DNA of 64,000 nt from an uncultured Acidobacteriota bacterium (lineage in GTDB: Bacteria > Acidobacteriota > Thermoanaerobaculia > Multivoradales > UBA5704): positions 1,696,001-1,760,000 of the forward strand of contig CAVYRF010000002.1 in the NCBI GenBank assembly GCA_963770895.1, written 5' to 3'. Numbering within the stretch: position 1 is the stretch's first letter; each line of letters begins with the position of its first letter. The translations under genes were made by a program, and so were the position numbers. Of the stretch, positions 1 through 64,000 are shown one piece after another. The notes under the pieces were generated by a model that saw only the letters and a program-made list of their open reading frames with translations, was not told where the DNA came from and ran no database searches.

Positions 1-17
1 GAAGGGCCAGCCCAGCC

Positions 18-1592
18 ATGAGTGAAAAGATGCTGATCGAAAGCGATCCGCACCAGACCCGCATCGCGGTTCTGGAAGACGATCGCCTCACCGAGATCTT
101 CGTCGAGCGCCGCCGCCACCGCGGCCTGGTGGGCAACGTCTACAAGGGCCGCGTGACGCGCGTGCTCCCCGGCATGCAGGCCGCCTTCGTCGACGTGGGG
201 CTGGAGCGCGACGCCTTCCTGTACGTCAGCGACGTGGCGGCCGACGTCGAAGCGATGGAAGACATCGAGATGGAAGAGGTGGGCGCCGACGAACCGGGCG
301 CCGCCGCCGCCGGCGCCGTGGTGCCCGACGGCGGCGCCGGCGCGACGTCCGGCCACGGCCATGGGGCGGGCGTGGCGGCGGCGGCGGTGCCCTCGATCGC
401 CGACCTGCTCAAACCGGGGCAGGAGATCATCGTGCAGGTGGTCAAGGACCCGCTGCCCAACAAGGGCGCGCGCATCAGCACCCACGTCACCCTGCCCGGC
501 CGCTACCTGGTGTTGCTGCCGACCGTCCGCCACTTCGGCGTGTCGCGCCGCATCGACGACGACGCCGAGCGCGAGCGCCTGCTGGGGCTGCTCAACCAGC
601 TGCCGCTCGCCGGCGGCGGCCTGATCGTGCGCACCGTCGGCGGCGGCCGCGGCCCCGAAGAGTTCGAAAGCGACCTGGTGTACCTGTCGAAGCTGTGGGA
701 AAAGATCCGCCAGCGCGCCGGCAAGGTGTCGGCGCCCACCCTGCTGCATCAGGACCTGGACCTGGCGCTGCGCGTGGTGCGCGACCTGCTCCGCCAGGAT
801 TTCACCGTCCTGTGGGTGGACGGCGAAGAGACCTATGAACGGATCGTGGAATTCCTCGACCAGGTGCAGCCGTCGCTGGTCGCCAAGGTGAAGCTGTTCC
901 GCCAGGGGGCGACCCTCTTCGAGCAGTTCGGCATCGAAGACCAGATCGAAGCGGCGCTCAAAACCAAGGTCTGGCTCAAGTCGGGCGGCTACATCGTGAT
1001 CAACCCGACCGAGGCGCTGGTGGCGATCGACGTCAACACCGGGCGCTTCGTCGGCCAGCGCAACCTCGAAGACACGGTGCTGCAAACCAACCTGGAGGCG
1101 GTGCAGGAGATCGTGCGCCAGATCCGTCTGCGCGACCTGGGCGGCATCATCGTCATCGACCTGATCGACATGGTGGAGCAGCCCCACCGCGAGATGGTCT
1201 TTTCCAGCCTCGAAAACGAGATCAAGAAAGACCGCGCCAAGACCAAGCTCCTCAACATCTCCGAATTCGGCCTGGTGGAGATCACCCGCAAGCGCAGCCG
1301 CGCCAACCTGGAGCGGCTGCTGACCCAACCCTGTCCGTACTGCGCCGGACGCGGGCGCATCAAGTCGCTCGCCACCATCTGCCTCAACCTGCGCAAGGAC
1401 CTGCTGCGTCTGCGCGGGCGCAGCATGGGGCACGGCGAGCTGCTGCTGCGGGTGCACCCGGAGATCGCCCGCGCCCTGCAGCGCGAAGAGCGCGCCATCC
1501 TCGACGAGCTGGAGCGCTCGCTGGAGGTGAAGCTGCTGCTGCAGAGCGATCCCGAGCTCCATCACGAGAGCTTCGACGTGGTGGAGGTCTAA
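18..1592 (+). CDS. rng: Rne/Rng family ribonuclease (RNase G/E-like)
   Basis: S1 region GNVYKGRVTRVLPGMQAAFVDVG, catalytic IDVNTG and GGIIVIDLIDM, Zn-link CPYCAGRG; 524 aa with no long RNase E C-terminal tail. Confidence 0.93.
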   Translation: MSEKMLIESDPHQTRIAVLEDDRLTEIFVERRRHRGLVGNVYKGRVTRVLPGMQAAFVDVGLERDAFLYVSDVAADVEAMEDIEMEEVGADEPGAAAAGAVVPDGGAGATSGHGHGAGVAAAAVPSIADLLKPGQEIIVQVVKDPLPNKGARISTHVTLPGRYLVLLPTVRHFGVSRRIDDDAERERLLGLLNQLPLAGGGLIVRTVGGGRGPEEFESDLVYLSKLWEKIRQRAGKVSAPTLLHQDLDLALRVVRDLLRQDFTVLWVDGEETYERIVEFLDQVQPSLVAKVKLFRQGATLFEQFGIEDQIEAALKTKVWLKSGGYIVINPTEALVAIDVNTGRFVGQRNLEDTVLQTNLEAVQEIVRQIRLRDLGGIIVIDLIDMVEQPHREMVFSSLENEIKKDRAKTKLLNISEFGLVEITRKRSRANLERLLTQPCPYCAGRGRIKSLATICLNLRKDLLRLRGRSMGHGELLLRVHPEIARALQREERAILDELERSLEVKLLLQSDPELHHESFDVVEV

Positions 1593-1593
1593 A

Positions 1594-3804
1594 ATTCCGG
1601 CGGTATCGCCCGGCGGCGACGGCGTTGCCTTTGCCTTCGCCGACTACACCGGCCAGGTCGCCGCCGGCTTCTGCCCGTGCGATCTGGAGCGCGAGCTGGC
1701 GCGGCTGGTGGATCCCGCCGCGGCGCAGCAGACGCTGCACTGGGGGCGCAACTACCTGTACGTGACGCGCTGCGATACCGCGGCGGGCCCGCTCGCGGCG
1801 GTGGTCAAGCAGTTCCGCCACCGCCACCTGCGCGACCGCTTGCGGCGGCGCTGGCACGGCAGCAAGGCGCTCAAGAGCTGGCGCATCGCCCAGGCCCTGC
1901 GCGCCGCGGGCATTGCCACGCCCGAGCCGCTGCTGCTCGCCGAGTCGCGGCGGCCGGACGGCCCCAGCTTCTACGTCTGCAGTTTTCTTGAGGGAAGCCT
2001 GGAGGCGCGCTACCTGCTGCGCGCCGCCAACGCCGGCCGCGAGGCGGAGCTGTTCCCCGACATCGACCTGCCCGGCTTCCTCGCCCGGCTGGGCGGCTTC
2101 GTGCGCCGGCTGCACGACGCGGGCTTCTGGCATCGCGACCTGTCGAGCGGCAACATCCTGCTGCGCCGGCCGCCCGATGCCGCCGCCGGCACGCCGCACG
2201 AGCTGTGGCTGGTCGATCTCAACCGCGCGCGCGCCGGCCGCCGGCTCGGACTTTTCGAGCGCGTACGCGACCTGTCGCGCATGAACCTGCTGCGGCGGGA
2301 GCACCAGGAGCAGTTCCTGGCCGGCTACTGGCAGCGCGAGGGCGGCCCGCCGGCGCTGGGGCGGGCCCTCTATCGCGCCTCCTTCCACGCCTTCCTGTGG
2401 AAAAACCAGCTCAAGAAGTGGCTGCGCGGGACGCGGCCGGCGGGCGCCGCGGCCGGCCTGGTGCGGGTGCCGCACGCCCACATCCCCGACCCGCCGGCGG
2501 GCGCGACGGCGCGCGACAAGATCGTCTGGGACCGGCTGTCCGACCAACCCCACCAGCATGCCGGCAAGCTCGCCAAGCTGCGGGTGCGGCTGGCCGACGT
2601 GCCCGGCCACGCGGCGGCGGCGGCGGTCGTCGCGCGCTCGCTGCCGCGCGTCCTGCGGCGCTACCGCGAGCTGCCGCGGGCCTTGTACGGCGGGCCGGTC
2701 GCCTGGGACGGCGCCGGGGTCTGCGTGCGGCCGTGGCCTGAAGCGCCCGAGGCGCTGGTGGCGCTGCTCGACCAGCTGGGGACGCGGCACGTGCTGCTGC
2801 GCCTCCACCCCTGGCAGGACGACCACGCCGACGAGGAGGCGCTCGCGGCCGAGCTGCACGCGCGCGGCTACGAGCTGACGTTCGCGCTGCCGCAGAACCG
2901 CGAGCTGGTGCGCGACCCGGCGCGCTGGCGCGCCTCGCTCGCCGCCCTGGGCGAGCGCTTCATCCCCTACGGGCCGCGCTTCCAGGTCGGCCAGGCGATC
3001 AACCGCAGCAAGTGGGGGGTGTGGAACCTGCGCGAGTACCTGGAGCTGGCGCGCGGCGCCCAGGAGGTGCTGCGCCGCCTGCAGCCGGACGTCCAGCTGT
3101 TCGGCCCGGCGGTCATCGACTTCGAATATCACGTCACCGTCGCGGTGCTCAACGCCGCCGGCGCCGGTTTCCATTTTGACGCGGTGTCGGCCCTGCTGTA
3201 CGTGGATCGCCGCGGCCTCCCCGAGGGGCGCCAGGCCGGCTTCGACACCATCGACAAGGTGCGCCTGCTGCGCGCCGTCGCCGACACCGCGCGCAACGCC
3301 AGCGGCCGCTGCTGGATCACCGAGATGAACTGGCCGCTGTGGGAAGGGCCGCACTCGCCGGCCGGCCGCGCCGTTTCGGTCGACGAGGAGGCGCAGGCCG
3401 ACTACCTGACACGCTACTTCCTGCTCACCCTGAGCACCGGTCTGGTCGAGCGCGTCTTCTGGTGGCAGCTTGCGGCACGCGGCTACGGCCTGGTCGACCC
3501 CGCCGACCCGCGGCGGCCGCGGTGCCGGCCGAGCTTTATCGCCTTTCGAACCCTGCTCGCCCAGCTGGCCGGCAGCCGCTGCGAAGAGGTGCTGCCGGCG
3601 GCGGCGGCGTGCCGCCTCTACCGTTTCCGCCGGCCCGACGGCAGCGACGTGGTGGCCGGCTGGAGCCTGGCCGGCGGCGGCAGGGCAACCCTGCCGCGGC
3701 CGGCGGTGCAGGTGATCGGGCGCGACGGCCAGTCGCTGGCCGCGGCCGGCGGCCGCGAGGTCGAAGTGGGGCCGTCGCCGGCCTACTTCCACCTCGCGGA
3801 CTGA
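1594..3804 (+). CDS. Kdo/WaaP/InaA-type kinase domain fused to a C-terminal GH-A-like TIM barrel
   Basis: Kinase motifs VVKQF, HRDLSSGNIL, LVDLN; C-terminal GPAVIDFEY and WITEMNWP. ORF track starts at GTG 1708, but the frame is open back to an ATT at 1594 preceded by GGAGG. Confidence 0.7.
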   Translation: MPAVSPGGDGVAFAFADYTGQVAAGFCPCDLERELARLVDPAAAQQTLHWGRNYLYVTRCDTAAGPLAAVVKQFRHRHLRDRLRRRWHGSKALKSWRIAQALRAAGIATPEPLLLAESRRPDGPSFYVCSFLEGSLEARYLLRAANAGREAELFPDIDLPGFLARLGGFVRRLHDAGFWHRDLSSGNILLRRPPDAAAGTPHELWLVDLNRARAGRRLGLFERVRDLSRMNLLRREHQEQFLAGYWQREGGPPALGRALYRASFHAFLWKNQLKKWLRGTRPAGAAAGLVRVPHAHIPDPPAGATARDKIVWDRLSDQPHQHAGKLAKLRVRLADVPGHAAAAAVVARSLPRVLRRYRELPRALYGGPVAWDGAGVCVRPWPEAPEALVALLDQLGTRHVLLRLHPWQDDHADEEALAAELHARGYELTFALPQNRELVRDPARWRASLAALGERFIPYGPRFQVGQAINRSKWGVWNLREYLELARGAQEVLRRLQPDVQLFGPAVIDFEYHVTVAVLNAAGAGFHFDAVSALLYVDRRGLPEGRQAGFDTIDKVRLLRAVADTARNASGRCWITEMNWPLWEGPHSPAGRAVSVDEEAQADYLTRYFLLTLSTGLVERVFWWQLAARGYGLVDPADPRRPRCRPSFIAFRTLLAQLAGSRCEEVLPAAAACRLYRFRRPDGSDVVAGWSLAGGGRATLPRPAVQVIGRDGQSLAAAGGREVEVGPSPAYFHLAD

Positions 3805-3817
3805 CGGGCCGCGGGCG

Positions 3818-5363
3818 CTACTTTTCGAACATCTTCGCCACCGGCACGACGTCGATCGACGTCGGTTTCAACGGCAGGGCGATGATCGATTTGTCGACGG
3901 CCAGCACTTCGTCGGAGACCTTGCTGTTGTAAGTCTTGGGGCTGGGCGCGTCGCCTTGCAACAGCTCCTTGAGCGCGCCGGCGTGGGCGGTCACGATCAC
4001 CGCGTCAAAGTTGTCGGTCGTCAGGTACTTGGCCGCCGCCTGGTTGACGTCCGCCAGGGTGAGCTCCTTCAAGCGGCGCTCCACCTCGTCGATGAAATAG
4101 GGCGTGCCGTAGTAGCGGCTGTCCATCGCAAAGCCGAGCCGCACCGACAGGTCCTGCACCCACAGCTTCGAATAGTTGATCAGGAAGTTGCGCGTCAGGT
4201 CGAACTCCCGCTGCGTCAGTCCCTGCGTCTGGACGCGGCGCACCTCGTAGATGGCGGCGCGCAGGGCGAACTGGGCGTCGGCCGGCACCACCGGGCGCAC
4301 CCACACCGAAAAGTACTGCTGGTGGCGCGGCACGTTGGGAGTGGGGGTGGAGGTGAAGGGGGGCGAATCGTAATACTCGATGTAGGAGTAGTCGCCGTAG
4401 TTGAGGCCGCGCAGCACACGCAGCTGGGCCATCAGGAAGCCGCTGAAGGTGCGGTGCTCGCCCAGGAAGCTGTTGGCGACCATCAGGGGGTAGTAGTCGG
4501 CGTCCCGGCGGGTGAGAGGCAGCGGCAGGCCGAAGTTGATGCCCACCGACGCCGTCTCCTTGTCGATCAGGGTGAAATGCCTGCCGGTGACCGGCGCCGG
4601 CGCCGCCACCTTGCGCACCACGTGGGTGCCGGCCGGCAGCCCCTTGAGGTCGCGGGCGATCTGGACGGCGAAGCCGTGCGGGTAGCCGCCGGCGACGCCG
4701 ATCGTCAGGTTCGCCTTGGTGTAGTGCGAGCGGTAGAACTCCCGCACGTCGTCCAGGGTGATGTTGCCGAGCCCGGTGACGGTGCCGACCGCCGAGTGGC
4801 CGTAGGGGTGCCCGGCGAAGATCTGGTCCTGCAAGGCTTCCAGGCCCAGCAGCTCGTCGTCGCCGCTGCGCAGCGTGTCGTTCAGGTAGGACAGCTGCTG
4901 AGCCTTGTTGCGCTTGAAGTCGGCTTCCGCAAAGCCGGGGCTGAGCAGCGCCTCTTCCAGGAGGCGGGTGTAGGTGGCGACCGATTCGCGCGTCACGGTG
5001 CCTGAAAACACCGTCACTTCGCGGTCCACCGAGCCGTCGATCTCGGCGGCCAGCGGATACAGGTCGTGCAGCAGCTGGTTGTAGGAGCGGTGCGCGGTCC
5101 CGGCCTGCGCCACCATCAGCGCCGTCAGTCCGGCCAGCCCTTCCTTGCCCGGCGGGTCGTCCATCGAGCCGGCGCGGAACAGCAGGCGGATGGCGACCAG
5201 CGGCGAAGCGGGGCTCGGCACCTCGACGCGCTCGGGCGCGCCAAAGTCTTCCGCCGCCCTGGCCGGCGCGGCGAAGGTGAGCATGCCGGCCGGCAACGCC
5301 GCCAGCGCCAGGAGCGCGGCGCACCGCAGGCCGGCGCGGCCAGGGCGGCGGCGGGAGCAGTCT

Positions 5364-5380
<17 letters not shown>
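3818..5380 (-). CDS. M16 family peptidase, non-catalytic partner subunit (secreted)
   Basis: AGSMDDPPGKEGLAGLTALM lacks HxxEH; LRVLRGLNYG R/Y motif; signal peptide; overlaps the upstream M16 gene. Confidence 0.88.
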
Positions 5381-6857
<1,477 letters not shown>

Positions 6858-6935
6858 GTGCAACCTCCTTCCGGCACAGTCTTCAGGATCGGCCGGTTTC
6901 CCGAAAAGGGCGGCTCATCTTATCCTAGTGACCCT

Positions 6936-8369
6936 ATGCGCCGGCTCACGCCTCCGCCTCCGCTCTCGCCGGGAGCCCCGCGCCAGTCCCGGCGCCGGCC
7001 GCGCCGCGGCGGGTGGTCCGCCGCCGGCGCCGCGTTGCGGGTCGGGGGGCTGTGGGGCCTGGCGCTGCTGGCCGCGGCCGCCGGGTTTGCCGGTGGCGGC
7101 GCACCGCCGGCGCGCGCGGCGGGCGTTCCCGGCGGTGGCGGCGCGGGCGTCGGCGCGCGGCGCACGCCGGTGGTCGCCGTGGCGGAGAAGGTTTCGCCGG
7201 CGGTGGTCAACATCGCGGCGGAATCGATCGTGCGCGAAGCCGACCCCTTCTTCGGCGGCATCTTCACGCCGCAGCGGCGGGCGCAGTCGTTGGGTTCGGG
7301 GCTGATCATCGCGCCCACCGGCATCGTGCTGACCAACGCGCACGTGATCGAGGGGGCGTCGCGCATCGTCGTCACCCTGCTCGACGGCCGCGAGCTGGAG
7401 GCCGACGTGCTGGGCTCGGACCGCGACGCCGACCTGGCGGTGCTCAAGGTGGGCGCCAAGAACCTGCCGGCGGTCTCGCTCGGCAAGAGCTCCGACCTGA
7501 TGATCGGCGAAACGGTGGTGGCGATCGGCAACCCGTTCGGCCTCTCCCACACCGTCACCATGGGGGTGCTGTCGGCGGTGGGGCGCACCGTCCCCTCGGA
7601 GCGCGGCGAGCGGCTGTTCACCGACTTCCTGCAGACCGACGCCTCGATCAATCCCGGCAACTCCGGCGGCCCGCTGGTCAACATCCTGGGTGAGGTCATC
7701 GGCATCAACGCGGCCATCGTCTCGGGCGCCAACGGCATCGGCTTCGCCATCCCCGCCGACCGCGCGCGCCGCGTGGTCGAGGACCTGCTGCGCTACGGCG
7801 AGCTGCGGCCGGTATGGAGCGGCGCGCGCCTGCTCACCGTCGACGGCGAGCTGGCGCGGCGCTACCAGCTGGCGGTCAAGCACGGCGCGCTGGTGTTCAA
7901 GGTCTACCCCGGATCGCCCGCGGCCGGCGCCGGCCTGGAAGAAAAAGACGTCATCGTGGCGGCCGCCGGGCACGCGGTGGGGACGCGCGAAGACGTCATC
8001 ACCGCCATCTACACCGTGCCGGCCGACAGCCCCATTCCGCTGGAGATCAAGCGCGGCGCGCACACCGTCAAGGTGGTGCTGCGCACCGCGGCGCCGCCGC
8101 GCGGCACCGGCCTGTCCGTGCTGGAGCGCAGCGTCGGCCTGGTGGTGGGCAGCAGCCGCGGCAAGCTGGTCGTGCAACGCGTCGTCCGCGGCACGCCGGC
8201 CGACCGCCGCGGGCTGGAAGAGGGCGACGTCGTGCTCGGCGCCAACGGCCAGCGCCTCACCTCGCCGGAAGACCTGGGCCGCGAGGTGCTGCGCGGCATG
8301 GACCGCGGCAGCCTGCTGCTCGCCGTCGAACGCGGCGTCTTCGTCTACAACCTCGACTTCGAGCTATGA
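6936..8369 (+). CDS. HtrA/DegP-like serine protease with two PDZ domains
   Basis: LTNAHVI, DLAVLK and INPGNSGGPL triad motifs plus two PDZ-like segments; likely start is ATG 6936 inside the long 5145 ORF. Confidence 0.92.
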   Translation: MRRLTPPPPLSPGAPRQSRRRPRRGGWSAAGAALRVGGLWGLALLAAAAGFAGGGAPPARAAGVPGGGGAGVGARRTPVVAVAEKVSPAVVNIAAESIVREADPFFGGIFTPQRRAQSLGSGLIIAPTGIVLTNAHVIEGASRIVVTLLDGRELEADVLGSDRDADLAVLKVGAKNLPAVSLGKSSDLMIGETVVAIGNPFGLSHTVTMGVLSAVGRTVPSERGERLFTDFLQTDASINPGNSGGPLVNILGEVIGINAAIVSGANGIGFAIPADRARRVVEDLLRYGELRPVWSGARLLTVDGELARRYQLAVKHGALVFKVYPGSPAAGAGLEEKDVIVAAAGHAVGTREDVITAIYTVPADSPIPLEIKRGAHTVKVVLRTAAPPRGTGLSVLERSVGLVVGSSRGKLVVQRVVRGTPADRRGLEEGDVVLGANGQRLTSPEDLGREVLRGMDRGSLLLAVERGVFVYNLDFEL

Positions 8370-9007
8370 GCGCCATAGCGGGCCACCGCGTCGCGCTGCT
8401 GGTGTCGGGGGCTTCGGGGATGCTGCTGCCGCGGCACGTCCTGGGGCGGCTTGCCGCGCACCCCGCCATCGCCCGCATCCACCTGGTGGTCTCGGCCGGC
8501 GCCAGCCAGGTGCTGCGGCACGAGCTGGGCGCCGAACGCACCGGCGCCGCCGACCTGGCCGCCGCGGCGGGCCTGGAAGGCGCGGCGCTGGCGAAGCTGT
8601 GCTATCACCGCGACGGCGAGCTGGACGCGGCGATCGCCTCGGGTTCCTACCGGCTGACCGGCACCGCGGTCCTGCCCTGCAGCGCGGGGACGCTGGGCGC
8701 CCTGGCCACAGGCTCGGCCCGCACCCTGGTCCACCGCGCCGGGGCGGTGGCGCTCAAGGAGGGCTGGCCGCTGGTGCTCGGCTTTCGCGAGACCCCCTAC
8801 AGCCTGGTGCACATCGAGAACATGCGGCGCCTGGTGGTGGCCGGCGCCGTCCTGATGCCGCCGGTGCCGGCGTTCTATATCGGCGGCGAAGACATCGGCC
8901 GCTTCCTGGATCACTACACGCTGCGCCTGCTCGATCACTTCCGGCTGCCGGCGGAAGGGTCGTCGGGCCTGCGCTGGGGCGGTGAAGAGGGCGGCGACGC
9001 CGGGTAG
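8366..9007 (+). CDS. ubiX: UbiX flavin prenyltransferase
   Basis: VSGASG, IASGS, PCSAGTL, RETP and PPVPAFY motifs; ATGA overlap with the htrA stop. Confidence 0.92.
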   Translation: MSAIAGHRVALLVSGASGMLLPRHVLGRLAAHPAIARIHLVVSAGASQVLRHELGAERTGAADLAAAAGLEGAALAKLCYHRDGELDAAIASGSYRLTGTAVLPCSAGTLGALATGSARTLVHRAGAVALKEGWPLVLGFRETPYSLVHIENMRRLVVAGAVLMPPVPAFYIGGEDIGRFLDHYTLRLLDHFRLPAEGSSGLRWGGEEGGDAG

Positions 9008-10332
9008 CTGGCGCCCGCGGCGTCCCGGCGGGCGAGCTGCGCGCCTTCGCTGGCCAGGTCGACCTTGGTGATGTCGGGGCGGAAGAACAGCGCCAGCGTC
9101 CAGTCGGCGACGATGCGCACCCGCCGGCTCCAGCGCGGCATCTGCAGCAGGTAGTACGTCCGCCGCACCCACCACGCCACGAAGCCGCGCACCGGCAAGC
9201 CCAGTACCGAGCCCAGGCCGCGGGCGTGCCCGAGCGAGGCCAGGACGCCCAGCGACCGGTAGACGAACGGCTGCGGCGGCGCGCCGCGGGTGAGCGCGCC
9301 ATGGAGGTTGCGCGCCAGCACCTTGGCCTGGCGCATGGCGTGCTGCGCCAGGTAGGGGTAGGGCTTGCCGGTCGGGTCCGGCACCGTGGCGCAGTCGCCC
9401 AGCACCCACACCTCGGGGCGCTCGCGCGAGCGCAGGGCGGCGTCCACCAGCAGGTGACCCGCCCGGTCGCGGGCCAGCGGCAGCGCCGCGGCAAGCGGGT
9501 TGGGCGCGATGCCGGCGGCGAGCACCACGGTGTCGGCAGCGATCGATTCGCCTTCCATGCGCACCAGGCCGGGCTCGATCGCCAGCACCGGCGCGGAGGT
9601 GCGCAGCACGGCGCCGCGCCGGCCGGCCAGCGTCCTGACCGCATAGGCAGCCAGCGTTTCGGGCACCTCGGGCAGGATGCGGTCGATCGCCTGCAGCAGG
9701 AAGAAGCGCGCCTCGCCGCGGTCGACGCGCGGGTAGTAGCGGGCGATCTGATCGGCGAAGGCGGTCATCTCGCCAAACAGCTCGACGCCGACCAGGCCGC
9801 CGCCCACCACCACGAACGTCAGCAGGCGCTGGCGGCGCTCGGCGCCGGTTTCGGCGTCGGCGCGCTCGAAGCGTTCGATCATGTGGTCTCGCAACAGCAA
9901 GGCGTCCGCCACGGTCTTGAAGGTGAACGCCGCCTCGGAGCCCGGGATCAGGGCGCGGTTGGTGACGGCGCCCAGCGCCAGCACCAGCTGATCGTAGGGC
10001 AGCTCGTACGCTGCGCCCTCGGCCGGCGCGGCGACGACCACGCGCCGCGCGAGGTCGATGCGCTCGACCGTCGCCTCGACGAAACGCGAGCGGCGTACGA
10101 AGTCGCGCACCGGCAGCGAACAGTGCCGCAGCTCGAGCGTCCCCGAAAACGCCTCGAACAGCAGCGGCGTCATCAGAAAAAAATTGTCGCGGCAGACCAG
10201 GGTGATTTCGACCGCGGGTGCGGGGAGCGCCAGCTGCGCCGCAAAAAACCTTTCCAAATGGCGCGTCGCCCACAGGCCGCCGAAGCCGCCGCCGAGCACC
10301 AGGATACGGGTCACGCGCGGAGCATCGCTCAT
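8935..10332 (-). CDS. Type II NADH dehydrogenase-like NAD(P)/FAD oxidoreductase
   Basis: GGGFGG and VVVGGGLVGVE dinucleotide folds, GDCA, AQHAMRQ. Confidence 0.9.
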   Translation of the reverse strand: MSDAPRVTRILVLGGGFGGLWATRHLERFFAAQLALPAPAVEITLVCRDNFFLMTPLLFEAFSGTLELRHCSLPVRDFVRRSRFVEATVERIDLARRVVVAAPAEGAAYELPYDQLVLALGAVTNRALIPGSEAAFTFKTVADALLLRDHMIERFERADAETGAERRQRLLTFVVVGGGLVGVELFGEMTAFADQIARYYPRVDRGEARFFLLQAIDRILPEVPETLAAYAVRTLAGRRGAVLRTSAPVLAIEPGLVRMEGESIAADTVVLAAGIAPNPLAAALPLARDRAGHLLVDAALRSRERPEVWVLGDCATVPDPTGKPYPYLAQHAMRQAKVLARNLHGALTRGAPPQPFVYRSLGVLASLGHARGLGSVLGLPVRGFVAWWVRRTYYLLQMPRWSRRVRIVADWTLALFFRPDITKVDLASEGAQLARRDAAGASYPASPPSSPPQRRPDDPSAGSRK

Positions 10333-10393
10333 GCCGCCATTCCATCACACTCGTCGTTTGACCCTTCGCGAGCCATCGCTTACGATCGCTTGC

Positions 10394-11146
10394 ATGCCGC
10401 CGCAGGTCCAGGGCACGCCGCAGGAACTATTCGGTCCGCTCGACCTGGCGGAGAGCAGGCACGCGCCGGCGCGGCTCTTCGCGGCCGGCGACGTCGCACT
10501 GTTGCGGCAGGGCGCGCGCGTCGCCATCGTCGGGTCGCGCCGGGCGTCCGCCGCCGGTCTGCGCCGCGCGCGCAAGCTGGCGGCGCAGCTGGCGCGCCAG
10601 GGCGTGACCGTGGTCAGCGGCCTGGCCGAAGGGATCGATGCCGCGGCGCACCAGGCCGCCCTGGCCGCCGGCGGACGCACCATCGCCGTCCTGGGCACGC
10701 CGCTCGACCGCGTGTACCCGCGCTGCCACCGGCAACTGCAGCAGCGCATCATCGCCGACCACCTGGCGCTGACGCAGTTCGCCCCCGGCGCGGCGGTGGC
10801 GAAAAGCAACTTCCCCTGCCGCAACCGGCTGATGGCGTTGATCGCGCACGCCACCGTCATCATCGAGGCGGGCGACGACAGCGGCGCCCTGGCGCAGGGC
10901 TGGGAGGCTTTGCGCCTGGGCCGGCCGCTGTTCATTCCGCAGTCCACGCTAGAAGACGCCGGCCTGACCTGGCCGCGACGGATGCTGCACCACGGGGCGC
11001 AGGCGCTGACGGCCACCAGCTCGGTGACCCGCCAGCTGCCCATGCTCGCGAGCCCGGAGATCGCCCAGGCTTGCCGGGAAGCCCCGGCGATCCCGGCGCC
11101 CCGTCAGGGCGCTCGCCTGCCGGCAGCGGTTGCTGTCCCTATCTAG
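10394..11146 (+). CDS. DprA/Smf (SLOG) domain protein, core domain only
   Basis: VAIVGSRRAS, VSGLAEGIDAAAH, FPCRNRLM, EAGDDSGAL; ATG at 10394. Confidence 0.88.
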   Translation: MPPQVQGTPQELFGPLDLAESRHAPARLFAAGDVALLRQGARVAIVGSRRASAAGLRRARKLAAQLARQGVTVVSGLAEGIDAAAHQAALAAGGRTIAVLGTPLDRVYPRCHRQLQQRIIADHLALTQFAPGAAVAKSNFPCRNRLMALIAHATVIIEAGDDSGALAQGWEALRLGRPLFIPQSTLEDAGLTWPRRMLHHGAQALTATSSVTRQLPMLASPEIAQACREAPAIPAPRQGARLPAAVAVPI

Positions 11147-11825
11147 CCTCGCCTTCGGCTCGTATCTGACCTACTCACCGCACGGCACGGCGCCCGCGGA
11201 GCTGGCGTCGGCCGAAGTGTGCAGGCAGATCAAGCGCGACGGCCTCCTGGGCAGGGGGCTGCCGGCCATTCCCTACGTGGTCCGGCGCGTCCGCCTCACC
11301 CTGGGCCTGGCGCCGGCGCTGGCCGAGCTGCTCGCCGCCGGGCCGGTGCTGGTGCCCATGCCGGGCTGCGAGCCGCTGCCGGCGCGGCGCCCGGGCGCCG
11401 TGTGGGTGCCGCGCCGCATCTGCCAGGAGCTGCTCCTCATGCGCCTGGGCAGCCGCATGGAGCCGCTGTTGCAGCGCCGCCAGCCGGTCGCCAAATCCGC
11501 CCTGGCCCGCCGGGGCAGGCGGCCGGGGGTCCGCGAGCAGTACGAATCCCTGGCCGTGGCGGCGCGCGCCGCCGAGCGGGCGGCTGCCGTCACCCACATC
11601 CTGCTGGTCGACGACGTCGTCACCCGCGGCGCCACCCTGCTGGCCGGCGCCTGCCGCCTGGCCGAAGCCTTTCCGCAAGCCGACGTGCGCGCCTTCGCCC
11701 TGGTCAGGACCCAATTCGCAACCGGCCACCCGCGCGGCCGGCAGACCTTCCGCTCCCTGGTCGATCCCGTCGTCTCGCGGCTCACCCTCGACCGCCTGGG
11801 CCGCGTCTGGCGGCGGGACCGCTGA
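11130..11825 (+). CDS. Type I phosphoribosyltransferase (ComF/ShosT-like)
   Basis: PRPP-binding loop ILLVDDVVTRGATL; LVPMP; overlaps the dprA-like gene. Confidence 0.85.
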   Translation: MLSLSSLAFGSYLTYSPHGTAPAELASAEVCRQIKRDGLLGRGLPAIPYVVRRVRLTLGLAPALAELLAAGPVLVPMPGCEPLPARRPGAVWVPRRICQELLLMRLGSRMEPLLQRRQPVAKSALARRGRRPGVREQYESLAVAARAAERAAAVTHILLVDDVVTRGATLLAGACRLAEAFPQADVRAFALVRTQFATGHPRGRQTFRSLVDPVVSRLTLDRLGRVWRRDR

Positions 11826-11858
11826 TCCGAGAAGAGCAACGGCGATGTAGAATGCGGC

Positions 11859-14342
11859 ATGAACCGTCTATTTCTGGACCTGCGGTTTGCGGTGCGGATG
11901 TTTGGGCGGCAGCCCATGCTGGCGGCAGCGGCGCTGGTCACGTTGGCGCTGGGCGTCGGCGCCAACAGCGCGATGTTCAGCATCGTCGATGCGATGCTGC
12001 TCAAGCCGCCGCCGTTCCGCGATCCCGATCGGGTGGCGATCGCCTGGACGACTTCGCCCGCGCAGGCCCGCGCCTCGGGGATCGCCGACGACAAGTTCCC
12101 CATCAGCTGGGGCGACTTCTACGAGTGGCAGCGGCGGGTGCGGTCGTTTTCCCACCTGGCGATGTTCGAGCCCGATTCGGTCAACCTGTCGGGCGCCGGC
12201 GTCCCGGCGCAGCTCGACGTGCTGCGGGTGAGCGGCGAATTTGCGGCGGTGCTCGGCACGCCGCCCCTGCTCGGGCGCGCCCTCGAGCCAGGCGACGACG
12301 TGCCGGGCAGGCCGGCGGCGATCCTGCTCGGGTACGCCTGCTGGCGGCGCACCTTCGGCGGCGACCGGCGGGTGATCGGCCGCAAGGTCTATTTGAACGG
12401 CGATCCGGCGCTGGTCGTCGGCGTGATGCCGCCCCGGTTCACCTTTGCGCGCACCACCGACATGCCGGTTTCGCTGGGCTTCCCCGCCGTGCCGGACGCC
12501 TGGGTGCCCTACTGCCTGAGCGCCGCCGACCGGCAGGACCATGGCCGGAGCACCGGCCAGGTCATCGGCCGCCTGCGCGCCGGGGTCGGCATCCGCGCCG
12601 CCGAGCAGGAGCTGCGGGCGCTGTGGGACCAGCAGGTGCGCGAGGAGGCGCTCGACAGGGGCTTCGGCGTCGACCTGCTGCCCATCGCCGAGCAGCTGGC
12701 GGGCGGCTCGCGGCGGGCGCTGCTGGTGCTGTGGGCGGCCGTCGGCCTGGTGCTGCTCATCGCCTGCGCCAACGTCGCCGGTCTGCTGCTGGCGCGCGCC
12801 GCCTCGCGCCGGCAGGAGATCGCCGTGCGCACCGCGATCGGCGCCGGGCGCGCCCACCTGGTCCGCCAGCTGCTTGCCGAAAGCGGCCTGCTGGCGCTGG
12901 CGGGCGGCATCGCCGGCCTGGGCGTGGCGGCGCTGGGGCTGCGCCTGCTGGCCGCGCTGGCGCCGGCGGACCTGGCGCGGGCGCTGCCCACGACGCTGGA
13001 TGCCCGCGTCCTCGCGTTCACCCTGTCGCTGTGCGCCGTCACCTGCATCGCCACCGGCCTGCTGCCGGCGGCACAGGTCACCCGTCCCGATCTCGCCGCG
13101 GCCTTGCGCGATGGCATGCGCACCGCGGACGGCGCCGCGCCGGGGCGCCGCACCCGCGACGCGCTGGTGGTCGCGGAGCTGGCGGTATCGGTGCTGCTGC
13201 TCACCGGCGCCGGCCTCCTGCTGCACAGCTTCGCCCGGCTGCTCCAGGTCGATCCCGGCTTCCGCACCGCGCACGTCGTGGCCATGGAAGTGTACGTGCC
13301 GGGCGGGCACGACCCGATGGAGACGCGCCGCCGCTTCTACGGCCGCGTCGTCGAGCGGCTGCAGGCGCTGCCGGGCGTCGCTGCCGCCGCCGGCATCAAC
13401 GAGCTGCCGCTGAAAGGCGGCGTCTGGTTGAGCGGCTGGGTGGCCGAAGGGCGGCCGCGCCCCAAGCCCGAGGAGCTGGTGGCGACCGACGCGCGCTCGG
13501 TGACGCCGCGGTATTTCGCCGTCATGGGCATCCCCCTGCTGCGCGGCCGCCTGCTGGCCGCCGCGGACGTGCAGGGCAGGCAGCAGGTGGCGGTCGTCGA
13601 CAACGCCCTGGCGCGCGCCCTGTGGCCGGGGCAAGACCCGATCGGCAGGCGCCTGCGCGCCTGGTACGCGAAGGGCCAGGACGACCCCGAATGCCCCTGG
13701 ATGACCGTGGTCGGAATCGTCGGCAGCGTCCGCTACGACGGGCTCGACAGCCCGCCGCGGACAGCGCTCTACAAACCCACCGCCCAGGGGCCGTGGGTGT
13801 CGGCGGACATGACGTTCGTGGTGCGCGCCGGAGGCGATCCCGCCGCCCTGGCCGTCGCGGCGCGCGACGCGGTGCGCCAGGTCGACCCGGCGCAGCCGAT
13901 CGCCAGCCTGCGCACCCTCGACCAGGTCGTGGCCGACTCCGTGGCGCCGCGCCGCTTCGCCCTGCAGCTGCTGGGGGTGTTCGCCGGTGCGGCGCTGGCG
14001 CTTGCCGCGGTCGGCGTCTACGGCGTGACCTATGCGTCGGTCGTGCGGCGCACCCGCGAGCTGGGGCTGCGCATCGCGCTGGGCGCCCAGCCGCGCCAGC
14101 TCCTGTGGCTGCTGCTCGCCAAGGCCGGCGCCCTGGTCGCCCTCGGCCTGGCGATCGGCCTGGCCGCCGCCCTGGCCGCCACCCGCGCCATGGCCTCGAT
14201 GCTCTACGGCGTCAGCCCCGCCGATCCCGCGGCCTACGTCCTGGGCGCGCTGCTTCTCGCCGTGGCCGCGCTGGTCTCCGTCTTGATCCCCGCCCGCCGC
14301 GCCACCCGCATGGATCCGATGGCGGCCCTGCGCGCCGACTGA
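11859..14342 (+). CDS. ADOP-family duplicated ABC permease (MacB/FtsX x2)
   Basis: TLALGVGAN, LLIACANVAGLLLAR, RELGLRIALGA, C-terminal DPMAALR. Confidence 0.9.
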   Translation: MNRLFLDLRFAVRMFGRQPMLAAAALVTLALGVGANSAMFSIVDAMLLKPPPFRDPDRVAIAWTTSPAQARASGIADDKFPISWGDFYEWQRRVRSFSHLAMFEPDSVNLSGAGVPAQLDVLRVSGEFAAVLGTPPLLGRALEPGDDVPGRPAAILLGYACWRRTFGGDRRVIGRKVYLNGDPALVVGVMPPRFTFARTTDMPVSLGFPAVPDAWVPYCLSAADRQDHGRSTGQVIGRLRAGVGIRAAEQELRALWDQQVREEALDRGFGVDLLPIAEQLAGGSRRALLVLWAAVGLVLLIACANVAGLLLARAASRRQEIAVRTAIGAGRAHLVRQLLAESGLLALAGGIAGLGVAALGLRLLAALAPADLARALPTTLDARVLAFTLSLCAVTCIATGLLPAAQVTRPDLAAALRDGMRTADGAAPGRRTRDALVVAELAVSVLLLTGAGLLLHSFARLLQVDPGFRTAHVVAMEVYVPGGHDPMETRRRFYGRVVERLQALPGVAAAAGINELPLKGGVWLSGWVAEGRPRPKPEELVATDARSVTPRYFAVMGIPLLRGRLLAAADVQGRQQVAVVDNALARALWPGQDPIGRRLRAWYAKGQDDPECPWMTVVGIVGSVRYDGLDSPPRTALYKPTAQGPWVSADMTFVVRAGGDPAALAVAARDAVRQVDPAQPIASLRTLDQVVADSVAPRRFALQLLGVFAGAALALAAVGVYGVTYASVVRRTRELGLRIALGAQPRQLLWLLLAKAGALVALGLAIGLAAALAATRAMASMLYGVSPADPAAYVLGALLLAVAALVSVLIPARRATRMDPMAALRAD

Positions 14343-14527
14343 ACGTGGGCGGCGCGGGTGCGGTGGGTTCGCCAGGTCCCGGTGGCGGCGGGGCGGGCCA
14401 TGCCTGCTAAAATAAGGCGAGCACATAGCACGATTACGAGATCACGACGGCATGCTAGCTGAGGCGGCCGTTTGCCCCTGGGACTCTGGGGGGGCGGCGG
14501 CGGCGCTTCGGCAGAGGAGATTTCCCC

Positions 14528-16345
14528 ATGGCCACGCAGCCGCGGTATTCACGTTGGGTGCAGCTCTCCGGCAGCAACCAGGCGCCGCCGCCCGGTGCGG
14601 TACCGGCTCCGGCGGTCGCCGCCGGCGAGCCCATCGAGGTGACTATCAGGCTGCGCCGCGCCACGCCTTTGAACGCGGATCGGGCGCGTCAGGCGGGGCC
14701 GCAAAAACCGCTGACGCGCGCCCAGTTTGCCGCCGAACACGGTGCGGCGGCCGGCGACGTGGCGGCCGTCCAGGCCTTTGCCAGCCACTTCAAGCTGCGC
14801 GTGCTGGACGTGCGGGCCGGCCAGCGCGCGATCGTCCTGGGCGGCTCCGCGGCCCAGATGGCACGGGCTTTCAGCGTCGAGCTGCGGCGCTATGCGCTGC
14901 CCGACGGTAGCTCGTTCCGCGGCCCCGCGGGCGCGATCTCCATCCCGGCGGAGCTCCTGGGGATCGTCGAAAGCGTCCTGGGCCTGGACGACCGGCCCGC
15001 GGCGCGACGCCCCGCCACCCTGGTGGTGCGCGCAGCCGCCGCGGCGCCGGCAGCCAGGCGAGCCGCGACGCCACGCGGCAAGAAGCCCGGCGCGGGGCGC
15101 GGCAAGCAGCAAGCGCCGGGGCGCGCCTCAAAGGTGGCATCGACAAGGGCCAAGCCGGCGGCGGCGGGCCAGGCCAAACGCCCGGCGGCCTTGCCGAGCA
15201 AGAAGGTGACGCCGCCGCGAAGCAAGGCCGTCGCGTCCGGGGCACGGGGGGCACGGCGCGGTGGGGTGCCGGTGCCGCGGGACGCCCGGGCGGAGGCGCG
15301 CCATATCCTGACGTTCGACTCGGACGATCCGTCGACGTTTGCGCCGTTCACCATCCCCGAGGCGCGGGCCGCTCGCAGCACCGAGCTGGCGGCGATTCCA
15401 TGGCCGGCCGGCAAGCAGCCGACGCCGGCGCCTTTGTCGTCGCCGCCGTCGCCGGACGACCCGCTGCCGCAATGCGACTACCTGGTCGTCACCTGGACGG
15501 TCGAAGAAGCCAAGGCGCTGGCGGATGTCCTGACCCCCGGATTTCCCAGCAAGACGGCCTGGTACCCCTACACCCACAACTTCACCAGCAAGTTCGTGCC
15601 GATCATCCGCCGCGGCGCGCCGTCGGTCGCCGATTCTCACCGGCTGGGCAGCTATCTTCCGGTCACCATCGACGGCAAACGCGTGCTTTGTGTGAAATCC
15701 GAGCTGCACATGAGCCAGGACGGGCCGAAGCTGCCGATCGCGCTGCTGTGGCAGCAGATGATCGCCGAGACGCAGGCCAAAATGGTGATCACCACCGGCA
15801 CCGCCGGCGGCATCGGCGCCGCCGTCGAGCTGGGGGACGTGGTGGTGGCGCCGCAGGTTCGCTTCGACTGCCAGGACCAGTTCAAGAGCGCCCCGTTCCA
15901 CAACAGCCAGTACAACTGCTCGTCGCTGTCGTTCGCCACCCTGAGCCAGGTGCCGCCCCTGGTCGCCGCCAACCTGGCGCGCCTGCCCAAGGCGAGCCGG
16001 CCGCCCGCCGTGTTCACCGCGCCCACGGCCGGCGTGCCGATCGACGACGTGGTGACGACCGACTTTTTCGCCTTTGACGACGCCAGCAATACCTACAAGC
16101 TGCAGGGGCTGGGAGCCGCGGTCGAGATGGGCGACGCGGTGCTGGGCATGGTGATCAGCCAGATGAGCGCCAAGAGCCAACCGCGGTGGACGGCCATCCG
16201 CAACGCCTCCGACCCGCAGATCGCCGACGCCGGCATGACCCCCGCGGAGGCGCGCAAGGTCGCGGCGCAGATCTACGAGCGGTACGGCTATTGGACGACC
16301 GTGCCCAGCGCCATCACCTGCTGGGCGGTCATCCTGGGCAACTGA
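14528..16345 (+). CDS. S53 (kumamolisin) pro-domain + K/A/P-rich linker + nucleoside phosphorylase/MTA-SAH nucleosidase-like domain
   Basis: N-terminal EVTIRLRR..FAAEHGA..VLGLDDRP; C-terminal TTGTAGG..LGDVVV, VEMGD, IRNASD; GAGGAG ribosome-binding site. Confidence 0.72.
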   Translation: MATQPRYSRWVQLSGSNQAPPPGAVPAPAVAAGEPIEVTIRLRRATPLNADRARQAGPQKPLTRAQFAAEHGAAAGDVAAVQAFASHFKLRVLDVRAGQRAIVLGGSAAQMARAFSVELRRYALPDGSSFRGPAGAISIPAELLGIVESVLGLDDRPAARRPATLVVRAAAAAPAARRAATPRGKKPGAGRGKQQAPGRASKVASTRAKPAAAGQAKRPAALPSKKVTPPRSKAVASGARGARRGGVPVPRDARAEARHILTFDSDDPSTFAPFTIPEARAARSTELAAIPWPAGKQPTPAPLSSPPSPDDPLPQCDYLVVTWTVEEAKALADVLTPGFPSKTAWYPYTHNFTSKFVPIIRRGAPSVADSHRLGSYLPVTIDGKRVLCVKSELHMSQDGPKLPIALLWQQMIAETQAKMVITTGTAGGIGAAVELGDVVVAPQVRFDCQDQFKSAPFHNSQYNCSSLSFATLSQVPPLVAANLARLPKASRPPAVFTAPTAGVPIDDVVTTDFFAFDDASNTYKLQGLGAAVEMGDAVLGMVISQMSAKSQPRWTAIRNASDPQIADAGMTPAEARKVAAQIYERYGYWTTVPSAITCWAVILGN

Positions 16346-16390
16346 ACCGGTCCGCCCTTGCCGCGGGGCATGGCCGGCGGCGGCACCGGT

Positions 16391-18832
16391 TCACCCCTGG
16401 CGCAGGGCGTTGACCGGATCGACGGCGGCGGCGCGGCGGGCCGGCACCAGGCTCGCCGCCATCGCCACCAGCATCAGCAGCGCGGCCACCGCGGTGAAGG
16501 TCAGCGGGTCGTACGCCTTGACCGCGAACAGCAGGCTCGCGATCAGGCGCGTCAGCAGCAACGAGCCGACCAGGCCCAGCGCGATGCCGGCGAGGGTCAG
16601 CCAGACGCTGCGGCCCAGCACCAGCTCCACCACCTGTCCGGTGCGCGCGCCCAGCGCGATGCGGATGCCGATCTCCTGCGCGCGCTGCGCCACGGAGTAC
16701 GACATGATGCCGTAGATCCCCACCGCCGCGAGCAGCAGCGCCGCCCCGGCGAACAGCGCCAGCAGCTGCATCGACAGGCGCCGCCGCGCGATCGACTGCG
16801 CCATCACCTCCCGCATGGTGCGGAGCTGGAAGACCGCCTCTTCGGGGTCGAGCTCCTGCACGGTGCGGCGGATGCCGTTGATCAGCGACGCCGGATCGCC
16901 GGCGGAGCGGATGGCGACGCTCATGTTCGAGATCCCGAACGGCGTCTGCTCGAGCGGCCAATAGAGCTCCACGCGGGACGGCGATTCGAGCGTGCGGTAG
17001 CGGACGTGGTGGACCACGCCAACCACCGTCATCCAGGGGTTTTTCGATTCGCGGCCGCTGCGATGGATGCGCTTGCCGATCGGATCTTCGCGCGGCCAGT
17101 AGGTGTTCGCCATCGTCTCGTCGATGACGCAGACCGGCGCCGCCGTTTCGCCGTCGCGCTCGTCCAGGTAGCGGCCGCGCACCAGCGGGATGCGCAGCGC
17201 CTTGAAGTACCCCGGCGTGACTGGGCGCTGGTCCGCTTCGGGGGTGGCCTCCGTGGGCGCCACCGCCTGCGTGTCGACGGTGACCGTGCCCGACCAGCCG
17301 TTGCCGCTCAGCGGCAGGCCCGGAGAGGCGCCGGCCGCCAGCACGCCCGGCAGCTTGCCGACGCCTGCCAGCAGGTTGCGGTAGAAGCGCCGCTGGGCCG
17401 CCGCATCCTTGTAGCGCTCGTCGGGCAGCGACACCCGCAGCGTCACCACGCCGTCGGGGCGGAATCCGCCGTCGACCTCCTGCAGCCGCAGGAAGCTGCG
17501 GATCAGCAGCCCCGATCCGGCGAGCAGCGACAGCGCCATGGCGATCTCGACCACCACCAGGGCGGCGCGCAGGCGCTGCGAGCGGGCGCCTTCGGAGCCG
17601 CCGCGGCCGCCCTCCTTGAGGGCGCCGTGAAAGCTGGCGCGCGCCGCCGCGAAGACCGGCGCCAGGCCGAACACCACCCCGGTGGCGAGCGAAACCAGCA
17701 GGGTGAACAGCAAGGCGGTGCCGTCCAGGTGCACCTCGTCCATGCGCGGAAAGCTGCCGGCCGTGGTCGCCACCAGCACGCGCAGCGACCACGCCGCCAG
17801 CGCCAGCCCGGCCACCCCGCCCGCCAGGCCGAGCAGCGCGCTTTCGGTCAGCAGCTGCCGCACCAGCCGCCAGCGCCCGACGCCCAGCGCCTGGCGCACC
17901 GCCATCTCGCGGTCCCGCGTCGAAGCCCGCACCAGCAGCAGGTTTGCCACGTTGGCACAGGCGATCGACAGCACCAGGCCGACGGCGCCCAGCAGCACCC
18001 AGAGCGCCGTCCGGATGTCGCCGACCTGCTGGTCGAGCAGCGGCACCAGCAGCACGGCGAAGTTGTAGTCGCGGTAGTGGTATCCGGGGTTCTCGGCGAT
18101 GATTCGGCGCGTCACCGTCGCCATGTCGGCGCGCGCCTGGGCCAGCGACAGGTCCGGTTTGATGCGCGCGATCACCTCCAGCCCGTGATCGCCGCGGCTG
18201 TTCGCCGAAAGGTCATCGGCGGAAAACGACAGCGGCGTCCAGATCTCCACGTCGCGCGGATGCTGGAAGCCGCGCGGCAGCACCCCGACGATCAGGAAGC
18301 TCTTGCCGTTCATCACCAGCTTGCGGCCGACGACGTGCGGATCGGCGGCAAAATGGCGCCGCCAGACGGCATCCCCCAGCAGCGCCTCCTGGTCCCGGCC
18401 GGGGAAGCCTTCTTCGGGCAGGAACGTCCGTCCCACCTGCGCCTGCACTCCCAGCACCGGAAAGAACGCGGGCGAGACGGCCGCCCCCTGCACGCGCTCG
18501 GGAGTGCCGCCAAAGTTGACGTTCAAGTTGACGTTGCCGATGGCGGCGACCCCCGCCAGGCTGCGGTTGCGCTGCAGGTCCATCAGCTCCGGCGCCGACA
18601 CCCAGTTCTGGTCGTTGGGGCTGCCGATGCCGGTGAACCGCATCCAGATCTGCACCAGCTGCCGCGGCTGCGGATACGGCAGGGGCCGCAGGACCACCGC
18701 ATTGACGATGCTGAAGATCGCCGAGCTGGCGCCGATCCCCAGCGCCAAGGTCAGCACCGCGACCAGCGCAAACCCAGGATTGCGACGCCAGGTCCGCAGC
18801 GAATAGCGAATGTCCTGCAGCAGTCCTTCCAT
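16391..18832 (-). CDS. ADOP-family duplicated ABC permease
   Basis: MEGLLQDIRYSLR start after GGAGG; IACANVANLLL; EIGIRIALGA; DPVNALR. Confidence 0.9.
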   Translation of the reverse strand: MEGLLQDIRYSLRTWRRNPGFALVAVLTLALGIGASSAIFSIVNAVVLRPLPYPQPRQLVQIWMRFTGIGSPNDQNWVSAPELMDLQRNRSLAGVAAIGNVNLNVNFGGTPERVQGAAVSPAFFPVLGVQAQVGRTFLPEEGFPGRDQEALLGDAVWRRHFAADPHVVGRKLVMNGKSFLIVGVLPRGFQHPRDVEIWTPLSFSADDLSANSRGDHGLEVIARIKPDLSLAQARADMATVTRRIIAENPGYHYRDYNFAVLLVPLLDQQVGDIRTALWVLLGAVGLVLSIACANVANLLLVRASTRDREMAVRQALGVGRWRLVRQLLTESALLGLAGGVAGLALAAWSLRVLVATTAGSFPRMDEVHLDGTALLFTLLVSLATGVVFGLAPVFAAARASFHGALKEGGRGGSEGARSQRLRAALVVVEIAMALSLLAGSGLLIRSFLRLQEVDGGFRPDGVVTLRVSLPDERYKDAAAQRRFYRNLLAGVGKLPGVLAAGASPGLPLSGNGWSGTVTVDTQAVAPTEATPEADQRPVTPGYFKALRIPLVRGRYLDERDGETAAPVCVIDETMANTYWPREDPIGKRIHRSGRESKNPWMTVVGVVHHVRYRTLESPSRVELYWPLEQTPFGISNMSVAIRSAGDPASLINGIRRTVQELDPEEAVFQLRTMREVMAQSIARRRLSMQLLALFAGAALLLAAVGIYGIMSYSVAQRAQEIGIRIALGARTGQVVELVLGRSVWLTLAGIALGLVGSLLLTRLIASLLFAVKAYDPLTFTAVAALLMLVAMAASLVPARRAAAVDPVNALRQG

Positions 18833-19039
18833 TGCGTAGCGCCTCCATGCTGGGCCTGCCCTAGCGCCGTTCCGCCTGCCGGGGCGGCGCTGCCACCTGG
18901 AAGTACTGCCAACACCCCGCGGAGGTTTCTGCCACACGTGCCGGGTAGGGGATCTGGCCAGATATTTGCATTGCGCTATATAAGAGTAAGCGTGCGATGT
19001 GGCGGCCGGATTGGGTCGGATGCGCGCAAGGAGGAGATC

Positions 19040-20962
19040 ATGACCAGATCTGAAAAGGCCCGCGCTGCACGAGCTACGGCACCCGCGCGCGCCTCCCTGT
19101 CTTTGGCTTTGACCCTGGCGCTGGCGATGACGGCGATGCTGTTCGCCGGCCTTGGCGGCGAGCCGCGCGCCGGAGCGCTGCCGTCGCCGCCAAGCCAGTG
19201 GAAAGGGGTCAACTACTTTCCCGCCGGCTACTACGCCTGGAACATGCTGAACAGCTGGAGCAGCGTGCAGAGCGCCGTCGACTCCGACATGGCGACGATG
19301 GCGGCAAACGGCGTGAACTTTCTGCACCTCTACCTGTGGGACAGCGATTGGGGCGGTGTCGGCTTCAACCCGATGCCCAAAACGCTGCTCGGCACCACTT
19401 ACAGCCCGCCCAACAATTCACCCAACAGCCAGTGGGCGGCGCTGGACAGCTTCCTCTCCCTGGCGGAATCGCACGGCCTCTACGTCGGCCTGCACTTCGT
19501 CAGCAAATATCCGATCGATACGCTGAATGGGTTGAACGGCAACCTCGACCTGAACGGTGCGGCGCAGATGGGCGACGACTTTGCAACCTGGGCCAACACG
19601 TTCGTCAGCTACTTCACCCCGCGGCACCAGAACATCGCCCTGTGGGGGGTGACCTACGCCCTGGGGCCGGTGGTGGCCGATCCGCCGCTGTCCAGCACGT
19701 GGAACGTGTTTTTCGCCCACGCCTACGGTGGCGTCTACCAGGCGCTGCGCGGCTCCAGCAGCTGCCAGGCCTCCGGCAACGGCCTCGGCCTCATCGGCAT
19801 CAACCTGGGCCTGTCGCCGCAGGTGCCCGCGGGCGGTTTCAACTACAGCTGGAACACCTCCTATCCGCAGCAGGCGGCGGCCGAGATGTCGGGGATGGGC
19901 GTCTGCGCTCCCGACATCTACATGCTGCAGCTGTACAACGCGCACAGTGACGATCTGGCGCAGATGCTCACCACCCTGAGCACGTCGCCGGCCGCGGGCG
20001 GCATCGTCATTCCAGCCAACCAGATCCTGGCGGTCGAATACGCCACGTCCTCGTCGATGGCCGCGGCGCCCTACGGCAACGGCGTCGCATCGTTCGGCGA
20101 TTCGTACACGCCCACCACCGACACCAACGGCCAGGCACAGTGGTTGACCAACACCCTCTGCGCCTTTGCCCGCACCGGCGTGCAAAAGACCGCCTATTTT
20201 GGCTATTACGACGCATCGTCGTTCTATTCCAGCTCGCCGCCCGCCGACGTGGCCTGGCCCGGCTATTTCGGCTTCTTCCCGCTCGGTGGCGGCGCCGCCA
20301 AGCCCGCCTGGCCGGTGCTGTCCAACTACTTCACCAGCGGTGCGCTGGCCTGCTCGCCGCCGCAGCCGCCGCTGGTCCAGCTGCAGGCCAGCACCACCTA
20401 TGTCGGCGCCGGCTACCCGGTGCAACTGACCTGGACCGCCAGCGAGGTGCGCCAGCTGCAACTCTCCGGCGTCGGCAATCTGACCCCGGCGAACGTCGAT
20501 TCGTGCGCCAGCCTGCAGGGCGGCAACTGCGAGGCCATGTCCAAAGGGGTCAAGACCGTCTACCCGCCGGCGCCCGGCACCGCCACCTACACCCTCACCG
20601 GCATCAATTCGACTTCGCAGTCCTACCCCGCCGCCAGCGCCCAGGTCACCATCACCGTCAGCCAGAACCCCGTGGTGGCCGCGGTGACCGACAGCAACTA
20701 CCAGAGCACTCTCTATGCCGACAGCACCATCGTCATCTGGGGCAGCGGTTTCACCGCCACCGGCGGCAACACCGTCCAACTGCAACGCCCCGGCTACGCC
20801 GACGTCTGGCTGTATGAGGGCGACGGCCACTACTACTGGGATCAGTCGACCGGCCAGATCAATTCCAGCCTGGACAACCGCGCCGCGCCCGGTCCCTGGA
20901 CCGTCACTGTCCGCGACGCCACCAGCGCCCCCTCCTACCCGTTCAACATCACCATCAACTGA
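19040..20962 (+). CDS. Secreted GH5/GH-A-like TIM-barrel protein with C-terminal Ig/IPT-like domains
   Basis: AGGAGGAG RBS, signal peptide, KGVNYFP..DMATMAANGVNFLHLYL, ILAVEY; C-terminal IVIWGSGF..GQIN. Confidence 0.7.
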   Translation: MTRSEKARAARATAPARASLSLALTLALAMTAMLFAGLGGEPRAGALPSPPSQWKGVNYFPAGYYAWNMLNSWSSVQSAVDSDMATMAANGVNFLHLYLWDSDWGGVGFNPMPKTLLGTTYSPPNNSPNSQWAALDSFLSLAESHGLYVGLHFVSKYPIDTLNGLNGNLDLNGAAQMGDDFATWANTFVSYFTPRHQNIALWGVTYALGPVVADPPLSSTWNVFFAHAYGGVYQALRGSSSCQASGNGLGLIGINLGLSPQVPAGGFNYSWNTSYPQQAAAEMSGMGVCAPDIYMLQLYNAHSDDLAQMLTTLSTSPAAGGIVIPANQILAVEYATSSSMAAAPYGNGVASFGDSYTPTTDTNGQAQWLTNTLCAFARTGVQKTAYFGYYDASSFYSSSPPADVAWPGYFGFFPLGGGAAKPAWPVLSNYFTSGALACSPPQPPLVQLQASTTYVGAGYPVQLTWTASEVRQLQLSGVGNLTPANVDSCASLQGGNCEAMSKGVKTVYPPAPGTATYTLTGINSTSQSYPAASAQVTITVSQNPVVAAVTDSNYQSTLYADSTIVIWGSGFTATGGNTVQLQRPGYADVWLYEGDGHYYWDQSTGQINSSLDNRAAPGPWTVTVRDATSAPSYPFNITIN

Positions 20963-21005
20963 TCACCTGGCGTCCCGGAGGCAAGGAGGGATCTATACTC
21001 ATGGC

Positions 21006-21269
21006 ATGAGCGAGGTTGCGAACAAGGAGCGAGCGGCGGCGCCCGACCAATGGCCAATTCGCGTCTTTCGCCTGGGCGAAGAGCCTTCTGAGGATCTGAG
21101 CGCGACCACTACGGCGGCGCAGCGGCTGGCCATGATGTGGCCGCTGACCCTGGATGCCTGGGCTGCGGCAGGGCGCTCGATACCGGACTATCCGCGCCAC
21201 CAGGCGCCGATCCGCATCCTGCGAGCCAGCATTCGCCGCCCACCTCCTGCCTCCGGATGCTCGGACTGA
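21006..21269 (+). CDS. Small hypothetical protein, putative partner of a nucleotidyltransferase TA-like pair
   Basis: 87 aa MSEVANKE..LSATTTAAQRLAMMWPLT..; TATACT 6 nt upstream. Confidence 0.55.
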   Translation: MSEVANKERAAAPDQWPIRVFRLGEEPSEDLSATTTAAQRLAMMWPLTLDAWAAAGRSIPDYPRHQAPIRILRASIRRPPPASGCSD

Positions 21270-21322
21270 ACGACGACTTTCGAGACCTCCCTGCGAGCGG
21301 GAGAGTCCTTGTACCAGCCTGA
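21257..21322 (+). pseudogene. Truncated 5' remnant of a putative nucleotidyltransferase gene
   Basis: MLGLNDDFRDL resembles the N-terminus of small NTase proteins; overlaps the preceding gene's stop and ends after 21 codons. Confidence 0.4.
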
Positions 21323-21438
21323 CTCCACAAAGGCCTTGCTGTGACTACGGTGCGCACGCACCCTGCCCGCTCGTGGCCAGATAGCGCAAAGTCGATTCTG
21401 GTAAGGTAGCGGCGGGCTGTTACCGAGGGCTATTCGGC

Positions 21439-22728
21439 GTGGCGAAATGGCGAATTGCGATGTTGGCGGTGCTGGCGTCGGCGGCCCTGGGCGGGGTGCG
21501 GCTGGCGGCGGCGGTGACGCCTTGCGTGGCGGATGGGACGACCCTATGCATCGACGATGCGCCGGGGGATCAGCGGTATCAGCTGCGGGCGACGTACCAG
21601 ACGGCGCAGGGGGGTGGGCTGTCGGGTAACGGGCACGCGGTTTCGCTGGCGCCGGTGGGGTTGAGCGGCGGCGGGGCGTTCTGGTTCTTTGCCGCGAGCA
21701 ACCCGGAGATGCTGGTCAAGGTGCTGAACGGGTGCGGGGTCGACGGGCATCATTGGGTGTTTGCCGCGGCTACCACCAATGTCGGGTTCAGCCTGGTGGT
21801 GACGGATACGTTCACCGGCGCGACGCAGACCTACACCAATGCCGATCTGACGCTGGCGGCGCCGATCCAGGACACGGCGGCATTCGATTGCAGCGACCCC
21901 TGCTCCAACGGCGACCTGGCGACGCATATCGATACCTTCACGGTGGCGCAGGGGAGCCCGTCGCTGGGATCGCCCCAGAGCTTTGCCTGGTCGTTGAGCG
22001 GTGCCGGTCCCTTTACGCAGTCGCTTTCGGGGACCGAGCTGACCGGCGTTTCGTTGGCCGGGAGCGACCGCACCTACAGCTTCAGCCCGCAGGTGTCAGG
22101 GCCGCACACGGCGACGCTGGCGGTGAGCGGACGCTGCGGGTCGGACAGCAAGTCGATCGATTACGACGTGCTCGCGACGTGCACGCCGCCCACCATCGGT
22201 TCCTTCACCGCCACCTACGCCGCGAACGAAAGCGCAGCCTGCGCCGGCGACAGTGTCACGCTGTCGTGGGCGACCGGCGGCTCGGGCGCGGTGTCGATCA
22301 GCCCCGCGATCGGCGCCGTCGCGGCGTCAGGCTCGACCAGCGTCACGGCCAGCGCGCCGACGACCTACACGCTGGCCAAGACCGCGGCCTGCGGCACAGC
22401 CACGGCGACCCTCAACCTGCAGGTGGCCAAGCCGGCGTCCATCCAGTACTTCACGGTCGACGAACCGATCTCCTGCGGGGCTCCGGCGACGTTCCGGTTC
22501 GACATCGAAGGCGACGGCATCCATTGGCAGCTGCTGACCGACACCACGTTCACCTCGCTGTCCGGGACGGGGTCGGGTCCGCAGACCGTCAACTACACCC
22601 CATTTCTGACAGATTGCGGTAGGACCGTCCAGATGATGCTGAGTGCCTGGGGCGCCTGCTACAAGGTCGTCTCTGCCACTGTGCAGGTGACCGTTGGCCC
22701 GTGCGCTCCCAACCAGTGCCTCGACTGA
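21439..22728 (+). CDS. Secreted Cys-containing protein with an acidobacterial-type domain and PKD/Ig-like repeats
   Basis: Signal peptide; TTLCI..FWFFAASNPEMLVKVLNGC..WVFAAATTNV; S/T-rich beta repeats. Confidence 0.75.
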   Translation: MAKWRIAMLAVLASAALGGVRLAAAVTPCVADGTTLCIDDAPGDQRYQLRATYQTAQGGGLSGNGHAVSLAPVGLSGGGAFWFFAASNPEMLVKVLNGCGVDGHHWVFAAATTNVGFSLVVTDTFTGATQTYTNADLTLAAPIQDTAAFDCSDPCSNGDLATHIDTFTVAQGSPSLGSPQSFAWSLSGAGPFTQSLSGTELTGVSLAGSDRTYSFSPQVSGPHTATLAVSGRCGSDSKSIDYDVLATCTPPTIGSFTATYAANESAACAGDSVTLSWATGGSGAVSISPAIGAVAASGSTSVTASAPTTYTLAKTAACGTATATLNLQVAKPASIQYFTVDEPISCGAPATFRFDIEGDGIHWQLLTDTTFTSLSGTGSGPQTVNYTPFLTDCGRTVQMMLSAWGACYKVVSATVQVTVGPCAPNQCLD

Positions 22729-22853
22729 CCGCCTCGCCTCGCTCGCTGCGCAGGATGTCAGCAAACGACTCGCGCGCTACCAGGTTTCGATTTTGCAGCC
22801 TCTCGATCTGCGCAGTCCCCGTGATGCTGGTCGCGCCCGAAAGCCAGGTCAGC

Positions 22854-23432
22854 CTATGGGGGATTGGGTGTGTATGCGGTTTCGAATTGGTCGATGGCAT
22901 AGCGCATGTCGGGAGTGAGGGCGTGCTTGTGGTTGGTCTTGTCAGAGAGGAGCTCGAAGCGCTCGATACAGACGACGACGAACCGGTTGGAGTAGGCGTC
23001 GAGGTGGCCGAATCCGCCATGAACGCCGACCAGGACGCCCCGGGCGATGAGGCCGAAGGTGGCGCCGGTGTCGGCTTCGCCCTCGGCGGTCGCCGCGGAG
23101 TCTTCCGGGGCCGATTTGGCCTCGGCTTCGAGCTTCGCTTGGGGGCTGCCGGGGCAGGCGTCGCTGGCGGCCCAGTCGAGCCAGGTGTCGCCCACTTCGG
23201 GGCAGCGCAGTGAGTAGAGCTCCTGCCACTCGAAGCCGACGCGGAAGATGCCGACGACGCGCACCGGCTTGCCGCCGTAGGTCTCCGGCTTGCTCACCAG
23301 GTCGCAGTAGGTGAGGAGCGGCTCCCGGGCCGCCAGGCGGGCGGTCGTCTCGGCGGCCGATTCCGGCGTGACCGGCACGGTCGAGCAGCCAAGACATGCG
23401 GCCAGGAGCAGCACAACGACCCCTCTCTTCAT
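22854..23432 (-). CDS. Hypothetical lipoprotein
   Basis: MKRGVVVLLLAACLGC lipobox-like signal; GGAGG upstream. Confidence 0.65.
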   Translation of the reverse strand: MKRGVVVLLLAACLGCSTVPVTPESAAETTARLAAREPLLTYCDLVSKPETYGGKPVRVVGIFRVGFEWQELYSLRCPEVGDTWLDWAASDACPGSPQAKLEAEAKSAPEDSAATAEGEADTGATFGLIARGVLVGVHGGFGHLDAYSNRFVVVCIERFELLSDKTNHKHALTPDMRYAIDQFETAYTPNPP

Positions 23433-23448
23433 CACGGCCTCCCCGGCT

Positions 23449-23957
23449 CTAACCTGAAGTCGCCTGCAGCCCCAAAAACTGATTATCCCCCGTTTGCCCG
23501 GCAGTGCTGGCGGTGATCTCCTTCGCCTCGACCCGTGCCCGGCAGGATGCCGAAAAGTCCACCTCGAAGCTTTCCAGGGTCTTCCCCTTCTCCTGCTTCG
23601 AGAATGGGGCCTCGCCGTTCTCCACGGCGGCCAGGGCTCGCCGCGCTCTGGCTCGGGCCTGTTCGAGCGTGAAGGGCCGAAGTCCCCGAGTTCGTTCGTG
23701 TGCTGCCGGCCGCGGTGGCGGTAGCGCAGAACCCAGGTTCGCCTGCCGCTGGGCAGAAGCCGCCGCAGCCCAAAGCCCCGCACCTCGCTGTCCCAGAGGA
23801 TCTCGACCCGGAAGACCGGCTTCCCGTGCGCACCCGTGTAGTAGGCCGTGCCGCTATGCCGGGCGGCTTTGCACTGGCGCAGCGTGAGCCGGAAGGCGGT
23901 ACCCTTGGCGCCATGTTGCGGGCTCAGGTCGGTGTCGGTGTCGGTCGTGGAGGTCAT
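23449..23957 (-). pseudogene. Tyrosine integrase remnant (arm-type DNA-binding domain), frameshifted and truncated
   Basis: LWDSEVRGFGLR..SGRRTWVLRYR..GRQ..LGDFGP, continuing in another frame as FTLEQARARARRALAAVENGEAP; no catalytic domain. Confidence 0.82.
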
Positions 23958-24066
23958 CTTGAATTTCAGCAGGATGTCAGCAAACTGACCGGTATCTGAG
24001 CGCGGCGACACGCAAACCGCAATCCGAAATCACGACGCAACAAGCTGGAATAAAAGGGCTTAGCGT

Positions 24067-25080
24067 ATGACCACGAAGAGCATCGTAGGCCAGGGTAAGA
24101 CCGTGCTCGAAATGATCAAGATCGAGCACACGCTGTTCGCGCTGCCGTTTGCGTTCATGGGGATGCTGCTGGCGGCGGGGGGGTGGCCGCGGTGGCGGAC
24201 GGTGGGGTGGATCGTGGTGGCGATGGTGGGGGCGCGGAGTGCGGCGATGGGGTGGAACCGGCTGGCGGACCGGCGGATCGATGCGGCCAACCCGCGGACG
24301 GCGGGGCGGGCGCTGCCGGCGGGGTTGGTGACGCCGCGGTTCGTGGCGCTGTTCGTGGCGGCCAGCGCCGGCCTGCTGCTGGTGGCGGCGTGGCAGTTGA
24401 ACCCGCTGGCGCTGGCACTGGCGCCGGTGGCGCTGGCGGTGCTGCTGGTGTATTCGTACACCAAGCGCTTCACGTGGGCGTCGCATCTGGTGTTGGGGCT
24501 GGCGATGGCGGGCGCGCCGCTCGGCGCCTGGATCGCGGTGCGCGGCGACGTTGCGGCGCCGCCGCTCGTGCTGGCGGCGGCGGTGCTGCTGTGGGGGGCG
24601 GGGTTCGACATCCTGTATGCGCTGCAGGACGTGGAATTCGACCGGCGGACGGGGCTTTTTTCGGTGCCCGCCCGGTTCGGGGTGCGGGGGGCGCTGTGGA
24701 TCTCGGCGCTGCTGCACGCGGCGATGCTGGCGCTGCTCGCCGTGCTGCCGCGGCTCTACCTGGCTGGACCGGCCGGGCTGGCTGGGGCGGCTGGGGCTGT
24801 TGGGCCGGCTGCGACGGCGGGATCGGCGGCGGCGGCAAGCGCGGTGGGGACGGGTGGGGCGGTGGTGGCGGGCGGTACCGCGGCGGCGGTGGCGGGGCAC
24901 GTGGCGCTGGGGGCGGCGTATTGGGTCGGGTGGGCGGGGTGCCTGGCGCTGATTTCGTACCAGCATTGGGTGGTGCGGCCGCGCGACCTGTCGCGGCTGG
25001 ATGCCGCCTTCTTTCAGGCCAACGGCGCTCTGGCGGCGTGGCTCTTTGCCGCGACCGCTGTTGCTATACTGTGGCGCTGA
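24067..25080 (+). CDS. mqnP: UbiA-family prenyltransferase (futalosine pathway MqnP-like)
   Basis: MIKIEHTLFALPFA, NRLADRRIDAANPRTAGR, YSYTKRF, DILYALQD; directly upstream of mqnE. Confidence 0.88.
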   Translation: MTTKSIVGQGKTVLEMIKIEHTLFALPFAFMGMLLAAGGWPRWRTVGWIVVAMVGARSAAMGWNRLADRRIDAANPRTAGRALPAGLVTPRFVALFVAASAGLLLVAAWQLNPLALALAPVALAVLLVYSYTKRFTWASHLVLGLAMAGAPLGAWIAVRGDVAAPPLVLAAAVLLWGAGFDILYALQDVEFDRRTGLFSVPARFGVRGALWISALLHAAMLALLAVLPRLYLAGPAGLAGAAGAVGPAATAGSAAAASAVGTGGAVVAGGTAAAVAGHVALGAAYWVGWAGCLALISYQHWVVRPRDLSRLDAAFFQANGALAAWLFAATAVAILWR

Positions 25081-25092
25081 GGGGGTGTACGG

Positions 25093-26244
25093 ATGGCGGC
25101 GACCAGGCAGGTGTGGCAACCGATTCCGGCGATCGACGCGGACGCCTTTCCGGCGGCGCTGCAGGGGATCGCCGCCAAGGTGCGGGACGGAATGCGGTTG
25201 GATGGGGCGGAGGCCTTGACCTGCCTGACCACGCCGCACCTGCTGCACCTGGGGCGTCTGGCCGATGCGGTGCGGCGCCAGCTCAACGGCAACGTCACCT
25301 ACTTCAACATCAACCGGCACATCAACCCCACCAACGTCTGCGTCTACACGTACAACTGCAAGTTCTGCAGCTTCGCGGCGCTCAAGGGCGAGCCGCACGC
25401 GTGGCAGATGAGCCACGAAGACGTCTACGCCCATGCCCGCGACCAGGGCGGCAACCAGGTCACTGAATTTCACATCGTCGGCGGTCTGCACCCCGACCTG
25501 TCGCTCGACTGGTACCTGGAGATGCTGCGCGGGCTCAAGGAGCGCTTCCCCCAGGCGCACCTCAAGGCGTTCACCGCCATTGAGGTTGGTTGGTTCGCCA
25601 AGCGCGAAAAGCTGTCGATCGAAGAGGTGCTGCGGCGCATGCGCGACGCCGGCCTGGGATCGCTGCCGGGGGGCGGCGCCGAAATCTTCCACGAAGAGGT
25701 GCGCCAGATCATCTGCGACGGCAAGCTGGACGCCGGCGAATGGCTGGAGGTGCACCGCGTCGCCCACCGCATGGGCATCAAGAGCAATTGCACCATGCTC
25801 TACGGCCACGTGGAGCAGCCGCACCACAAGGTGGACCACCTGCTGCGGCTGCGCGACCTGCAGGACGAGACCGGCGGGTTCAACGCCTTCATCCCCCTGG
25901 CCTACCACCCCGAAAACAACTACATGGGCCTTAAGTACCACACGACCGGCAACGACGACCTGCGCCACATCGCCACGGCGCGGTTGGTGCTGGACAACAT
26001 CCCCCACATCAAGGCCTATTGGGTGATGGTGACGCCCAAGCTGGCGCAGGTTGCGCTGCGCTTCGGCGCCGACGACATGGACGGCACGATCGTCGAAGAG
26101 AAGATCTACCACATGGCGGGCGCCGGCACCGCCCAGCACCTCAGCCGGCCCGAGCTGGAACGCATCGTGCGCGAAGCGGGATTCGTGCCCGTCGAGCGCG
26201 ACACGCTGTACAACCCTGTACAGCCGGTGGCTGCCGCGGTTTGA
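25093..26244 (+). CDS. mqnE: Aminofutalosine synthase (radical SAM, CofH/MqnE family)
   Basis: NRHINPTNVC, HIVGGLHP, PGGGAEIF, HIKAYW, EEKIYHMAG. Confidence 0.9.
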   Translation: MAATRQVWQPIPAIDADAFPAALQGIAAKVRDGMRLDGAEALTCLTTPHLLHLGRLADAVRRQLNGNVTYFNINRHINPTNVCVYTYNCKFCSFAALKGEPHAWQMSHEDVYAHARDQGGNQVTEFHIVGGLHPDLSLDWYLEMLRGLKERFPQAHLKAFTAIEVGWFAKREKLSIEEVLRRMRDAGLGSLPGGGAEIFHEEVRQIICDGKLDAGEWLEVHRVAHRMGIKSNCTMLYGHVEQPHHKVDHLLRLRDLQDETGGFNAFIPLAYHPENNYMGLKYHTTGNDDLRHIATARLVLDNIPHIKAYWVMVTPKLAQVALRFGADDMDGTIVEEKIYHMAGAGTAQHLSRPELERIVREAGFVPVERDTLYNPVQPVAAAV

Positions 26245-26900
26245 GCCCTACCGCGCCGGTCACCCTGGGCTTCCACTACCTGGCGGTGGACGGACCCATC
26301 GGGGTCGGCAAGACGACCCTGGTGGAGATGCTGACCCGCCACTTCGAGGGGGTGAAGATCCTCGAAGACGTGGACAATCCGTTCCTCTCCGACTTCTATC
26401 AGGACCGGCCGGGGGCCTCGTTCCAGACCGAGCTGTATTTCCTGCTGTCGCGCTTCAAGCAGCAGCGCGAGATCGCGCAGCGCGGCCTGTTCGACCGCCT
26501 GCTGGTGTCCGACTACACGTTCCAGAAGAATCGCATCTTCGCCTACCTCAACCTCTCCGACGACGAGCTGATGCTGTTCGACAAGCTGTACGCCCTGCTC
26601 GAACCGCAGGTGCCGGTGCCCGACCTGGTGCTGTACCTGGTGGCCGACGTGGGCACCTGCATGGACCGAATCCGCAAGCGGGCGCGCAACGTCGAGAAGA
26701 TGATCTCGCAGGAATACCTGGCGGAGTTGATCGACGCCTACAATCACTACTATCATTACTACACGCGGTCCCCGCTGCTGGTGGTGGATACCAGGCATCT
26801 GGACTTCCCCCAGCGCCCCGAAGACTTCGACGAGCTGCTGTATCGCCTGGCGAAGCCGATGAAGGGGACCGAATATTTTCAGCCGCTTGGATCCCACTAG
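26241..26900 (+). CDS. Deoxynucleoside kinase
   Basis: P-loop DGPIGVGKTT, NPFLSDFY, PDLVLYL; TTGA overlap with mqnE. Confidence 0.9.
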   Translation: MSPTAPVTLGFHYLAVDGPIGVGKTTLVEMLTRHFEGVKILEDVDNPFLSDFYQDRPGASFQTELYFLLSRFKQQREIAQRGLFDRLLVSDYTFQKNRIFAYLNLSDDELMLFDKLYALLEPQVPVPDLVLYLVADVGTCMDRIRKRARNVEKMISQEYLAELIDAYNHYYHYYTRSPLLVVDTRHLDFPQRPEDFDELLYRLAKPMKGTEYFQPLGSH

Positions 26901-27171
26901 CACCTCGCGCGGCGAGGTGCCAGGGACCGAGACGGGAGACCTCCAGCGCCGGCCGCCCGACCCTTAGGGGGCATGGGCGGCGCGGGCACCGGTCGGAACC
27001 AGGGCTTGATCCCGCGGTGGTTGCACCAGGGACAGGCACCTCGCGGCCCTTACCGTGGCATGGCGCCTCGCGCGCCGGCGCCACCGTGACGGGTCGCCTC
27101 CGCCGACCGCGCCCGTGAGCGAGCGGGAGCGCGACCTGTTGCGCGCGCCTCCGTTCCCGACCGCCGCACCG

Positions 27172-27212
27172 AGCCCTTCCGTCTTCCAGGCGGAGGGGCT
27201 TTTGGTTTTTTT
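27172..27212 (+). terminator. Intrinsic terminator / attenuator in the panB leader
   Basis: 13-bp stem AGCCCTTCCGTCT/AGGCGGAGGGGCT followed by TTTGGTTTTTTT, about 20 nt before the panB start. Confidence 0.75.
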
Positions 27213-27231
27213 CGGCGAAAGGAGCCATCCG

Positions 27232-28092
27232 ATGAGCCCGAAAGCGGAGGTCAAGAGCATCACCGTACCGTGGGTCGCGGCCGCCCGCGAGCGAGCCGAA
27301 CCGCTGGTCATGGTCACCGCCTACGACTGCCCGATGGGCAGGACGGCCGACGCGGCGGGCGCCGACATCGTGCTGGTCGGCGACTCGCTGGCGATGGTCG
27401 TGTTGGGCTACCCGGACACCCTTTCGGTCACCATGGACGAAATGCTGCACCACGCCCGCGCCGTGCGCCGGGGGGTGCGGCGCGCCCTGCTGGTCGCCGA
27501 CATGCCCTACGGGTCCTTCCACCTGGGGCGCGAGCAGGCGGTTGCCAACGCCGTCCGCTTCGTCAAGGAAGCCGGCGCCCAGGCAGTCAAGATCGAGGGC
27601 GCGCGGGGCGAGGTGGTGGCGGCGCTGGTGGCCGCCGAGGTGCCGGTCATGGCCCACCTGGGCCTCACCCCCCAATCCGTCCACCGCCTGGGCGGCTTCA
27701 AGGTGCAGGGCCGCGAAGAGGCGGCGAGGCGGGCGATCGTCGACGCGGCGCTGGACATGGAGGCGGCGGGCGCCTTCAGCCTGGTCCTCGAATGCGTGCC
27801 GAGCGACCTGGCGGCGGAGATCACCAGCCGCGTGACCATCCCCACCATCGGCATCGGCGCCGGTCCGATGTGCAGCGGTCAGGTGCTGGTCTACCACGAC
27901 CTGCTGGGGCTCGAAGAGCGCATCGCGCCGCGCTTCGTGCGCCGCTACGCCGAGCTGGGCCGGGAATCCCGCGAAGCCATCGAGCGCTTCGCCGCCGACG
28001 TCCGCGGCGGCCGCTTTCCGGCGCCCGAAGAGGGCTACGGCAGCGGTCCCCGGCCGGCGGCGGGCGACTCCTTGCAGAAGCTCTACGGGTAG
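27232..28092 (+). CDS. panB: 3-methyl-2-oxobutanoate hydroxymethyltransferase
   Basis: MVTAYD, LVGDSL, VADMPYGS, HLGLTPQS, IGIGAG; AAGGAG RBS. Confidence 0.96.
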   Translation: MSPKAEVKSITVPWVAAARERAEPLVMVTAYDCPMGRTADAAGADIVLVGDSLAMVVLGYPDTLSVTMDEMLHHARAVRRGVRRALLVADMPYGSFHLGREQAVANAVRFVKEAGAQAVKIEGARGEVVAALVAAEVPVMAHLGLTPQSVHRLGGFKVQGREEAARRAIVDAALDMEAAGAFSLVLECVPSDLAAEITSRVTIPTIGIGAGPMCSGQVLVYHDLLGLEERIAPRFVRRYAELGRESREAIERFAADVRGGRFPAPEEGYGSGPRPAAGDSLQKLYG

Positions 28093-28100
28093 CCGCGGGC

Positions 28101-28958
28101 GTGCTGCGCGCGAGAGATGCGGCATCGCTGCGGCAGAGCCTTGCCGCCTGGCGGAGTCAGGGGGACACCGTTGCCTTCGTGCCCACCATGGGGGCGCTGC
28201 ACGAGGGACACCTGTCCCTGCTGCGCCTGGCCCGCGCCCGCGCCCGGCGGGTGGTGGTCTCGGTCTTCGTCAACCCCACCCAGTTCGGGCCGGGCGAGGG
28301 CTTCGACCTCTATCCGCGCCAGCTGGGCAGCGACGTCGCCATGTTGGAGGCGGAAGGGTGCGACCTGCTGTTCGCCCCGGACGCCGAAACCCTCTACCCG
28401 GCCGGTCACGCCACCTGGGTCGAGCCGGCCGGCCCCGCGCTGGGGCTGGAAGGCGAGCGGCGGCCAGGCCACTTCCGCGGCGTCGCCACCGTGGTCTGCG
28501 CGCTGCTCAACCTGGTGCGGCCCGACGCCGCGGTGTTCGGCGACAAGGACGCGCAGCAGGTGGCCGTGGTGCGGCGGCTGGTGCGCGACCTTCATCTCGA
28601 CGTCGAGATCGTCGCCGGACCGACCATCCGCGCCGCGGACGGCCTGGCGATGTCGTCGCGCAACGCCCTGCTGTCCGCCGAAGAGCGCCGCGCAGCGGTG
28701 GTGCTCCACCAGGCGCTGGCCGCGGCGGCGGCGGCGATCGCCGCCGGTGAGCGCCAGGCCGACCCGCTCCGCCAGCGGATGCGCCAGGTGGTCGAACGCG
28801 AGCCGCTGGCGCGCCTGGATTACGCCGAGGTGGTGGACGCAGACACCTTTCAGCCGCTGGCGGCCCTCGCCGCCTCCGCCCGGATCGTGCTACCGATCGC
28901 CGCGCGCCTCGGCAAGACCCGGCTCATCGACAACTTCCAGCTGGCGGTCGAGCCTTGA
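28101..28958 (+). CDS. panC: Pantoate--beta-alanine ligase
   Basis: VPTMGALHEGH, FVNPTQF, RPGHFRGV, GLAMSSRN, RLIDN. Confidence 0.96.
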   Translation: MLRARDAASLRQSLAAWRSQGDTVAFVPTMGALHEGHLSLLRLARARARRVVVSVFVNPTQFGPGEGFDLYPRQLGSDVAMLEAEGCDLLFAPDAETLYPAGHATWVEPAGPALGLEGERRPGHFRGVATVVCALLNLVRPDAAVFGDKDAQQVAVVRRLVRDLHLDVEIVAGPTIRAADGLAMSSRNALLSAEERRAAVVLHQALAAAAAAIAAGERQADPLRQRMRQVVEREPLARLDYAEVVDADTFQPLAALAASARIVLPIAARLGKTRLIDNFQLAVEP

Positions 28959-29096
28959 TGTAGACGCCGGTCTGCAACCCAACCCGGCAGGCGCCGCGTC
29001 GCATCGCGCCCGGCGTGGCGCCCGCGGTGGCGCCGGCGCAGGTGGAGGTGGCGGCGCCCGCTGCCGCGACGGCTTGAAGCGCCCGCCCGTCTAGCG

Positions 29097-29257
29097 AGTG
29101 TCCCGCCCGGTTAATTCGCATAGTAGTCGCTTGCCCTCCGGCCCCCTGCCGGCGTTCCGCCTCCTCGACATACGTTCGACTATGCCTGCGTCGGCGCGCC
29201 TTGCCAGAGGACCGGATTGCAGCGCGACTACCATGCGAATTAACCGGGCGGGCCACT
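29097..29257. mobile_element. 161-bp MITE/REP-like element with 34-bp terminal inverted repeats
   Basis: AGTGTCCCGCCCGGTTAATTCGCATAGTAGTCGC (29097-29130) pairs with 29224-29257 at 32/34 positions. Confidence 0.7.
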
Positions 29258-29264
29258 GGCGGGA

Positions 29265-29909
29265 TCAGGCGGCCAGGTGGCGGTGGGCCTGCGCCAGGTC
29301 GTGTTGCAGCTGGAGACGCGCTTCCTGGCGCCGGGCGGCGTCGGGCATCCGCAGCACCGCCGAGGGGTGGACGGTGGGCGTGATCCAGGCGCCCCACCGA
29401 CTGTCGAAAAACTGCCCGCGGTCGCGCGTGACGCGCGCCTTGTTGCCCAGCAGCGCCTGGCAGGCGGTGGCGCCCAGGCAGACGATGCCGCGCGGCTTCA
29501 CCAGCCGGATCTCCACCTCCAGCCACGGCCGGCAGGCCTTCACTTCGCCCTGGCCTGGCTGCTTGTGCAACCGCGTCTTGCCGCGCTGCTCCCACTTGAA
29601 GTGCTTGACCGCGTTGGTCACGTACACCGTGTCGCGGGCGATGCCGGCGGCCGCCAGCAGCTGATCGAGCAGCTGCCCGGCCGGGCCGACAAACGGCGCC
29701 CCCGCCCGATCCTCCTTGTCGCCTGGCTGCTCCCCCACCAGCATCAACGCCGCGGCCCCCGGCCCCGCCCCCATCACCACCTGCGTCGCATGCTTGTACA
29801 GGTCGCAAGCCGTGCACCCCTGGGCGGCCCGCGCCAGCCCCGGCAGCGTCGGCGCCTCAGGAATGAAGCGCCAAGCGGCGGAATCGTCCCTGCGTGCCGT
29901 ACCAGCCAT
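29265..29909 (-). CDS. udgX: UdgX family uracil-DNA binding protein (family-4 UDG fold)
   Basis: CTACDL, VGEQPG, TNAVKHFKW..RGKTRLHKQP R-loop with His, TVHPS. Confidence 0.88.
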   Translation of the reverse strand: MAGTARRDDSAAWRFIPEAPTLPGLARAAQGCTACDLYKHATQVVMGAGPGAAALMLVGEQPGDKEDRAGAPFVGPAGQLLDQLLAAAGIARDTVYVTNAVKHFKWEQRGKTRLHKQPGQGEVKACRPWLEVEIRLVKPRGIVCLGATACQALLGNKARVTRDRGQFFDSRWGAWITPTVHPSAVLRMPDAARRQEARLQLQHDLAQAHRHLAA

Positions 29910-30089
29910 ACACCACCTGTGTACAAGACCGATGCCACTGCTTGGTTGCCTGGCGGCGGGAGCCGTCAGGGTCGCGCCGCCGCCGGCGTGGGCAGGAGGC
30001 TGGGCTACAATCGTCAGGAGCCGCGCGCGCCCCGGCCTGGGTTGCCCTGAACTGGCTCTCTCCCCGCTGCCGGCTTTCAGGAGACTCGC

Positions 30090-30914
30090 ATGGACAGCAC
30101 GCTCGCCGCCCCCGCCGCCCCCTCCACCACCACCGCCCCTGCCGTCGAACCGCTGGTCATCGCCGGCCGCTCGTTCCGGTCGCGGCTGTTTCTGGGCACC
30201 GGCAAGTACCCGGACTTTGCCACCATGGCGGCGGCGCTCGACGCCTCCGGCACCGAGGTGGTCACCGTGGCGTTGCGGCGGGTCAACCTGGACGAGCGCG
30301 GCCAGGGGTCGCTGCTGGACTACGTCGACCCAGAGCGCTACCTGTTGCTGCCCAACACCGCCGGCTGCTACACCGCCGACGAGGCCATCCGCACCGCCCG
30401 CCTGGCGCGCGAGCTGGGGGGCTGGGATTGGGTGAAGCTGGAGGTGATCGGCGATCCGCAAACCCTCTTCCCCGACAACGTCGAGCTGCTGAAAGCCACC
30501 GAGCGCCTGGTCGCGGAAGGCTTTGTCGTCCTCGCCTATACCAACGACGACCCGGTGGTCTGCCGCAAGCTGGCGGCCCTGGGCGCCGCCGCCGTCATGC
30601 CCGCCGGCGCCCCCATCGGCTCGGGCATGGGCATCCGCAACCCCGCCAACCTGCGCATCATCCTCGAACAGGCCACCGTTCCCATCCTGGTCGACGCCGG
30701 CGTCGGCACCGCCAGCGACGCCGCCATCGCCATGGAGCTGGGCGCCCAGGGCGTGCTGATGAACACCGCCATCGCCGGCGCCGCCGATCCCATCAAGATG
30801 GCCCGCGCCATGCGCCTGGCCGTCGAAGCCGGCTACCTTGCAGCCCACGCGGGCCGCATTCCCCGCAAGCTGTACGCCTCGGCCTCCTCACCGCTGACCG
30901 GCCTGCTCGACTGA
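30090..30914 (+). CDS. thiG: Thiazole synthase
   Basis: [37 protein letters not shown]. Confidence 0.96.
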
Positions 30915-30949
30915 CCCGTCCCCCCGACCGGCCTAGTGTCCCTTCGGCC

Positions 30950-33616
30950 GTGAAGCTGTTCGAGCAAATGGCGGGCGGCCGGCTGCGGCGCGAGGCGGAC
31001 TTGGATGCCGAGCTGCAAGCCGCGTTCGACATCCTGGTCCGGCAGTATGCGCAAACCCTGCCCCTCACCGAGGCGCGGCGGCAGGCCCGGCTCGCCTTCG
31101 GCGCCCTGGATCCGATCAAGGAGAACGTGCGCCGTGTGGCGGTGTTCCGGGCCGCCCTGCACACCGTCGTGCAGGACGTGCGCCACGCTCTGCGCGGGCT
31201 GCTGCGCGACCGCGGCTTCGCCTGCGTGGCGGTGCTTTCGCTGGCGCTGGGCATCGGCGCCAACGCCGCGATCTTCACCTTCTTTAACGCCGTCCTGCTG
31301 CGCCCGCTTGCCGCCCGCCAGCCGGAGCAGCTGGCCGCGATCTACACCAGGGCAGCCGGCAACCCGACGCTGCTGCGCACGTCGCTGCCCAACTATCTGG
31401 ATCTCAGTGCCCGCAGCCGAGCCTTCACGGGCCTGGTCGCCTTCAGCGGCTCCGGCGTGACGGTCAACCGGATCGTCCAGGGCGAGCCGGTGCAGGAGCA
31501 CGCCCAGCTGGTGTCCGACAACTACTTTTCGGTCCTCGGCGTCCAGCTCCGGGGCCACGGTTTCAGCGTCGGCTCGTCCGGCTCCGCGGGCGGCCCCGCC
31601 GAGGTGGTGATCTCCGATCGGCTGTGGCGCTTGCGCCGCGGCGCGGATCGCGCTCCCGTCGGCAGCATCCTGCGCATCAACGGCCACGCGCTGACGATCG
31701 TCGGCGTGGCGCCGCCCGGCTTTTCCGGCCTTAGCCGGCTGTCGCCGGTCGACGTCTGGCTGCCGGTGCGGCTGGCCGGATGGCTCGGCGTCGACAACTT
31801 CGGCGGTTTCACCGCGTCGCGCCGGACGGGGGTCTTCGACGTCGTCGGGCGGCTGCGCCCGGGCGTCAGCCTGGCGGCGGCGCAGGCCGAGATCCACCGC
31901 ATCGACGCGGACCTGGCCGCGCGCTACCCGGTCGACGATCAGGGGCGCGGTTTCGAGCTGTTGGGGCCGGAGTCCTGTGCCATCGACCCCAACGTCCGCG
32001 CCGGCTACGTCGGCGGCGGGGTGCTCTCGCTGCTGGCCTCCGGCGCGGCGCTGGCGGTCGCCTGCGCCAACCTGGCCGGCCTGCTGATCACCCGCGGTGC
32101 CGGGCGCCGGCGCGAGATCGCGGTGCGGCTCGCCCTCGGCGCCAGCCGCCGGCGGCTGATCCGTATGCTGCTGACCGAAAGCCTGCTGCTGGCCCTTACC
32201 GGTGGCGCGGGCGGCCTGCTGATGGCAGTCTGGCTGCGGGACGCGCTGTGGTCGCTGCGGCCGCCCAACTTTCCGCAATCCCTGCCGATCGGCATCGACG
32301 GCCGAGTCCTGCTGTACACCCTGACGCTGGCGCTGCTGACCGGCGTGCTCTTCGGCCTGGCGCCGGCGCTGCAGATCTCGCGCCCGGACCTGGCCGAAGC
32401 GCTCAAGAACCCATCCGGCCACCCCGTCCGGCGAGGATGGCGCGGCCCGCGGCTGGGCCAGCTGCTGGTGGCGGCGCAGGTGGCGTTCGCGATGCTGCCG
32501 CTGTTCGGCGCCGGGCTTTTTCTGCGCAGCTTCGACAGCGCCAGGCGGTTCGACCCCGGATACCAGGTCGATCGGGAGGTCGTGGCAACCTTCGACCTGG
32601 GCACCGCCGGGTACTCGCTGGTGCAGGGCGCGATGCTCTATCACCACCTCCCCGACCAGATCCAGGCGCTGCCCGGAGTGGCGGACGCGGCGCTGGCGGA
32701 GAGCCTCAATCTCGACCCCGAAAACTTCTTGCGCACCGTCTTTCGCCGCAAGGAGCACGACGCTGCCGACGCCACGCTGGTGAACTCCAACGTGGTGACT
32801 CCCTCCTATTTCAAGACGCTCGGCATCCCGTTGCTCGCGGGCCGCGGCTTCACGGATACAGGCGGTTGGGGGGCGCCTCCCGAGGCGGTGGTCAACAGCG
32901 CCCTGGCGGAGCGCCTCTGGCCGGGAGATTCGGCCGTCGGCAAGCGGCTCTACCTGTTCCGCTCCGACGAGCCGATGGTGGTCGTGGGCGTCGTGCGCGA
33001 TGCCAAGTACCTGTCGCTGATGGAGGAGCGGCGGCCCTATCTTTACCTGTCGCTGGTGCGGGAGTTCACCACCCCGATCTACGTGCACGTGCGCGTGGCG
33101 CCTCACATCGATCCGGCGGCGGTCCTGGGCGCGGTGCGCAAGACGATCCGCCGCCTGGCGCCGACCGTCGCCATCGGCGATACCCTCACTCTGCGAGAGC
33201 TGTTCGCGCGCAGCCTTTGGGCGCCCCGCCTGGGCGCCGCCGTGCTGGTGAGCTTCGCGATCCTGGTGCTGGTGCTGGTGGCGATCGGGCTCTACGGCGC
33301 GGTGTCCCAAGCGGTCCGCCACCAGCGCCGGGAGCTGGGGATCCGCATGGCAGTGGGCGCCAGCCGGTGGGCAATCCTGAGGTCGGTGCTCACCGCCGGC
33401 CTGGGCCCGGCCACCGCCGGCCTCGCCGTGGGAGCTGCCGGATCGCTCCTGGTCGCCCCGGCGGTGTCGCCGTTCCTGTTCCGCCTGGGCGGCGGCGACG
33501 GGCCGGTGCTCGCCGGCGCCGTCCTGGTGCTGATTGCCGCGGCCTGGATCGCCAGCCTGTCCGCCGCGCACCGCGCCATGGCAATCGACCCCGTCGACGT
33601 GATCAAACAGGAGTAG
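30950..33616 (+). CDS. ADOP-family duplicated ABC permease (paralog of 41445-44117)
   Basis: DLDAEL N-terminal helix, LALGIGAN, ACANLAGLL, RELGIRMAVGA; start uncertain (GTG 30950 or ATG 30968). Confidence 0.87.
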   Translation: MKLFEQMAGGRLRREADLDAELQAAFDILVRQYAQTLPLTEARRQARLAFGALDPIKENVRRVAVFRAALHTVVQDVRHALRGLLRDRGFACVAVLSLALGIGANAAIFTFFNAVLLRPLAARQPEQLAAIYTRAAGNPTLLRTSLPNYLDLSARSRAFTGLVAFSGSGVTVNRIVQGEPVQEHAQLVSDNYFSVLGVQLRGHGFSVGSSGSAGGPAEVVISDRLWRLRRGADRAPVGSILRINGHALTIVGVAPPGFSGLSRLSPVDVWLPVRLAGWLGVDNFGGFTASRRTGVFDVVGRLRPGVSLAAAQAEIHRIDADLAARYPVDDQGRGFELLGPESCAIDPNVRAGYVGGGVLSLLASGAALAVACANLAGLLITRGAGRRREIAVRLALGASRRRLIRMLLTESLLLALTGGAGGLLMAVWLRDALWSLRPPNFPQSLPIGIDGRVLLYTLTLALLTGVLFGLAPALQISRPDLAEALKNPSGHPVRRGWRGPRLGQLLVAAQVAFAMLPLFGAGLFLRSFDSARRFDPGYQVDREVVATFDLGTAGYSLVQGAMLYHHLPDQIQALPGVADAALAESLNLDPENFLRTVFRRKEHDAADATLVNSNVVTPSYFKTLGIPLLAGRGFTDTGGWGAPPEAVVNSALAERLWPGDSAVGKRLYLFRSDEPMVVVGVVRDAKYLSLMEERRPYLYLSLVREFTTPIYVHVRVAPHIDPAAVLGAVRKTIRRLAPTVAIGDTLTLRELFARSLWAPRLGAAVLVSFAILVLVLVAIGLYGAVSQAVRHQRRELGIRMAVGASRWAILRSVLTAGLGPATAGLAVGAAGSLLVAPAVSPFLFRLGGGDGPVLAGAVLVLIAAAWIASLSAAHRAMAIDPVDVIKQE

Positions 33617-33763
33617 CGCGCCGGCACGCCTCTCTGCGTCGGCACCCATCTATCTCAACGCCATGGGTGGCGGGGGGCTGGAGGCGAGCGGCCGAGCGCC
33701 GGCCCGGCGTATGGATGCCGGGCCGGCGGGGCATTGGAGGATCAGCCGGTGCAGGCCGGCCGG

Positions 33764-34336
33764 TCAGCGGCCGACGGGGGCCGCGACCTCGCTCTTGGCG
33801 AAGAGGGCGACCATCTCGCGGTTGAAGGCCGGGATGTCGTCGGGCTTGCGGCTGGTGACCAGGTTGCCGTCGGCCACCACCTCCCTGTCCACCCAGCGGC
33901 CGCCGGCGTTCTTGAGATCGGTCTTGATCGACGGGAACGAGGTGATCTCGCGGCCGCGAACGACGTCGGCTTCGGCCAGCATCCAGGGTCCGTGGCAGAT
34001 CGCCGCGACCGGCTTGCCGGCGTCGAAGAAGCTGCGCACGAAGCGGACCGCCTGCGGCTCCCGGCGCAGGTGATCGGGGTTCATCACTCCGCCAGGCAGC
34101 AGCAGGGCGTCGAATTGGTCGGCCCGCGCTTCGGCGAGCGGCGTGTCGACCTTCACCTCCTTGCCCCAATCGGTCATCTTCCAGCCTTTCACCTTGCCCT
34201 TGGCGGGCGAAACCACCACCGTTTTGGCGCCCGCATCCTCCAGCGCCTGCCGCGGCTCCATCAGCTCCACCTCTTCGAAGCCGTCCGCGACCAGGATCGC
34301 GACCTTCTTGCCTTTGAGATCTTCCTTGCTGGTCAT
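33764..34336 (-). CDS. PfpI/DJ-1 family protein (type 1 glutamine amidotransferase fold)
   Basis: [28 protein letters not shown]; AAGGAGG RBS. Confidence 0.93.
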
Positions 34337-34560
34337 GCAAACCTCCTTCTGCTGCTGTCCGGCGACGCCCCGTACCCGCTCGTCGAAGCACGATTGCGCA
34401 AGCCCGCGGGCCGGCATCCGTCGCCACCCCCAGCCTGGAGCAACATGGATGCCAGACCGCCTGCAACCCTTTCCCCTTGCCGGCGCCGCGGCGGATCAGC
34501 GTATGATGTGCCGCCTTGGCCGCCGCAAGATCAGGCTGAGGACCAAAAAGGAGGTGCACC

Positions 34561-34812
34561 ATGCCAACCAAGGACGGATTCGACGACCTGCCCCGCTTTT
34601 GAACGGAGCAGCAAACGACGTCAGGGCTTCCCCTCCGAAACCCGCGTCAAACGCGGCCCAAGGACGGTCCACGGGGACAAGGAGCTGCTCGAAAAGCTCG
34701 GCCGCAACGACCCATGCCCCTGCGGCTCCGGCCGCCGCTTTCAAAAACTGCTGTCTGCCCGCCGGCCGCTTTTGAAGGGTCGGAGCGCGGCCACTACCTC
34801 CGCCCACCGTAA
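34561..34812 (+). CDS. Small SEC-C zinc-knuckle protein, coding sequence split over successive frames (three +1 shifts; 82 aa if fully recoded)
   Basis: AAGGAGGT RBS + ATG 34561; [16 protein letters not shown] in one frame and KNCC in the next; junctions at CGC TTT TGA, CGC TTT CAA and CGC TTT TGA. Confidence 0.75.
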
Positions 34813-34822
34813 CCACTGAACC

Positions 34823-34850
34823 CGGGCCGGCCGCCGTACTGGCCGGCCCG
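34823..34850 (+). terminator. GC-rich hairpin after the SEC-C gene
   Basis: CGGGCCGGCC/GGCCGGCCCG perfect 10-bp stem; weak U tract. Confidence 0.5.
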
Positions 34851-35004
34851 ATTCGGCGTCCCGGCGCGTGCCACGAGGCTTAGGATGCGGCGGCGCGGCG
34901 AGGAAACGACCGGCGGCTTTTGCCGGCGGCCCGCTTGCGTTCGGATTGGCGTTATACTTCCGTAAAGCGCTGCATGAAGCTGCGGTGCTTCGCGTGAGGT
35001 TCCA

Positions 35005-35688
35005 GTGAATACAGGGGTCAGGCAGGATGGGCAGGATCTGCGGGCGACGCCGGCGTATACGGTCGCCGAGGCGGCACGCTACCTTTCCATTCCCTATCCG
35101 ACGCTGCGATCTTGGTTTGCCGGGATTGAAGGGCATTTCAAAGCGGTCGTGCGTTGGGAAGTTGCTGAGGACCACCGCCTCTCGTTCTCGAACCTCGTCG
35201 AGGCGCACGTGCTCCGGGCGCTCAGGACCAAATATGGGATCTCGATGTCCAACGTGCGCACGGCGATCCGCTACGTTGAGCAAAGGGAGAACATCGACCG
35301 CCTGCTCCTGCATCCTGGCCTTCGCGCCGGGCTTGGCCGCCTCTTCCTCAAGAAGTACGCCGAGCTGATCGAGCTTGCCCCAAGCACCCAGCACGTCATC
35401 GAGCGGGCTTTTGAACAATATCTGGAAGCTGTCGTGCAGGATCCCGTCGGTGTGCCGGTCAAGCTGCATCCGTGGATACCGGATCCGCAGGTCGGTCCCA
35501 AGAAGAGTATTGTCATCGATCCAAAAGTCTCGTTCGGCCGGCCGGTAACAACGATTCGCGGTATCACGACGGTCGTGCTGGCCGACCAGTTTGACGCCGG
35601 CGCTTCGATCGAAGCGCTCGCGGAAGACTATGGGCTCTCGCAGGCAGCGATCGAGGACGCCCTTGCCTTCGAACGAGCCGCCGCCTGA
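35005..35688 (+). CDS. HTH + DUF433 antitoxin (VapB45-like)
   Basis: YTVAEAARYL..TLRSW, LSFSNLVE, IDPKVSFGRP..IEALAEDYGL. Confidence 0.85.
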   Translation: MNTGVRQDGQDLRATPAYTVAEAARYLSIPYPTLRSWFAGIEGHFKAVVRWEVAEDHRLSFSNLVEAHVLRALRTKYGISMSNVRTAIRYVEQRENIDRLLLHPGLRAGLGRLFLKKYAELIELAPSTQHVIERAFEQYLEAVVQDPVGVPVKLHPWIPDPQVGPKKSIVIDPKVSFGRPVTTIRGITTVVLADQFDAGASIEALAEDYGLSQAAIEDALAFERAAA

Positions 35689-36094
35689 CCCTGTCTTCTT
35701 TGTAGATCGGGATCTTGGCCGGCGGTTTCCAGCAATCCTTAAGATAGGCGGTCTCTCGGTAGAGATCCACGACGACCACTACCCGGGTGTCGAGAAGCCA
35801 CCCGATCACGTTTGGCTTCAGATGACAGCGGAACGGGGTTGGGTTGCAGTTTCCCACGACGCCAACATCCGCCATACGTCGCGGTCGCGAGACATCATCG
35901 CTGAAGCCCGCGCGCGGCTGATCGTGGTGAAGGGAAAGGCTCGCACCCAGGACCTGGCCCAGAACTTCCTCCGCACCTACGCCGCGATCTCCCGTTTTAT
36001 CGCGCTTCGCAGGGGTCCAAGGATCGCCAAGCTCTACAGGCATGCGGAGGATGCAGCGCGGCCTGGAAGGATTGAGGGGTGGTGGGAGGGCTGA
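35663..36094 (+). CDS. PIN-like toxin (VapC45-like)
   Basis: FFVDRDLG, DHVWL, VSHDANI; overlaps the antitoxin stop. Confidence 0.8.
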   Translation: MPSNEPPPDPVFFVDRDLGRRFPAILKIGGLSVEIHDDHYPGVEKPPDHVWLQMTAERGWVAVSHDANIRHTSRSRDIIAEARARLIVVKGKARTQDLAQNFLRTYAAISRFIALRRGPRIAKLYRHAEDAARPGRIEGWWEG

Positions 36095-36211
36095 TGGGTC
36101 GTTCGGGACGGCAGAACGCCCGAGGCAAGCGTTCCGATGTTCCGATCGGCGCCTCTTGGCAACGGATCGACGGGTGGGTTATGATGGCGGCATCATCACG
36201 ATGCTACGAAG

Positions 36212-37357
36212 GTGAATCGCCGCGATGTATTAAGGGTTGGTCTGCTGGTCGGAGGGCAGGCCGCGTTTGCCCCGCTGCTCCGTCTTTGCTCGGCGCAGGT
36301 GCTGCCTGCGGGGCCGGGTCAGATACCGGCTTCTGCCCCGCCGCAGCTGCCGCTGTCCGATCGCGCCGCGGAGATCGTTCACCAGACCACGGTGGTGGAC
36401 ATGTTGAGCCTGCTGACGCTCGACTGGCCGCAGCTGTATGCGTGGGAGCGCGAGCCGCGCCGGCTGGGCATTCCTGAGATCGCACGTCTGCGGGCGTCCG
36501 GGATCCGCGTGTTTCATCCGGCGGTCGACCCCAACTCGCCGGACGCGCGGGGAGCGGCGTTGCGTTGGATGAGCGGCTGGAACCGGCTGATCGAGGGCCA
36601 TCCGCTGACCCTGCGGCGGATCGACGGCGTGGCCGATTTCGGCCGGCTGCAGAGCGAGGACCGGATCGGCCTGTTGCTCGGCTTCCAGAACTCCAACCAC
36701 TTCCATTCGGCCGCCGACGTGGAGGAGTTCTACAACCTGGGACAGCGGGTGTCGCAGCTGACGTACAACGAGCGCAACCGGTTGGGCAGCGGCTGCACCG
36801 ATCCTGACCAGGGCGGGCTGTCGGAGTTTGGCGCCACGATCGTCGCGGCGATGAACCGCCAGGGCATGGCGATCGACATTTCCCACTGCGGCGAGCGCAC
36901 TTCCCTGGACGCCCTGGCGGCATCGACCAAGCCGGTGCTGATCACCCACTCGAACTGTCGCGCCCTGGTGCACCATCCGCGCTGCAAATCGGATGCGGTG
37001 ATTCGCGCCATGGCCGCCAAGGGTGGCGTGATCGGTATCAGCGTGCTGCCGATGATGCTGTCGGTCGGCCGCCCCGCCACCCTGGACGACGTTCTCGACC
37101 AGTTCGACCACGTGGCCGGATTGGTCGGCGTGGAACACGTCGGTCTGGGCAGCGACACCGACGTCGATGCCATCGATCCTCGCACCCACCGCACCCGCTC
37201 GGGCTACGCCGTGCGCGGCCTGAACCACGTCCATCGCGTCTTCGAGCTGGCCGAGGGCCTGCTGCGCCGCGGCTTTGGCGCCGCCGACGTGGCCGGCATC
37301 CTGGGCGGCAACTTTCAGCGCGCCCTGACCGACATCTGGACTCCCACCGCGGCCTAG
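36212..37357 (+). CDS. Membrane dipeptidase (M19) with Tat signal
   Basis: NRRDVL Tat motif; QLTYN, DISH, ITHSN, VGLGSD. Confidence 0.88.
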   Translation: MNRRDVLRVGLLVGGQAAFAPLLRLCSAQVLPAGPGQIPASAPPQLPLSDRAAEIVHQTTVVDMLSLLTLDWPQLYAWEREPRRLGIPEIARLRASGIRVFHPAVDPNSPDARGAALRWMSGWNRLIEGHPLTLRRIDGVADFGRLQSEDRIGLLLGFQNSNHFHSAADVEEFYNLGQRVSQLTYNERNRLGSGCTDPDQGGLSEFGATIVAAMNRQGMAIDISHCGERTSLDALAASTKPVLITHSNCRALVHHPRCKSDAVIRAMAAKGGVIGISVLPMMLSVGRPATLDDVLDQFDHVAGLVGVEHVGLGSDTDVDAIDPRTHRTRSGYAVRGLNHVHRVFELAEGLLRRGFGAADVAGILGGNFQRALTDIWTPTAA

Positions 37358-37373
37358 CCTAAGCCTGGCCGAG

Positions 37374-38597
37374 CTAGCGTTTCGCGGCCGGCTGACGACG
37401 GGGCTTGGTGGGCGGGATGCCGGCTTCGCGCAGCACTTCGGCGGTGTGCTGGCCCACGGCGGGTGGCGGCTTCGCGGGGGCTGGCCGCGCGCCGTCGAAC
37501 AGGAAGGGCGCGGCGATGGATTGGAGCGCGCCGTAGATGCCGTCCGGCAGGTCGATGAGCTGGCCGCGGTCGCGCGCCTTGGCGATGGCTTGGGCCATCG
37601 TGGCCGGCGGCCCGGCGGGGACGCGATGGGCGCGCATCGCGGCGTCCCAATGCGCCACCGGCTGGGCGGCGAAGATTGGGGCCAGCCGCGCCTCCAGCGG
37701 CACGCGGTGCGTCACGCGGTCCCGCGCCGTGGCGAAGCGCGGATCGTGCTCCAGGTCGGGGCAGCCGATCGCGGCGCAGAAGCGGCCCCACAGGTCGGGG
37801 CTGCCGACGCCGACCACGAACCAGCCGTCCGCCGCCTGGAACGCCTGGTAGGGCGTGAGGTTGGGGTGTCCCGAACCGAACCGGCCGGGCTGGCGGCCAT
37901 CGGCCAGCCAGGATTGCACCGCATAGGACAGAAACGAAGCGCCGGCGTCGACCAGCGAAACTTCGACGTGCTGTCCCCGTCCCGACGCGTCGCGCTGGCG
38001 CAGGGCGGCGAGCGTCGCGGCGAGGCCGTACAGCGCCGACGCGAGGTCGACGATCGCCACGCCCACGCGGACCGGTTCGCCGCCGGCGAAGCCGGTGAGC
38101 GACATCAACCCCGATTCGGCCTGCAGCACCAGGTCGTAAGCGGGCCGGTCGGCCTCGGGGCCGCTCGAGCCGTAGCTGGTGACCGTGCACTGCACCAGCC
38201 GCGGATGGCGGCGGGTGAAGCGCGCGCTGCGAAATCCCAGGTTTCGCCACTGCGACGGCAGGAAGTTCTCGATCAGGATGTCGGCGCCGGCGAGCAGCCG
38301 CTGCAGCGCCGTCCGCCCCGCCGCCGTCGCCAGGTCCAGCGCCACCGAGCGTTTGTTGCGGTTGGCGGAGACAAAATAGGCGCTGGTGCGGTGCGCCCCG
38401 GTCCCCACCCACGGCGGCCCCCAGGCGCGCGTCTGGTCGCCGTCGCCCGGCCGCTCGATCTTGATCACGTCGGCGCCCAGGTCGCCCAGCATCATCGCCA
38501 GGTACGGCCCGGCCAGCACGCGCGACGCATCCACCACCCGCACGCCGGCAAGCGGCAGGGAGCGACGACCACGACGCTGGCGGCTGCTGGCACCCAC
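37374..38597 (-). CDS. CaiB/BaiF class III CoA-transferase
   Basis: SRVLAGPY..LGDLGADVIKIE, NRNKRS, AYDLVLQAESG. Confidence 0.93.
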   Translation of the reverse strand: MGASSRQRRGRRSLPLAGVRVVDASRVLAGPYLAMMLGDLGADVIKIERPGDGDQTRAWGPPWVGTGAHRTSAYFVSANRNKRSVALDLATAAGRTALQRLLAGADILIENFLPSQWRNLGFRSARFTRRHPRLVQCTVTSYGSSGPEADRPAYDLVLQAESGLMSLTGFAGGEPVRVGVAIVDLASALYGLAATLAALRQRDASGRGQHVEVSLVDAGASFLSYAVQSWLADGRQPGRFGSGHPNLTPYQAFQAADGWFVVGVGSPDLWGRFCAAIGCPDLEHDPRFATARDRVTHRVPLEARLAPIFAAQPVAHWDAAMRAHRVPAGPPATMAQAIAKARDRGQLIDLPDGIYGALQSIAAPFLFDGARPAPAKPPPAVGQHTAEVLREAGIPPTKPRRQPAAKR

Positions 38598-38797
38598 TGC
38601 GCGGCGATGCTACCAGGCCGCGACGCTCCGCGGGCTGCCGACCCGCGCGCGGAGCGCGCGGACACTGCGGGCCGGCATCCTGAAAGGGTTGCCCACGCCC
38701 TGCCGCGGACCTGTTCCAGATCTCGATGCCGGCAGCGTCGCGGACCGGCAGCTCGCGCTTCTGGCGCAGCGCATCGCGGTAGTGGTCAAGGCTGCCG

Positions 38798-40909
38798 TCA
38801 GTTGGGCGTCAGCGCAAAAAGCCCGCCGCTCCCTTCGACGCCGGCATAGATGGTGGTTCCTGTCAGCGGATTGGCGGCCACGGTGAGGACCGAAGAGGCC
38901 GGCAGACCGATGCCCAGCGGCGCCCAGGTGACACCGCGATCGAGCGAGGCGAAGACTCCTTGGGAGGTCGCGGCGTAGAGTCCGGGCGCGGGCGACCCGG
39001 CGCCCACCGTGAGCGCCCGCGCGGTGCGGGCCGGCAGGCCCGAACCCGGCGCCTGCCAGGTCTGGCCGCCGTCCGCGCTGGCGACGAACGTGCCGTCGAC
39101 CTGGATGCCGTAGAGGCGCTGCGGTTGCACCGGGTCGACGATCAGGTCCAGCAAGGTCTCTGCCGTGGGCAAAAGGCTCCAGGTCCTGCCGCCGTCCACG
39201 GTCTTGATCAGCGTCCCGGCCTCGCCAAGATAGGCGGTCCGCGCGTCGACGGGGTCGATGCGGACGAACCAGCCGGCTGGGCTGGGGATCAGCGTGGTGG
39301 TCAGCGGGATGTCGATGGGCGGGAGGTTTTCGGCGACGCTCCAGCTGGCGCCGCCGTCGGCGCTGATCGCCACCGCGGCCTGGCAATCCTCGGGGCACGG
39401 CAGGCCGCGCGGCTCGACCAGGTAGCCGGCGGCGAAGAGCGTTCGCGGGGCGGTGGGTGCCGCCGCCACGTCGAAGGCGACGATGCCGAGAGTCGTCCGG
39501 GGCTGCCAGGTGGCGCCCACGTTGCTGGTGTGGAAGAGAGCCGTCGAGCCGGACGCCGGGAGGTTGCCGGCGGCCTGAAACACCGGTGCGGCCAGAGCAT
39601 AGGCAGCCCGTGCCGCGGCCGGATCGGCCACCGGCCGCTGCACCGGCGGCAGGCCGCCGACGACCTTCCAGCTGGCGCCGCCGTCCGCACTGACCCGGAA
39701 CGTCGACGTCGGCAGCATCGGGGGCCGCGCCGCCGTCGGGCTGAGCAGTGCGACCGCGTACAGCAGGCCGGTGGTAGACGGATCGAGGGCCAGCGCGGTG
39801 ACCGAGCTGGCGTCAATGCGGTTGCCTTGCGGGCTCCAGCCGCCGCCGGTGAGCGGCCCATGGAAGATGCCGTCCGGCACCGCGGCGGCGTAGGCGCGCT
39901 GCGGGCGCAGAGGATCGCCCAGCAGGGCGGAGAACGGCGAACCGCTGAGCACCAGGTTCCACGTCGCGCCGTCGTCCGTGCTCTTCCACAGACGGCCGCG
40001 TGCGCGATCGGTCGCTGCGTAGAGGGCTCCCGGTGCGTCGAACGCAAAGGTCACGGCAGTGTAGGTGGCGGCCGGCAAGCCGGCGACCCGCGACCAGACG
40101 CCGCCGCCGTTGCGGGTGACGAACAGGGCGACGTCGGTGGCGGCGATGGCGGTGCCCGGCCGCGCCGGGTCCACCGCCAGGCCGAACACCTGCGAGGCGC
40201 CGGGCAGCCCGACCTCCCGCCAGTTCTCGCCGCCGCTGCGGCTGATCAGCGCCACGCCGGCGCTGCCCAGGTAGACATGCTGCGGCGAAAGGGTATCCAC
40301 CGCCAGCACGGATAGCGGGAGCAAGCCGCCGAAGTCCCTTTCCAACGTCCACGTGCTGCCGCCGTCGTCGCTGCGATAGACGGCGTCCGCGTCCGCAACA
40401 TAGAGCGTGTCCGGTGCCGAGGGAGCGACAGCGAAGGCGGTCGGGATGCCCCCGAAGCCCGTCTGGTGCCAGCTGGTGGCGGCATCGTCCGAGCGGAAGA
40501 GGCCGCTTTCGGTGCCGGCATACAGGGTGGAGGCGCCGGCGGCCGGACTGGCCGCCAGGGCTCTGACGTTCACGCCGGCGAGGCCGGCGTTTGCCGGCTG
40601 CCAGGTGGCGCCGCGATCGGAGGTGCGAAACACCCCGCCGTAGGCAGTGCCGGCAAACACGGTGGGCGAGCCGGCCACCGCCGCCAACACCTGAACGTCG
40701 CTGCCGCCCGGCGGAATCGGCACCCAGGCGGCGCTGGCCGTGGCCGCGGCCGCGACTCCAGCCCCAGGCCCAGGCTCAGCCGCCACCCCAGCCGCCAGCG
40801 AAAGGAGAATCCAGAGACCTGGAATGAGGATCGGACGATGAAACAACCGTGCGTTCGACAAACGTTTCCCCCTGCGGCGGACCCACCGCCGTTGGGCGCT
40901 ATCGCCCAT
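38798..40909 (-). CDS. Secreted BNR/Asp-box beta-propeller protein
   Basis: Repeated SxDGGxTW motifs; signal peptide; start uncertain. Confidence 0.85.
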   Translation of the reverse strand: MGDSAQRRWVRRRGKRLSNARLFHRPILIPGLWILLSLAAGVAAEPGPGAGVAAAATASAAWVPIPPGGSDVQVLAAVAGSPTVFAGTAYGGVFRTSDRGATWQPANAGLAGVNVRALAASPAAGASTLYAGTESGLFRSDDAATSWHQTGFGGIPTAFAVAPSAPDTLYVADADAVYRSDDGGSTWTLERDFGGLLPLSVLAVDTLSPQHVYLGSAGVALISRSGGENWREVGLPGASQVFGLAVDPARPGTAIAATDVALFVTRNGGGVWSRVAGLPAATYTAVTFAFDAPGALYAATDRARGRLWKSTDDGATWNLVLSGSPFSALLGDPLRPQRAYAAAVPDGIFHGPLTGGGWSPQGNRIDASSVTALALDPSTTGLLYAVALLSPTAARPPMLPTSTFRVSADGGASWKVVGGLPPVQRPVADPAAARAAYALAAPVFQAAGNLPASGSTALFHTSNVGATWQPRTTLGIVAFDVAAAPTAPRTLFAAGYLVEPRGLPCPEDCQAAVAISADGGASWSVAENLPPIDIPLTTTLIPSPAGWFVRIDPVDARTAYLGEAGTLIKTVDGGRTWSLLPTAETLLDLIVDPVQPQRLYGIQVDGTFVASADGGQTWQAPGSGLPARTARALTVGAGSPAPGLYAATSQGVFASLDRGVTWAPLGIGLPASSVLTVAANPLTGTTIYAGVEGSGGLFALTPN

Positions 40910-41111
40910 TCTTAAGCACTGCCATTACATTGATCTACGCGGGGATGGCCTTGGACGTCTAGTACGGGCGCGCCGGCCGGCCGCGGGCTTGGTTGGAGCC
41001 TGGTCGCGTCCCGCACGCCTCGCACGCCGCCGCCGCTTGACTGGCGGCAAAAACTGCCTAGACTGCCTATTGGCCTTCGATATTGAAGCATTTCGGACCA
41101 TGGGAGAGCAC

Positions 41112-41444
41112 ATGCAGAAGTCTGCCGAGCTGGTACAGGGAACGCTGGATCTGCTGATCTTGCGGACGTTGGCTCTGGGGCGGCGGCACGGCGTGGGCAT
41201 CGCCGACCGCATCGGACAGGTGACGCGCGGGGTGTTCAACGTCAAGCCCGGCTCGCTGTTCCCGGCACTGCACCGGTTGGCGGCCAAGGGCTGGATCGAA
41301 GGCGAGTGGGGCGAAACCGAAGACGGGCACCGCGCCAAGTTCTACGTCCTGACCAGCTCCGGCCGCCGGCAGCTGGCGATCGAAACGCGCACCTTCCGCA
41401 GGGTCTTCGCCGCCTTGAACCGGGTTGTCGAAGGGGAAACCTGA
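41112..41444 (+). CDS. PadR family regulator (acidobacterial type)
   Basis: LVQGTLDLLILRTL, GSLFPALHRL, AKFYVLT..GRRQL; abuts the ADOP permease. Confidence 0.92.
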   Translation: MQKSAELVQGTLDLLILRTLALGRRHGVGIADRIGQVTRGVFNVKPGSLFPALHRLAAKGWIEGEWGETEDGHRAKFYVLTSSGRRQLAIETRTFRRVFAALNRVVEGET

Positions 41445-44117
41445 TTGACGCCGCCGCTCAGGAAGCTGCTGGGCGGCCGGCGCCGGCGCGAAGAAGACCT
41501 GGATGCGGAGCTGCGAGCCGCCTTTGACATCCTGGTCCGGCAGTACGCTCAATCGATGCCGCTGGCGGACGCCAGGCGGCAGGCCCGGCTTGAATTCGGG
41601 GCCTTCGATCCGATCAAGGAGAACGTGCGCCGGGTGGCGGTGGTCCAGGCCGCCCTCCACACCGTCGGGCAGGATCTGCGGCACGCCCTGCGCGCGCTCG
41701 GGCGGGACCGCGGCTTTACCGCCGTGGCCCTGCTGTCGCTGGCGCTGGGCATCGGCGCCAACTCCGCGATCTTCACCTTTTTCAATGCGGTCCTGCTGCG
41801 CCCCGTCGCCGCCCGCCAGCCGGCGCAGCTGATCGCGATCTACACCAAGGCGGCCGGCGGCCCGATGCTGCTGCGCAACTCGCTGCCCAACTATCGCGAC
41901 CTGTGCGCCCGCAGCCGCGCCTTTGCAGGGATCGCCGCCTTCACCGGCGCGGGCTTGTTGGTCAATCGCAGCGGCAAGGGCGGGCCCGAGCAGGAGCACG
42001 CCCAGCTGGTTTCCGACAACTACTTTTCCGTCCTCGGCGTACCGCTCCGGGGCCACGGATTCAGCGCCGGGGCGGTCGATCCGTCGGGCGGTCCCGGCGA
42101 AGTGGTGATCTCCGATCGCCTGAGGCGCCTGCTGCACGGTGGCGGGCACGCAGCCTTGGGCGGCGTCCTGCAGGTCAACGGCCAGGCGCTCGCGATCGTC
42201 GGCGTCGCGCCGCCCGGCTTCTCCGGTCTCAACCTGCTGGCGCCGGCGGAGATATGGCTGCCGGTGCGGCTGGCCCGGCGGCTGGGCGTCGACAACTTTG
42301 GCGGCTTCACCGGCTCACGCCGGATGGGAGTGTTCGACGTCGTCGGGCGCCTGCGACCGGGCGTCAGCCGGGAAGCGGCGGACGCCGAGATGCGCCGCCT
42401 GGGCGCCGATCTCGCGGCGCGCTTTCCGGTCGAAAACCGCGGGCGAACCTTCCGCCTGCTGGGGCCCGAATCGTCCGCCATCGACCCCAACGTGCGGGAC
42501 GGCTACGTCGGCGGCGGCGTGGTCTCGCTGCTGGCCGCCGGTGCGGCGCTGGCGGTCGCCTGCGCCAACCTCGCCGGCCTGCTGATCGCGCGCGGTGCCG
42601 GGCGCCGCAGGGAAATCGCTGTGCGGCTCGCCCTGGGCGCGACCCGCGGCCGGCTGATCCGCATGTTGCTGACCGAAAGCCTGCTGCTGGCGCTGGCCGG
42701 CGGCGCGAGCGGCCTGCTGCTGGCGCTCTGGATCCGGGGCGCCCTGTGGTCCTTGCGGCCGCCGACCTTTCCGCCGTCGCTGCAGATCGGCATCGACGGC
42801 CGGGTGCTGCTGTTCACCCTGGCACTGGCGCTGGCGACGGGAGCACTCTTCGGCCTTGCGCCGGCGCTCCAGCTGTCGCGCCCCCATCTGACCGAAGCGC
42901 TCAAGAATGCGTCGGGTCGCCCCGCCGGTCGAGGCGCGCGCCGTCCGCGCCTGGGCAGCCTGCTGGTGGCGGCCCAGGTGGCGTTCGCGATGCTGCCGCT
43001 GTTCGGCGCCGGCCTGTTTCTGCGCAGCTTCGACGACGCCGGGCGGTTGGACCCCGGTTTCCGCCTCGACCAGGAGGTCGTGGTGGCTTTCGACCTGGCC
43101 ACCGCCGGCGATTCGGAGCCGCGCGGAGAAGAGCTCTATCGTCGTGTCGCCGGTCAGGTCCGCGCGCTTCCCGGAGTCGCCGCCGTGGCGCTGGCGGAGA
43201 GCCTCAACCTCTACCCGTTCGGCTACGTCATGCGCACGGTGTTTCGCGGCAAGGACCATGACTTCGCGCGGGCCACGATGGTCTATTCCACCGTCGTCAC
43301 CGCCACGTACTTCGACACGCTGGGCATACCGCTGCTGGAGGGGCGTCTGTTCACCGATGCCGGCGGTCCCGGGGAGCTCTCCGAGGTGGTCGTCAACAGC
43401 GCGATGGCGCAGCGCTTCTGGCCGGGGGAGTCGGCCGTCGGCAAGCGGATCTACCTGTTTGGCTCCGATGAGCCGGTGGCGATCGTGGGCGTGGTGCGCG
43501 ATGCCAGGTACCTGTCGTTGCTGGAGGAGCGGCAGCCCTGTCTGTACCTGCCTCTGGCGCAGATCTTCACCACTCCGATCTACGTGCACGTGCGCGGCCG
43601 CCCGCGCGCCGATCCGGCGGCGCTGCTGCTCCTGGTGCGCAAGACGATCCGCGGCCTGGCTCCCAACGTCGCGCTCGGCAGCGCCTTCACCATGCGGGAG
43701 GTGTACAGGCGCAGCCTGTGGGCCCCCCGCCTGGGTGCCGCCGTGCTCGCAAGCTTCGCCGCGCTGGTGTTGGTGCTGGTGGCGATCGGGCTTTACGGCG
43801 CGGTCTCCCAGGCGGTCCGCCACCAGCGCCGGGAGCTGGGGATCCGCATGGCTCTGGGCGCCAGCAGGTGGACGATCATGAAATCCGTGCTGAAGGCTGG
43901 CATCGTCCCGGCCACTGCCGGCCTCGCCGCGGGCACGGCGGGTTCGGCGCTGATCGCCCCGGCGGTGTCGCGCTTTCTTTTCAAGCTGAGCGGCGGCGAC
44001 GGGCCGGTGCTCGCCACCGCCGTGTTCGTGCTGGTTGCCGCCGGCTGGATCGCCAGCCTGTCCGCCGCGCATCGCACCGCGGCGATCGACCCCGTCGACG
44101 TCATCAAGCAGGAGTAG
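41445..44117 (+). CDS. ADOP-family duplicated ABC permease
   Basis: Same motifs as 30950-33616; starts immediately after the padR stop. Confidence 0.9.
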   Translation: MTPPLRKLLGGRRRREEDLDAELRAAFDILVRQYAQSMPLADARRQARLEFGAFDPIKENVRRVAVVQAALHTVGQDLRHALRALGRDRGFTAVALLSLALGIGANSAIFTFFNAVLLRPVAARQPAQLIAIYTKAAGGPMLLRNSLPNYRDLCARSRAFAGIAAFTGAGLLVNRSGKGGPEQEHAQLVSDNYFSVLGVPLRGHGFSAGAVDPSGGPGEVVISDRLRRLLHGGGHAALGGVLQVNGQALAIVGVAPPGFSGLNLLAPAEIWLPVRLARRLGVDNFGGFTGSRRMGVFDVVGRLRPGVSREAADAEMRRLGADLAARFPVENRGRTFRLLGPESSAIDPNVRDGYVGGGVVSLLAAGAALAVACANLAGLLIARGAGRRREIAVRLALGATRGRLIRMLLTESLLLALAGGASGLLLALWIRGALWSLRPPTFPPSLQIGIDGRVLLFTLALALATGALFGLAPALQLSRPHLTEALKNASGRPAGRGARRPRLGSLLVAAQVAFAMLPLFGAGLFLRSFDDAGRLDPGFRLDQEVVVAFDLATAGDSEPRGEELYRRVAGQVRALPGVAAVALAESLNLYPFGYVMRTVFRGKDHDFARATMVYSTVVTATYFDTLGIPLLEGRLFTDAGGPGELSEVVVNSAMAQRFWPGESAVGKRIYLFGSDEPVAIVGVVRDARYLSLLEERQPCLYLPLAQIFTTPIYVHVRGRPRADPAALLLLVRKTIRGLAPNVALGSAFTMREVYRRSLWAPRLGAAVLASFAALVLVLVAIGLYGAVSQAVRHQRRELGIRMALGASRWTIMKSVLKAGIVPATAGLAAGTAGSALIAPAVSRFLFKLSGGDGPVLATAVFVLVAAGWIASLSAAHRTAAIDPVDVIKQE

Positions 44118-44167
44118 AGCGGCAGCGCCTCACGCCAGCCCGTCCCGGCGGTGGTTCAAAATGCAGG

Positions 44168-44187
44168 CATAGCATGTCTATGCTATG
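44168..44187. promoter_or_regulatory. Operator-like inverted repeat CATAGCAT-N4-ATGCTATG overlapping a TATGAT -10
   Basis: Perfect 8-bp IR read directly. Confidence 0.5.
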
Positions 44188-44247
44188 ATGGACGTGGCAA
44201 GCCGGGGAAGCAGGGAAGCGGCGATGGCAATCCTGGGGGGGAGGGCG

Positions 44248-46302
44248 ATGGCAACGACACAAGCGGCGACGACGTCCTGGAAGCGATGGACCGGCATGCT
44301 CCTGCTGGGCCTGGCCTGGAGCGGTCCGGTGGCGGCGCAGCGCTGGGTTTCGGTCGGCCCGGCCGGCGGGGTGGGTGGCCAGCTGACGGCGGCGAGCGCC
44401 GATGCGAGCCGCGTCTACCTGCTCGGCCGGAGGCCCTCCGATACCTCGCTGGCGCTCTACGCCAGCGGCAATGGCGGACGCAGCTGGCAGACGGTGCCCG
44501 GACCGGCGCTCGCGGCGCTCTTCGCCGTCGACCCGGCGCGGGCCGACACCCTGTTCGGCCTGGTCATGGACGGTTCCCAGGCGCACCTGAGCAAGAGCGT
44601 CGACGGCGGCCTGCAGTGGCAGCCCGCCGACGCCGGCCTCGACGGCGACGCGGATCCTTTCACCGTCAACGCGGTGGTCTTTGACTCCCCGACCGGCGGC
44701 TCGCTGCTGGCGGCCACCGACGACGGCCTGTTTGCGAGCCAGGACGGCGGCGACTCCTGGCAGGTGCTGGCGCCGTTGGCCGGCGTGCCGACCGGCGCCC
44801 TGGCGGTTTCGCCGGTGCCGCCGTCGCACTGGCTTGCCGCGGTGGAGCTCCCTCTGCCCGGCAGCGCCAACTGCGACCCGGACACCGCGACGTGCACCTA
44901 CGCCGACGTGCTGGAGAGCGTCGACCGCGGTGCCACCTGGCGGTCCACCCACTATCCCGCGCCCGACGCCGTGATCACCCAGCTGGTGGCCGGCGCCGCC
45001 TGGCAGGCAGCCCTGGCCGGCGGCCAGGTGATGCGGCGCCGCCCCGGCGGCGCCTGGCAGCCCGGCGCAGCGCTCCCCGACGCGGCCTTGCAGCTGGCGC
45101 GTTCGCCGGACGACGTGCTGTATGCGGCGACCGGCGTGGGGGTCTTTTACAGTCTGGACGGCGCCCGGTCGTGGCTGCCACGCGTTGCCAAGGCGCAGCC
45201 CCACGCGGGCGTCGATTCCATCGTCGTGCTCGCGGATGCGACGCGTACCGTCCTGGCGTCGGGACAGGACCTGTGGCGCTCGGAAGACCGGGGCCACACC
45301 TGGCTGGACTCCAGCACCGGCCTTTCGGGTCAGTTCATCGAGGCCCTGGCGGTGGCCGCCGACTCCAACGTCTACGCCGGGCTCTTCCCCCAGGGAGTGA
45401 TGACCACCGCCAACCAGGGCGCGTCGTGGCTGCCGCTCAACCAGGGGCTGGGCGTCGACCGGCTGCCGCCGTTCGTCGACGACACCGCTTCGTTCGGCAT
45501 CAACGACCTGGCCGCCGATCCGCACGATGCGGCGCGGGTCTACCTGCTGCTCGCCAAAGGCCAGACCAACCAGGTTGCGCGCCTCGCCGCCGGCGGCCAA
45601 GGCTGGGAGCTGCGGCCGCCGCTGCCGCTCGCCGCCCACTCCTTTGCCGGCGCCGTCCGCGTCGATCCGTCGACCGCCGGCAGCCTGTACGTGCTGGCCC
45701 AGGAGCCGGCGTCCGGCGACAACTACACCGCGGTCCTGCTGCACAGCAGCAACGACGGCCTCAGCTGGCGCCGGTTGCTGACCGACCCCCTGGCGATCTC
45801 CTCGCTGGCCATCGATCCGCGGCAAGCCGGCACCCTGTACGCCTGGACCTTCACCCGCGGCATCCTCAAGAGCACCAACCTCGGCGCCACCTGGCGGCAG
45901 ATCGGCACCCAGCTGCCCAGCATCTCCAGCAGCCTGGCCGACACCCTGGCCCTGGACCCCCAACAACCGCAAAACCTGTACGCCGGCACCATCCACGGCG
46001 TGTACGCCAGCCACGACGCCGGCGCCACCTTCTCCCCCATCACCAGCGGCCTGCCGCAGGTGACCTACAGCCGCAAGCTGATCGTCGATCCGCAATCCCC
46101 GGCCGACCTGTACCTGCTCGATCAATCCGGCTTCTATCGCTGGAACGCCGCGACCCCTGTCTGGGTCGCCGACGACAGCGGCCTTCCCGATCCCAGCTTC
46201 CTGGCGCAACTGACCATCGACCCACAGCACGCCGGCCTGCTCTACGTCGGCACCGACAGCCACGGCATCTACCGCCTGCAGATCGGCTCTGGATCGCCAT
46301 AG
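44248..46302 (+). CDS. Secreted BNR/Asp-box beta-propeller protein
   Basis: Repeated SxDxGxTW motifs; signal peptide; GGGAGG RBS before ATG 44248. Confidence 0.85.
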   Translation: MATTQAATTSWKRWTGMLLLGLAWSGPVAAQRWVSVGPAGGVGGQLTAASADASRVYLLGRRPSDTSLALYASGNGGRSWQTVPGPALAALFAVDPARADTLFGLVMDGSQAHLSKSVDGGLQWQPADAGLDGDADPFTVNAVVFDSPTGGSLLAATDDGLFASQDGGDSWQVLAPLAGVPTGALAVSPVPPSHWLAAVELPLPGSANCDPDTATCTYADVLESVDRGATWRSTHYPAPDAVITQLVAGAAWQAALAGGQVMRRRPGGAWQPGAALPDAALQLARSPDDVLYAATGVGVFYSLDGARSWLPRVAKAQPHAGVDSIVVLADATRTVLASGQDLWRSEDRGHTWLDSSTGLSGQFIEALAVAADSNVYAGLFPQGVMTTANQGASWLPLNQGLGVDRLPPFVDDTASFGINDLAADPHDAARVYLLLAKGQTNQVARLAAGGQGWELRPPLPLAAHSFAGAVRVDPSTAGSLYVLAQEPASGDNYTAVLLHSSNDGLSWRRLLTDPLAISSLAIDPRQAGTLYAWTFTRGILKSTNLGATWRQIGTQLPSISSSLADTLALDPQQPQNLYAGTIHGVYASHDAGATFSPITSGLPQVTYSRKLIVDPQSPADLYLLDQSGFYRWNAATPVWVADDSGLPDPSFLAQLTIDPQHAGLLYVGTDSHGIYRLQIGSGSP

Positions 46303-46312
46303 CGGAGACCGC

Positions 46313-46341
46313 TTGCGCCCATTGCAGGCATCGCCTACAAT
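46313..46341 (+). promoter_or_regulatory. Sigma70-type promoter with an embedded operator for the TA operon
   Basis: TTGCGC-17bp-TACAAT; IR TTGCAGGC-ATC-GCCTACAA in the spacer; ATG 6 nt after the -10. Confidence 0.6.
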
Positions 46342-46347
46342 ACATGC

Positions 46348-46590
46348 ATGCAATACACGCTGAGAGATATTCCGCCCTTCCTGGATTCTGAGCTGCGCCG
46401 GCGGGCGAAGGTCGAAGGCAAGAGCCTGAACGCTGTTGCCCTCGAATCCCTGGCGCGTGGCGTTGGCCTGAACGACATGCCGCGGCGCTACCGCGATCTG
46501 AGCGATATCGCGGGTACCTGGAAGGAAGACCCCGAGTTCGACAAGGTGATCGCCGACCACGACCAGATCGACGAAGGTCTTTGGCGGTGA
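46348..46590 (+). CDS. RHH (Arc/FitA-like) antitoxin
   Basis: QYTLRDIP..LRRRAKVEGKSLN; GTGA overlap with the PIN gene. Confidence 0.85.
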   Translation: MQYTLRDIPPFLDSELRRRAKVEGKSLNAVALESLARGVGLNDMPRRYRDLSDIAGTWKEDPEFDKVIADHDQIDEGLWR

Positions 46591-46970
46591 GGCTCGCTCT
46601 CGATACCAATCGCTATACCGACCTGTGTCGCGGGACCGACCAGGCGCAGGCAACGGTCGAAAGCGCAGAGGCAGTGCTGCTGCCCTTTGTCGTGCTCGCC
46701 GAGTTGCGCGCCGGCTTTGCCGCGGGCACGCGTGCCTCTGACAATGAGCGCGTCCTCCAGCGGTTTCTCATGAAGCCCCAAGTGCAGGTGCTCTTCGCGG
46801 ACGCGCAAACGATCCCCCACTACGTCGCCGCCTATCGCCAGCTGCGGCATCAGGGAACTCCAATCCCGACCAACGACCTTTGGATCGCCGCGCTGGTGCT
46901 GCAGCACGATCTCGTGCTGTTCGCACGCGATCGTCACTTCGACCAGCTGCCCCAAATCGCGCGCGCCTGA
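46587..46970 (+). CDS. vapC: VapC PIN-domain toxin
   Basis: LDTN, VLAEL, PTNDLWIAA, RDRHF. Confidence 0.9.
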   Translation: MRLALDTNRYTDLCRGTDQAQATVESAEAVLLPFVVLAELRAGFAAGTRASDNERVLQRFLMKPQVQVLFADAQTIPHYVAAYRQLRHQGTPIPTNDLWIAALVLQHDLVLFARDRHFDQLPQIARA

Positions 46971-47127
46971 GTACACAGCGGAGGTGCGGTCCAGGCGCTG
47001 CCGATCGGCCTGCGAATCGTCACCTCTGAGACACGAAAATTCACCTCAAGTTCGCAGTGCCGTGATGGCCGGGCGGTACGGTGGTCAAGCTCGTAGGTTC
47101 GCTGAACAACCTGAGAGGGAGATCATC

Positions 47128-49359
47128 ATGCAAGCAGGCCATGACGCATCGATAGGGAAAAGGAGCAGACAGGCGCTGTCCGTATGGGCGGTGCTGGCGG
47201 TCACGTCGCTGGCTGGCGTTGGCGCGGTGGTACCCGCGGCGGCCCAGGACGGCGGCGCCGCTGACGGCGAGAGGGCGATCTCGGGGTGCCGGCTCAGGAA
47301 CGCTGCCGGCGCGCCGATCGAACACGTGATCTACATCCAGTTCGACAACACGCACTTCCGCCGTGACACGGCCAACGTGCCGTCCGACCTGGAGCAAATG
47401 CCCAACCTGATGAATTTCATCAAGAGCCAGGGCGTGCTGAACACCGAGGACCATACGGTCCTCATCTCGCACACCGCCGGCGGCATCCTGTCGTCGCTCA
47501 CCGGCGTCTACCCGGACCGCCACGGTCAGACGGTGACCAACAGCTACGTGCGGACCTCGCCCACCGGGACGTTTTCGTTTCCCAGCGCGTTCAGCTACTG
47601 GACCGATACGATTGCCGAGAACGTGCCGAACCTGATCACTCCGACCGGCGTCAACGCGCCGGCGCCGTGGGTGCCGTACACGCGGGCCGGCTGCAATGTC
47701 GGCGGCGTCGCCACCGCCGACATCGAGCTGGAGAACACCAACACCGACGCCGGCGGCGACATCACCAAGGTGTTCGGCAATCCGTCGCCGCAGTACAGCG
47801 AGGCGGTGGCCTCCTACAACGCCCCCTACGGCTCGGCGTTGGCCGCAAAGGCGACCACCGACTTTGAGGGCCTGGCGATCCACTGCGCCGCCGGCTCGTC
47901 GCTGTGCGCCGCGGGACAGAACGACGTCCTGCCCCAGGAAGTGGGCGGCTACAGCGGTTTCAAGGCGCTGTTCGGCGCCCAGGAGATCGACCCGATGTTG
48001 ACCGGCAAGGCGGCGACGCCGCTCACCGACCTGGCCGGCAAACCGATCGCCGATTCGTTCGGGCAGCCCGGCTTTCCGGGTTTCGACGGCATGACGGCGG
48101 CGGTGTCGCTGGCCTACGTCGCGGCGATGCACGAGCACGGCGTGCAGGTCAGCTTCGCCTACATCTCGGACGCACACGACGATCATGGCGTCGACGGCAC
48201 CGGGCAGTCCGCGTACGGGCCGGGCGAAGCCGGCTACGTGCAGCAGCTGAAGGCCTATGACCAGGCGTTCGGCGCCTTCTTCAAGCGCCTGGCGCACGAC
48301 GGCATCACCCCGACGAACAGCCTGTTCGTCATCACCGTCGACGAAGGCGATCACTTTGTCGGCGGCGCGCCCACTTCGGCGGCCTGCGACGGCGTGACCG
48401 TGGCGTGCAACTGGCCCGACGGCCAGGTCGGCGAGGTGGACGTCAACATCGATACCGTCCTGTCCAACCAGTACCCGGCGCTCGGTGCGCAGTTCCTGGG
48501 CAAGACCGCGCCGTATGCGTTCACGGTGCACGGCGACGACGCGCCGCCGTTCTACCTGGCCAAGTACGGCACGGGCGGCGGGCCGCTGGGTCAGACCGAT
48601 CCGCTGACGCGCCAGTTCGAGCACGCGGTGGCCCGGCTGACCGTGGTCAACCCCTATACCGGACTGCACGACTACCTGCTGGCGCAGATGGCCGATCAGA
48701 CCGAAATGAAGGCGCTCCACATGTTCACCACCGGCGACCCGGTGCGCAACGCGACGTTCGTGCTGTTCGGCGACCCGACCTACTTCATCACCGACTATCC
48801 GTCCAGCACCTGCGAAACCTGCGTCGATTCAGCCTACGCCTGGAACCACGGCGACGTGCAGGTGGAGATCGGCAACACCTGGTTCGGCATGGTCGGGCCC
48901 GGCGTCCGGCGGTTGGGTGAAACCGCGATCTGGACGGACCATACCGATCTGCGGCCGACGATCCTGGAGCTGGTCGGGCTTGCCGACACCTACGAGTCGG
49001 ACGGCCGCGTCATCGTCGAGGCGCTGAACGCCTACGCCCCTGCCCTGGCCGCCAACCGCGCGACGGTCGAACAGCTGGGCGCCACCTACAAGCAGCTGAA
49101 CGCGCCGTTTGGCGCCTTTGGCATGAACACCCTGATCGCTTCGACGCGCGCGATCACCGGCAACGACTCAACCTATACGGCGACCGAAGCCCAGATCGCC
49201 AGCCTGACCACCCAGCGCGACGCCCTGGCGACCCAGATCCGCACCGCCCTGGACGGCGCCGCCTTCCACCGCCAGCCTGTCGACCCGACACAGGCAGCCG
49301 CCTGGATCAAGCAGGCGCAGAGCCTGCTGACCCAGGCCGCGGACGTCGCCGCGCAGTAA
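47128..49359 (+). CDS. Secreted alkaline-phosphatase-superfamily (NPP-like) protein
   Basis: VIYIQFD, SHTAGGILSSLTGVYPDRHG, YISDAHD, ITVDEG, NHG, DLRPTIL. Confidence 0.68.
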   Translation: MQAGHDASIGKRSRQALSVWAVLAVTSLAGVGAVVPAAAQDGGAADGERAISGCRLRNAAGAPIEHVIYIQFDNTHFRRDTANVPSDLEQMPNLMNFIKSQGVLNTEDHTVLISHTAGGILSSLTGVYPDRHGQTVTNSYVRTSPTGTFSFPSAFSYWTDTIAENVPNLITPTGVNAPAPWVPYTRAGCNVGGVATADIELENTNTDAGGDITKVFGNPSPQYSEAVASYNAPYGSALAAKATTDFEGLAIHCAAGSSLCAAGQNDVLPQEVGGYSGFKALFGAQEIDPMLTGKAATPLTDLAGKPIADSFGQPGFPGFDGMTAAVSLAYVAAMHEHGVQVSFAYISDAHDDHGVDGTGQSAYGPGEAGYVQQLKAYDQAFGAFFKRLAHDGITPTNSLFVITVDEGDHFVGGAPTSAACDGVTVACNWPDGQVGEVDVNIDTVLSNQYPALGAQFLGKTAPYAFTVHGDDAPPFYLAKYGTGGGPLGQTDPLTRQFEHAVARLTVVNPYTGLHDYLLAQMADQTEMKALHMFTTGDPVRNATFVLFGDPTYFITDYPSSTCETCVDSAYAWNHGDVQVEIGNTWFGMVGPGVRRLGETAIWTDHTDLRPTILELVGLADTYESDGRVIVEALNAYAPALAANRATVEQLGATYKQLNAPFGAFGMNTLIASTRAITGNDSTYTATEAQIASLTTQRDALATQIRTALDGAAFHRQPVDPTQAAAWIKQAQSLLTQAADVAAQ

Positions 49360-49472
49360 CGCGGCAGCAGCCAGCAGCACTCCGACCGGGTTGCCGCCGC
49401 CGCCGCCATAACGGGCGGGCGGCGGCAGCCCGCGCCGCAGATGCCCCCGCCCGCGCCCCTGCCCGACCCCGA

Positions 49473-50306
49473 TCAGTCCTGGTCTGGCCGCTGCCCGGCG
49501 AGGACCGGCGCGAACCAGACGCCATAGCCGTCGGGGTCGCGGATCGTCGCCAGCATGTCCTGGAAGTGGGCGATGCACTGGTCGCGCGTGATGTTGGTGT
49601 GCAGGGCGATCGCGTCCGCGTAGCCGTCGCTCCAGGCCTGCCAGATCGCGGCGAACGTCTGGCGCGGCACGCGCACCGTATCCACCACCAGGTAGTCGAC
49701 GGTGACGTTGCGCAGGCCCTGCTGGCGCAAGAGCCGGTACATCTTGCGGCCGCTCAGCAGGTCGGTGTCCGTCGCCTTGCCGAACTGCGGCGGGGCGTTG
49801 TGCCAGAAGTCGCTGGCATCCATGGCGCGGGGTTCGAACGCGATCATCCCGTAATCTTCGGCCAGGACGTGCAACGTGCCTCCCGGACGCAGCACCCGCT
49901 TGAGCTCGGCAAGAACCTGGTCGATGTTGGGAATCGAGTGCAGCACGTGGCGGCACAGCACCAGGTCGAAGCTGGCATCGGCCAGGCCCAGCTGGTAGAT
50001 GCTGCGCTCCTCGAAGCGCACCCGGTCTGCAAGGCCCAGCTGATCGGCGCGCTGCCGCGCCAGCTCGAGGTGCCCGGCAAGAATGTCGACGCCGAGCAGC
50101 TTGGCCGCGGGGAACATCTGGGCCAACCGCAGCGTCATTTCGCCGGTGCCGCAGCCGGCATCCAGGATCTGGGCGGTGGGCGGCAGCGCATAGCGCGCAA
50201 AGAGCGGCGCCTCCTGCGGCCACAGTGCTTCCGCCTGCGCTCGCAACGTGCGCACCATCGATTCGTCCGCCATTTCCCGTTCGTGCGGAAACCGATTTTC
50301 TGTCAT
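49473..50306 (-). CDS. Class I SAM-dependent methyltransferase
   Basis: ILDAGCGTG, FDLVLCRH, RVLRPGG. Confidence 0.9.
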   Translation of the reverse strand: MTENRFPHEREMADESMVRTLRAQAEALWPQEAPLFARYALPPTAQILDAGCGTGEMTLRLAQMFPAAKLLGVDILAGHLELARQRADQLGLADRVRFEERSIYQLGLADASFDLVLCRHVLHSIPNIDQVLAELKRVLRPGGTLHVLAEDYGMIAFEPRAMDASDFWHNAPPQFGKATDTDLLSGRKMYRLLRQQGLRNVTVDYLVVDTVRVPRQTFAAIWQAWSDGYADAIALHTNITRDQCIAHFQDMLATIRDPDGYGVWFAPVLAGQRPDQD

Positions 50307-50390
50307 GATCCAAAGGCTCCTCAAGCGCCGCGTGGCCTGTCTCTGTCCCGATCTGCGCCTCACGTAGTGGAGGGTAGAACGGAGGATACC

Positions 50391-51473
50391 GTGGAACGTA
50401 CAATCAGATACGCGAAGCTGGTCCTGCTGCTGCTCCTGCCGCTGGGCGGGCTGACCGGCTGCGGCATGGTGGATAGCATGGCGGGTTACTCGGAGGCCAA
50501 GGACCTTCAACGGGTGGGGGTTCCCGCCCAGGCGAAGATCCTGGCCATCGGCGAGACCGGGATGTCGATCAACGATGAACCGGTGATCCGCATCGACGTG
50601 GAAGTGCAGCCCGCCGACGGGCCGCCGTACCAGGCGACGATCAAGCGGCTCCTCATCTCCCGGCTGGAGATCCCGCAGTACCAGCCCGGTCAGGTGATCG
50701 CCGTCCGCTACGATCCGCACCAGCCGGACCGGGTTTCGATCGACCTCGGGCCGCCGCCCGCCGCCAAGACCGGCAATCCCTTCGCCGACAACTTTGTCGC
50801 GGAAGCATCCCAGTCCAACCACCGGCTGCCGTCGTCGGCCGCGCCGTCGCTCTATCGCGGCAGCGACGACGATCTGGCCGACGTGCGGGCTCTGGAGCAG
50901 AACGGCTACCTGCGGCTGGGAGTCTCTTCCTTCGAGGGCGGCGCCGCGGACCCGCGGCAGGCGGTGGAGCAGGGGACGCGCCTGGGCGCCGCACTGGTCG
51001 TCGTCTACGGCCAGACGACCGCCGCGGAGGGCGCCATCCCGCAGCCGCTGCCGTACCATCCCGACTCAGCCGGCGGCGCGGCGACGCCGGCGGTCGCCGA
51101 CACCTCGGGCGCCGCCGCCACGATCGGCCTGCTGCCGCCGCGCCCCCCCTCCCAGCACAGCGCAAGCTATTGGGCGAAGCTGCCGCCGATGGTGCTGGGC
51201 GTCATGACGCGGGCACTGTCCGACCAGGAAAAGGCACGCCTGCAGCGCAACGACGGCATGGTCGTCGAGCTGGTGGTCAACAATTCCCCGGCCTCCAGCC
51301 ACATCGTGCCCGGCGACGTCATCACCGCGATCGACGGCAAAAAGATCCTGGACTTCCGGGCCGTGCCCGCCTTCCTGGATTCGATCGCCGGCCGCAACGT
51401 CCGCATCGACCTGCTGCGCTACGGTTCGCCCCTGACGGTCGACGTCCAGCTCAACCCCCTGCCGCCTGCCTGA
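50391..51473 (+). CDS. Lipoprotein with C-terminal PDZ domain
   Basis: LTGC lipobox; NSPAS..IVPGDVITAIDG; GGAGG RBS before GTG 50391. Confidence 0.78.
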   Translation: MERTIRYAKLVLLLLLPLGGLTGCGMVDSMAGYSEAKDLQRVGVPAQAKILAIGETGMSINDEPVIRIDVEVQPADGPPYQATIKRLLISRLEIPQYQPGQVIAVRYDPHQPDRVSIDLGPPPAAKTGNPFADNFVAEASQSNHRLPSSAAPSLYRGSDDDLADVRALEQNGYLRLGVSSFEGGAADPRQAVEQGTRLGAALVVVYGQTTAAEGAIPQPLPYHPDSAGGAATPAVADTSGAAATIGLLPPRPPSQHSASYWAKLPPMVLGVMTRALSDQEKARLQRNDGMVVELVVNNSPASSHIVPGDVITAIDGKKILDFRAVPAFLDSIAGRNVRIDLLRYGSPLTVDVQLNPLPPA

Positions 51474-51489
51474 AGCCCCGTCTGCAAAG

Positions 51490-51515
51490 CAGGGGCGCCC
51501 GCGCGGGCGCCCCTG
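51490..51515. terminator. Perfect 26-bp palindrome between convergent genes
   Basis: CAGGGGCGCCCGCGCGGGCGCCCCTG. Confidence 0.6.
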
Positions 51516-51575
51516 ACCTGAGGCAGGCCACGATTCCGTTCCAGGCGCAGGGCGGCGCGGGCCGTTGGCGGCCGC

Positions 51576-52547
51576 TCAGATCCGCTTGAGCTCGGCCAGG
51601 CGGCGATAGTGCTCGCCCAGCGCGGTGAGCTTGCAGGATTTCGATTCGATTGCGGCGTTCCACATATGCGGAGCGTCGACGGGAACGACCAGGTTGACCC
51701 GGTTGTATTTCTGCAGGATCTTGAACTTGGCAACGTTTTGGGGGTCGGGGGGCGGCGCGCCGTCCGGCCGCCCGCGCATCTCGGGCTCGAAGGAGGGATC
51801 GAGCTTGAAGTCGAATCCCACCGACGGGAACAGTGCCGTCATCTGTTGCAGCTCTGCCAGGTCGACCGGCGCCGCCACCTCGCGCAGGGATACAAACCTC
51901 GTGACGTTGGTCTTGAAGACCGGCCGCTGCTGCCAGGGACCGAGGGACTGATCGATATGCGCATACACGCTGCCCGGTGTGACGTCGCCCACCAGGTTGG
52001 CCGCGGCTCCGCGCATGGCGTCCACGAACAGGGCGGTGAAGACGCCGCTGCCGTTCTCTTCACTGGCGTACTGATCCTTGGTCGACGCGGTGAGGATGGT
52101 CATTCCTTCGTTGATCTCTGCCGCCTGCCTGCCGGCCGGAGTTCCTGCTACCCCCGAATGGCAGCTGTCGAGCACGATGATCTTGTTTTGCGATGGCGAG
52201 TCGTTGGCCATCGTCAGCACCTCGCCGAGGGCCAGGCCGTCGTCGCCTCTTTTGCAGTCGCTGGCGCACAGGTAACCACCGGTCGATTCGACGTGGCCGT
52301 GGCCGGCAAAATAGAGCAGCGCAATGTCATGTTTGTCGGCAAACAGCCGAGCGACCTCATCTTTGATGTCTGGCCGCGACAGAGCCGTCTCGCCGCCGGT
52401 GGCGGTCATCAGCTGGACGCCGAAATTCGGCTTGCCGTTGGCATGCCGTTCGAGCACCGCCTGCACGGCATGTGCATCGTTGACGCAGCCGAACAGAGAC
52501 GGCACGTGTTGGTAATAATCGATACCGATCACAAGGGCCTTGCGCAT
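51576..52547 (-). CDS. Caspase-like protease (peptidase C14)
   Basis: [19 protein letters not shown], catalytic YFAGHG and LDSCHSG; GAGGAGG RBS. Confidence 0.92.
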
Positions 52548-52583
52548 GGAAATCGAATCCCTCCTCAAAAATAGTTGTGATGT

Positions 52584-53924
52584 TCAGCCGGCGCGTGCCG
52601 CAAGGGCGTCTTCCAGGACCTGCGCCCACGCCAGGATCTCGCCGCGGCGCTGCCTGGCTTCGCGGATGATGCGGAGGTTGCGGGCGGTGGTCTGGGCTTC
52701 CCAGGCCGCGCGGACGACGGCCAGGGCGTCGGCCAGCGCCGCACTGGCGCGCGCCTCATCCTTGGCCAGGACGGCGAGCTCAAGCCTGGTCGCGTAGTCC
52801 CAATAGTCGGACTTGCCGGCAGCGATGCGCCGTTCCACGGCGTAGGCGACGACCGGCAGGATCTGCAGGCGCGCGGGATCGGGGGGATCCGCCACCTCCA
52901 TGAGCGTCACGGCGTTCACCCCCGGATAGGCGTCCCGCCAGTCCGCTTCGAAGCCGCGACGGTAGCTGTCGATCGCCCTGGTCAGCAAACCCTTGGCGGT
53001 GAAGACGTCGCCCTTGTCGCGCGCGCGTTCCCAGCGGTCCTTGTAGACGCGGCCGAGGATGCCGCAGGTTTCGCTGCTGGGGCCGCGTTTTGCGATCAGC
53101 GCCACCAGGATCTGCTCCGCCTCCTCGCCGCGGCCCATCCGGTTGAGCGCCAGACCGAGCTGCTCCTGCACCAGCACGGTCTGGGCCAGGGGGCCCGGCA
53201 TCTTGCGCGCCAGAGCCACCATCCGTTCCCAGGCCGAAACCGCGCGATACGAAAGGAAGAGATCGATCACCACGCCGGCCTCGACGTCGGAGAGCGGTCC
53301 CAGGCCGTCCTCGACGGTCGCCACGGCCGCCTCGTCCTTGGACCGGGCGTCGGCCAGGCGCTGCTTCTGCTCCGCCGAGTAGCGCACCTGTTCACGAAAC
53401 ACGTCGGTTCTGTCGTGCGCGATCTGGTTGGGGTAGCCGTCCACCAGCTGGTAGATCGGGCTGTCGGCAGGCGGCTGATCGGCCGCGGCAGCGCGCGCTT
53501 CGCGCAGCCGCTTGACCAGATGCGACCGCGTATCGTCGAGGTCGGCCGGCGTGCCGGCCGGCGTCAGCGGGTAGGGCATCGCGCGCAGCGGCGCCACGTC
53601 GAACGGCAGCCGCCCGCCCTCGGCGAACAGCGCCACGGTGCTCCACGGCCGCACCGCATGGCGCAGCCCAAGCTCGTAGAACACGTTGGCGCTGGCCGTC
53701 GTCAGGTCGGCCACCGCGTACTCGCAAAGGATCAGCCGCTCGAACATCGGCTTGTGGATGATTCCCCCCGCCACCTCCTCGTCGGCGCGCAAGGGCTCGA
53801 GGCCCGCGGCACGGATCGCGGGAGCGATCAGCTCCCGATAGACACCGTCGAAGTCGATCAGCATGCCGCCAGCATCAGTCTTGGCGCCGAACGGCATCAG
53901 CACGAAGCAAAGCGGAGAGGGCAC
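52584..53924 (-). CDS. NDT/TIR-like N-terminal domain + DUF4071 (TRAFs-binding/TPR-sensor) protein
   Basis: CFVLMPFG..ADLTTASANVFYELGLRHA; LSYRAV, LALNR, GILGRVYKD, YPGVNAVTL, DYWDYATRLE. Confidence 0.85.
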   Translation of the reverse strand: MPSPLCFVLMPFGAKTDAGGMLIDFDGVYRELIAPAIRAAGLEPLRADEEVAGGIIHKPMFERLILCEYAVADLTTASANVFYELGLRHAVRPWSTVALFAEGGRLPFDVAPLRAMPYPLTPAGTPADLDDTRSHLVKRLREARAAAADQPPADSPIYQLVDGYPNQIAHDRTDVFREQVRYSAEQKQRLADARSKDEAAVATVEDGLGPLSDVEAGVVIDLFLSYRAVSAWERMVALARKMPGPLAQTVLVQEQLGLALNRMGRGEEAEQILVALIAKRGPSSETCGILGRVYKDRWERARDKGDVFTAKGLLTRAIDSYRRGFEADWRDAYPGVNAVTLMEVADPPDPARLQILPVVAYAVERRIAAGKSDYWDYATRLELAVLAKDEARASAALADALAVVRAAWEAQTTARNLRIIREARQRRGEILAWAQVLEDALAARAG

Positions 53925-54028
53925 GGTTCAGTCTCCTGGTGAAGGTCGATTGTACTGATTCTACAATGATACTGAACTTTTGAGACAGCGCGAAACGCGG
54001 CCGCCTGGAGCCGCGGGTGCCGCGGTGA

Positions 54029-55465
54029 TCAGACTTCGAAGAGGATGCCTTCGGTGGCGCCGCGGGCGGAATTGATGACGCCGGTGGAGTCGTGGCGCGG
54101 CATCATGCGGATGAAGCCGCCGCCGTAGGATTCGCCGAAGGCGAAGAGGCCCCAGACCAGGTCGTGGACGGCGGTGCCGTGGTCGCCATATTGATAGAGG
54201 TGCGGCCGGGAGGCGACGTGCTCCTGGGCCAGGTAGCCGGGTTGACCGGCCAGGCGGTCGACGACGGCGCGCCAGGCTTCGGGCGTCATGGCGGGGCCGA
54301 CGAAAACGTCCCTTCCCTGGAAGCCGGCGATCGGTTTGATGACGAAGCTGCAGCGCTCTTCGCGCAGCAGTTGCGAAAGGTTTCGGGTTTCGCCGCGGTA
54401 GGTGACCTGGCTGTCGGCCAGGTCGCGGCACCAGGGCACGTGGGCTTCGATGATCGCTCGCTCCTCGGGCGTGAAACGGTCGCCCGCGGCATGTTGCGAC
54501 AGCAGCGCCAGGTTGCGCTTGTCGTTGAGGATCAGCTCGACAGGGCCGTTGTACAACGTCAGCTGCTCGGCCTTGAAACTGCGGTAGATCGCCTGCGGCC
54601 GGTCTTCGCTGCTCATTTCGATCAGCGCGTGCAGCGGCATCGCGCCGAGGTAGACGATGCCGCCGCGCACCGCCAGCTGGCCGAAGTGGGCGACGATCAG
54701 GTGACCGGCGGCGGCGCCCGCACGCCGGAGCAATGATTCATACATGCCGTTCAGTTCGTCGAAGGAGAGGGCCGCGGCGAGGTCCGGCGAGGTCACCACG
54801 GCGCAGTTGACGGCGCCGTCCGCGCAGTGCGGGCGCGCCACGTTGTCCTCTACGACGTGACGCAGGAGAACCTCCAGCGGGTCGACGTGCACGGGGTGCA
54901 AGCCGCGCTCGGCGATAAAGGAGGCGACCAGCGGATGCTTGCGGCATGCCTCTTCGAAGTAACGCAATTGCCAGCCTCCCAGGCGGCCGGCGTTGACTTC
55001 GATGCACTTGACGCCGGCGACCGAATCGATGAGGTCGCAGCGCGCGACGGCGGTGTCGATGCCGTTGGGCGGCGCCAGCAGCAGGGTCGCCATCAGCTCG
55101 CTGGACAGGCGGTAATACTTGGCGATCCGCACCGGGTCGCCGTCGAAGATGCGTTCGGGGATGCTCTTGAGCAGGCGGGTTACGCCGACCGTGGCGCGGC
55201 GCAGCTCCGCCGACTTGCGGGCGTCGACGAAGGTGGGCCACGACTGCAGGCGGTAGTACTCGCCCGCCTGCACCCGCAGCCAATCGGGATAGCTGGCGGT
55301 GCGATAGTCGATCGGCGCGAGCCCCAGCGGATGGGCGGCGGCGAAGTCGAGGAACTGGCGCGCCGCGGCTGACAGATCCATGGCGCTGGCAAGAGCTTCC
55401 GCCGGCGGCGAAGCCGCGGACGGCCCGGCCGGCGGTTGCTGCGCATTCGAAATCAGCTGGTTCAT
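54029..55465 (-). CDS. Circularly permuted ATP-grasp / glutathionylspermidine-synthase-like ligase
   Basis: RCDL..KCIEVNAG, DKRNLALLS, FVIKP..GRDVFVG, YLAQE. Confidence 0.75.
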   Translation of the reverse strand: MNQLISNAQQPPAGPSAASPPAEALASAMDLSAAARQFLDFAAAHPLGLAPIDYRTASYPDWLRVQAGEYYRLQSWPTFVDARKSAELRRATVGVTRLLKSIPERIFDGDPVRIAKYYRLSSELMATLLLAPPNGIDTAVARCDLIDSVAGVKCIEVNAGRLGGWQLRYFEEACRKHPLVASFIAERGLHPVHVDPLEVLLRHVVEDNVARPHCADGAVNCAVVTSPDLAAALSFDELNGMYESLLRRAGAAAGHLIVAHFGQLAVRGGIVYLGAMPLHALIEMSSEDRPQAIYRSFKAEQLTLYNGPVELILNDKRNLALLSQHAAGDRFTPEERAIIEAHVPWCRDLADSQVTYRGETRNLSQLLREERCSFVIKPIAGFQGRDVFVGPAMTPEAWRAVVDRLAGQPGYLAQEHVASRPHLYQYGDHGTAVHDLVWGLFAFGESYGGGFIRMMPRHDSTGVINSARGATEGILFEV

Positions 55466-55668
55466 TTCCTGCTCCTCAACCTTGCGCAAGAAGGATAGCA
55501 GGCGCGCGCCGTTCGCGCCCAGTTGCGTGCAATCTTTTAGAACAATTATGCCGACATTCGCATTCTATGGAATCTAAAGTTAGTGCAGATATTGTGAAGA
55601 TCCAGATTTTGAGATCTTTGCGTCATACTTCCTGGAATCCCTTGCTTCACGAATTAGCTTGGCCTAGC

Positions 55669-58600
55669 ATGACACCGCAGAAACACTTACCTGGTGGCGC
55701 CTTGCGCAAGGACTCTACAGAGAGCATCCGGCGGGAACCCTTTTCGTCGACGAGCAACCAGCCGCGGCCGCGACCGGCGGATTTGCCTGCCGATCTTTCG
55801 CAAGGCGAGCGGTCGCTGTGGTTCGTGCACCACCTGGCGCCCGAAACCGGCGCATATAACATCGCCGCCGCGGCGCGCGTGTGCACCGCCGTCGACAGCG
55901 GCGCCCTGGAGCAAGCTTTTCAAGGGTTGGTGGACCGTCACGCCGCCTTGCGCACCCGCTTCCCCGAGCTGGACGGCGCGCCGCGCCGGCAGGTCGCGGC
56001 AAAGGCGCGCGTGGCCTTTGTGCGCCAGGACGTCGCGGCGCTGAGCCGGGACCAGCTGCGCGAGCGGCTGGCCGAGGAGGCCTGGCGCCCCTTCGACCTG
56101 CGGCGCGGCCCCCTGCTGCGCGTGACCCTGTTCGAGGGCGATCCCCACGGTCCGGTGCTCCTGCTGGTGGTGCACCACATGGTGGCGGACTTCTGGTCGC
56201 TGGCGATCCTGGTCCGCGAGCTGCCGGCGCTCTACGGCCAGGCCGCCTGCGGCAGGCCCGCCGAGCTGCCGCCCCCGGGCCTGCCCTACGAAGAGCACGC
56301 GCGGGCGGAGCGTGAGACGCTCGCTTCGCCGCGCGGCCCGGCCCTGCTGGCCTTCTGGCGCCAGCAGCTGGCCGGCCTGCGGACGCTCGACCTCCCCCTC
56401 GATCGTCCTCGCCCTGCCGTGCAGACGTTCCGCGGCGATTGCGTCCGGCTGCGGTTGCCGGGTCCGCTGACCGAGGGCCTGCGGGCGTGGAGCCGCCGGC
56501 GTCACGCGACGCCGTTCATGGCGTTTACCGCGGCGTTCCAGACGCTGCTGAGCCGCCATGCGGGCCAGACCGACCTGGCGATCGGCGCGCCGCGCGCCGG
56601 ACGCTCGCAGTCGCAGTTCGCCGGCACCGTGGGCTACTTCGTCAATCCCGTCGTGTTGCGCGGCGACCTGGCCGGCGATCCGACGTTTGCCCAGCTCCTG
56701 GAGCGCACCAGGACCATGGTGCAGGCGGCGTTCGCTCACGGCGACTGCCCGCTGCCGCTGCTGGTCGAGCACCTGGAGCCGCTGCGCGACGCCAGCCGGA
56801 CGCCGCTGTTTCAGGTCTCCCTGGTGATGCAGAAGGAGACGCGCGGCGTTGCGGGTCTCACCGCCTTCGCGCTCGGCGAAGCAGGAATCGAGGTCGGCAC
56901 CGACGACCTGCGGCTCGCATCGCTGTCGCTCGACCGGCCGCCCGCGCCCTTCGACCTGCAGCTCCACGCGGTCGAGCGGCAGGGCTCGCTCAGCCTCGCC
57001 CTGCAACACAACGCCGACCTGTTCGACCGCACCACGGCGGCGCGCTGGCTGGAGCGCCTGGCGGCGCTGGTGGCGGGCGTCGTCGCCGATCCCGAGCGGC
57101 CGCTTTCGGCGCTGCCGCTGCTCTCCGCCGCCGAGCGGCACCAGCTGCTGCGCGAATGGAACGACAGCGCTCGGCCGCTGCCGGCCGCGGCGCCGGCAAC
57201 GCTGCACGGCCTTTTTGCGGCGCAGGCGGCGCGCACGCCGAACGCCGTCGCCCTGGTGGCAAACAGCGCGAACGCCGCAAACGCCGCCGCCGATGCCTCC
57301 AGCCCGGCCGCGGCGCGCTGGACCTACGGCGAGCTGGACCGCTGGTCCGATCACCTGGCGCGCCGCCTGGCCTCCCTTGGCGTCGGACCGGAGGTTCGCG
57401 TCGGGGTCTGCCTGCCGCGCACGCCGCTGCTGGTCGCCTCGCTGCTCGCCGTGCTCAAGGCCGGCGGCGCCTACGTGCCGCTGCTCCCCGACCATCCGGC
57501 CGATCGCCTGGACTTCCTGCTGCGCGACAGCGGCGCCGCGGTGCTGCTGACCGAGCGGCGATTGGCCGCCAGGTTCCCGGCGGCGGCCGGCGGCGCCACG
57601 CCGCGCGTCAAGCTGCTGCTGGTGGCGCCGCCCCGCGGCCGCAACCAGCGCCGCTGGCGGCGGGCGCCCGCCGTCGGGTCCGGCAACCTGGCGTACGTCA
57701 TGTACACCTCGGGTTCGACCGGCAGCCCCAAGGGGGTGGCGATCGAGCACCGCAGCGCCGTGGCGTTCGCCCGCTGGGCGCGCATGGTGTTCGCACCCGC
57801 AGAGCTGGCCGGCGTGCTCGCCGCCACCTCGATCGCCTTCGACCTGTCGGTCTTCGAGCTGTTCGTGACCCTGGCCTGGGGCGGCAAGGTGGTGCTCGCC
57901 GCCGATGCGTTTGCGCTGCCGCGGCTGGCCGCGGCGGGCGAGGTCGTGCTGCTCAACTCGGTGCCGTCGATCGTCGCCGAGCTGGCGCGCCAGGGGGCGC
58001 TGCCGCGGTCGGTGCGCACGATCAACCTGGCCGGCGAGCCGCTCAAGCGATCGCTGGTCCAGACGCTGCGCGACGCTTCCGCCGCGTCGCGCGTGCTCAA
58101 TCTGTACGGGCCCTCCGAGACCACGACCTACTCGACCTGGGCGCCGGCGCCCTTCGACGAAGGGCGCGAGCCGGCGATCGGCCGCCCGATCGCCGGCAGC
58201 CGCGCGGTGCTCCTGGGCCGGTCGGGCGAGCCGGTGCCGGTCGGCGTGCCGGGCGAGCTGCTGCTGGGCGGCGCCGGCCTGGCGCGCGGCTACCTCAACC
58301 GGCCGGACCTGACGGCGGAGCGCTTCGTGCCCGATCCGTTCCCGTCCGCGGCGGACGGCGCGGCGGGCGGCCGCCTGTATCGCACCGGCGACCTGGCGCG
58401 CTGGCTGCCCGACGGACGGCTCGACTACCTCGGGCGCATCGACGCGCAGATCAAGCTGCGCGGCATCCGCATCGAGCCGGGCGAAATCGAGCACGCGCTC
58501 GGCCGCCATGCCGCGGTGCGCGCCGCCGCTGTGCTGCTGCGCGACGACCTTCCCGGCGGCGCCGGCCTGGTGGCCTACGTCGCGTCGTCGCTCGCGCCGC

Positions 58601-61600
58601 CGACGCCGGTGTCGGCGCCGGCGATGGCCGACGAGCTGCGCGAGCACCTGCGCCGGCTGCTGCCGGACGCGATGGTGCCGTCCGCCTTCGTCATCCTGCC
58701 CAGCCTGCCGCTCACCGCCAACGGCAAGCTCGACGTCAAGGCGCTGGCGCGCCTGCGTCCGGAGCGTGCCGCGGCCCGCGCTGCGGACGAGGCGGACGCG
58801 GCGGCGCGCGGTGCGGCGGCGCTGTCTCCCGGCGCGGAGCTGGTGGCGGGGATCTTCGCCGAAGTCCTCGGCCTGGCGCACGTCGCGGCGGAGGAGAGCT
58901 TCTTCAGCCTGGGCGGCCATTCCCTGCTCGCCATGCAGGCCGCCTCGCGGGTGCAGGCCGTCTTCGGCGTCGAGCTGCCGGTGCGGGCGCTCTTCGAAGC
59001 GCCCACCGCCGCTGGCCTGGCGCGCTGGATCGAGCGTGCGGTCACGGGCGCAGCGGCGGGCGCGGGCGCGCCGGAGCCGCCCCTGACGGCCGGCGCCAGG
59101 CCGGCGCCGCTGCCGCTCTCCTTCGCCCAGGAGCGCCTGTGGTTCCTCGATCGGCTGGCCCCCGGCGAGGCGGTGTACAACGTGCCGGGCGCTCTGCGCC
59201 TGCGCGGCGACCTGGCCGCCGGCGCGCTGGCGGCGGCGCTCGCCCAGCTTGCCGTCCGGCACGAGGCGCTGCGCACCGTGTTCGTCGTGCCGCCGGGAGC
59301 GGCACGGCCGGTGCAGTGCGTGCTGCCGGCGTCCGATCCGGCGTCGGCGCCGGCGGCGCCGCCGGTCACCGAGATCGACCTGGGGGCCCTCACCCCCGCC
59401 GCTGCCGAGCGCGAAGGCCGGCGGCTGCTCGAAGCCGAGGCCGGGCGTCCCTTCGATCTCAGCCGCGGGCCGCTGTGCCGCGCCCTCCTGCTGCGGTTGC
59501 CGCGCCGGCAGCCGCGCGAGAGCCTGCTGCTGGTCAACCTCCATCACATCGTGACCGACGGGTGGTCGCTCGGGGTGCTGTTCGACGACCTGGCGGCGCT
59601 CCTCACCGCCGCGCCGCTGCCGCCGCTGCCGGTGCAGTACGCCGACTACGCGGTGTGGCAGCGGCGGCGCATGCAGGGCGAGCCGCTGGCGCGCTCGCTC
59701 GCCGCCTGGCGCACCCTGCTTGCCGGCGCGCCGCCCACGCTGGACCTGCCGCTCGACCTGCCGCGCCCGCCGCTGCAGACGTTCCGCGGCGGCGTCGTCG
59801 AGATCGATCTGCCCGAGGAGCCGAGCCGCGACCTCCGCCAGCTGGCCCGCCGGGAGGGCGCGACGCTGTTCATGACGCTGCTGGCCGGCCTGGGCGTGGT
59901 GCTCTCCCGCTACAGCGCCCAGGCTCAGGTGGTGATCGGCACGCCGGTCGCCGGCCGCCCGCGCCGCGAGCTGGAACGGCTGATCGGTCTGTTCGTCAAC
60001 ACGCTGGCGCTGCCGGTGGCGGTGGATGAGGCGGAACCCTTCGCCGCGCTCCTGGCCCGCGTCCGCGCCGCCGCGCTCGTCGCCTATGCGCACCAGCAGG
60101 TGCCGTTCGAGCGCCTGGTCGAGGAGCTGGCGCCGCGGCGCGACCTGTCGCGCTCGCCGCTGTTCCAGGTGCTGCTGGCCACCGCCGAGGAGGCGCCGCG
60201 GCCACGGCTTCCCGGCGTCGAGGCCGAGCGCATCCCGCTGCACAACGGCACCGCCAAGTTCGATCTCACCGTGACGCTCGCGGCCGAGCCGCGGCTGCGC
60301 GGCACCATCGAGTACAACCGCGACCTGTTCGACCGCGCCACCGTGCGGCGCCTGGCGGGCAGCCTGGCGACGTTGCTGGGCCGCGTCGCCGCGCACCCCG
60401 AGCAGCGCCTGGCGAGCGCCGGCATGCTGTCCGCGTCCGAGGCGTGGCAGCTGGCCGGCGAGTGGAACGCCGCGGCGAGCCCGGCCGCCGCCTTGGAGCG
60501 CACCGGCACCGCCGATCCGTCCGACCTCTACGGGGTCTTCGCCCGCCAGGCCGCGCGCTCGCCGCGGGCCGAGGCGCTGGTCTGGGGCGAGCAGCGCCTG
60601 ACCTATGGCGAGCTCGCGGCGCGGGCGTCGGGCCTGGCCGCCCTGCTGCGGCGGCGGGGCGTGGGGGCGGAGACGCTGGTCGGGCTCTTCTTGCCGCGCA
60701 CGCCGGCGCTGGTCGAGGCGATGCTGGCGGTGGTCGCGGCGGGGGGCGCCTACGTGCCGCTCGACCCCGCACATCCGCGCGAGCGCCTGGCGCACGTGCT
60801 CGCCGACAGCGGCGCCGTGCTGGTGCTGAGCGATACCGCCCTGGCCGGCCGGCTGCCGCCGGTGACGATGCCGGTCGTCTGCCTCGACGCCCTGCCGCCG
60901 GCCGCGGCGCCCGCCCGGTCGCCGGCGCGCGCTGGCCTGCCGGGGGCCGCGGCCGCCGCCCGCCATCCGGAGCGGCTGACGCACGTGATCTACACGTCGG
61001 GCTCGACCGGCCGGCCGAAAGGGGTGGCGGTGCGCCAGGCCGGCGTGCTGGCCCTGGTCGGCTGGGCGCGCGCGGCGTTCTCCGTCCAGGACCTGGCGGG
61101 AGTCCTGGCCGCGACGCCGATCGGCTTCGACGTGTCGGTCTTCGAGCTCTGGGTCACGCTCTGCCTGGGCGGCCGGGCGATCCTGGTGGAGAACGTCCTG
61201 GCGCTGGCCGACGGGTCGCTCGCCCCGGCCGCGGCGGCGGCGGTGACGCTGATCTGTGCAGTGCCTTCGGCCATGGCCGAGCTGCTCCGTCTGGGGGCGC
61301 TGCCGCCCGCGGTGCGGGTGGTGAACCTGGCTGGCGAGGCGCTGCCGCGCCAGCTGGCGGCGCGGCTCACGGCGCTGCCGGGGATGGCGGCGGTCTACAA
61401 CATCTACGGCCCCACCGAGGACACCACCTATTCGACCTGGGCCCGCGTCCCTGCCCGGCCGGCGCAGGCGCCGCCCATCGGGCGCCCGGTTGCCGGCTCG
61501 CGCGCCTACCTGCTGGACGCGGACCTGCTGCCGGTGCCGCTGGGGGCCATGGGCGAGCTGTGGCTGGGCGGCGCGTCCCTCGCCCGCGGCTATTGGTCCC

Positions 61601-64000
61601 AGCCGGCCTTGACGGCGGAGCGCTTCCGCCCCGACCCCTTCGCCGCGGCGCGGGGGGAGCGCGGCGCCCGCCTCTACCGCACCGGCGACCTGGCGCGCTT
61701 CCGCCACGACGGCGCGCTCGACTACCTGGGCCGCCGCGACCACCAGGTGAAGGTGCGCGGGTTCCGCATCGAGCTGGGAGAGATCGAGGCGGTGCTGCAG
61801 GCGCATCCGCGCGTGGCGCAGGCGGCGGTCGTGGCCCGCGACGACGGGCGCGGCGACCTGCGGCTGGTGGCGTACGTGGCAGGGGCGGCGGGGGACGACC
61901 TGCGCGACTACCTGCGGCAGCGCCTGCCGGGCTACATGGTGCCGGCGGCGTTCGTCCTCCTGGCGGCCCTGCCGCTGACCGCCAGCGGCAAGGTGGACCG
62001 CGGCGCCCTGCCGGAGCCGACCGGCAGCTGGGGCGAAGTGGACGGCAGGCGCGCGCACGTCCCGCCGCGCACGCCGGTCGAAGAGCTGGTCGCCGGGATC
62101 TGGGCCGACCTGCTGGGCATCGAAGAGATCGGCGCCGCCGACGATTTCTTCGCCCTGGGCGGCCATTCGCTGCTCGCCACCCAGCTGGTGTCGCGTCTGC
62201 GCGCGGCGTTCGCGGTGGAGCTGCCGCTGCGCGCCGTGTTCGCCAACCCGACGCTGGCGGCGCTGGCGGCGGCGGTCGACGCGGCGCGCGCCGCGTCCGC
62301 CGGCGGCGAGGGCGAACCGGGGCAGGCGCAGGCGGCCGGCGCCGGGGTCGTGCCGGTGCCGCGCGACGGCAGGGCGCTGCCGCTGTCCTTTGCGCAAGAA
62401 CGGCTGTGGTTCCTGGACCAGCTGGAGCCGGGCGGCGTCGCCTACTCGCTGCCGGTGGCGGCGTGGCTGGCGGGGCCGCTGCGGGTGCCGGCGCTGGCCG
62501 CGGCCCTGGAGTCGGTGGTCGGCCGCCACGAAGCGTTGCGCACGTACTTGCGAATGGGAGTCGCGGCGCCCGAGCAGGTGATCGTGCCGCCGGCGCCGCT
62601 GGCCCTGCCGGTGGCGAGCGTCGAGGCGCTGCCGGCGGCGGTGCGCCAGGACGCGGCGATGCGTCTGGCGGCGGCAGCGGCGGCGCGGCCTTTCGACCTG
62701 GCGCGCGGGCCGCGAGATCCGGCGAGTGCCGGCGGGCCACCGCGGCCTGCCGGCCTGCTGCGGGTGTTGCTGGTGCGGTTGGACGCGGAGCGGCACCTGC
62801 TGGTGCTCAACCTGCACCACGTGGTGAGCGACGGCTGGTCCATGGGGGTGCTGCTGCGCGAGGTGGCGCAGGGGTACGCGGCGTATGCGTCCGGGCGGCG
62901 GCCGGCGCTGCCCGAGCTGCCGGTCCAGTACGCGGACTACGCGATCTGGCAGCGGCAGCGGCTTGCCGGCCAGGTGCTGGATCGCCAGGTGGCCTGGTGG
63001 CGGCAGCGGCTGGCCGGCGCGCCGGCGACGCTGGACCTGCCGGCGGACCGGCGGCGCGGCCTGCTGCCGGTGGCAATCGCGGCCGCGGCAACGGCGGCCG
63101 CTGCCGGCGAGCCGGGCGGCAGCGTGCCGCTGGCGCTGCCGGTGGCCCTGGAAGCCGCATTGCGCGGCGCCGCGGCGCGCGGCGGCGTGACGGTGTTCAT
63201 GCTGCTGCTGGCGGCGTTCCAGGCGTTGGTGGCGCGGCTCGCGGGCCAGGAGCGGGTGGTCGTGGGGTCGCCGATCGCCAATCGCACCCGCCGCGAGATC
63301 GAAGGGTTGATCGGATTTTTCGTCAACACGCTGCCGCTGCCGGCGGACCTGTCGGGCGGCCCGTCGGTGGTGGACTTCCTGGGTCAGGTGCGCGACACGA
63401 CGCTGGGAGCGTACGCCCACCAGGAGGTGCCGCTCGAAAAGCTGGTGGCCGAGCTGGCGCCGGATCGCAGCCTGGGCCGCAACCCGCTTTTCCAGGTAGT
63501 CCTGGCGCTGCAGAACGCGCCCCTGCCGGCGTTCGACCTGGGCGGCCTGCGCCTGGCGCCGGTCGCGTTGCCCACCACGACGGCCAAGTTCGACCTGACG
63601 CTGGCGCTGGCGCCGGGCGCGAGCGGTCTTGGCGGCGCTGCCGGCATGGCCGGCACGCTCGAATACGCGCGCGCCCTCTTCGATCGCGCCACCGCCGGGC
63701 GGCTGGCGGCCAGCTACCTGACCCTGCTGGCGGCGATGGCGTCTGCCCTGGGCGCCGCGGAGGCGCCGGCCGCGCGCGTTGCGGAGCTGCCGCTGCTGTC
63801 GGCGGCCGAGCTGCAGCAGCTGCGGGAGTGGCGTGGCGAAGCCGAGCTTCCGGTGGCGCCGGAGGCGGGGCGCGAGACGATCGCATCGCTGTTTGCGGCG
63901 CAGGCGGCGCGCACGCCGGACGCGGTGGCGGTGGCTGCGGCCGGCGGGGGCGATGTCAGCGGTGTCGGCGATGTGCGCGATGTCCGCAGCGAGGCGGTGA
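55669..64000 (+). CDS. Non-ribosomal peptide synthetase, 5' part (C-A-T-C-A-T-C-start of A); runs off the window
   Basis: Open frame from ATG 55669, absent from the ORF track because it has no stop. C motifs HHMVADFWS, HHIVTDGWS, HHVVSDGWS; A3 YTSGSTG twice; T-domain GGHSL at ~58915 and ~62160. Confidence 0.95.
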   Translation, partial: MTPQKHLPGGALRKDSTESIRREPFSSTSNQPRPRPADLPADLSQGERSLWFVHHLAPETGAYNIAAAARVCTAVDSGALEQAFQGLVDRHAALRTRFPELDGAPRRQVAAKARVAFVRQDVAALSRDQLRERLAEEAWRPFDLRRGPLLRVTLFEGDPHGPVLLLVVHHMVADFWSLAILVRELPALYGQAACGRPAELPPPGLPYEEHARAERETLASPRGPALLAFWRQQLAGLRTLDLPLDRPRPAVQTFRGDCVRLRLPGPLTEGLRAWSRRRHATPFMAFTAAFQTLLSRHAGQTDLAIGAPRAGRSQSQFAGTVGYFVNPVVLRGDLAGDPTFAQLLERTRTMVQAAFAHGDCPLPLLVEHLEPLRDASRTPLFQVSLVMQKETRGVAGLTAFALGEAGIEVGTDDLRLASLSLDRPPAPFDLQLHAVERQGSLSLALQHNADLFDRTTAARWLERLAALVAGVVADPERPLSALPLLSAAERHQLLREWNDSARPLPAAAPATLHGLFAAQAARTPNAVALVANSANAANAAADASSPAAARWTYGELDRWSDHLARRLASLGVGPEVRVGVCLPRTPLLVASLLAVLKAGGAYVPLLPDHPADRLDFLLRDSGAAVLLTERRLAARFPAAAGGATPRVKLLLVAPPRGRNQRRWRRAPAVGSGNLAYVMYTSGSTGSPKGVAIEHRSAVAFARWARMVFAPAELAGVLAATSIAFDLSVFELFVTLAWGGKVVLAADAFALPRLAAAGEVVLLNSVPSIVAELARQGALPRSVRTINLAGEPLKRSLVQTLRDASAASRVLNLYGPSETTTYSTWAPAPFDEGREPAIGRPIAGSRAVLLGRSGEPVPVGVPGELLLGGAGLARGYLNRPDLTAERFVPDPFPSAADGAAGGRLYRTGDLARWLPDGRLDYLGRIDAQIKLRGIRIEPGEIEHALGRHAAVRAAAVLLRDDLPGGAGLVAYVASSLAPPTPVSAPAMADELREHLRRLLPDAMVPSAFVILPSLPLTANGKLDVKALARLRPERAAARAADEADAAARGAAALSPGAELVAGIFAEVLGLAHVAAEESFFSLGGHSLLAMQAASRVQAVFGVELPVRALFEAPTAAGLARWIERAVTGAAAGAGAPEPPLTAGARPAPLPLSFAQERLWFLDRLAPGEAVYNVPGALRLRGDLAAGALAAALAQLAVRHEALRTVFVVPPGAARPVQCVLPASDPASAPAAPPVTEIDLGALTPAAAEREGRRLLEAEAGRPFDLSRGPLCRALLLRLPRRQPRESLLLVNLHHIVTDGWSLGVLFDDLAALLTAAPLPPLPVQYADYAVWQRRRMQGEPLARSLAAWRTLLAGAPPTLDLPLDLPRPPLQTFRGGVVEIDLPEEPSRDLRQLARREGATLFMTLLAGLGVVLSRYSAQAQVVIGTPVAGRPRRELERLIGLFVNTLALPVAVDEAEPFAALLARVRAAALVAYAHQQVPFERLVEELAPRRDLSRSPLFQVLLATAEEAPRPRLPGVEAERIPLHNGTAKFDLTVTLAAEPRLRGTIEYNRDLFDRATVRRLAGSLATLLGRVAAHPEQRLASAGMLSASEAWQLAGEWNAAASPAAALERTGTADPSDLYGVFARQAARSPRAEALVWGEQRLTYGELAARASGLAALLRRRGVGAETLVGLFLPRTPALVEAMLAVVAAGGAYVPLDPAHPRERLAHVLADSGAVLVLSDTALAGRLPPVTMPVVCLDALPPAAAPARSPARAGLPGAAAAARHPERLTHVIYTSGSTGRPKGVAVRQAGVLALVGWARAAFSVQDLAGVLAATPIGFDVSVFELWVTLCLGGRAILVENVLALADGSLAPAAAAAVTLICAVPSAMAELLRLGALPPAVRVVNLAGEALPRQLAARLTALPGMAAVYNIYGPTEDTTYSTWARVPARPAQAPPIGRPVAGSRAYLLDADLLPVPLGAMGELWLGGASLARGYWSQPALTAERFRPDPFAAARGERGARLYRTGDLARFRHDGALDYLGRRDHQVKVRGFRIELGEIEAVLQAHPRVAQAAVVARDDGRGDLRLVAYVAGAAGDDLRDYLRQRLPGYMVPAAFVLLAALPLTASGKVDRGALPEPTGSWGEVDGRRAHVPPRTPVEELVAGIWADLLGIEEIGAADDFFALGGHSLLATQLVSRLRAAFAVELPLRAVFANPTLAALAAAVDAARAASAGGEGEPGQAQAAGAGVVPVPRDGRALPLSFAQERLWFLDQLEPGGVAYSLPVAAWLAGPLRVPALAAALESVVGRHEALRTYLRMGVAAPEQVIVPPAPLALPVASVEALPAAVRQDAAMRLAAAAAARPFDLARGPRDPASAGGPPRPAGLLRVLLVRLDAERHLLVLNLHHVVSDGWSMGVLLREVAQGYAAYASGRRPALPELPVQYADYAIWQRQRLAGQVLDRQVAWWRQRLAGAPATLDLPADRRRGLLPVAIAAAATAAAAGEPGGSVPLALPVALEAALRGAAARGGVTVFMLLLAAFQALVARLAGQERVVVGSPIANRTRREIEGLIGFFVNTLPLPADLSGGPSVVDFLGQVRDTTLGAYAHQEVPLEKLVAELAPDRSLGRNPLFQVVLALQNAPLPAFDLGGLRLAPVALPTTTAKFDLTLALAPGASGLGGAAGMAGTLEYARALFDRATAGRLAASYLTLLAAMASALGAAEAPAARVAELPLLSAAELQQLREWRGEAELPVAPEAGRETIASLFAAQAARTPDAVAVAAAGGGDVSGVGDVRDVRSEAV

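Follow-up and report, generated by a model that had tools for sequence, protein, structure and literature searches.

To our knowledge, +1 frameshifting in bacteria is known mainly from single sites, in prfB and in a few phage and effector genes. Its textbook pattern is a +1 slip at a slippery codon that stands beside a slow or hungry codon or a shifty stop. In the ciliate Euplotes, +1 shifts are frequent at AAA_UAA and AAA_UAG, where a slippery codon precedes the stop, and one gene may need several of them. For tRNAPhe, the sections of a recoding review drawn on here describe UUU_Ynn as especially prone to +1 shifting in bacteria, a UUU-Y +1 shift as probably used for YopN-TyeA, UCC_UUU_CGU as the influenza +1 site, and UUU_U as present in a minority of prfB genes (PMC5009743). 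The part of a Salmonella study used here reports that tRNAPhe slipped +1 in a UUU-CAA construct when the Gln-tRNA that reads CAA was low, and that tRNAPhe lacking ms2 or ms2io6 at A37 gives +1 slippage in the P site (PMC3617221). On the protein side, the C-terminal domain of SecA binds zinc or iron, SecB and ribosomes, according to the section of a preprint on which we rely (bioRxiv 10.1101/613315).

The interrupted SEC-C gene of the window

The window analysed here is a stretch of 64,000 nucleotides from the genome of an uncultured Acidobacteriota bacterium, assembled as 8.16 Mb. In it, a reading frame that starts at ATG 34561 is broken three times, at CGC-TTT-T-GA, CGC-TTT-C-AA and CGC-TTT-T-GA, and gives a product of 82 amino acids (P0001) when each TTTY is read as one step (Table 1). 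At all three sites UUU is followed by U or C, and the next codons in the zero frame are TGA, CAA and TGA. The ribosome-binding site, start codon, three breaks and 82-residue product had been described in a first-pass annotation made from the sequence alone, and all of these coordinates and readings hold when checked against the sequence, as does the remark that CGCTTT occurs elsewhere in the window (near 28012 and 42420) with no frame break, since long open reading frames cross both positions. The word CGCTTTY is found 19 times in the window against 15.2 expected; this is no enrichment, and the weight of the observation therefore rests on comparison with relatives. In the codon use of the window, TTT makes up 21% of Phe codons, CAA 10.5% of Gln codons and CGA 5.7% of Arg codons. 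A consensus scan for promoters and terminators returned nothing, and the hairpin 3' of the gene was not called as a terminator; an Rfam search of 34200-35000 gave no match at E <= 1.

Table 1. Features of the interrupted SEC-C gene, in window coordinates.
Feature	Position	Strand	Remarks
Shine-Dalgarno AAGGAGGTG	34548..34556	+	near-perfect; 4 nt 5' of ATG
Leader, 13 codons, frame 0	34561..34599	+	last codon TTT 34597-34599, then TGA 34600-34602
Shift site 1, TTT T GA	34597..34602	+	skipped base 34600; zero-frame A-site codon TGA
Core, residues 14-60, frame +1	34601..34741	+	first codon GAA 34601, last TTT 34739-34741, then CAA
SEC-C metal-binding motif, residues 48-66	34703..34760	+	Pfam PF02810; interrupted by site 2
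Shift site 2, TTT C AA	34739..34744	+	skipped base 34742; zero-frame A-site codon CAA
Middle segment, residues 61-70, frame +2	34743..34772	+	source of last two Cys; then TGA 34773-34775
Shift site 3, TTT T GA	34770..34775	+	skipped base 34773; zero-frame A-site codon TGA
Tail, residues 71-82, and TAA	34774..34812	+	frame 0 again, that of the ATG; TAA 34810-34812
GC-rich hairpin 3' of stop	34823..34850	+	11-bp stem, no T tail; -33.4 kcal/mol, z -2.0

The recoded product is a small basic protein with a SecA-type Cys-x-Cys...Cys-Cys knuckle. It matches the Pfam SEC-C profile at 37.7 bits (1.8e-9) over profile positions 1-19, all 19 of 19, above the gathering cut-off of 20.4 bits for PF02810; reading in frame 2 only, without the second shift, covers positions 1-15 (15/19), and a complete SEC-C motif is present only in the recoded product. 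The tail of the window product matches the D-G-x-x-R-x-x-Y-F tail of in-frame homologues. The knuckle is shared with the SecA C-terminal metal-binding domain, YecA and YchJ (Cys-x-Cys...Cys-Cys/His); unlike these, the family carries a basic N-terminal S-K-R-R-x-G-F-P-S-E-T-x-V-K-R-G segment together with the D-G-x-x-R-x-x-Y-F tail, and neither part belongs to a named family. A sequence search of the PDB matched only SEC-C motif peptides (the YchJ C-terminus and the SecA C-terminal motif), and no NCBIfam model reaches its own cut-off on the family protein. An AF2 model built from 121 sequences has a pLDDT of 63.6, with confidence confined to residues 41-70 and poor values outside the knuckle.

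We propose that window positions 34561-34812 are one gene of a widespread SEC-C family of about 80 codons, and that it is probably expressed (we put this at about 0.82) by serial programmed +1 ribosomal frameshifting at UUU-Y by P-site tRNAPhe. Sites 1 and 3 of the window (UUU_UGA) are like prfB (CUU_UGA), in that a P-site tRNA would slip +1 at a slowly decoded stop codon, and eight loci of the family with CTT-C-GGC resemble the CUU site of prfB. However, prfB has one site and the SEC-C family two to four, many of which, unlike that of prfB, carry a sense codon (CAA, CGA) in the A site. Site 2 is identical to the Salmonella UUU-CAA site, with tRNAPhe in the P site and a slow codon in the A site, and 27 family loci with TCC TTT followed by T or C at site 1, mostly with zero-frame CGA, are a close match to the influenza PA-X site UCC_UUU_CGU. 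While UUU-CAA, YopN-TyeA and PA-X are single sites of low efficiency or with an accessory product, the serial sites of the SEC-C family appear to be obligatory for its only sensible product and are conserved across phyla. The +1 shifts of Euplotes are a genome-wide trait of a ciliate with altered termination, whereas the shifts described here belong to one small gene family of ordinary bacteria.

Frame breaks among relatives and a fourth site

A protein search returned 1579 small SEC-C proteins at E <= 0.001 among 1585 candidates; exhaustive searching of a 50%-identity library yielded 657 representatives (E <= 1e-10). In an alignment of 26 homologues with P0001, some are fully in frame and read ...F-E-x-x-S-K-R-R...R-x-F-K-N-C-C...G-x-Y-D-G-S-x-R-D-H-Y-F; others run out in ...R-R-F-Q-A-L-L-P..., the outcome of reading through site 2 in the zero frame, or stop directly after G-x-F, which corresponds to site 3. 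Record names among the protein hits include Luteimonas aestuarii, whose called protein continues in the zero frame past site 2, and Massilia sp. TW-1. Among the best 120 database proteins, 55 end no more than seven residues past C-C, 28 have no C-C past the Phe, 26 keep the frame at both sites, eight have other tails and three lack the motif.

For the comparison of DNA we drew 189 loci from relatives of the source genome, named genome contigs and metagenome contigs. The family anchor was present in 102, and removal of a different SEC-C protein (L054) left 101 distinct loci, the window included; as the parsed loci were picked by best tblastn match and some are related metagenome contigs, these counts and those below are not numbers of independent events. 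By record title the family occurs in Acidobacteriota, Planctomycetota, Pseudomonadota, Bacteroidota, Armatimonadota and Eremiobacterota, with members from Bryobacteraceae, Blastocatellia, Pyrinomonadaceae, Thermoanaerobaculia and Phycisphaerales, and from Nevskia, Woeseiaceae, Chiayiivirga, Flavobacteriaceae, Chthonomonadaceae and Eremiobacteria. Its distribution is patchy: the core was found in eight of 60 relatives of the source genome at E <= 1e-17, with no match to the window query in the remainder, and, at E <= 1e-12, in only six of the 401 phylum genomes sampled. Of 80 loci kept from viral contigs, only the first three resemble family members by match extent and E-value. No neighbouring gene is conserved; an RtcB-like open reading frame at six loci and an SPFH-like one at five, both at varying distances, are too weak a signal.

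Frame breaks were located with a frameshift-aware aligner that sets an equal penalty on skips of one or two bases, using the in-frame homologues P0004, P0007 and P0023 as references. All 116 breaks are +1, with one base skipped, and none is -1; frame breaks are also seen in the DNA of relatives. The word TTT-T or TTT-C is present at 61 of 61 breaks at site 2, at 38 of 38 F|D breaks at site 3 and in 85 of the 101 loci at site 1. The zero-frame A-site codons of the relatives are TGA, TAA, TAG, CGA, CAA and CAG, that is, stop or rare codons.

At site 1, between leader and core, the state was judged from the best Shine-Dalgarno sequence and start codon. A +1 shift at TTT-Y is needed in 85 of the 101 loci, with a strong Shine-Dalgarno sequence and ATG ahead of the leader; the zero-frame next codon is CGA in 48 of these, TGA in 21, CAC in nine and another codon in seven. 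The leaders of the relatives have 10-17 codons, 11-13 in 73 of 85, and Y is C in about two thirds of the parsed loci (64/98). In most loci the core frame offers no usable start codon. Two loci (L132 and L171) are in frame at this site and retain the Phe, six lack a clear start, and two (L014 and L124) have an irregular core, each with a one-off break away from the slippery word. In a further six loci, a T7 run is combined with a leader in the other frame whose stop overlaps a core ATG, an arrangement more in keeping with termination-reinitiation or -1 slippage than with a single +1 shift.

Site 2 (R-x-F|K-x-C-C) is shifted +1 in 61 of the 101 loci. In these the Phe is encoded by TTT throughout, with C (55 of 61) or T as the next base, and the zero-frame next codon is CAA in 51, TAA in six and CAG in four; in the 40 loci that are in frame, the codon is TTC in 32, TTT in five, TAC in two and CTT in one. 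At site 3 (G-x-F|D-G), 38 loci are shifted +1, of which 30 have TTT-T-GAY (zero-frame TGA) and eight TTT-C-GAY (CGA), and in eight further loci the shift in this region lies instead at TGC-TGC-CTT-C-GGC, with zero-frame CGG. Another 42 loci need no shift here and have mostly TAT or TAC, and 13 loci with contig ends or a failed pattern were left out of the count. At each site, in-frame members encode the same residues as the shifted ones do after the skip (L171 and L132 at site 1, 40 loci at site 2, 42 at site 3), and none of the 86 loci scored at sites 1-3 is without any shift.

An alignment of 36 loci revealed a fourth site past the last Phe, where TTT-Y leads into R-[D/E/K]-stop in the +1 frame. 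Among 88 resolved tails, 51 are shifted in this way, as are nine others in which one to three residues separate R from the stop; the zero frame continues with TAG in 31, CAG in 16 and CCG in 13. F-R-x-stop is in frame in 13 loci, and the window gene is also in frame here (CTC CGC CCA CCG TAA). The three breaks of the window, taken in the first-pass annotation as sites of this gene alone, thus turn out to be members of four or five conserved positions that are combined in various ways across a large family.

The 73 of 101 loci that are resolved at all four sites carry exactly three shifts in 63 cases, two in nine and four in one. Written as shifted (1) or in frame (0) at sites 1 to 4, the patterns are 1101 (33 loci), 1011 (22), 1110, the type of the window (8), 1100 (4), 1010 (3), 1001 (2) and 1111 (1). 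Sites 2-4 were resolved in 85 loci. Where one of sites 2 and 3 is shifted, 64 of 72 loci also shift at site 4; where both are, 10 of 11 are in frame at site 4, so that start and stop usually lie in a common frame. A tree of the 126-nt core is poorly resolved: neither the counts of state changes (9 and 16) nor an independent-pairs test, with one pair on starred branches, has any power. On a tree of so short a core, the three-shift pattern is inseparable from shared descent.

The pattern of conservation follows the shifted frames. Entropy per column, taken by codon position, reads 0.36/0.24/1.40 upstream of site 2. On the downstream side the values are 0.81/0.72/1.36 in the +1 phase, against 1.26/0.81/0.72 under the zero frame. 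For site 3 they are 0.65/0.51/1.11 upstream and 0.70/0.58/1.37 downstream in the +1 phase. The third-position maximum thus moves by one base at sites 2 and 3. Where the leaders of relatives differ, the changes are silent in the ATG frame (CTG/CTC, CCC/CCT/CCA, GAC/GAT). These phase moves and synonymous changes, and the lack of a start codon in the core frame of most loci, rule out a private pseudogene or an error and argue that the pieces are read as one protein.

Alternative explanations for the frame breaks

One alternative is that the breaks are sequencing or assembly artefacts at homopolymers, or that the window holds a decaying pseudogene private to the source genome. Each of the three breaks does touch a short homopolymer (T4, T3 followed by C and A5, and T4), and the genome assembly consists of three contigs. 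To this may be opposed Logan contigs of four public runs (soil or metagenome, from three studies), aligned to 34300-35000: those of run X1 cover 34300-34663 and 34656-35000, that of X2 34519-34756, that of X5 34355-34723 with one substitution at 34462, and that of X6 34676-34839. Between them they cover site 1 and sites 2-3 with no inserted or missing letter, and so carry the extra bases, for which the first-pass annotation had called for a check of the reads. One of the four runs may be the source sample; X5 and X6 come from other studies. The same breaks occur in 100 other loci, every one of them +1, and the shifted frames are under selection. A pseudogene would show arbitrary insertions and deletions in both directions and a loss of constraint, while here the breaks are +1 without exception (116 of 116), fall at four or five fixed positions and leave constraint intact. 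Uniformly in-frame homologues, which the first pass had named as the mark of a private pseudogene, are likewise not what the 101-locus set shows; instead, homologues keep the extra base and TTT-Y at the same junctions and the shifted frames are under purifying selection. The direction of the breaks, selection and the independent contigs refute the artefact and private-pseudogene reading on sequence grounds, and we leave it a negligible chance.

Two further explanations accept the breaks as real. RNA polymerase slippage or editing might drop one U at each site and so yield an in-frame mRNA. There is a T run at every site, and six loci have a T7 run at site 1, a length with known transcriptional slippage. 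However, most sites are TTT-C with just three T (55 of 61 at site 2, 64 of 98 at site 1), which is far shorter than known slippage runs, and the stop or rare codon that consistently follows TTT in the zero frame is a ribosomal signal with no role in transcription. Among the runs listed as holding the region, none is on record as RNA. With T3 or T4 at the window sites, where transcriptional slippage would call for a long homopolymer, RNA-level slippage is unlikely, and we give correction of the RNA as a whole a very slim chance. Alternatively, the functional products could be the unshifted forms, with the leader as a regulatory uORF, the SEC-C protein truncated or tail-less, and the continuations made rarely or never. 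Termination at sites 3 and 4 would leave the SEC-C motif intact, the 55 of the best 120 database proteins that stop soon after C-C are called in this form, and one subfamily has an ATG just 5' of S-K-R-R that overlaps the leader stop. Against this, most loci have no start codon in the core frame, K-x-C-C and D-G-x-x-R-x-x-Y-F are under purifying selection in the shifted frames, the shifted segments equal the in-frame sequences of other members, and without the shift at site 2 the metal site is short of two ligands; we therefore regard products of the unshifted kind as improbable. The proposal of the first pass, that one SEC-C protein is built through serial programmed +1 shifts at UUU-Y, is strongly supported by the conservation among homologues, selection and the independent contigs. 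The first pass further suggested that the protein might be made only when slipping is frequent, in which case the gene would serve as a sensor of translation fidelity.

Proposed mechanism and possible role

In the mechanism that we propose, a ribosome would start at ATG 34561 and read the 13-codon leader. At each site, peptidyl-tRNAPhe would then sit on UUU in the P site with a putatively slow codon (UGA, CAA and UGA in turn) in the A site, and would move one base forward onto UUU or UUC, so that reading resumes in the +1 frame. Because U or C follows UUU, a slip of one base forward re-pairs perfectly, and UUC pairs better than UUU with the GAA anticodon. Three slips would yield the 82-residue protein and regain the starting frame, with the end at TAA 34810. 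Failure to slip at site 1 would release the leader as a 13-residue peptide, failure at site 2 would give a product without the last two Cys, and failure at site 3 a protein without its tail. We infer that the shift is made by the ribosome and not by RNA polymerase, and that output would be the product of the site efficiencies; multiplicative output implies a steep dependence on tRNAPhe slippage relative to A-site decoding. RF2, the supply of Gln- and Arg-tRNA and the modification of tRNAPhe at position 37 are candidates for what sets this balance.

The efficiency of a bare UUU-Y shift in E. coli is a few percent, and three or four such shifts in series would give a very small yield, so that either the efficiency at these sites would be unusually high or the protein would be needed in trace amounts. 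An RNAalifold consensus over 36 loci has -2.2 kcal/mol and almost no covariation, and thus shows no conserved stimulator structure; no SD-like element was seen ahead of the internal sites in the alignment of 36 loci, judged by eye only. Autoregulation of the prfB type was considered and set aside, as these loci show no such conserved stimulator and the gene encodes a SEC-C protein rather than a release factor. A SEC-C product does not read the A-site codon, and the prfB feedback loop is therefore inapplicable as such. The idea that ribosome collisions are involved draws no support from a collision paper, in which a section heading gives -1, not +1, shifts in trailing ribosomes (PMC6815119).

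One further reading, which we hold to be a long shot, is that the family is a built-in and steeply responding gauge of tRNAPhe, from which an appreciable amount of full-length protein would be made only when peptidyl-tRNAPhe is unusually slip-prone, for example when A37 lacks the ms2 or i6 groups. Iron restriction lowers ms2i6A because MiaB needs an Fe-S cluster (PMC5699536, PMC3617221), and this dependence of MiaB makes a link of frameshifting to metal status conceivable. In that case the SecA-type knuckle, iron- and ribosome-binding by analogy, would act on translation or on the handling of metals. The device would also include the rule of three shifts and a spacing of Phe codons by about one ribosome footprint; the Phe codons are 10 and 9 codons apart, and the leader Phe is at codon 11-13.

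Literature searches on SEC-C and frameshifting found no description of the family, in agreement with the first-pass statement that none was known; the term 'sec-c' occurs neither in the sections of the recoding review covered here (PMC5009743) nor in the GeneTack survey's main text (PMC3711429); the supplementary cluster tables of that survey lie outside this scope and may bear on novelty. Taken together, sequence comparison indicates that this conserved, multi-site and apparently obligatory +1 recoding family is real, and far larger than could be seen from the window. It is a small cellular gene family that would need two to four +1 shifts within about 80 codons, with sites that are conserved across phyla and swap among four or five fixed Phe positions. 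Confirmation would make it the densest case of obligatory recoding in bacteria and a natural reporter of +1 slippage by tRNAPhe, and many public records of the family would then prove mis-framed or truncated, as for the best 120 database proteins, of which 28 would be read on in the wrong frame and 55 would stop at a shift site.

A fourth site and the number of shifts per gene

In relatives of the window's SEC-C gene (for example loci L011, L012, L127 and L156) the last Phe codon of the gene constitutes a fourth +1 site. At this position TTT-Y is followed by R-[D/E/K]-stop read in the +1 frame in 60 of the 88 family loci with a resolved tail, nine of these having one to three residues between the Arg and the stop; a further 13 loci read the same terminal residues in frame, without a shift. 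The window counterpart (34798-34812) is also read in frame with no shift.

Exactly three +1 shifts were found in 63 of 73 fully resolved family genes, a count in which shared descent is not separated, as the phylogenetic control was without power. This total is arrived at through differing combinations of sites among the loci, and it returns the start and stop codons to the same frame.

Variant sites, leaders and database records

One subfamily (L028, L126, L130, L132, L133, L140, L145 and L165) replaces a Phe site with TGC-TGC-CTT-C-GGC (C-C-L|G), where the zero-frame codon is CGG; the shift site of prfB is likewise a CUU codon. CTT-T-AGG is also present at the gene end of L130 and L151.

The leader lies in another frame in L120, L121, L128, L129, L135 and L154, each of which carries a T7 run and an ATGA in which the leader TGA overlaps an ATG immediately 5' of the conserved S-K-R-R stretch. 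To pass this junction a ribosome could slip +1 twice in tandem, slip by -1, or terminate and reinitiate. Locus L016 (genome G009) has a good SD upstream and ATA at the position of its relatives' leader ATG; possible causes are mutation, initiation at a codon other than ATG, and error.

Many public protein records of the family are wrong-framed past site 2 (R-x-F|K-x-C-C) or end at site 3 (G-x-F|D-G), and others begin at an internal Met or have a wrong-framed upstream part; P0075, P0091, P0096, P0100 and P0108 are examples of such entries.

Gene neighbourhood and Phe codon spacing

The HTH_66 + DUF433 and PIN_10 pair just 3' of the SEC-C gene looks like a toxin-antitoxin module. In L039, L152, L163, L164, L169 and L183 a same-strand ORF, presumably RtcB-like by sequence inspection rather than family search, lies ~0.2-1.5 kb from the SEC-C gene, upstream or downstream.

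Features of the SEC-C gene and its surroundings in the window
Feature	Position	Strand	Remark
DJ-1/PfpI family protein	33764-34417	-	divergent from SEC-C gene
Conserved Phe codons	34597-34599, 34739-34741, 34770-34772	+	
Y-[F/L] codon	34795-34800	+	site 4 position
HTH_66 + DUF433 protein	35005-35688	+	downstream of SEC-C gene; overlaps PIN_10 ORF
PIN_10 protein	35591-36094	+	overlaps HTH_66 + DUF433 ORF
Membrane dipeptidase (Peptidase_M19)	36212-37357	+	farther downstream

The leader Phe falls at codon 11-13, and sites 2 to 3 and 3 to 4 are separated by 10 and 9 codons. These intervals each span roughly one ribosome footprint, and ribosomes in a queue could then rest on consecutive UUU codons of the SEC-C gene, which we offer purely as an idea. 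PMC6815119, on ribosome collisions, reports -1 rather than +1 shifts in trailing ribosomes, which lends the idea no support.
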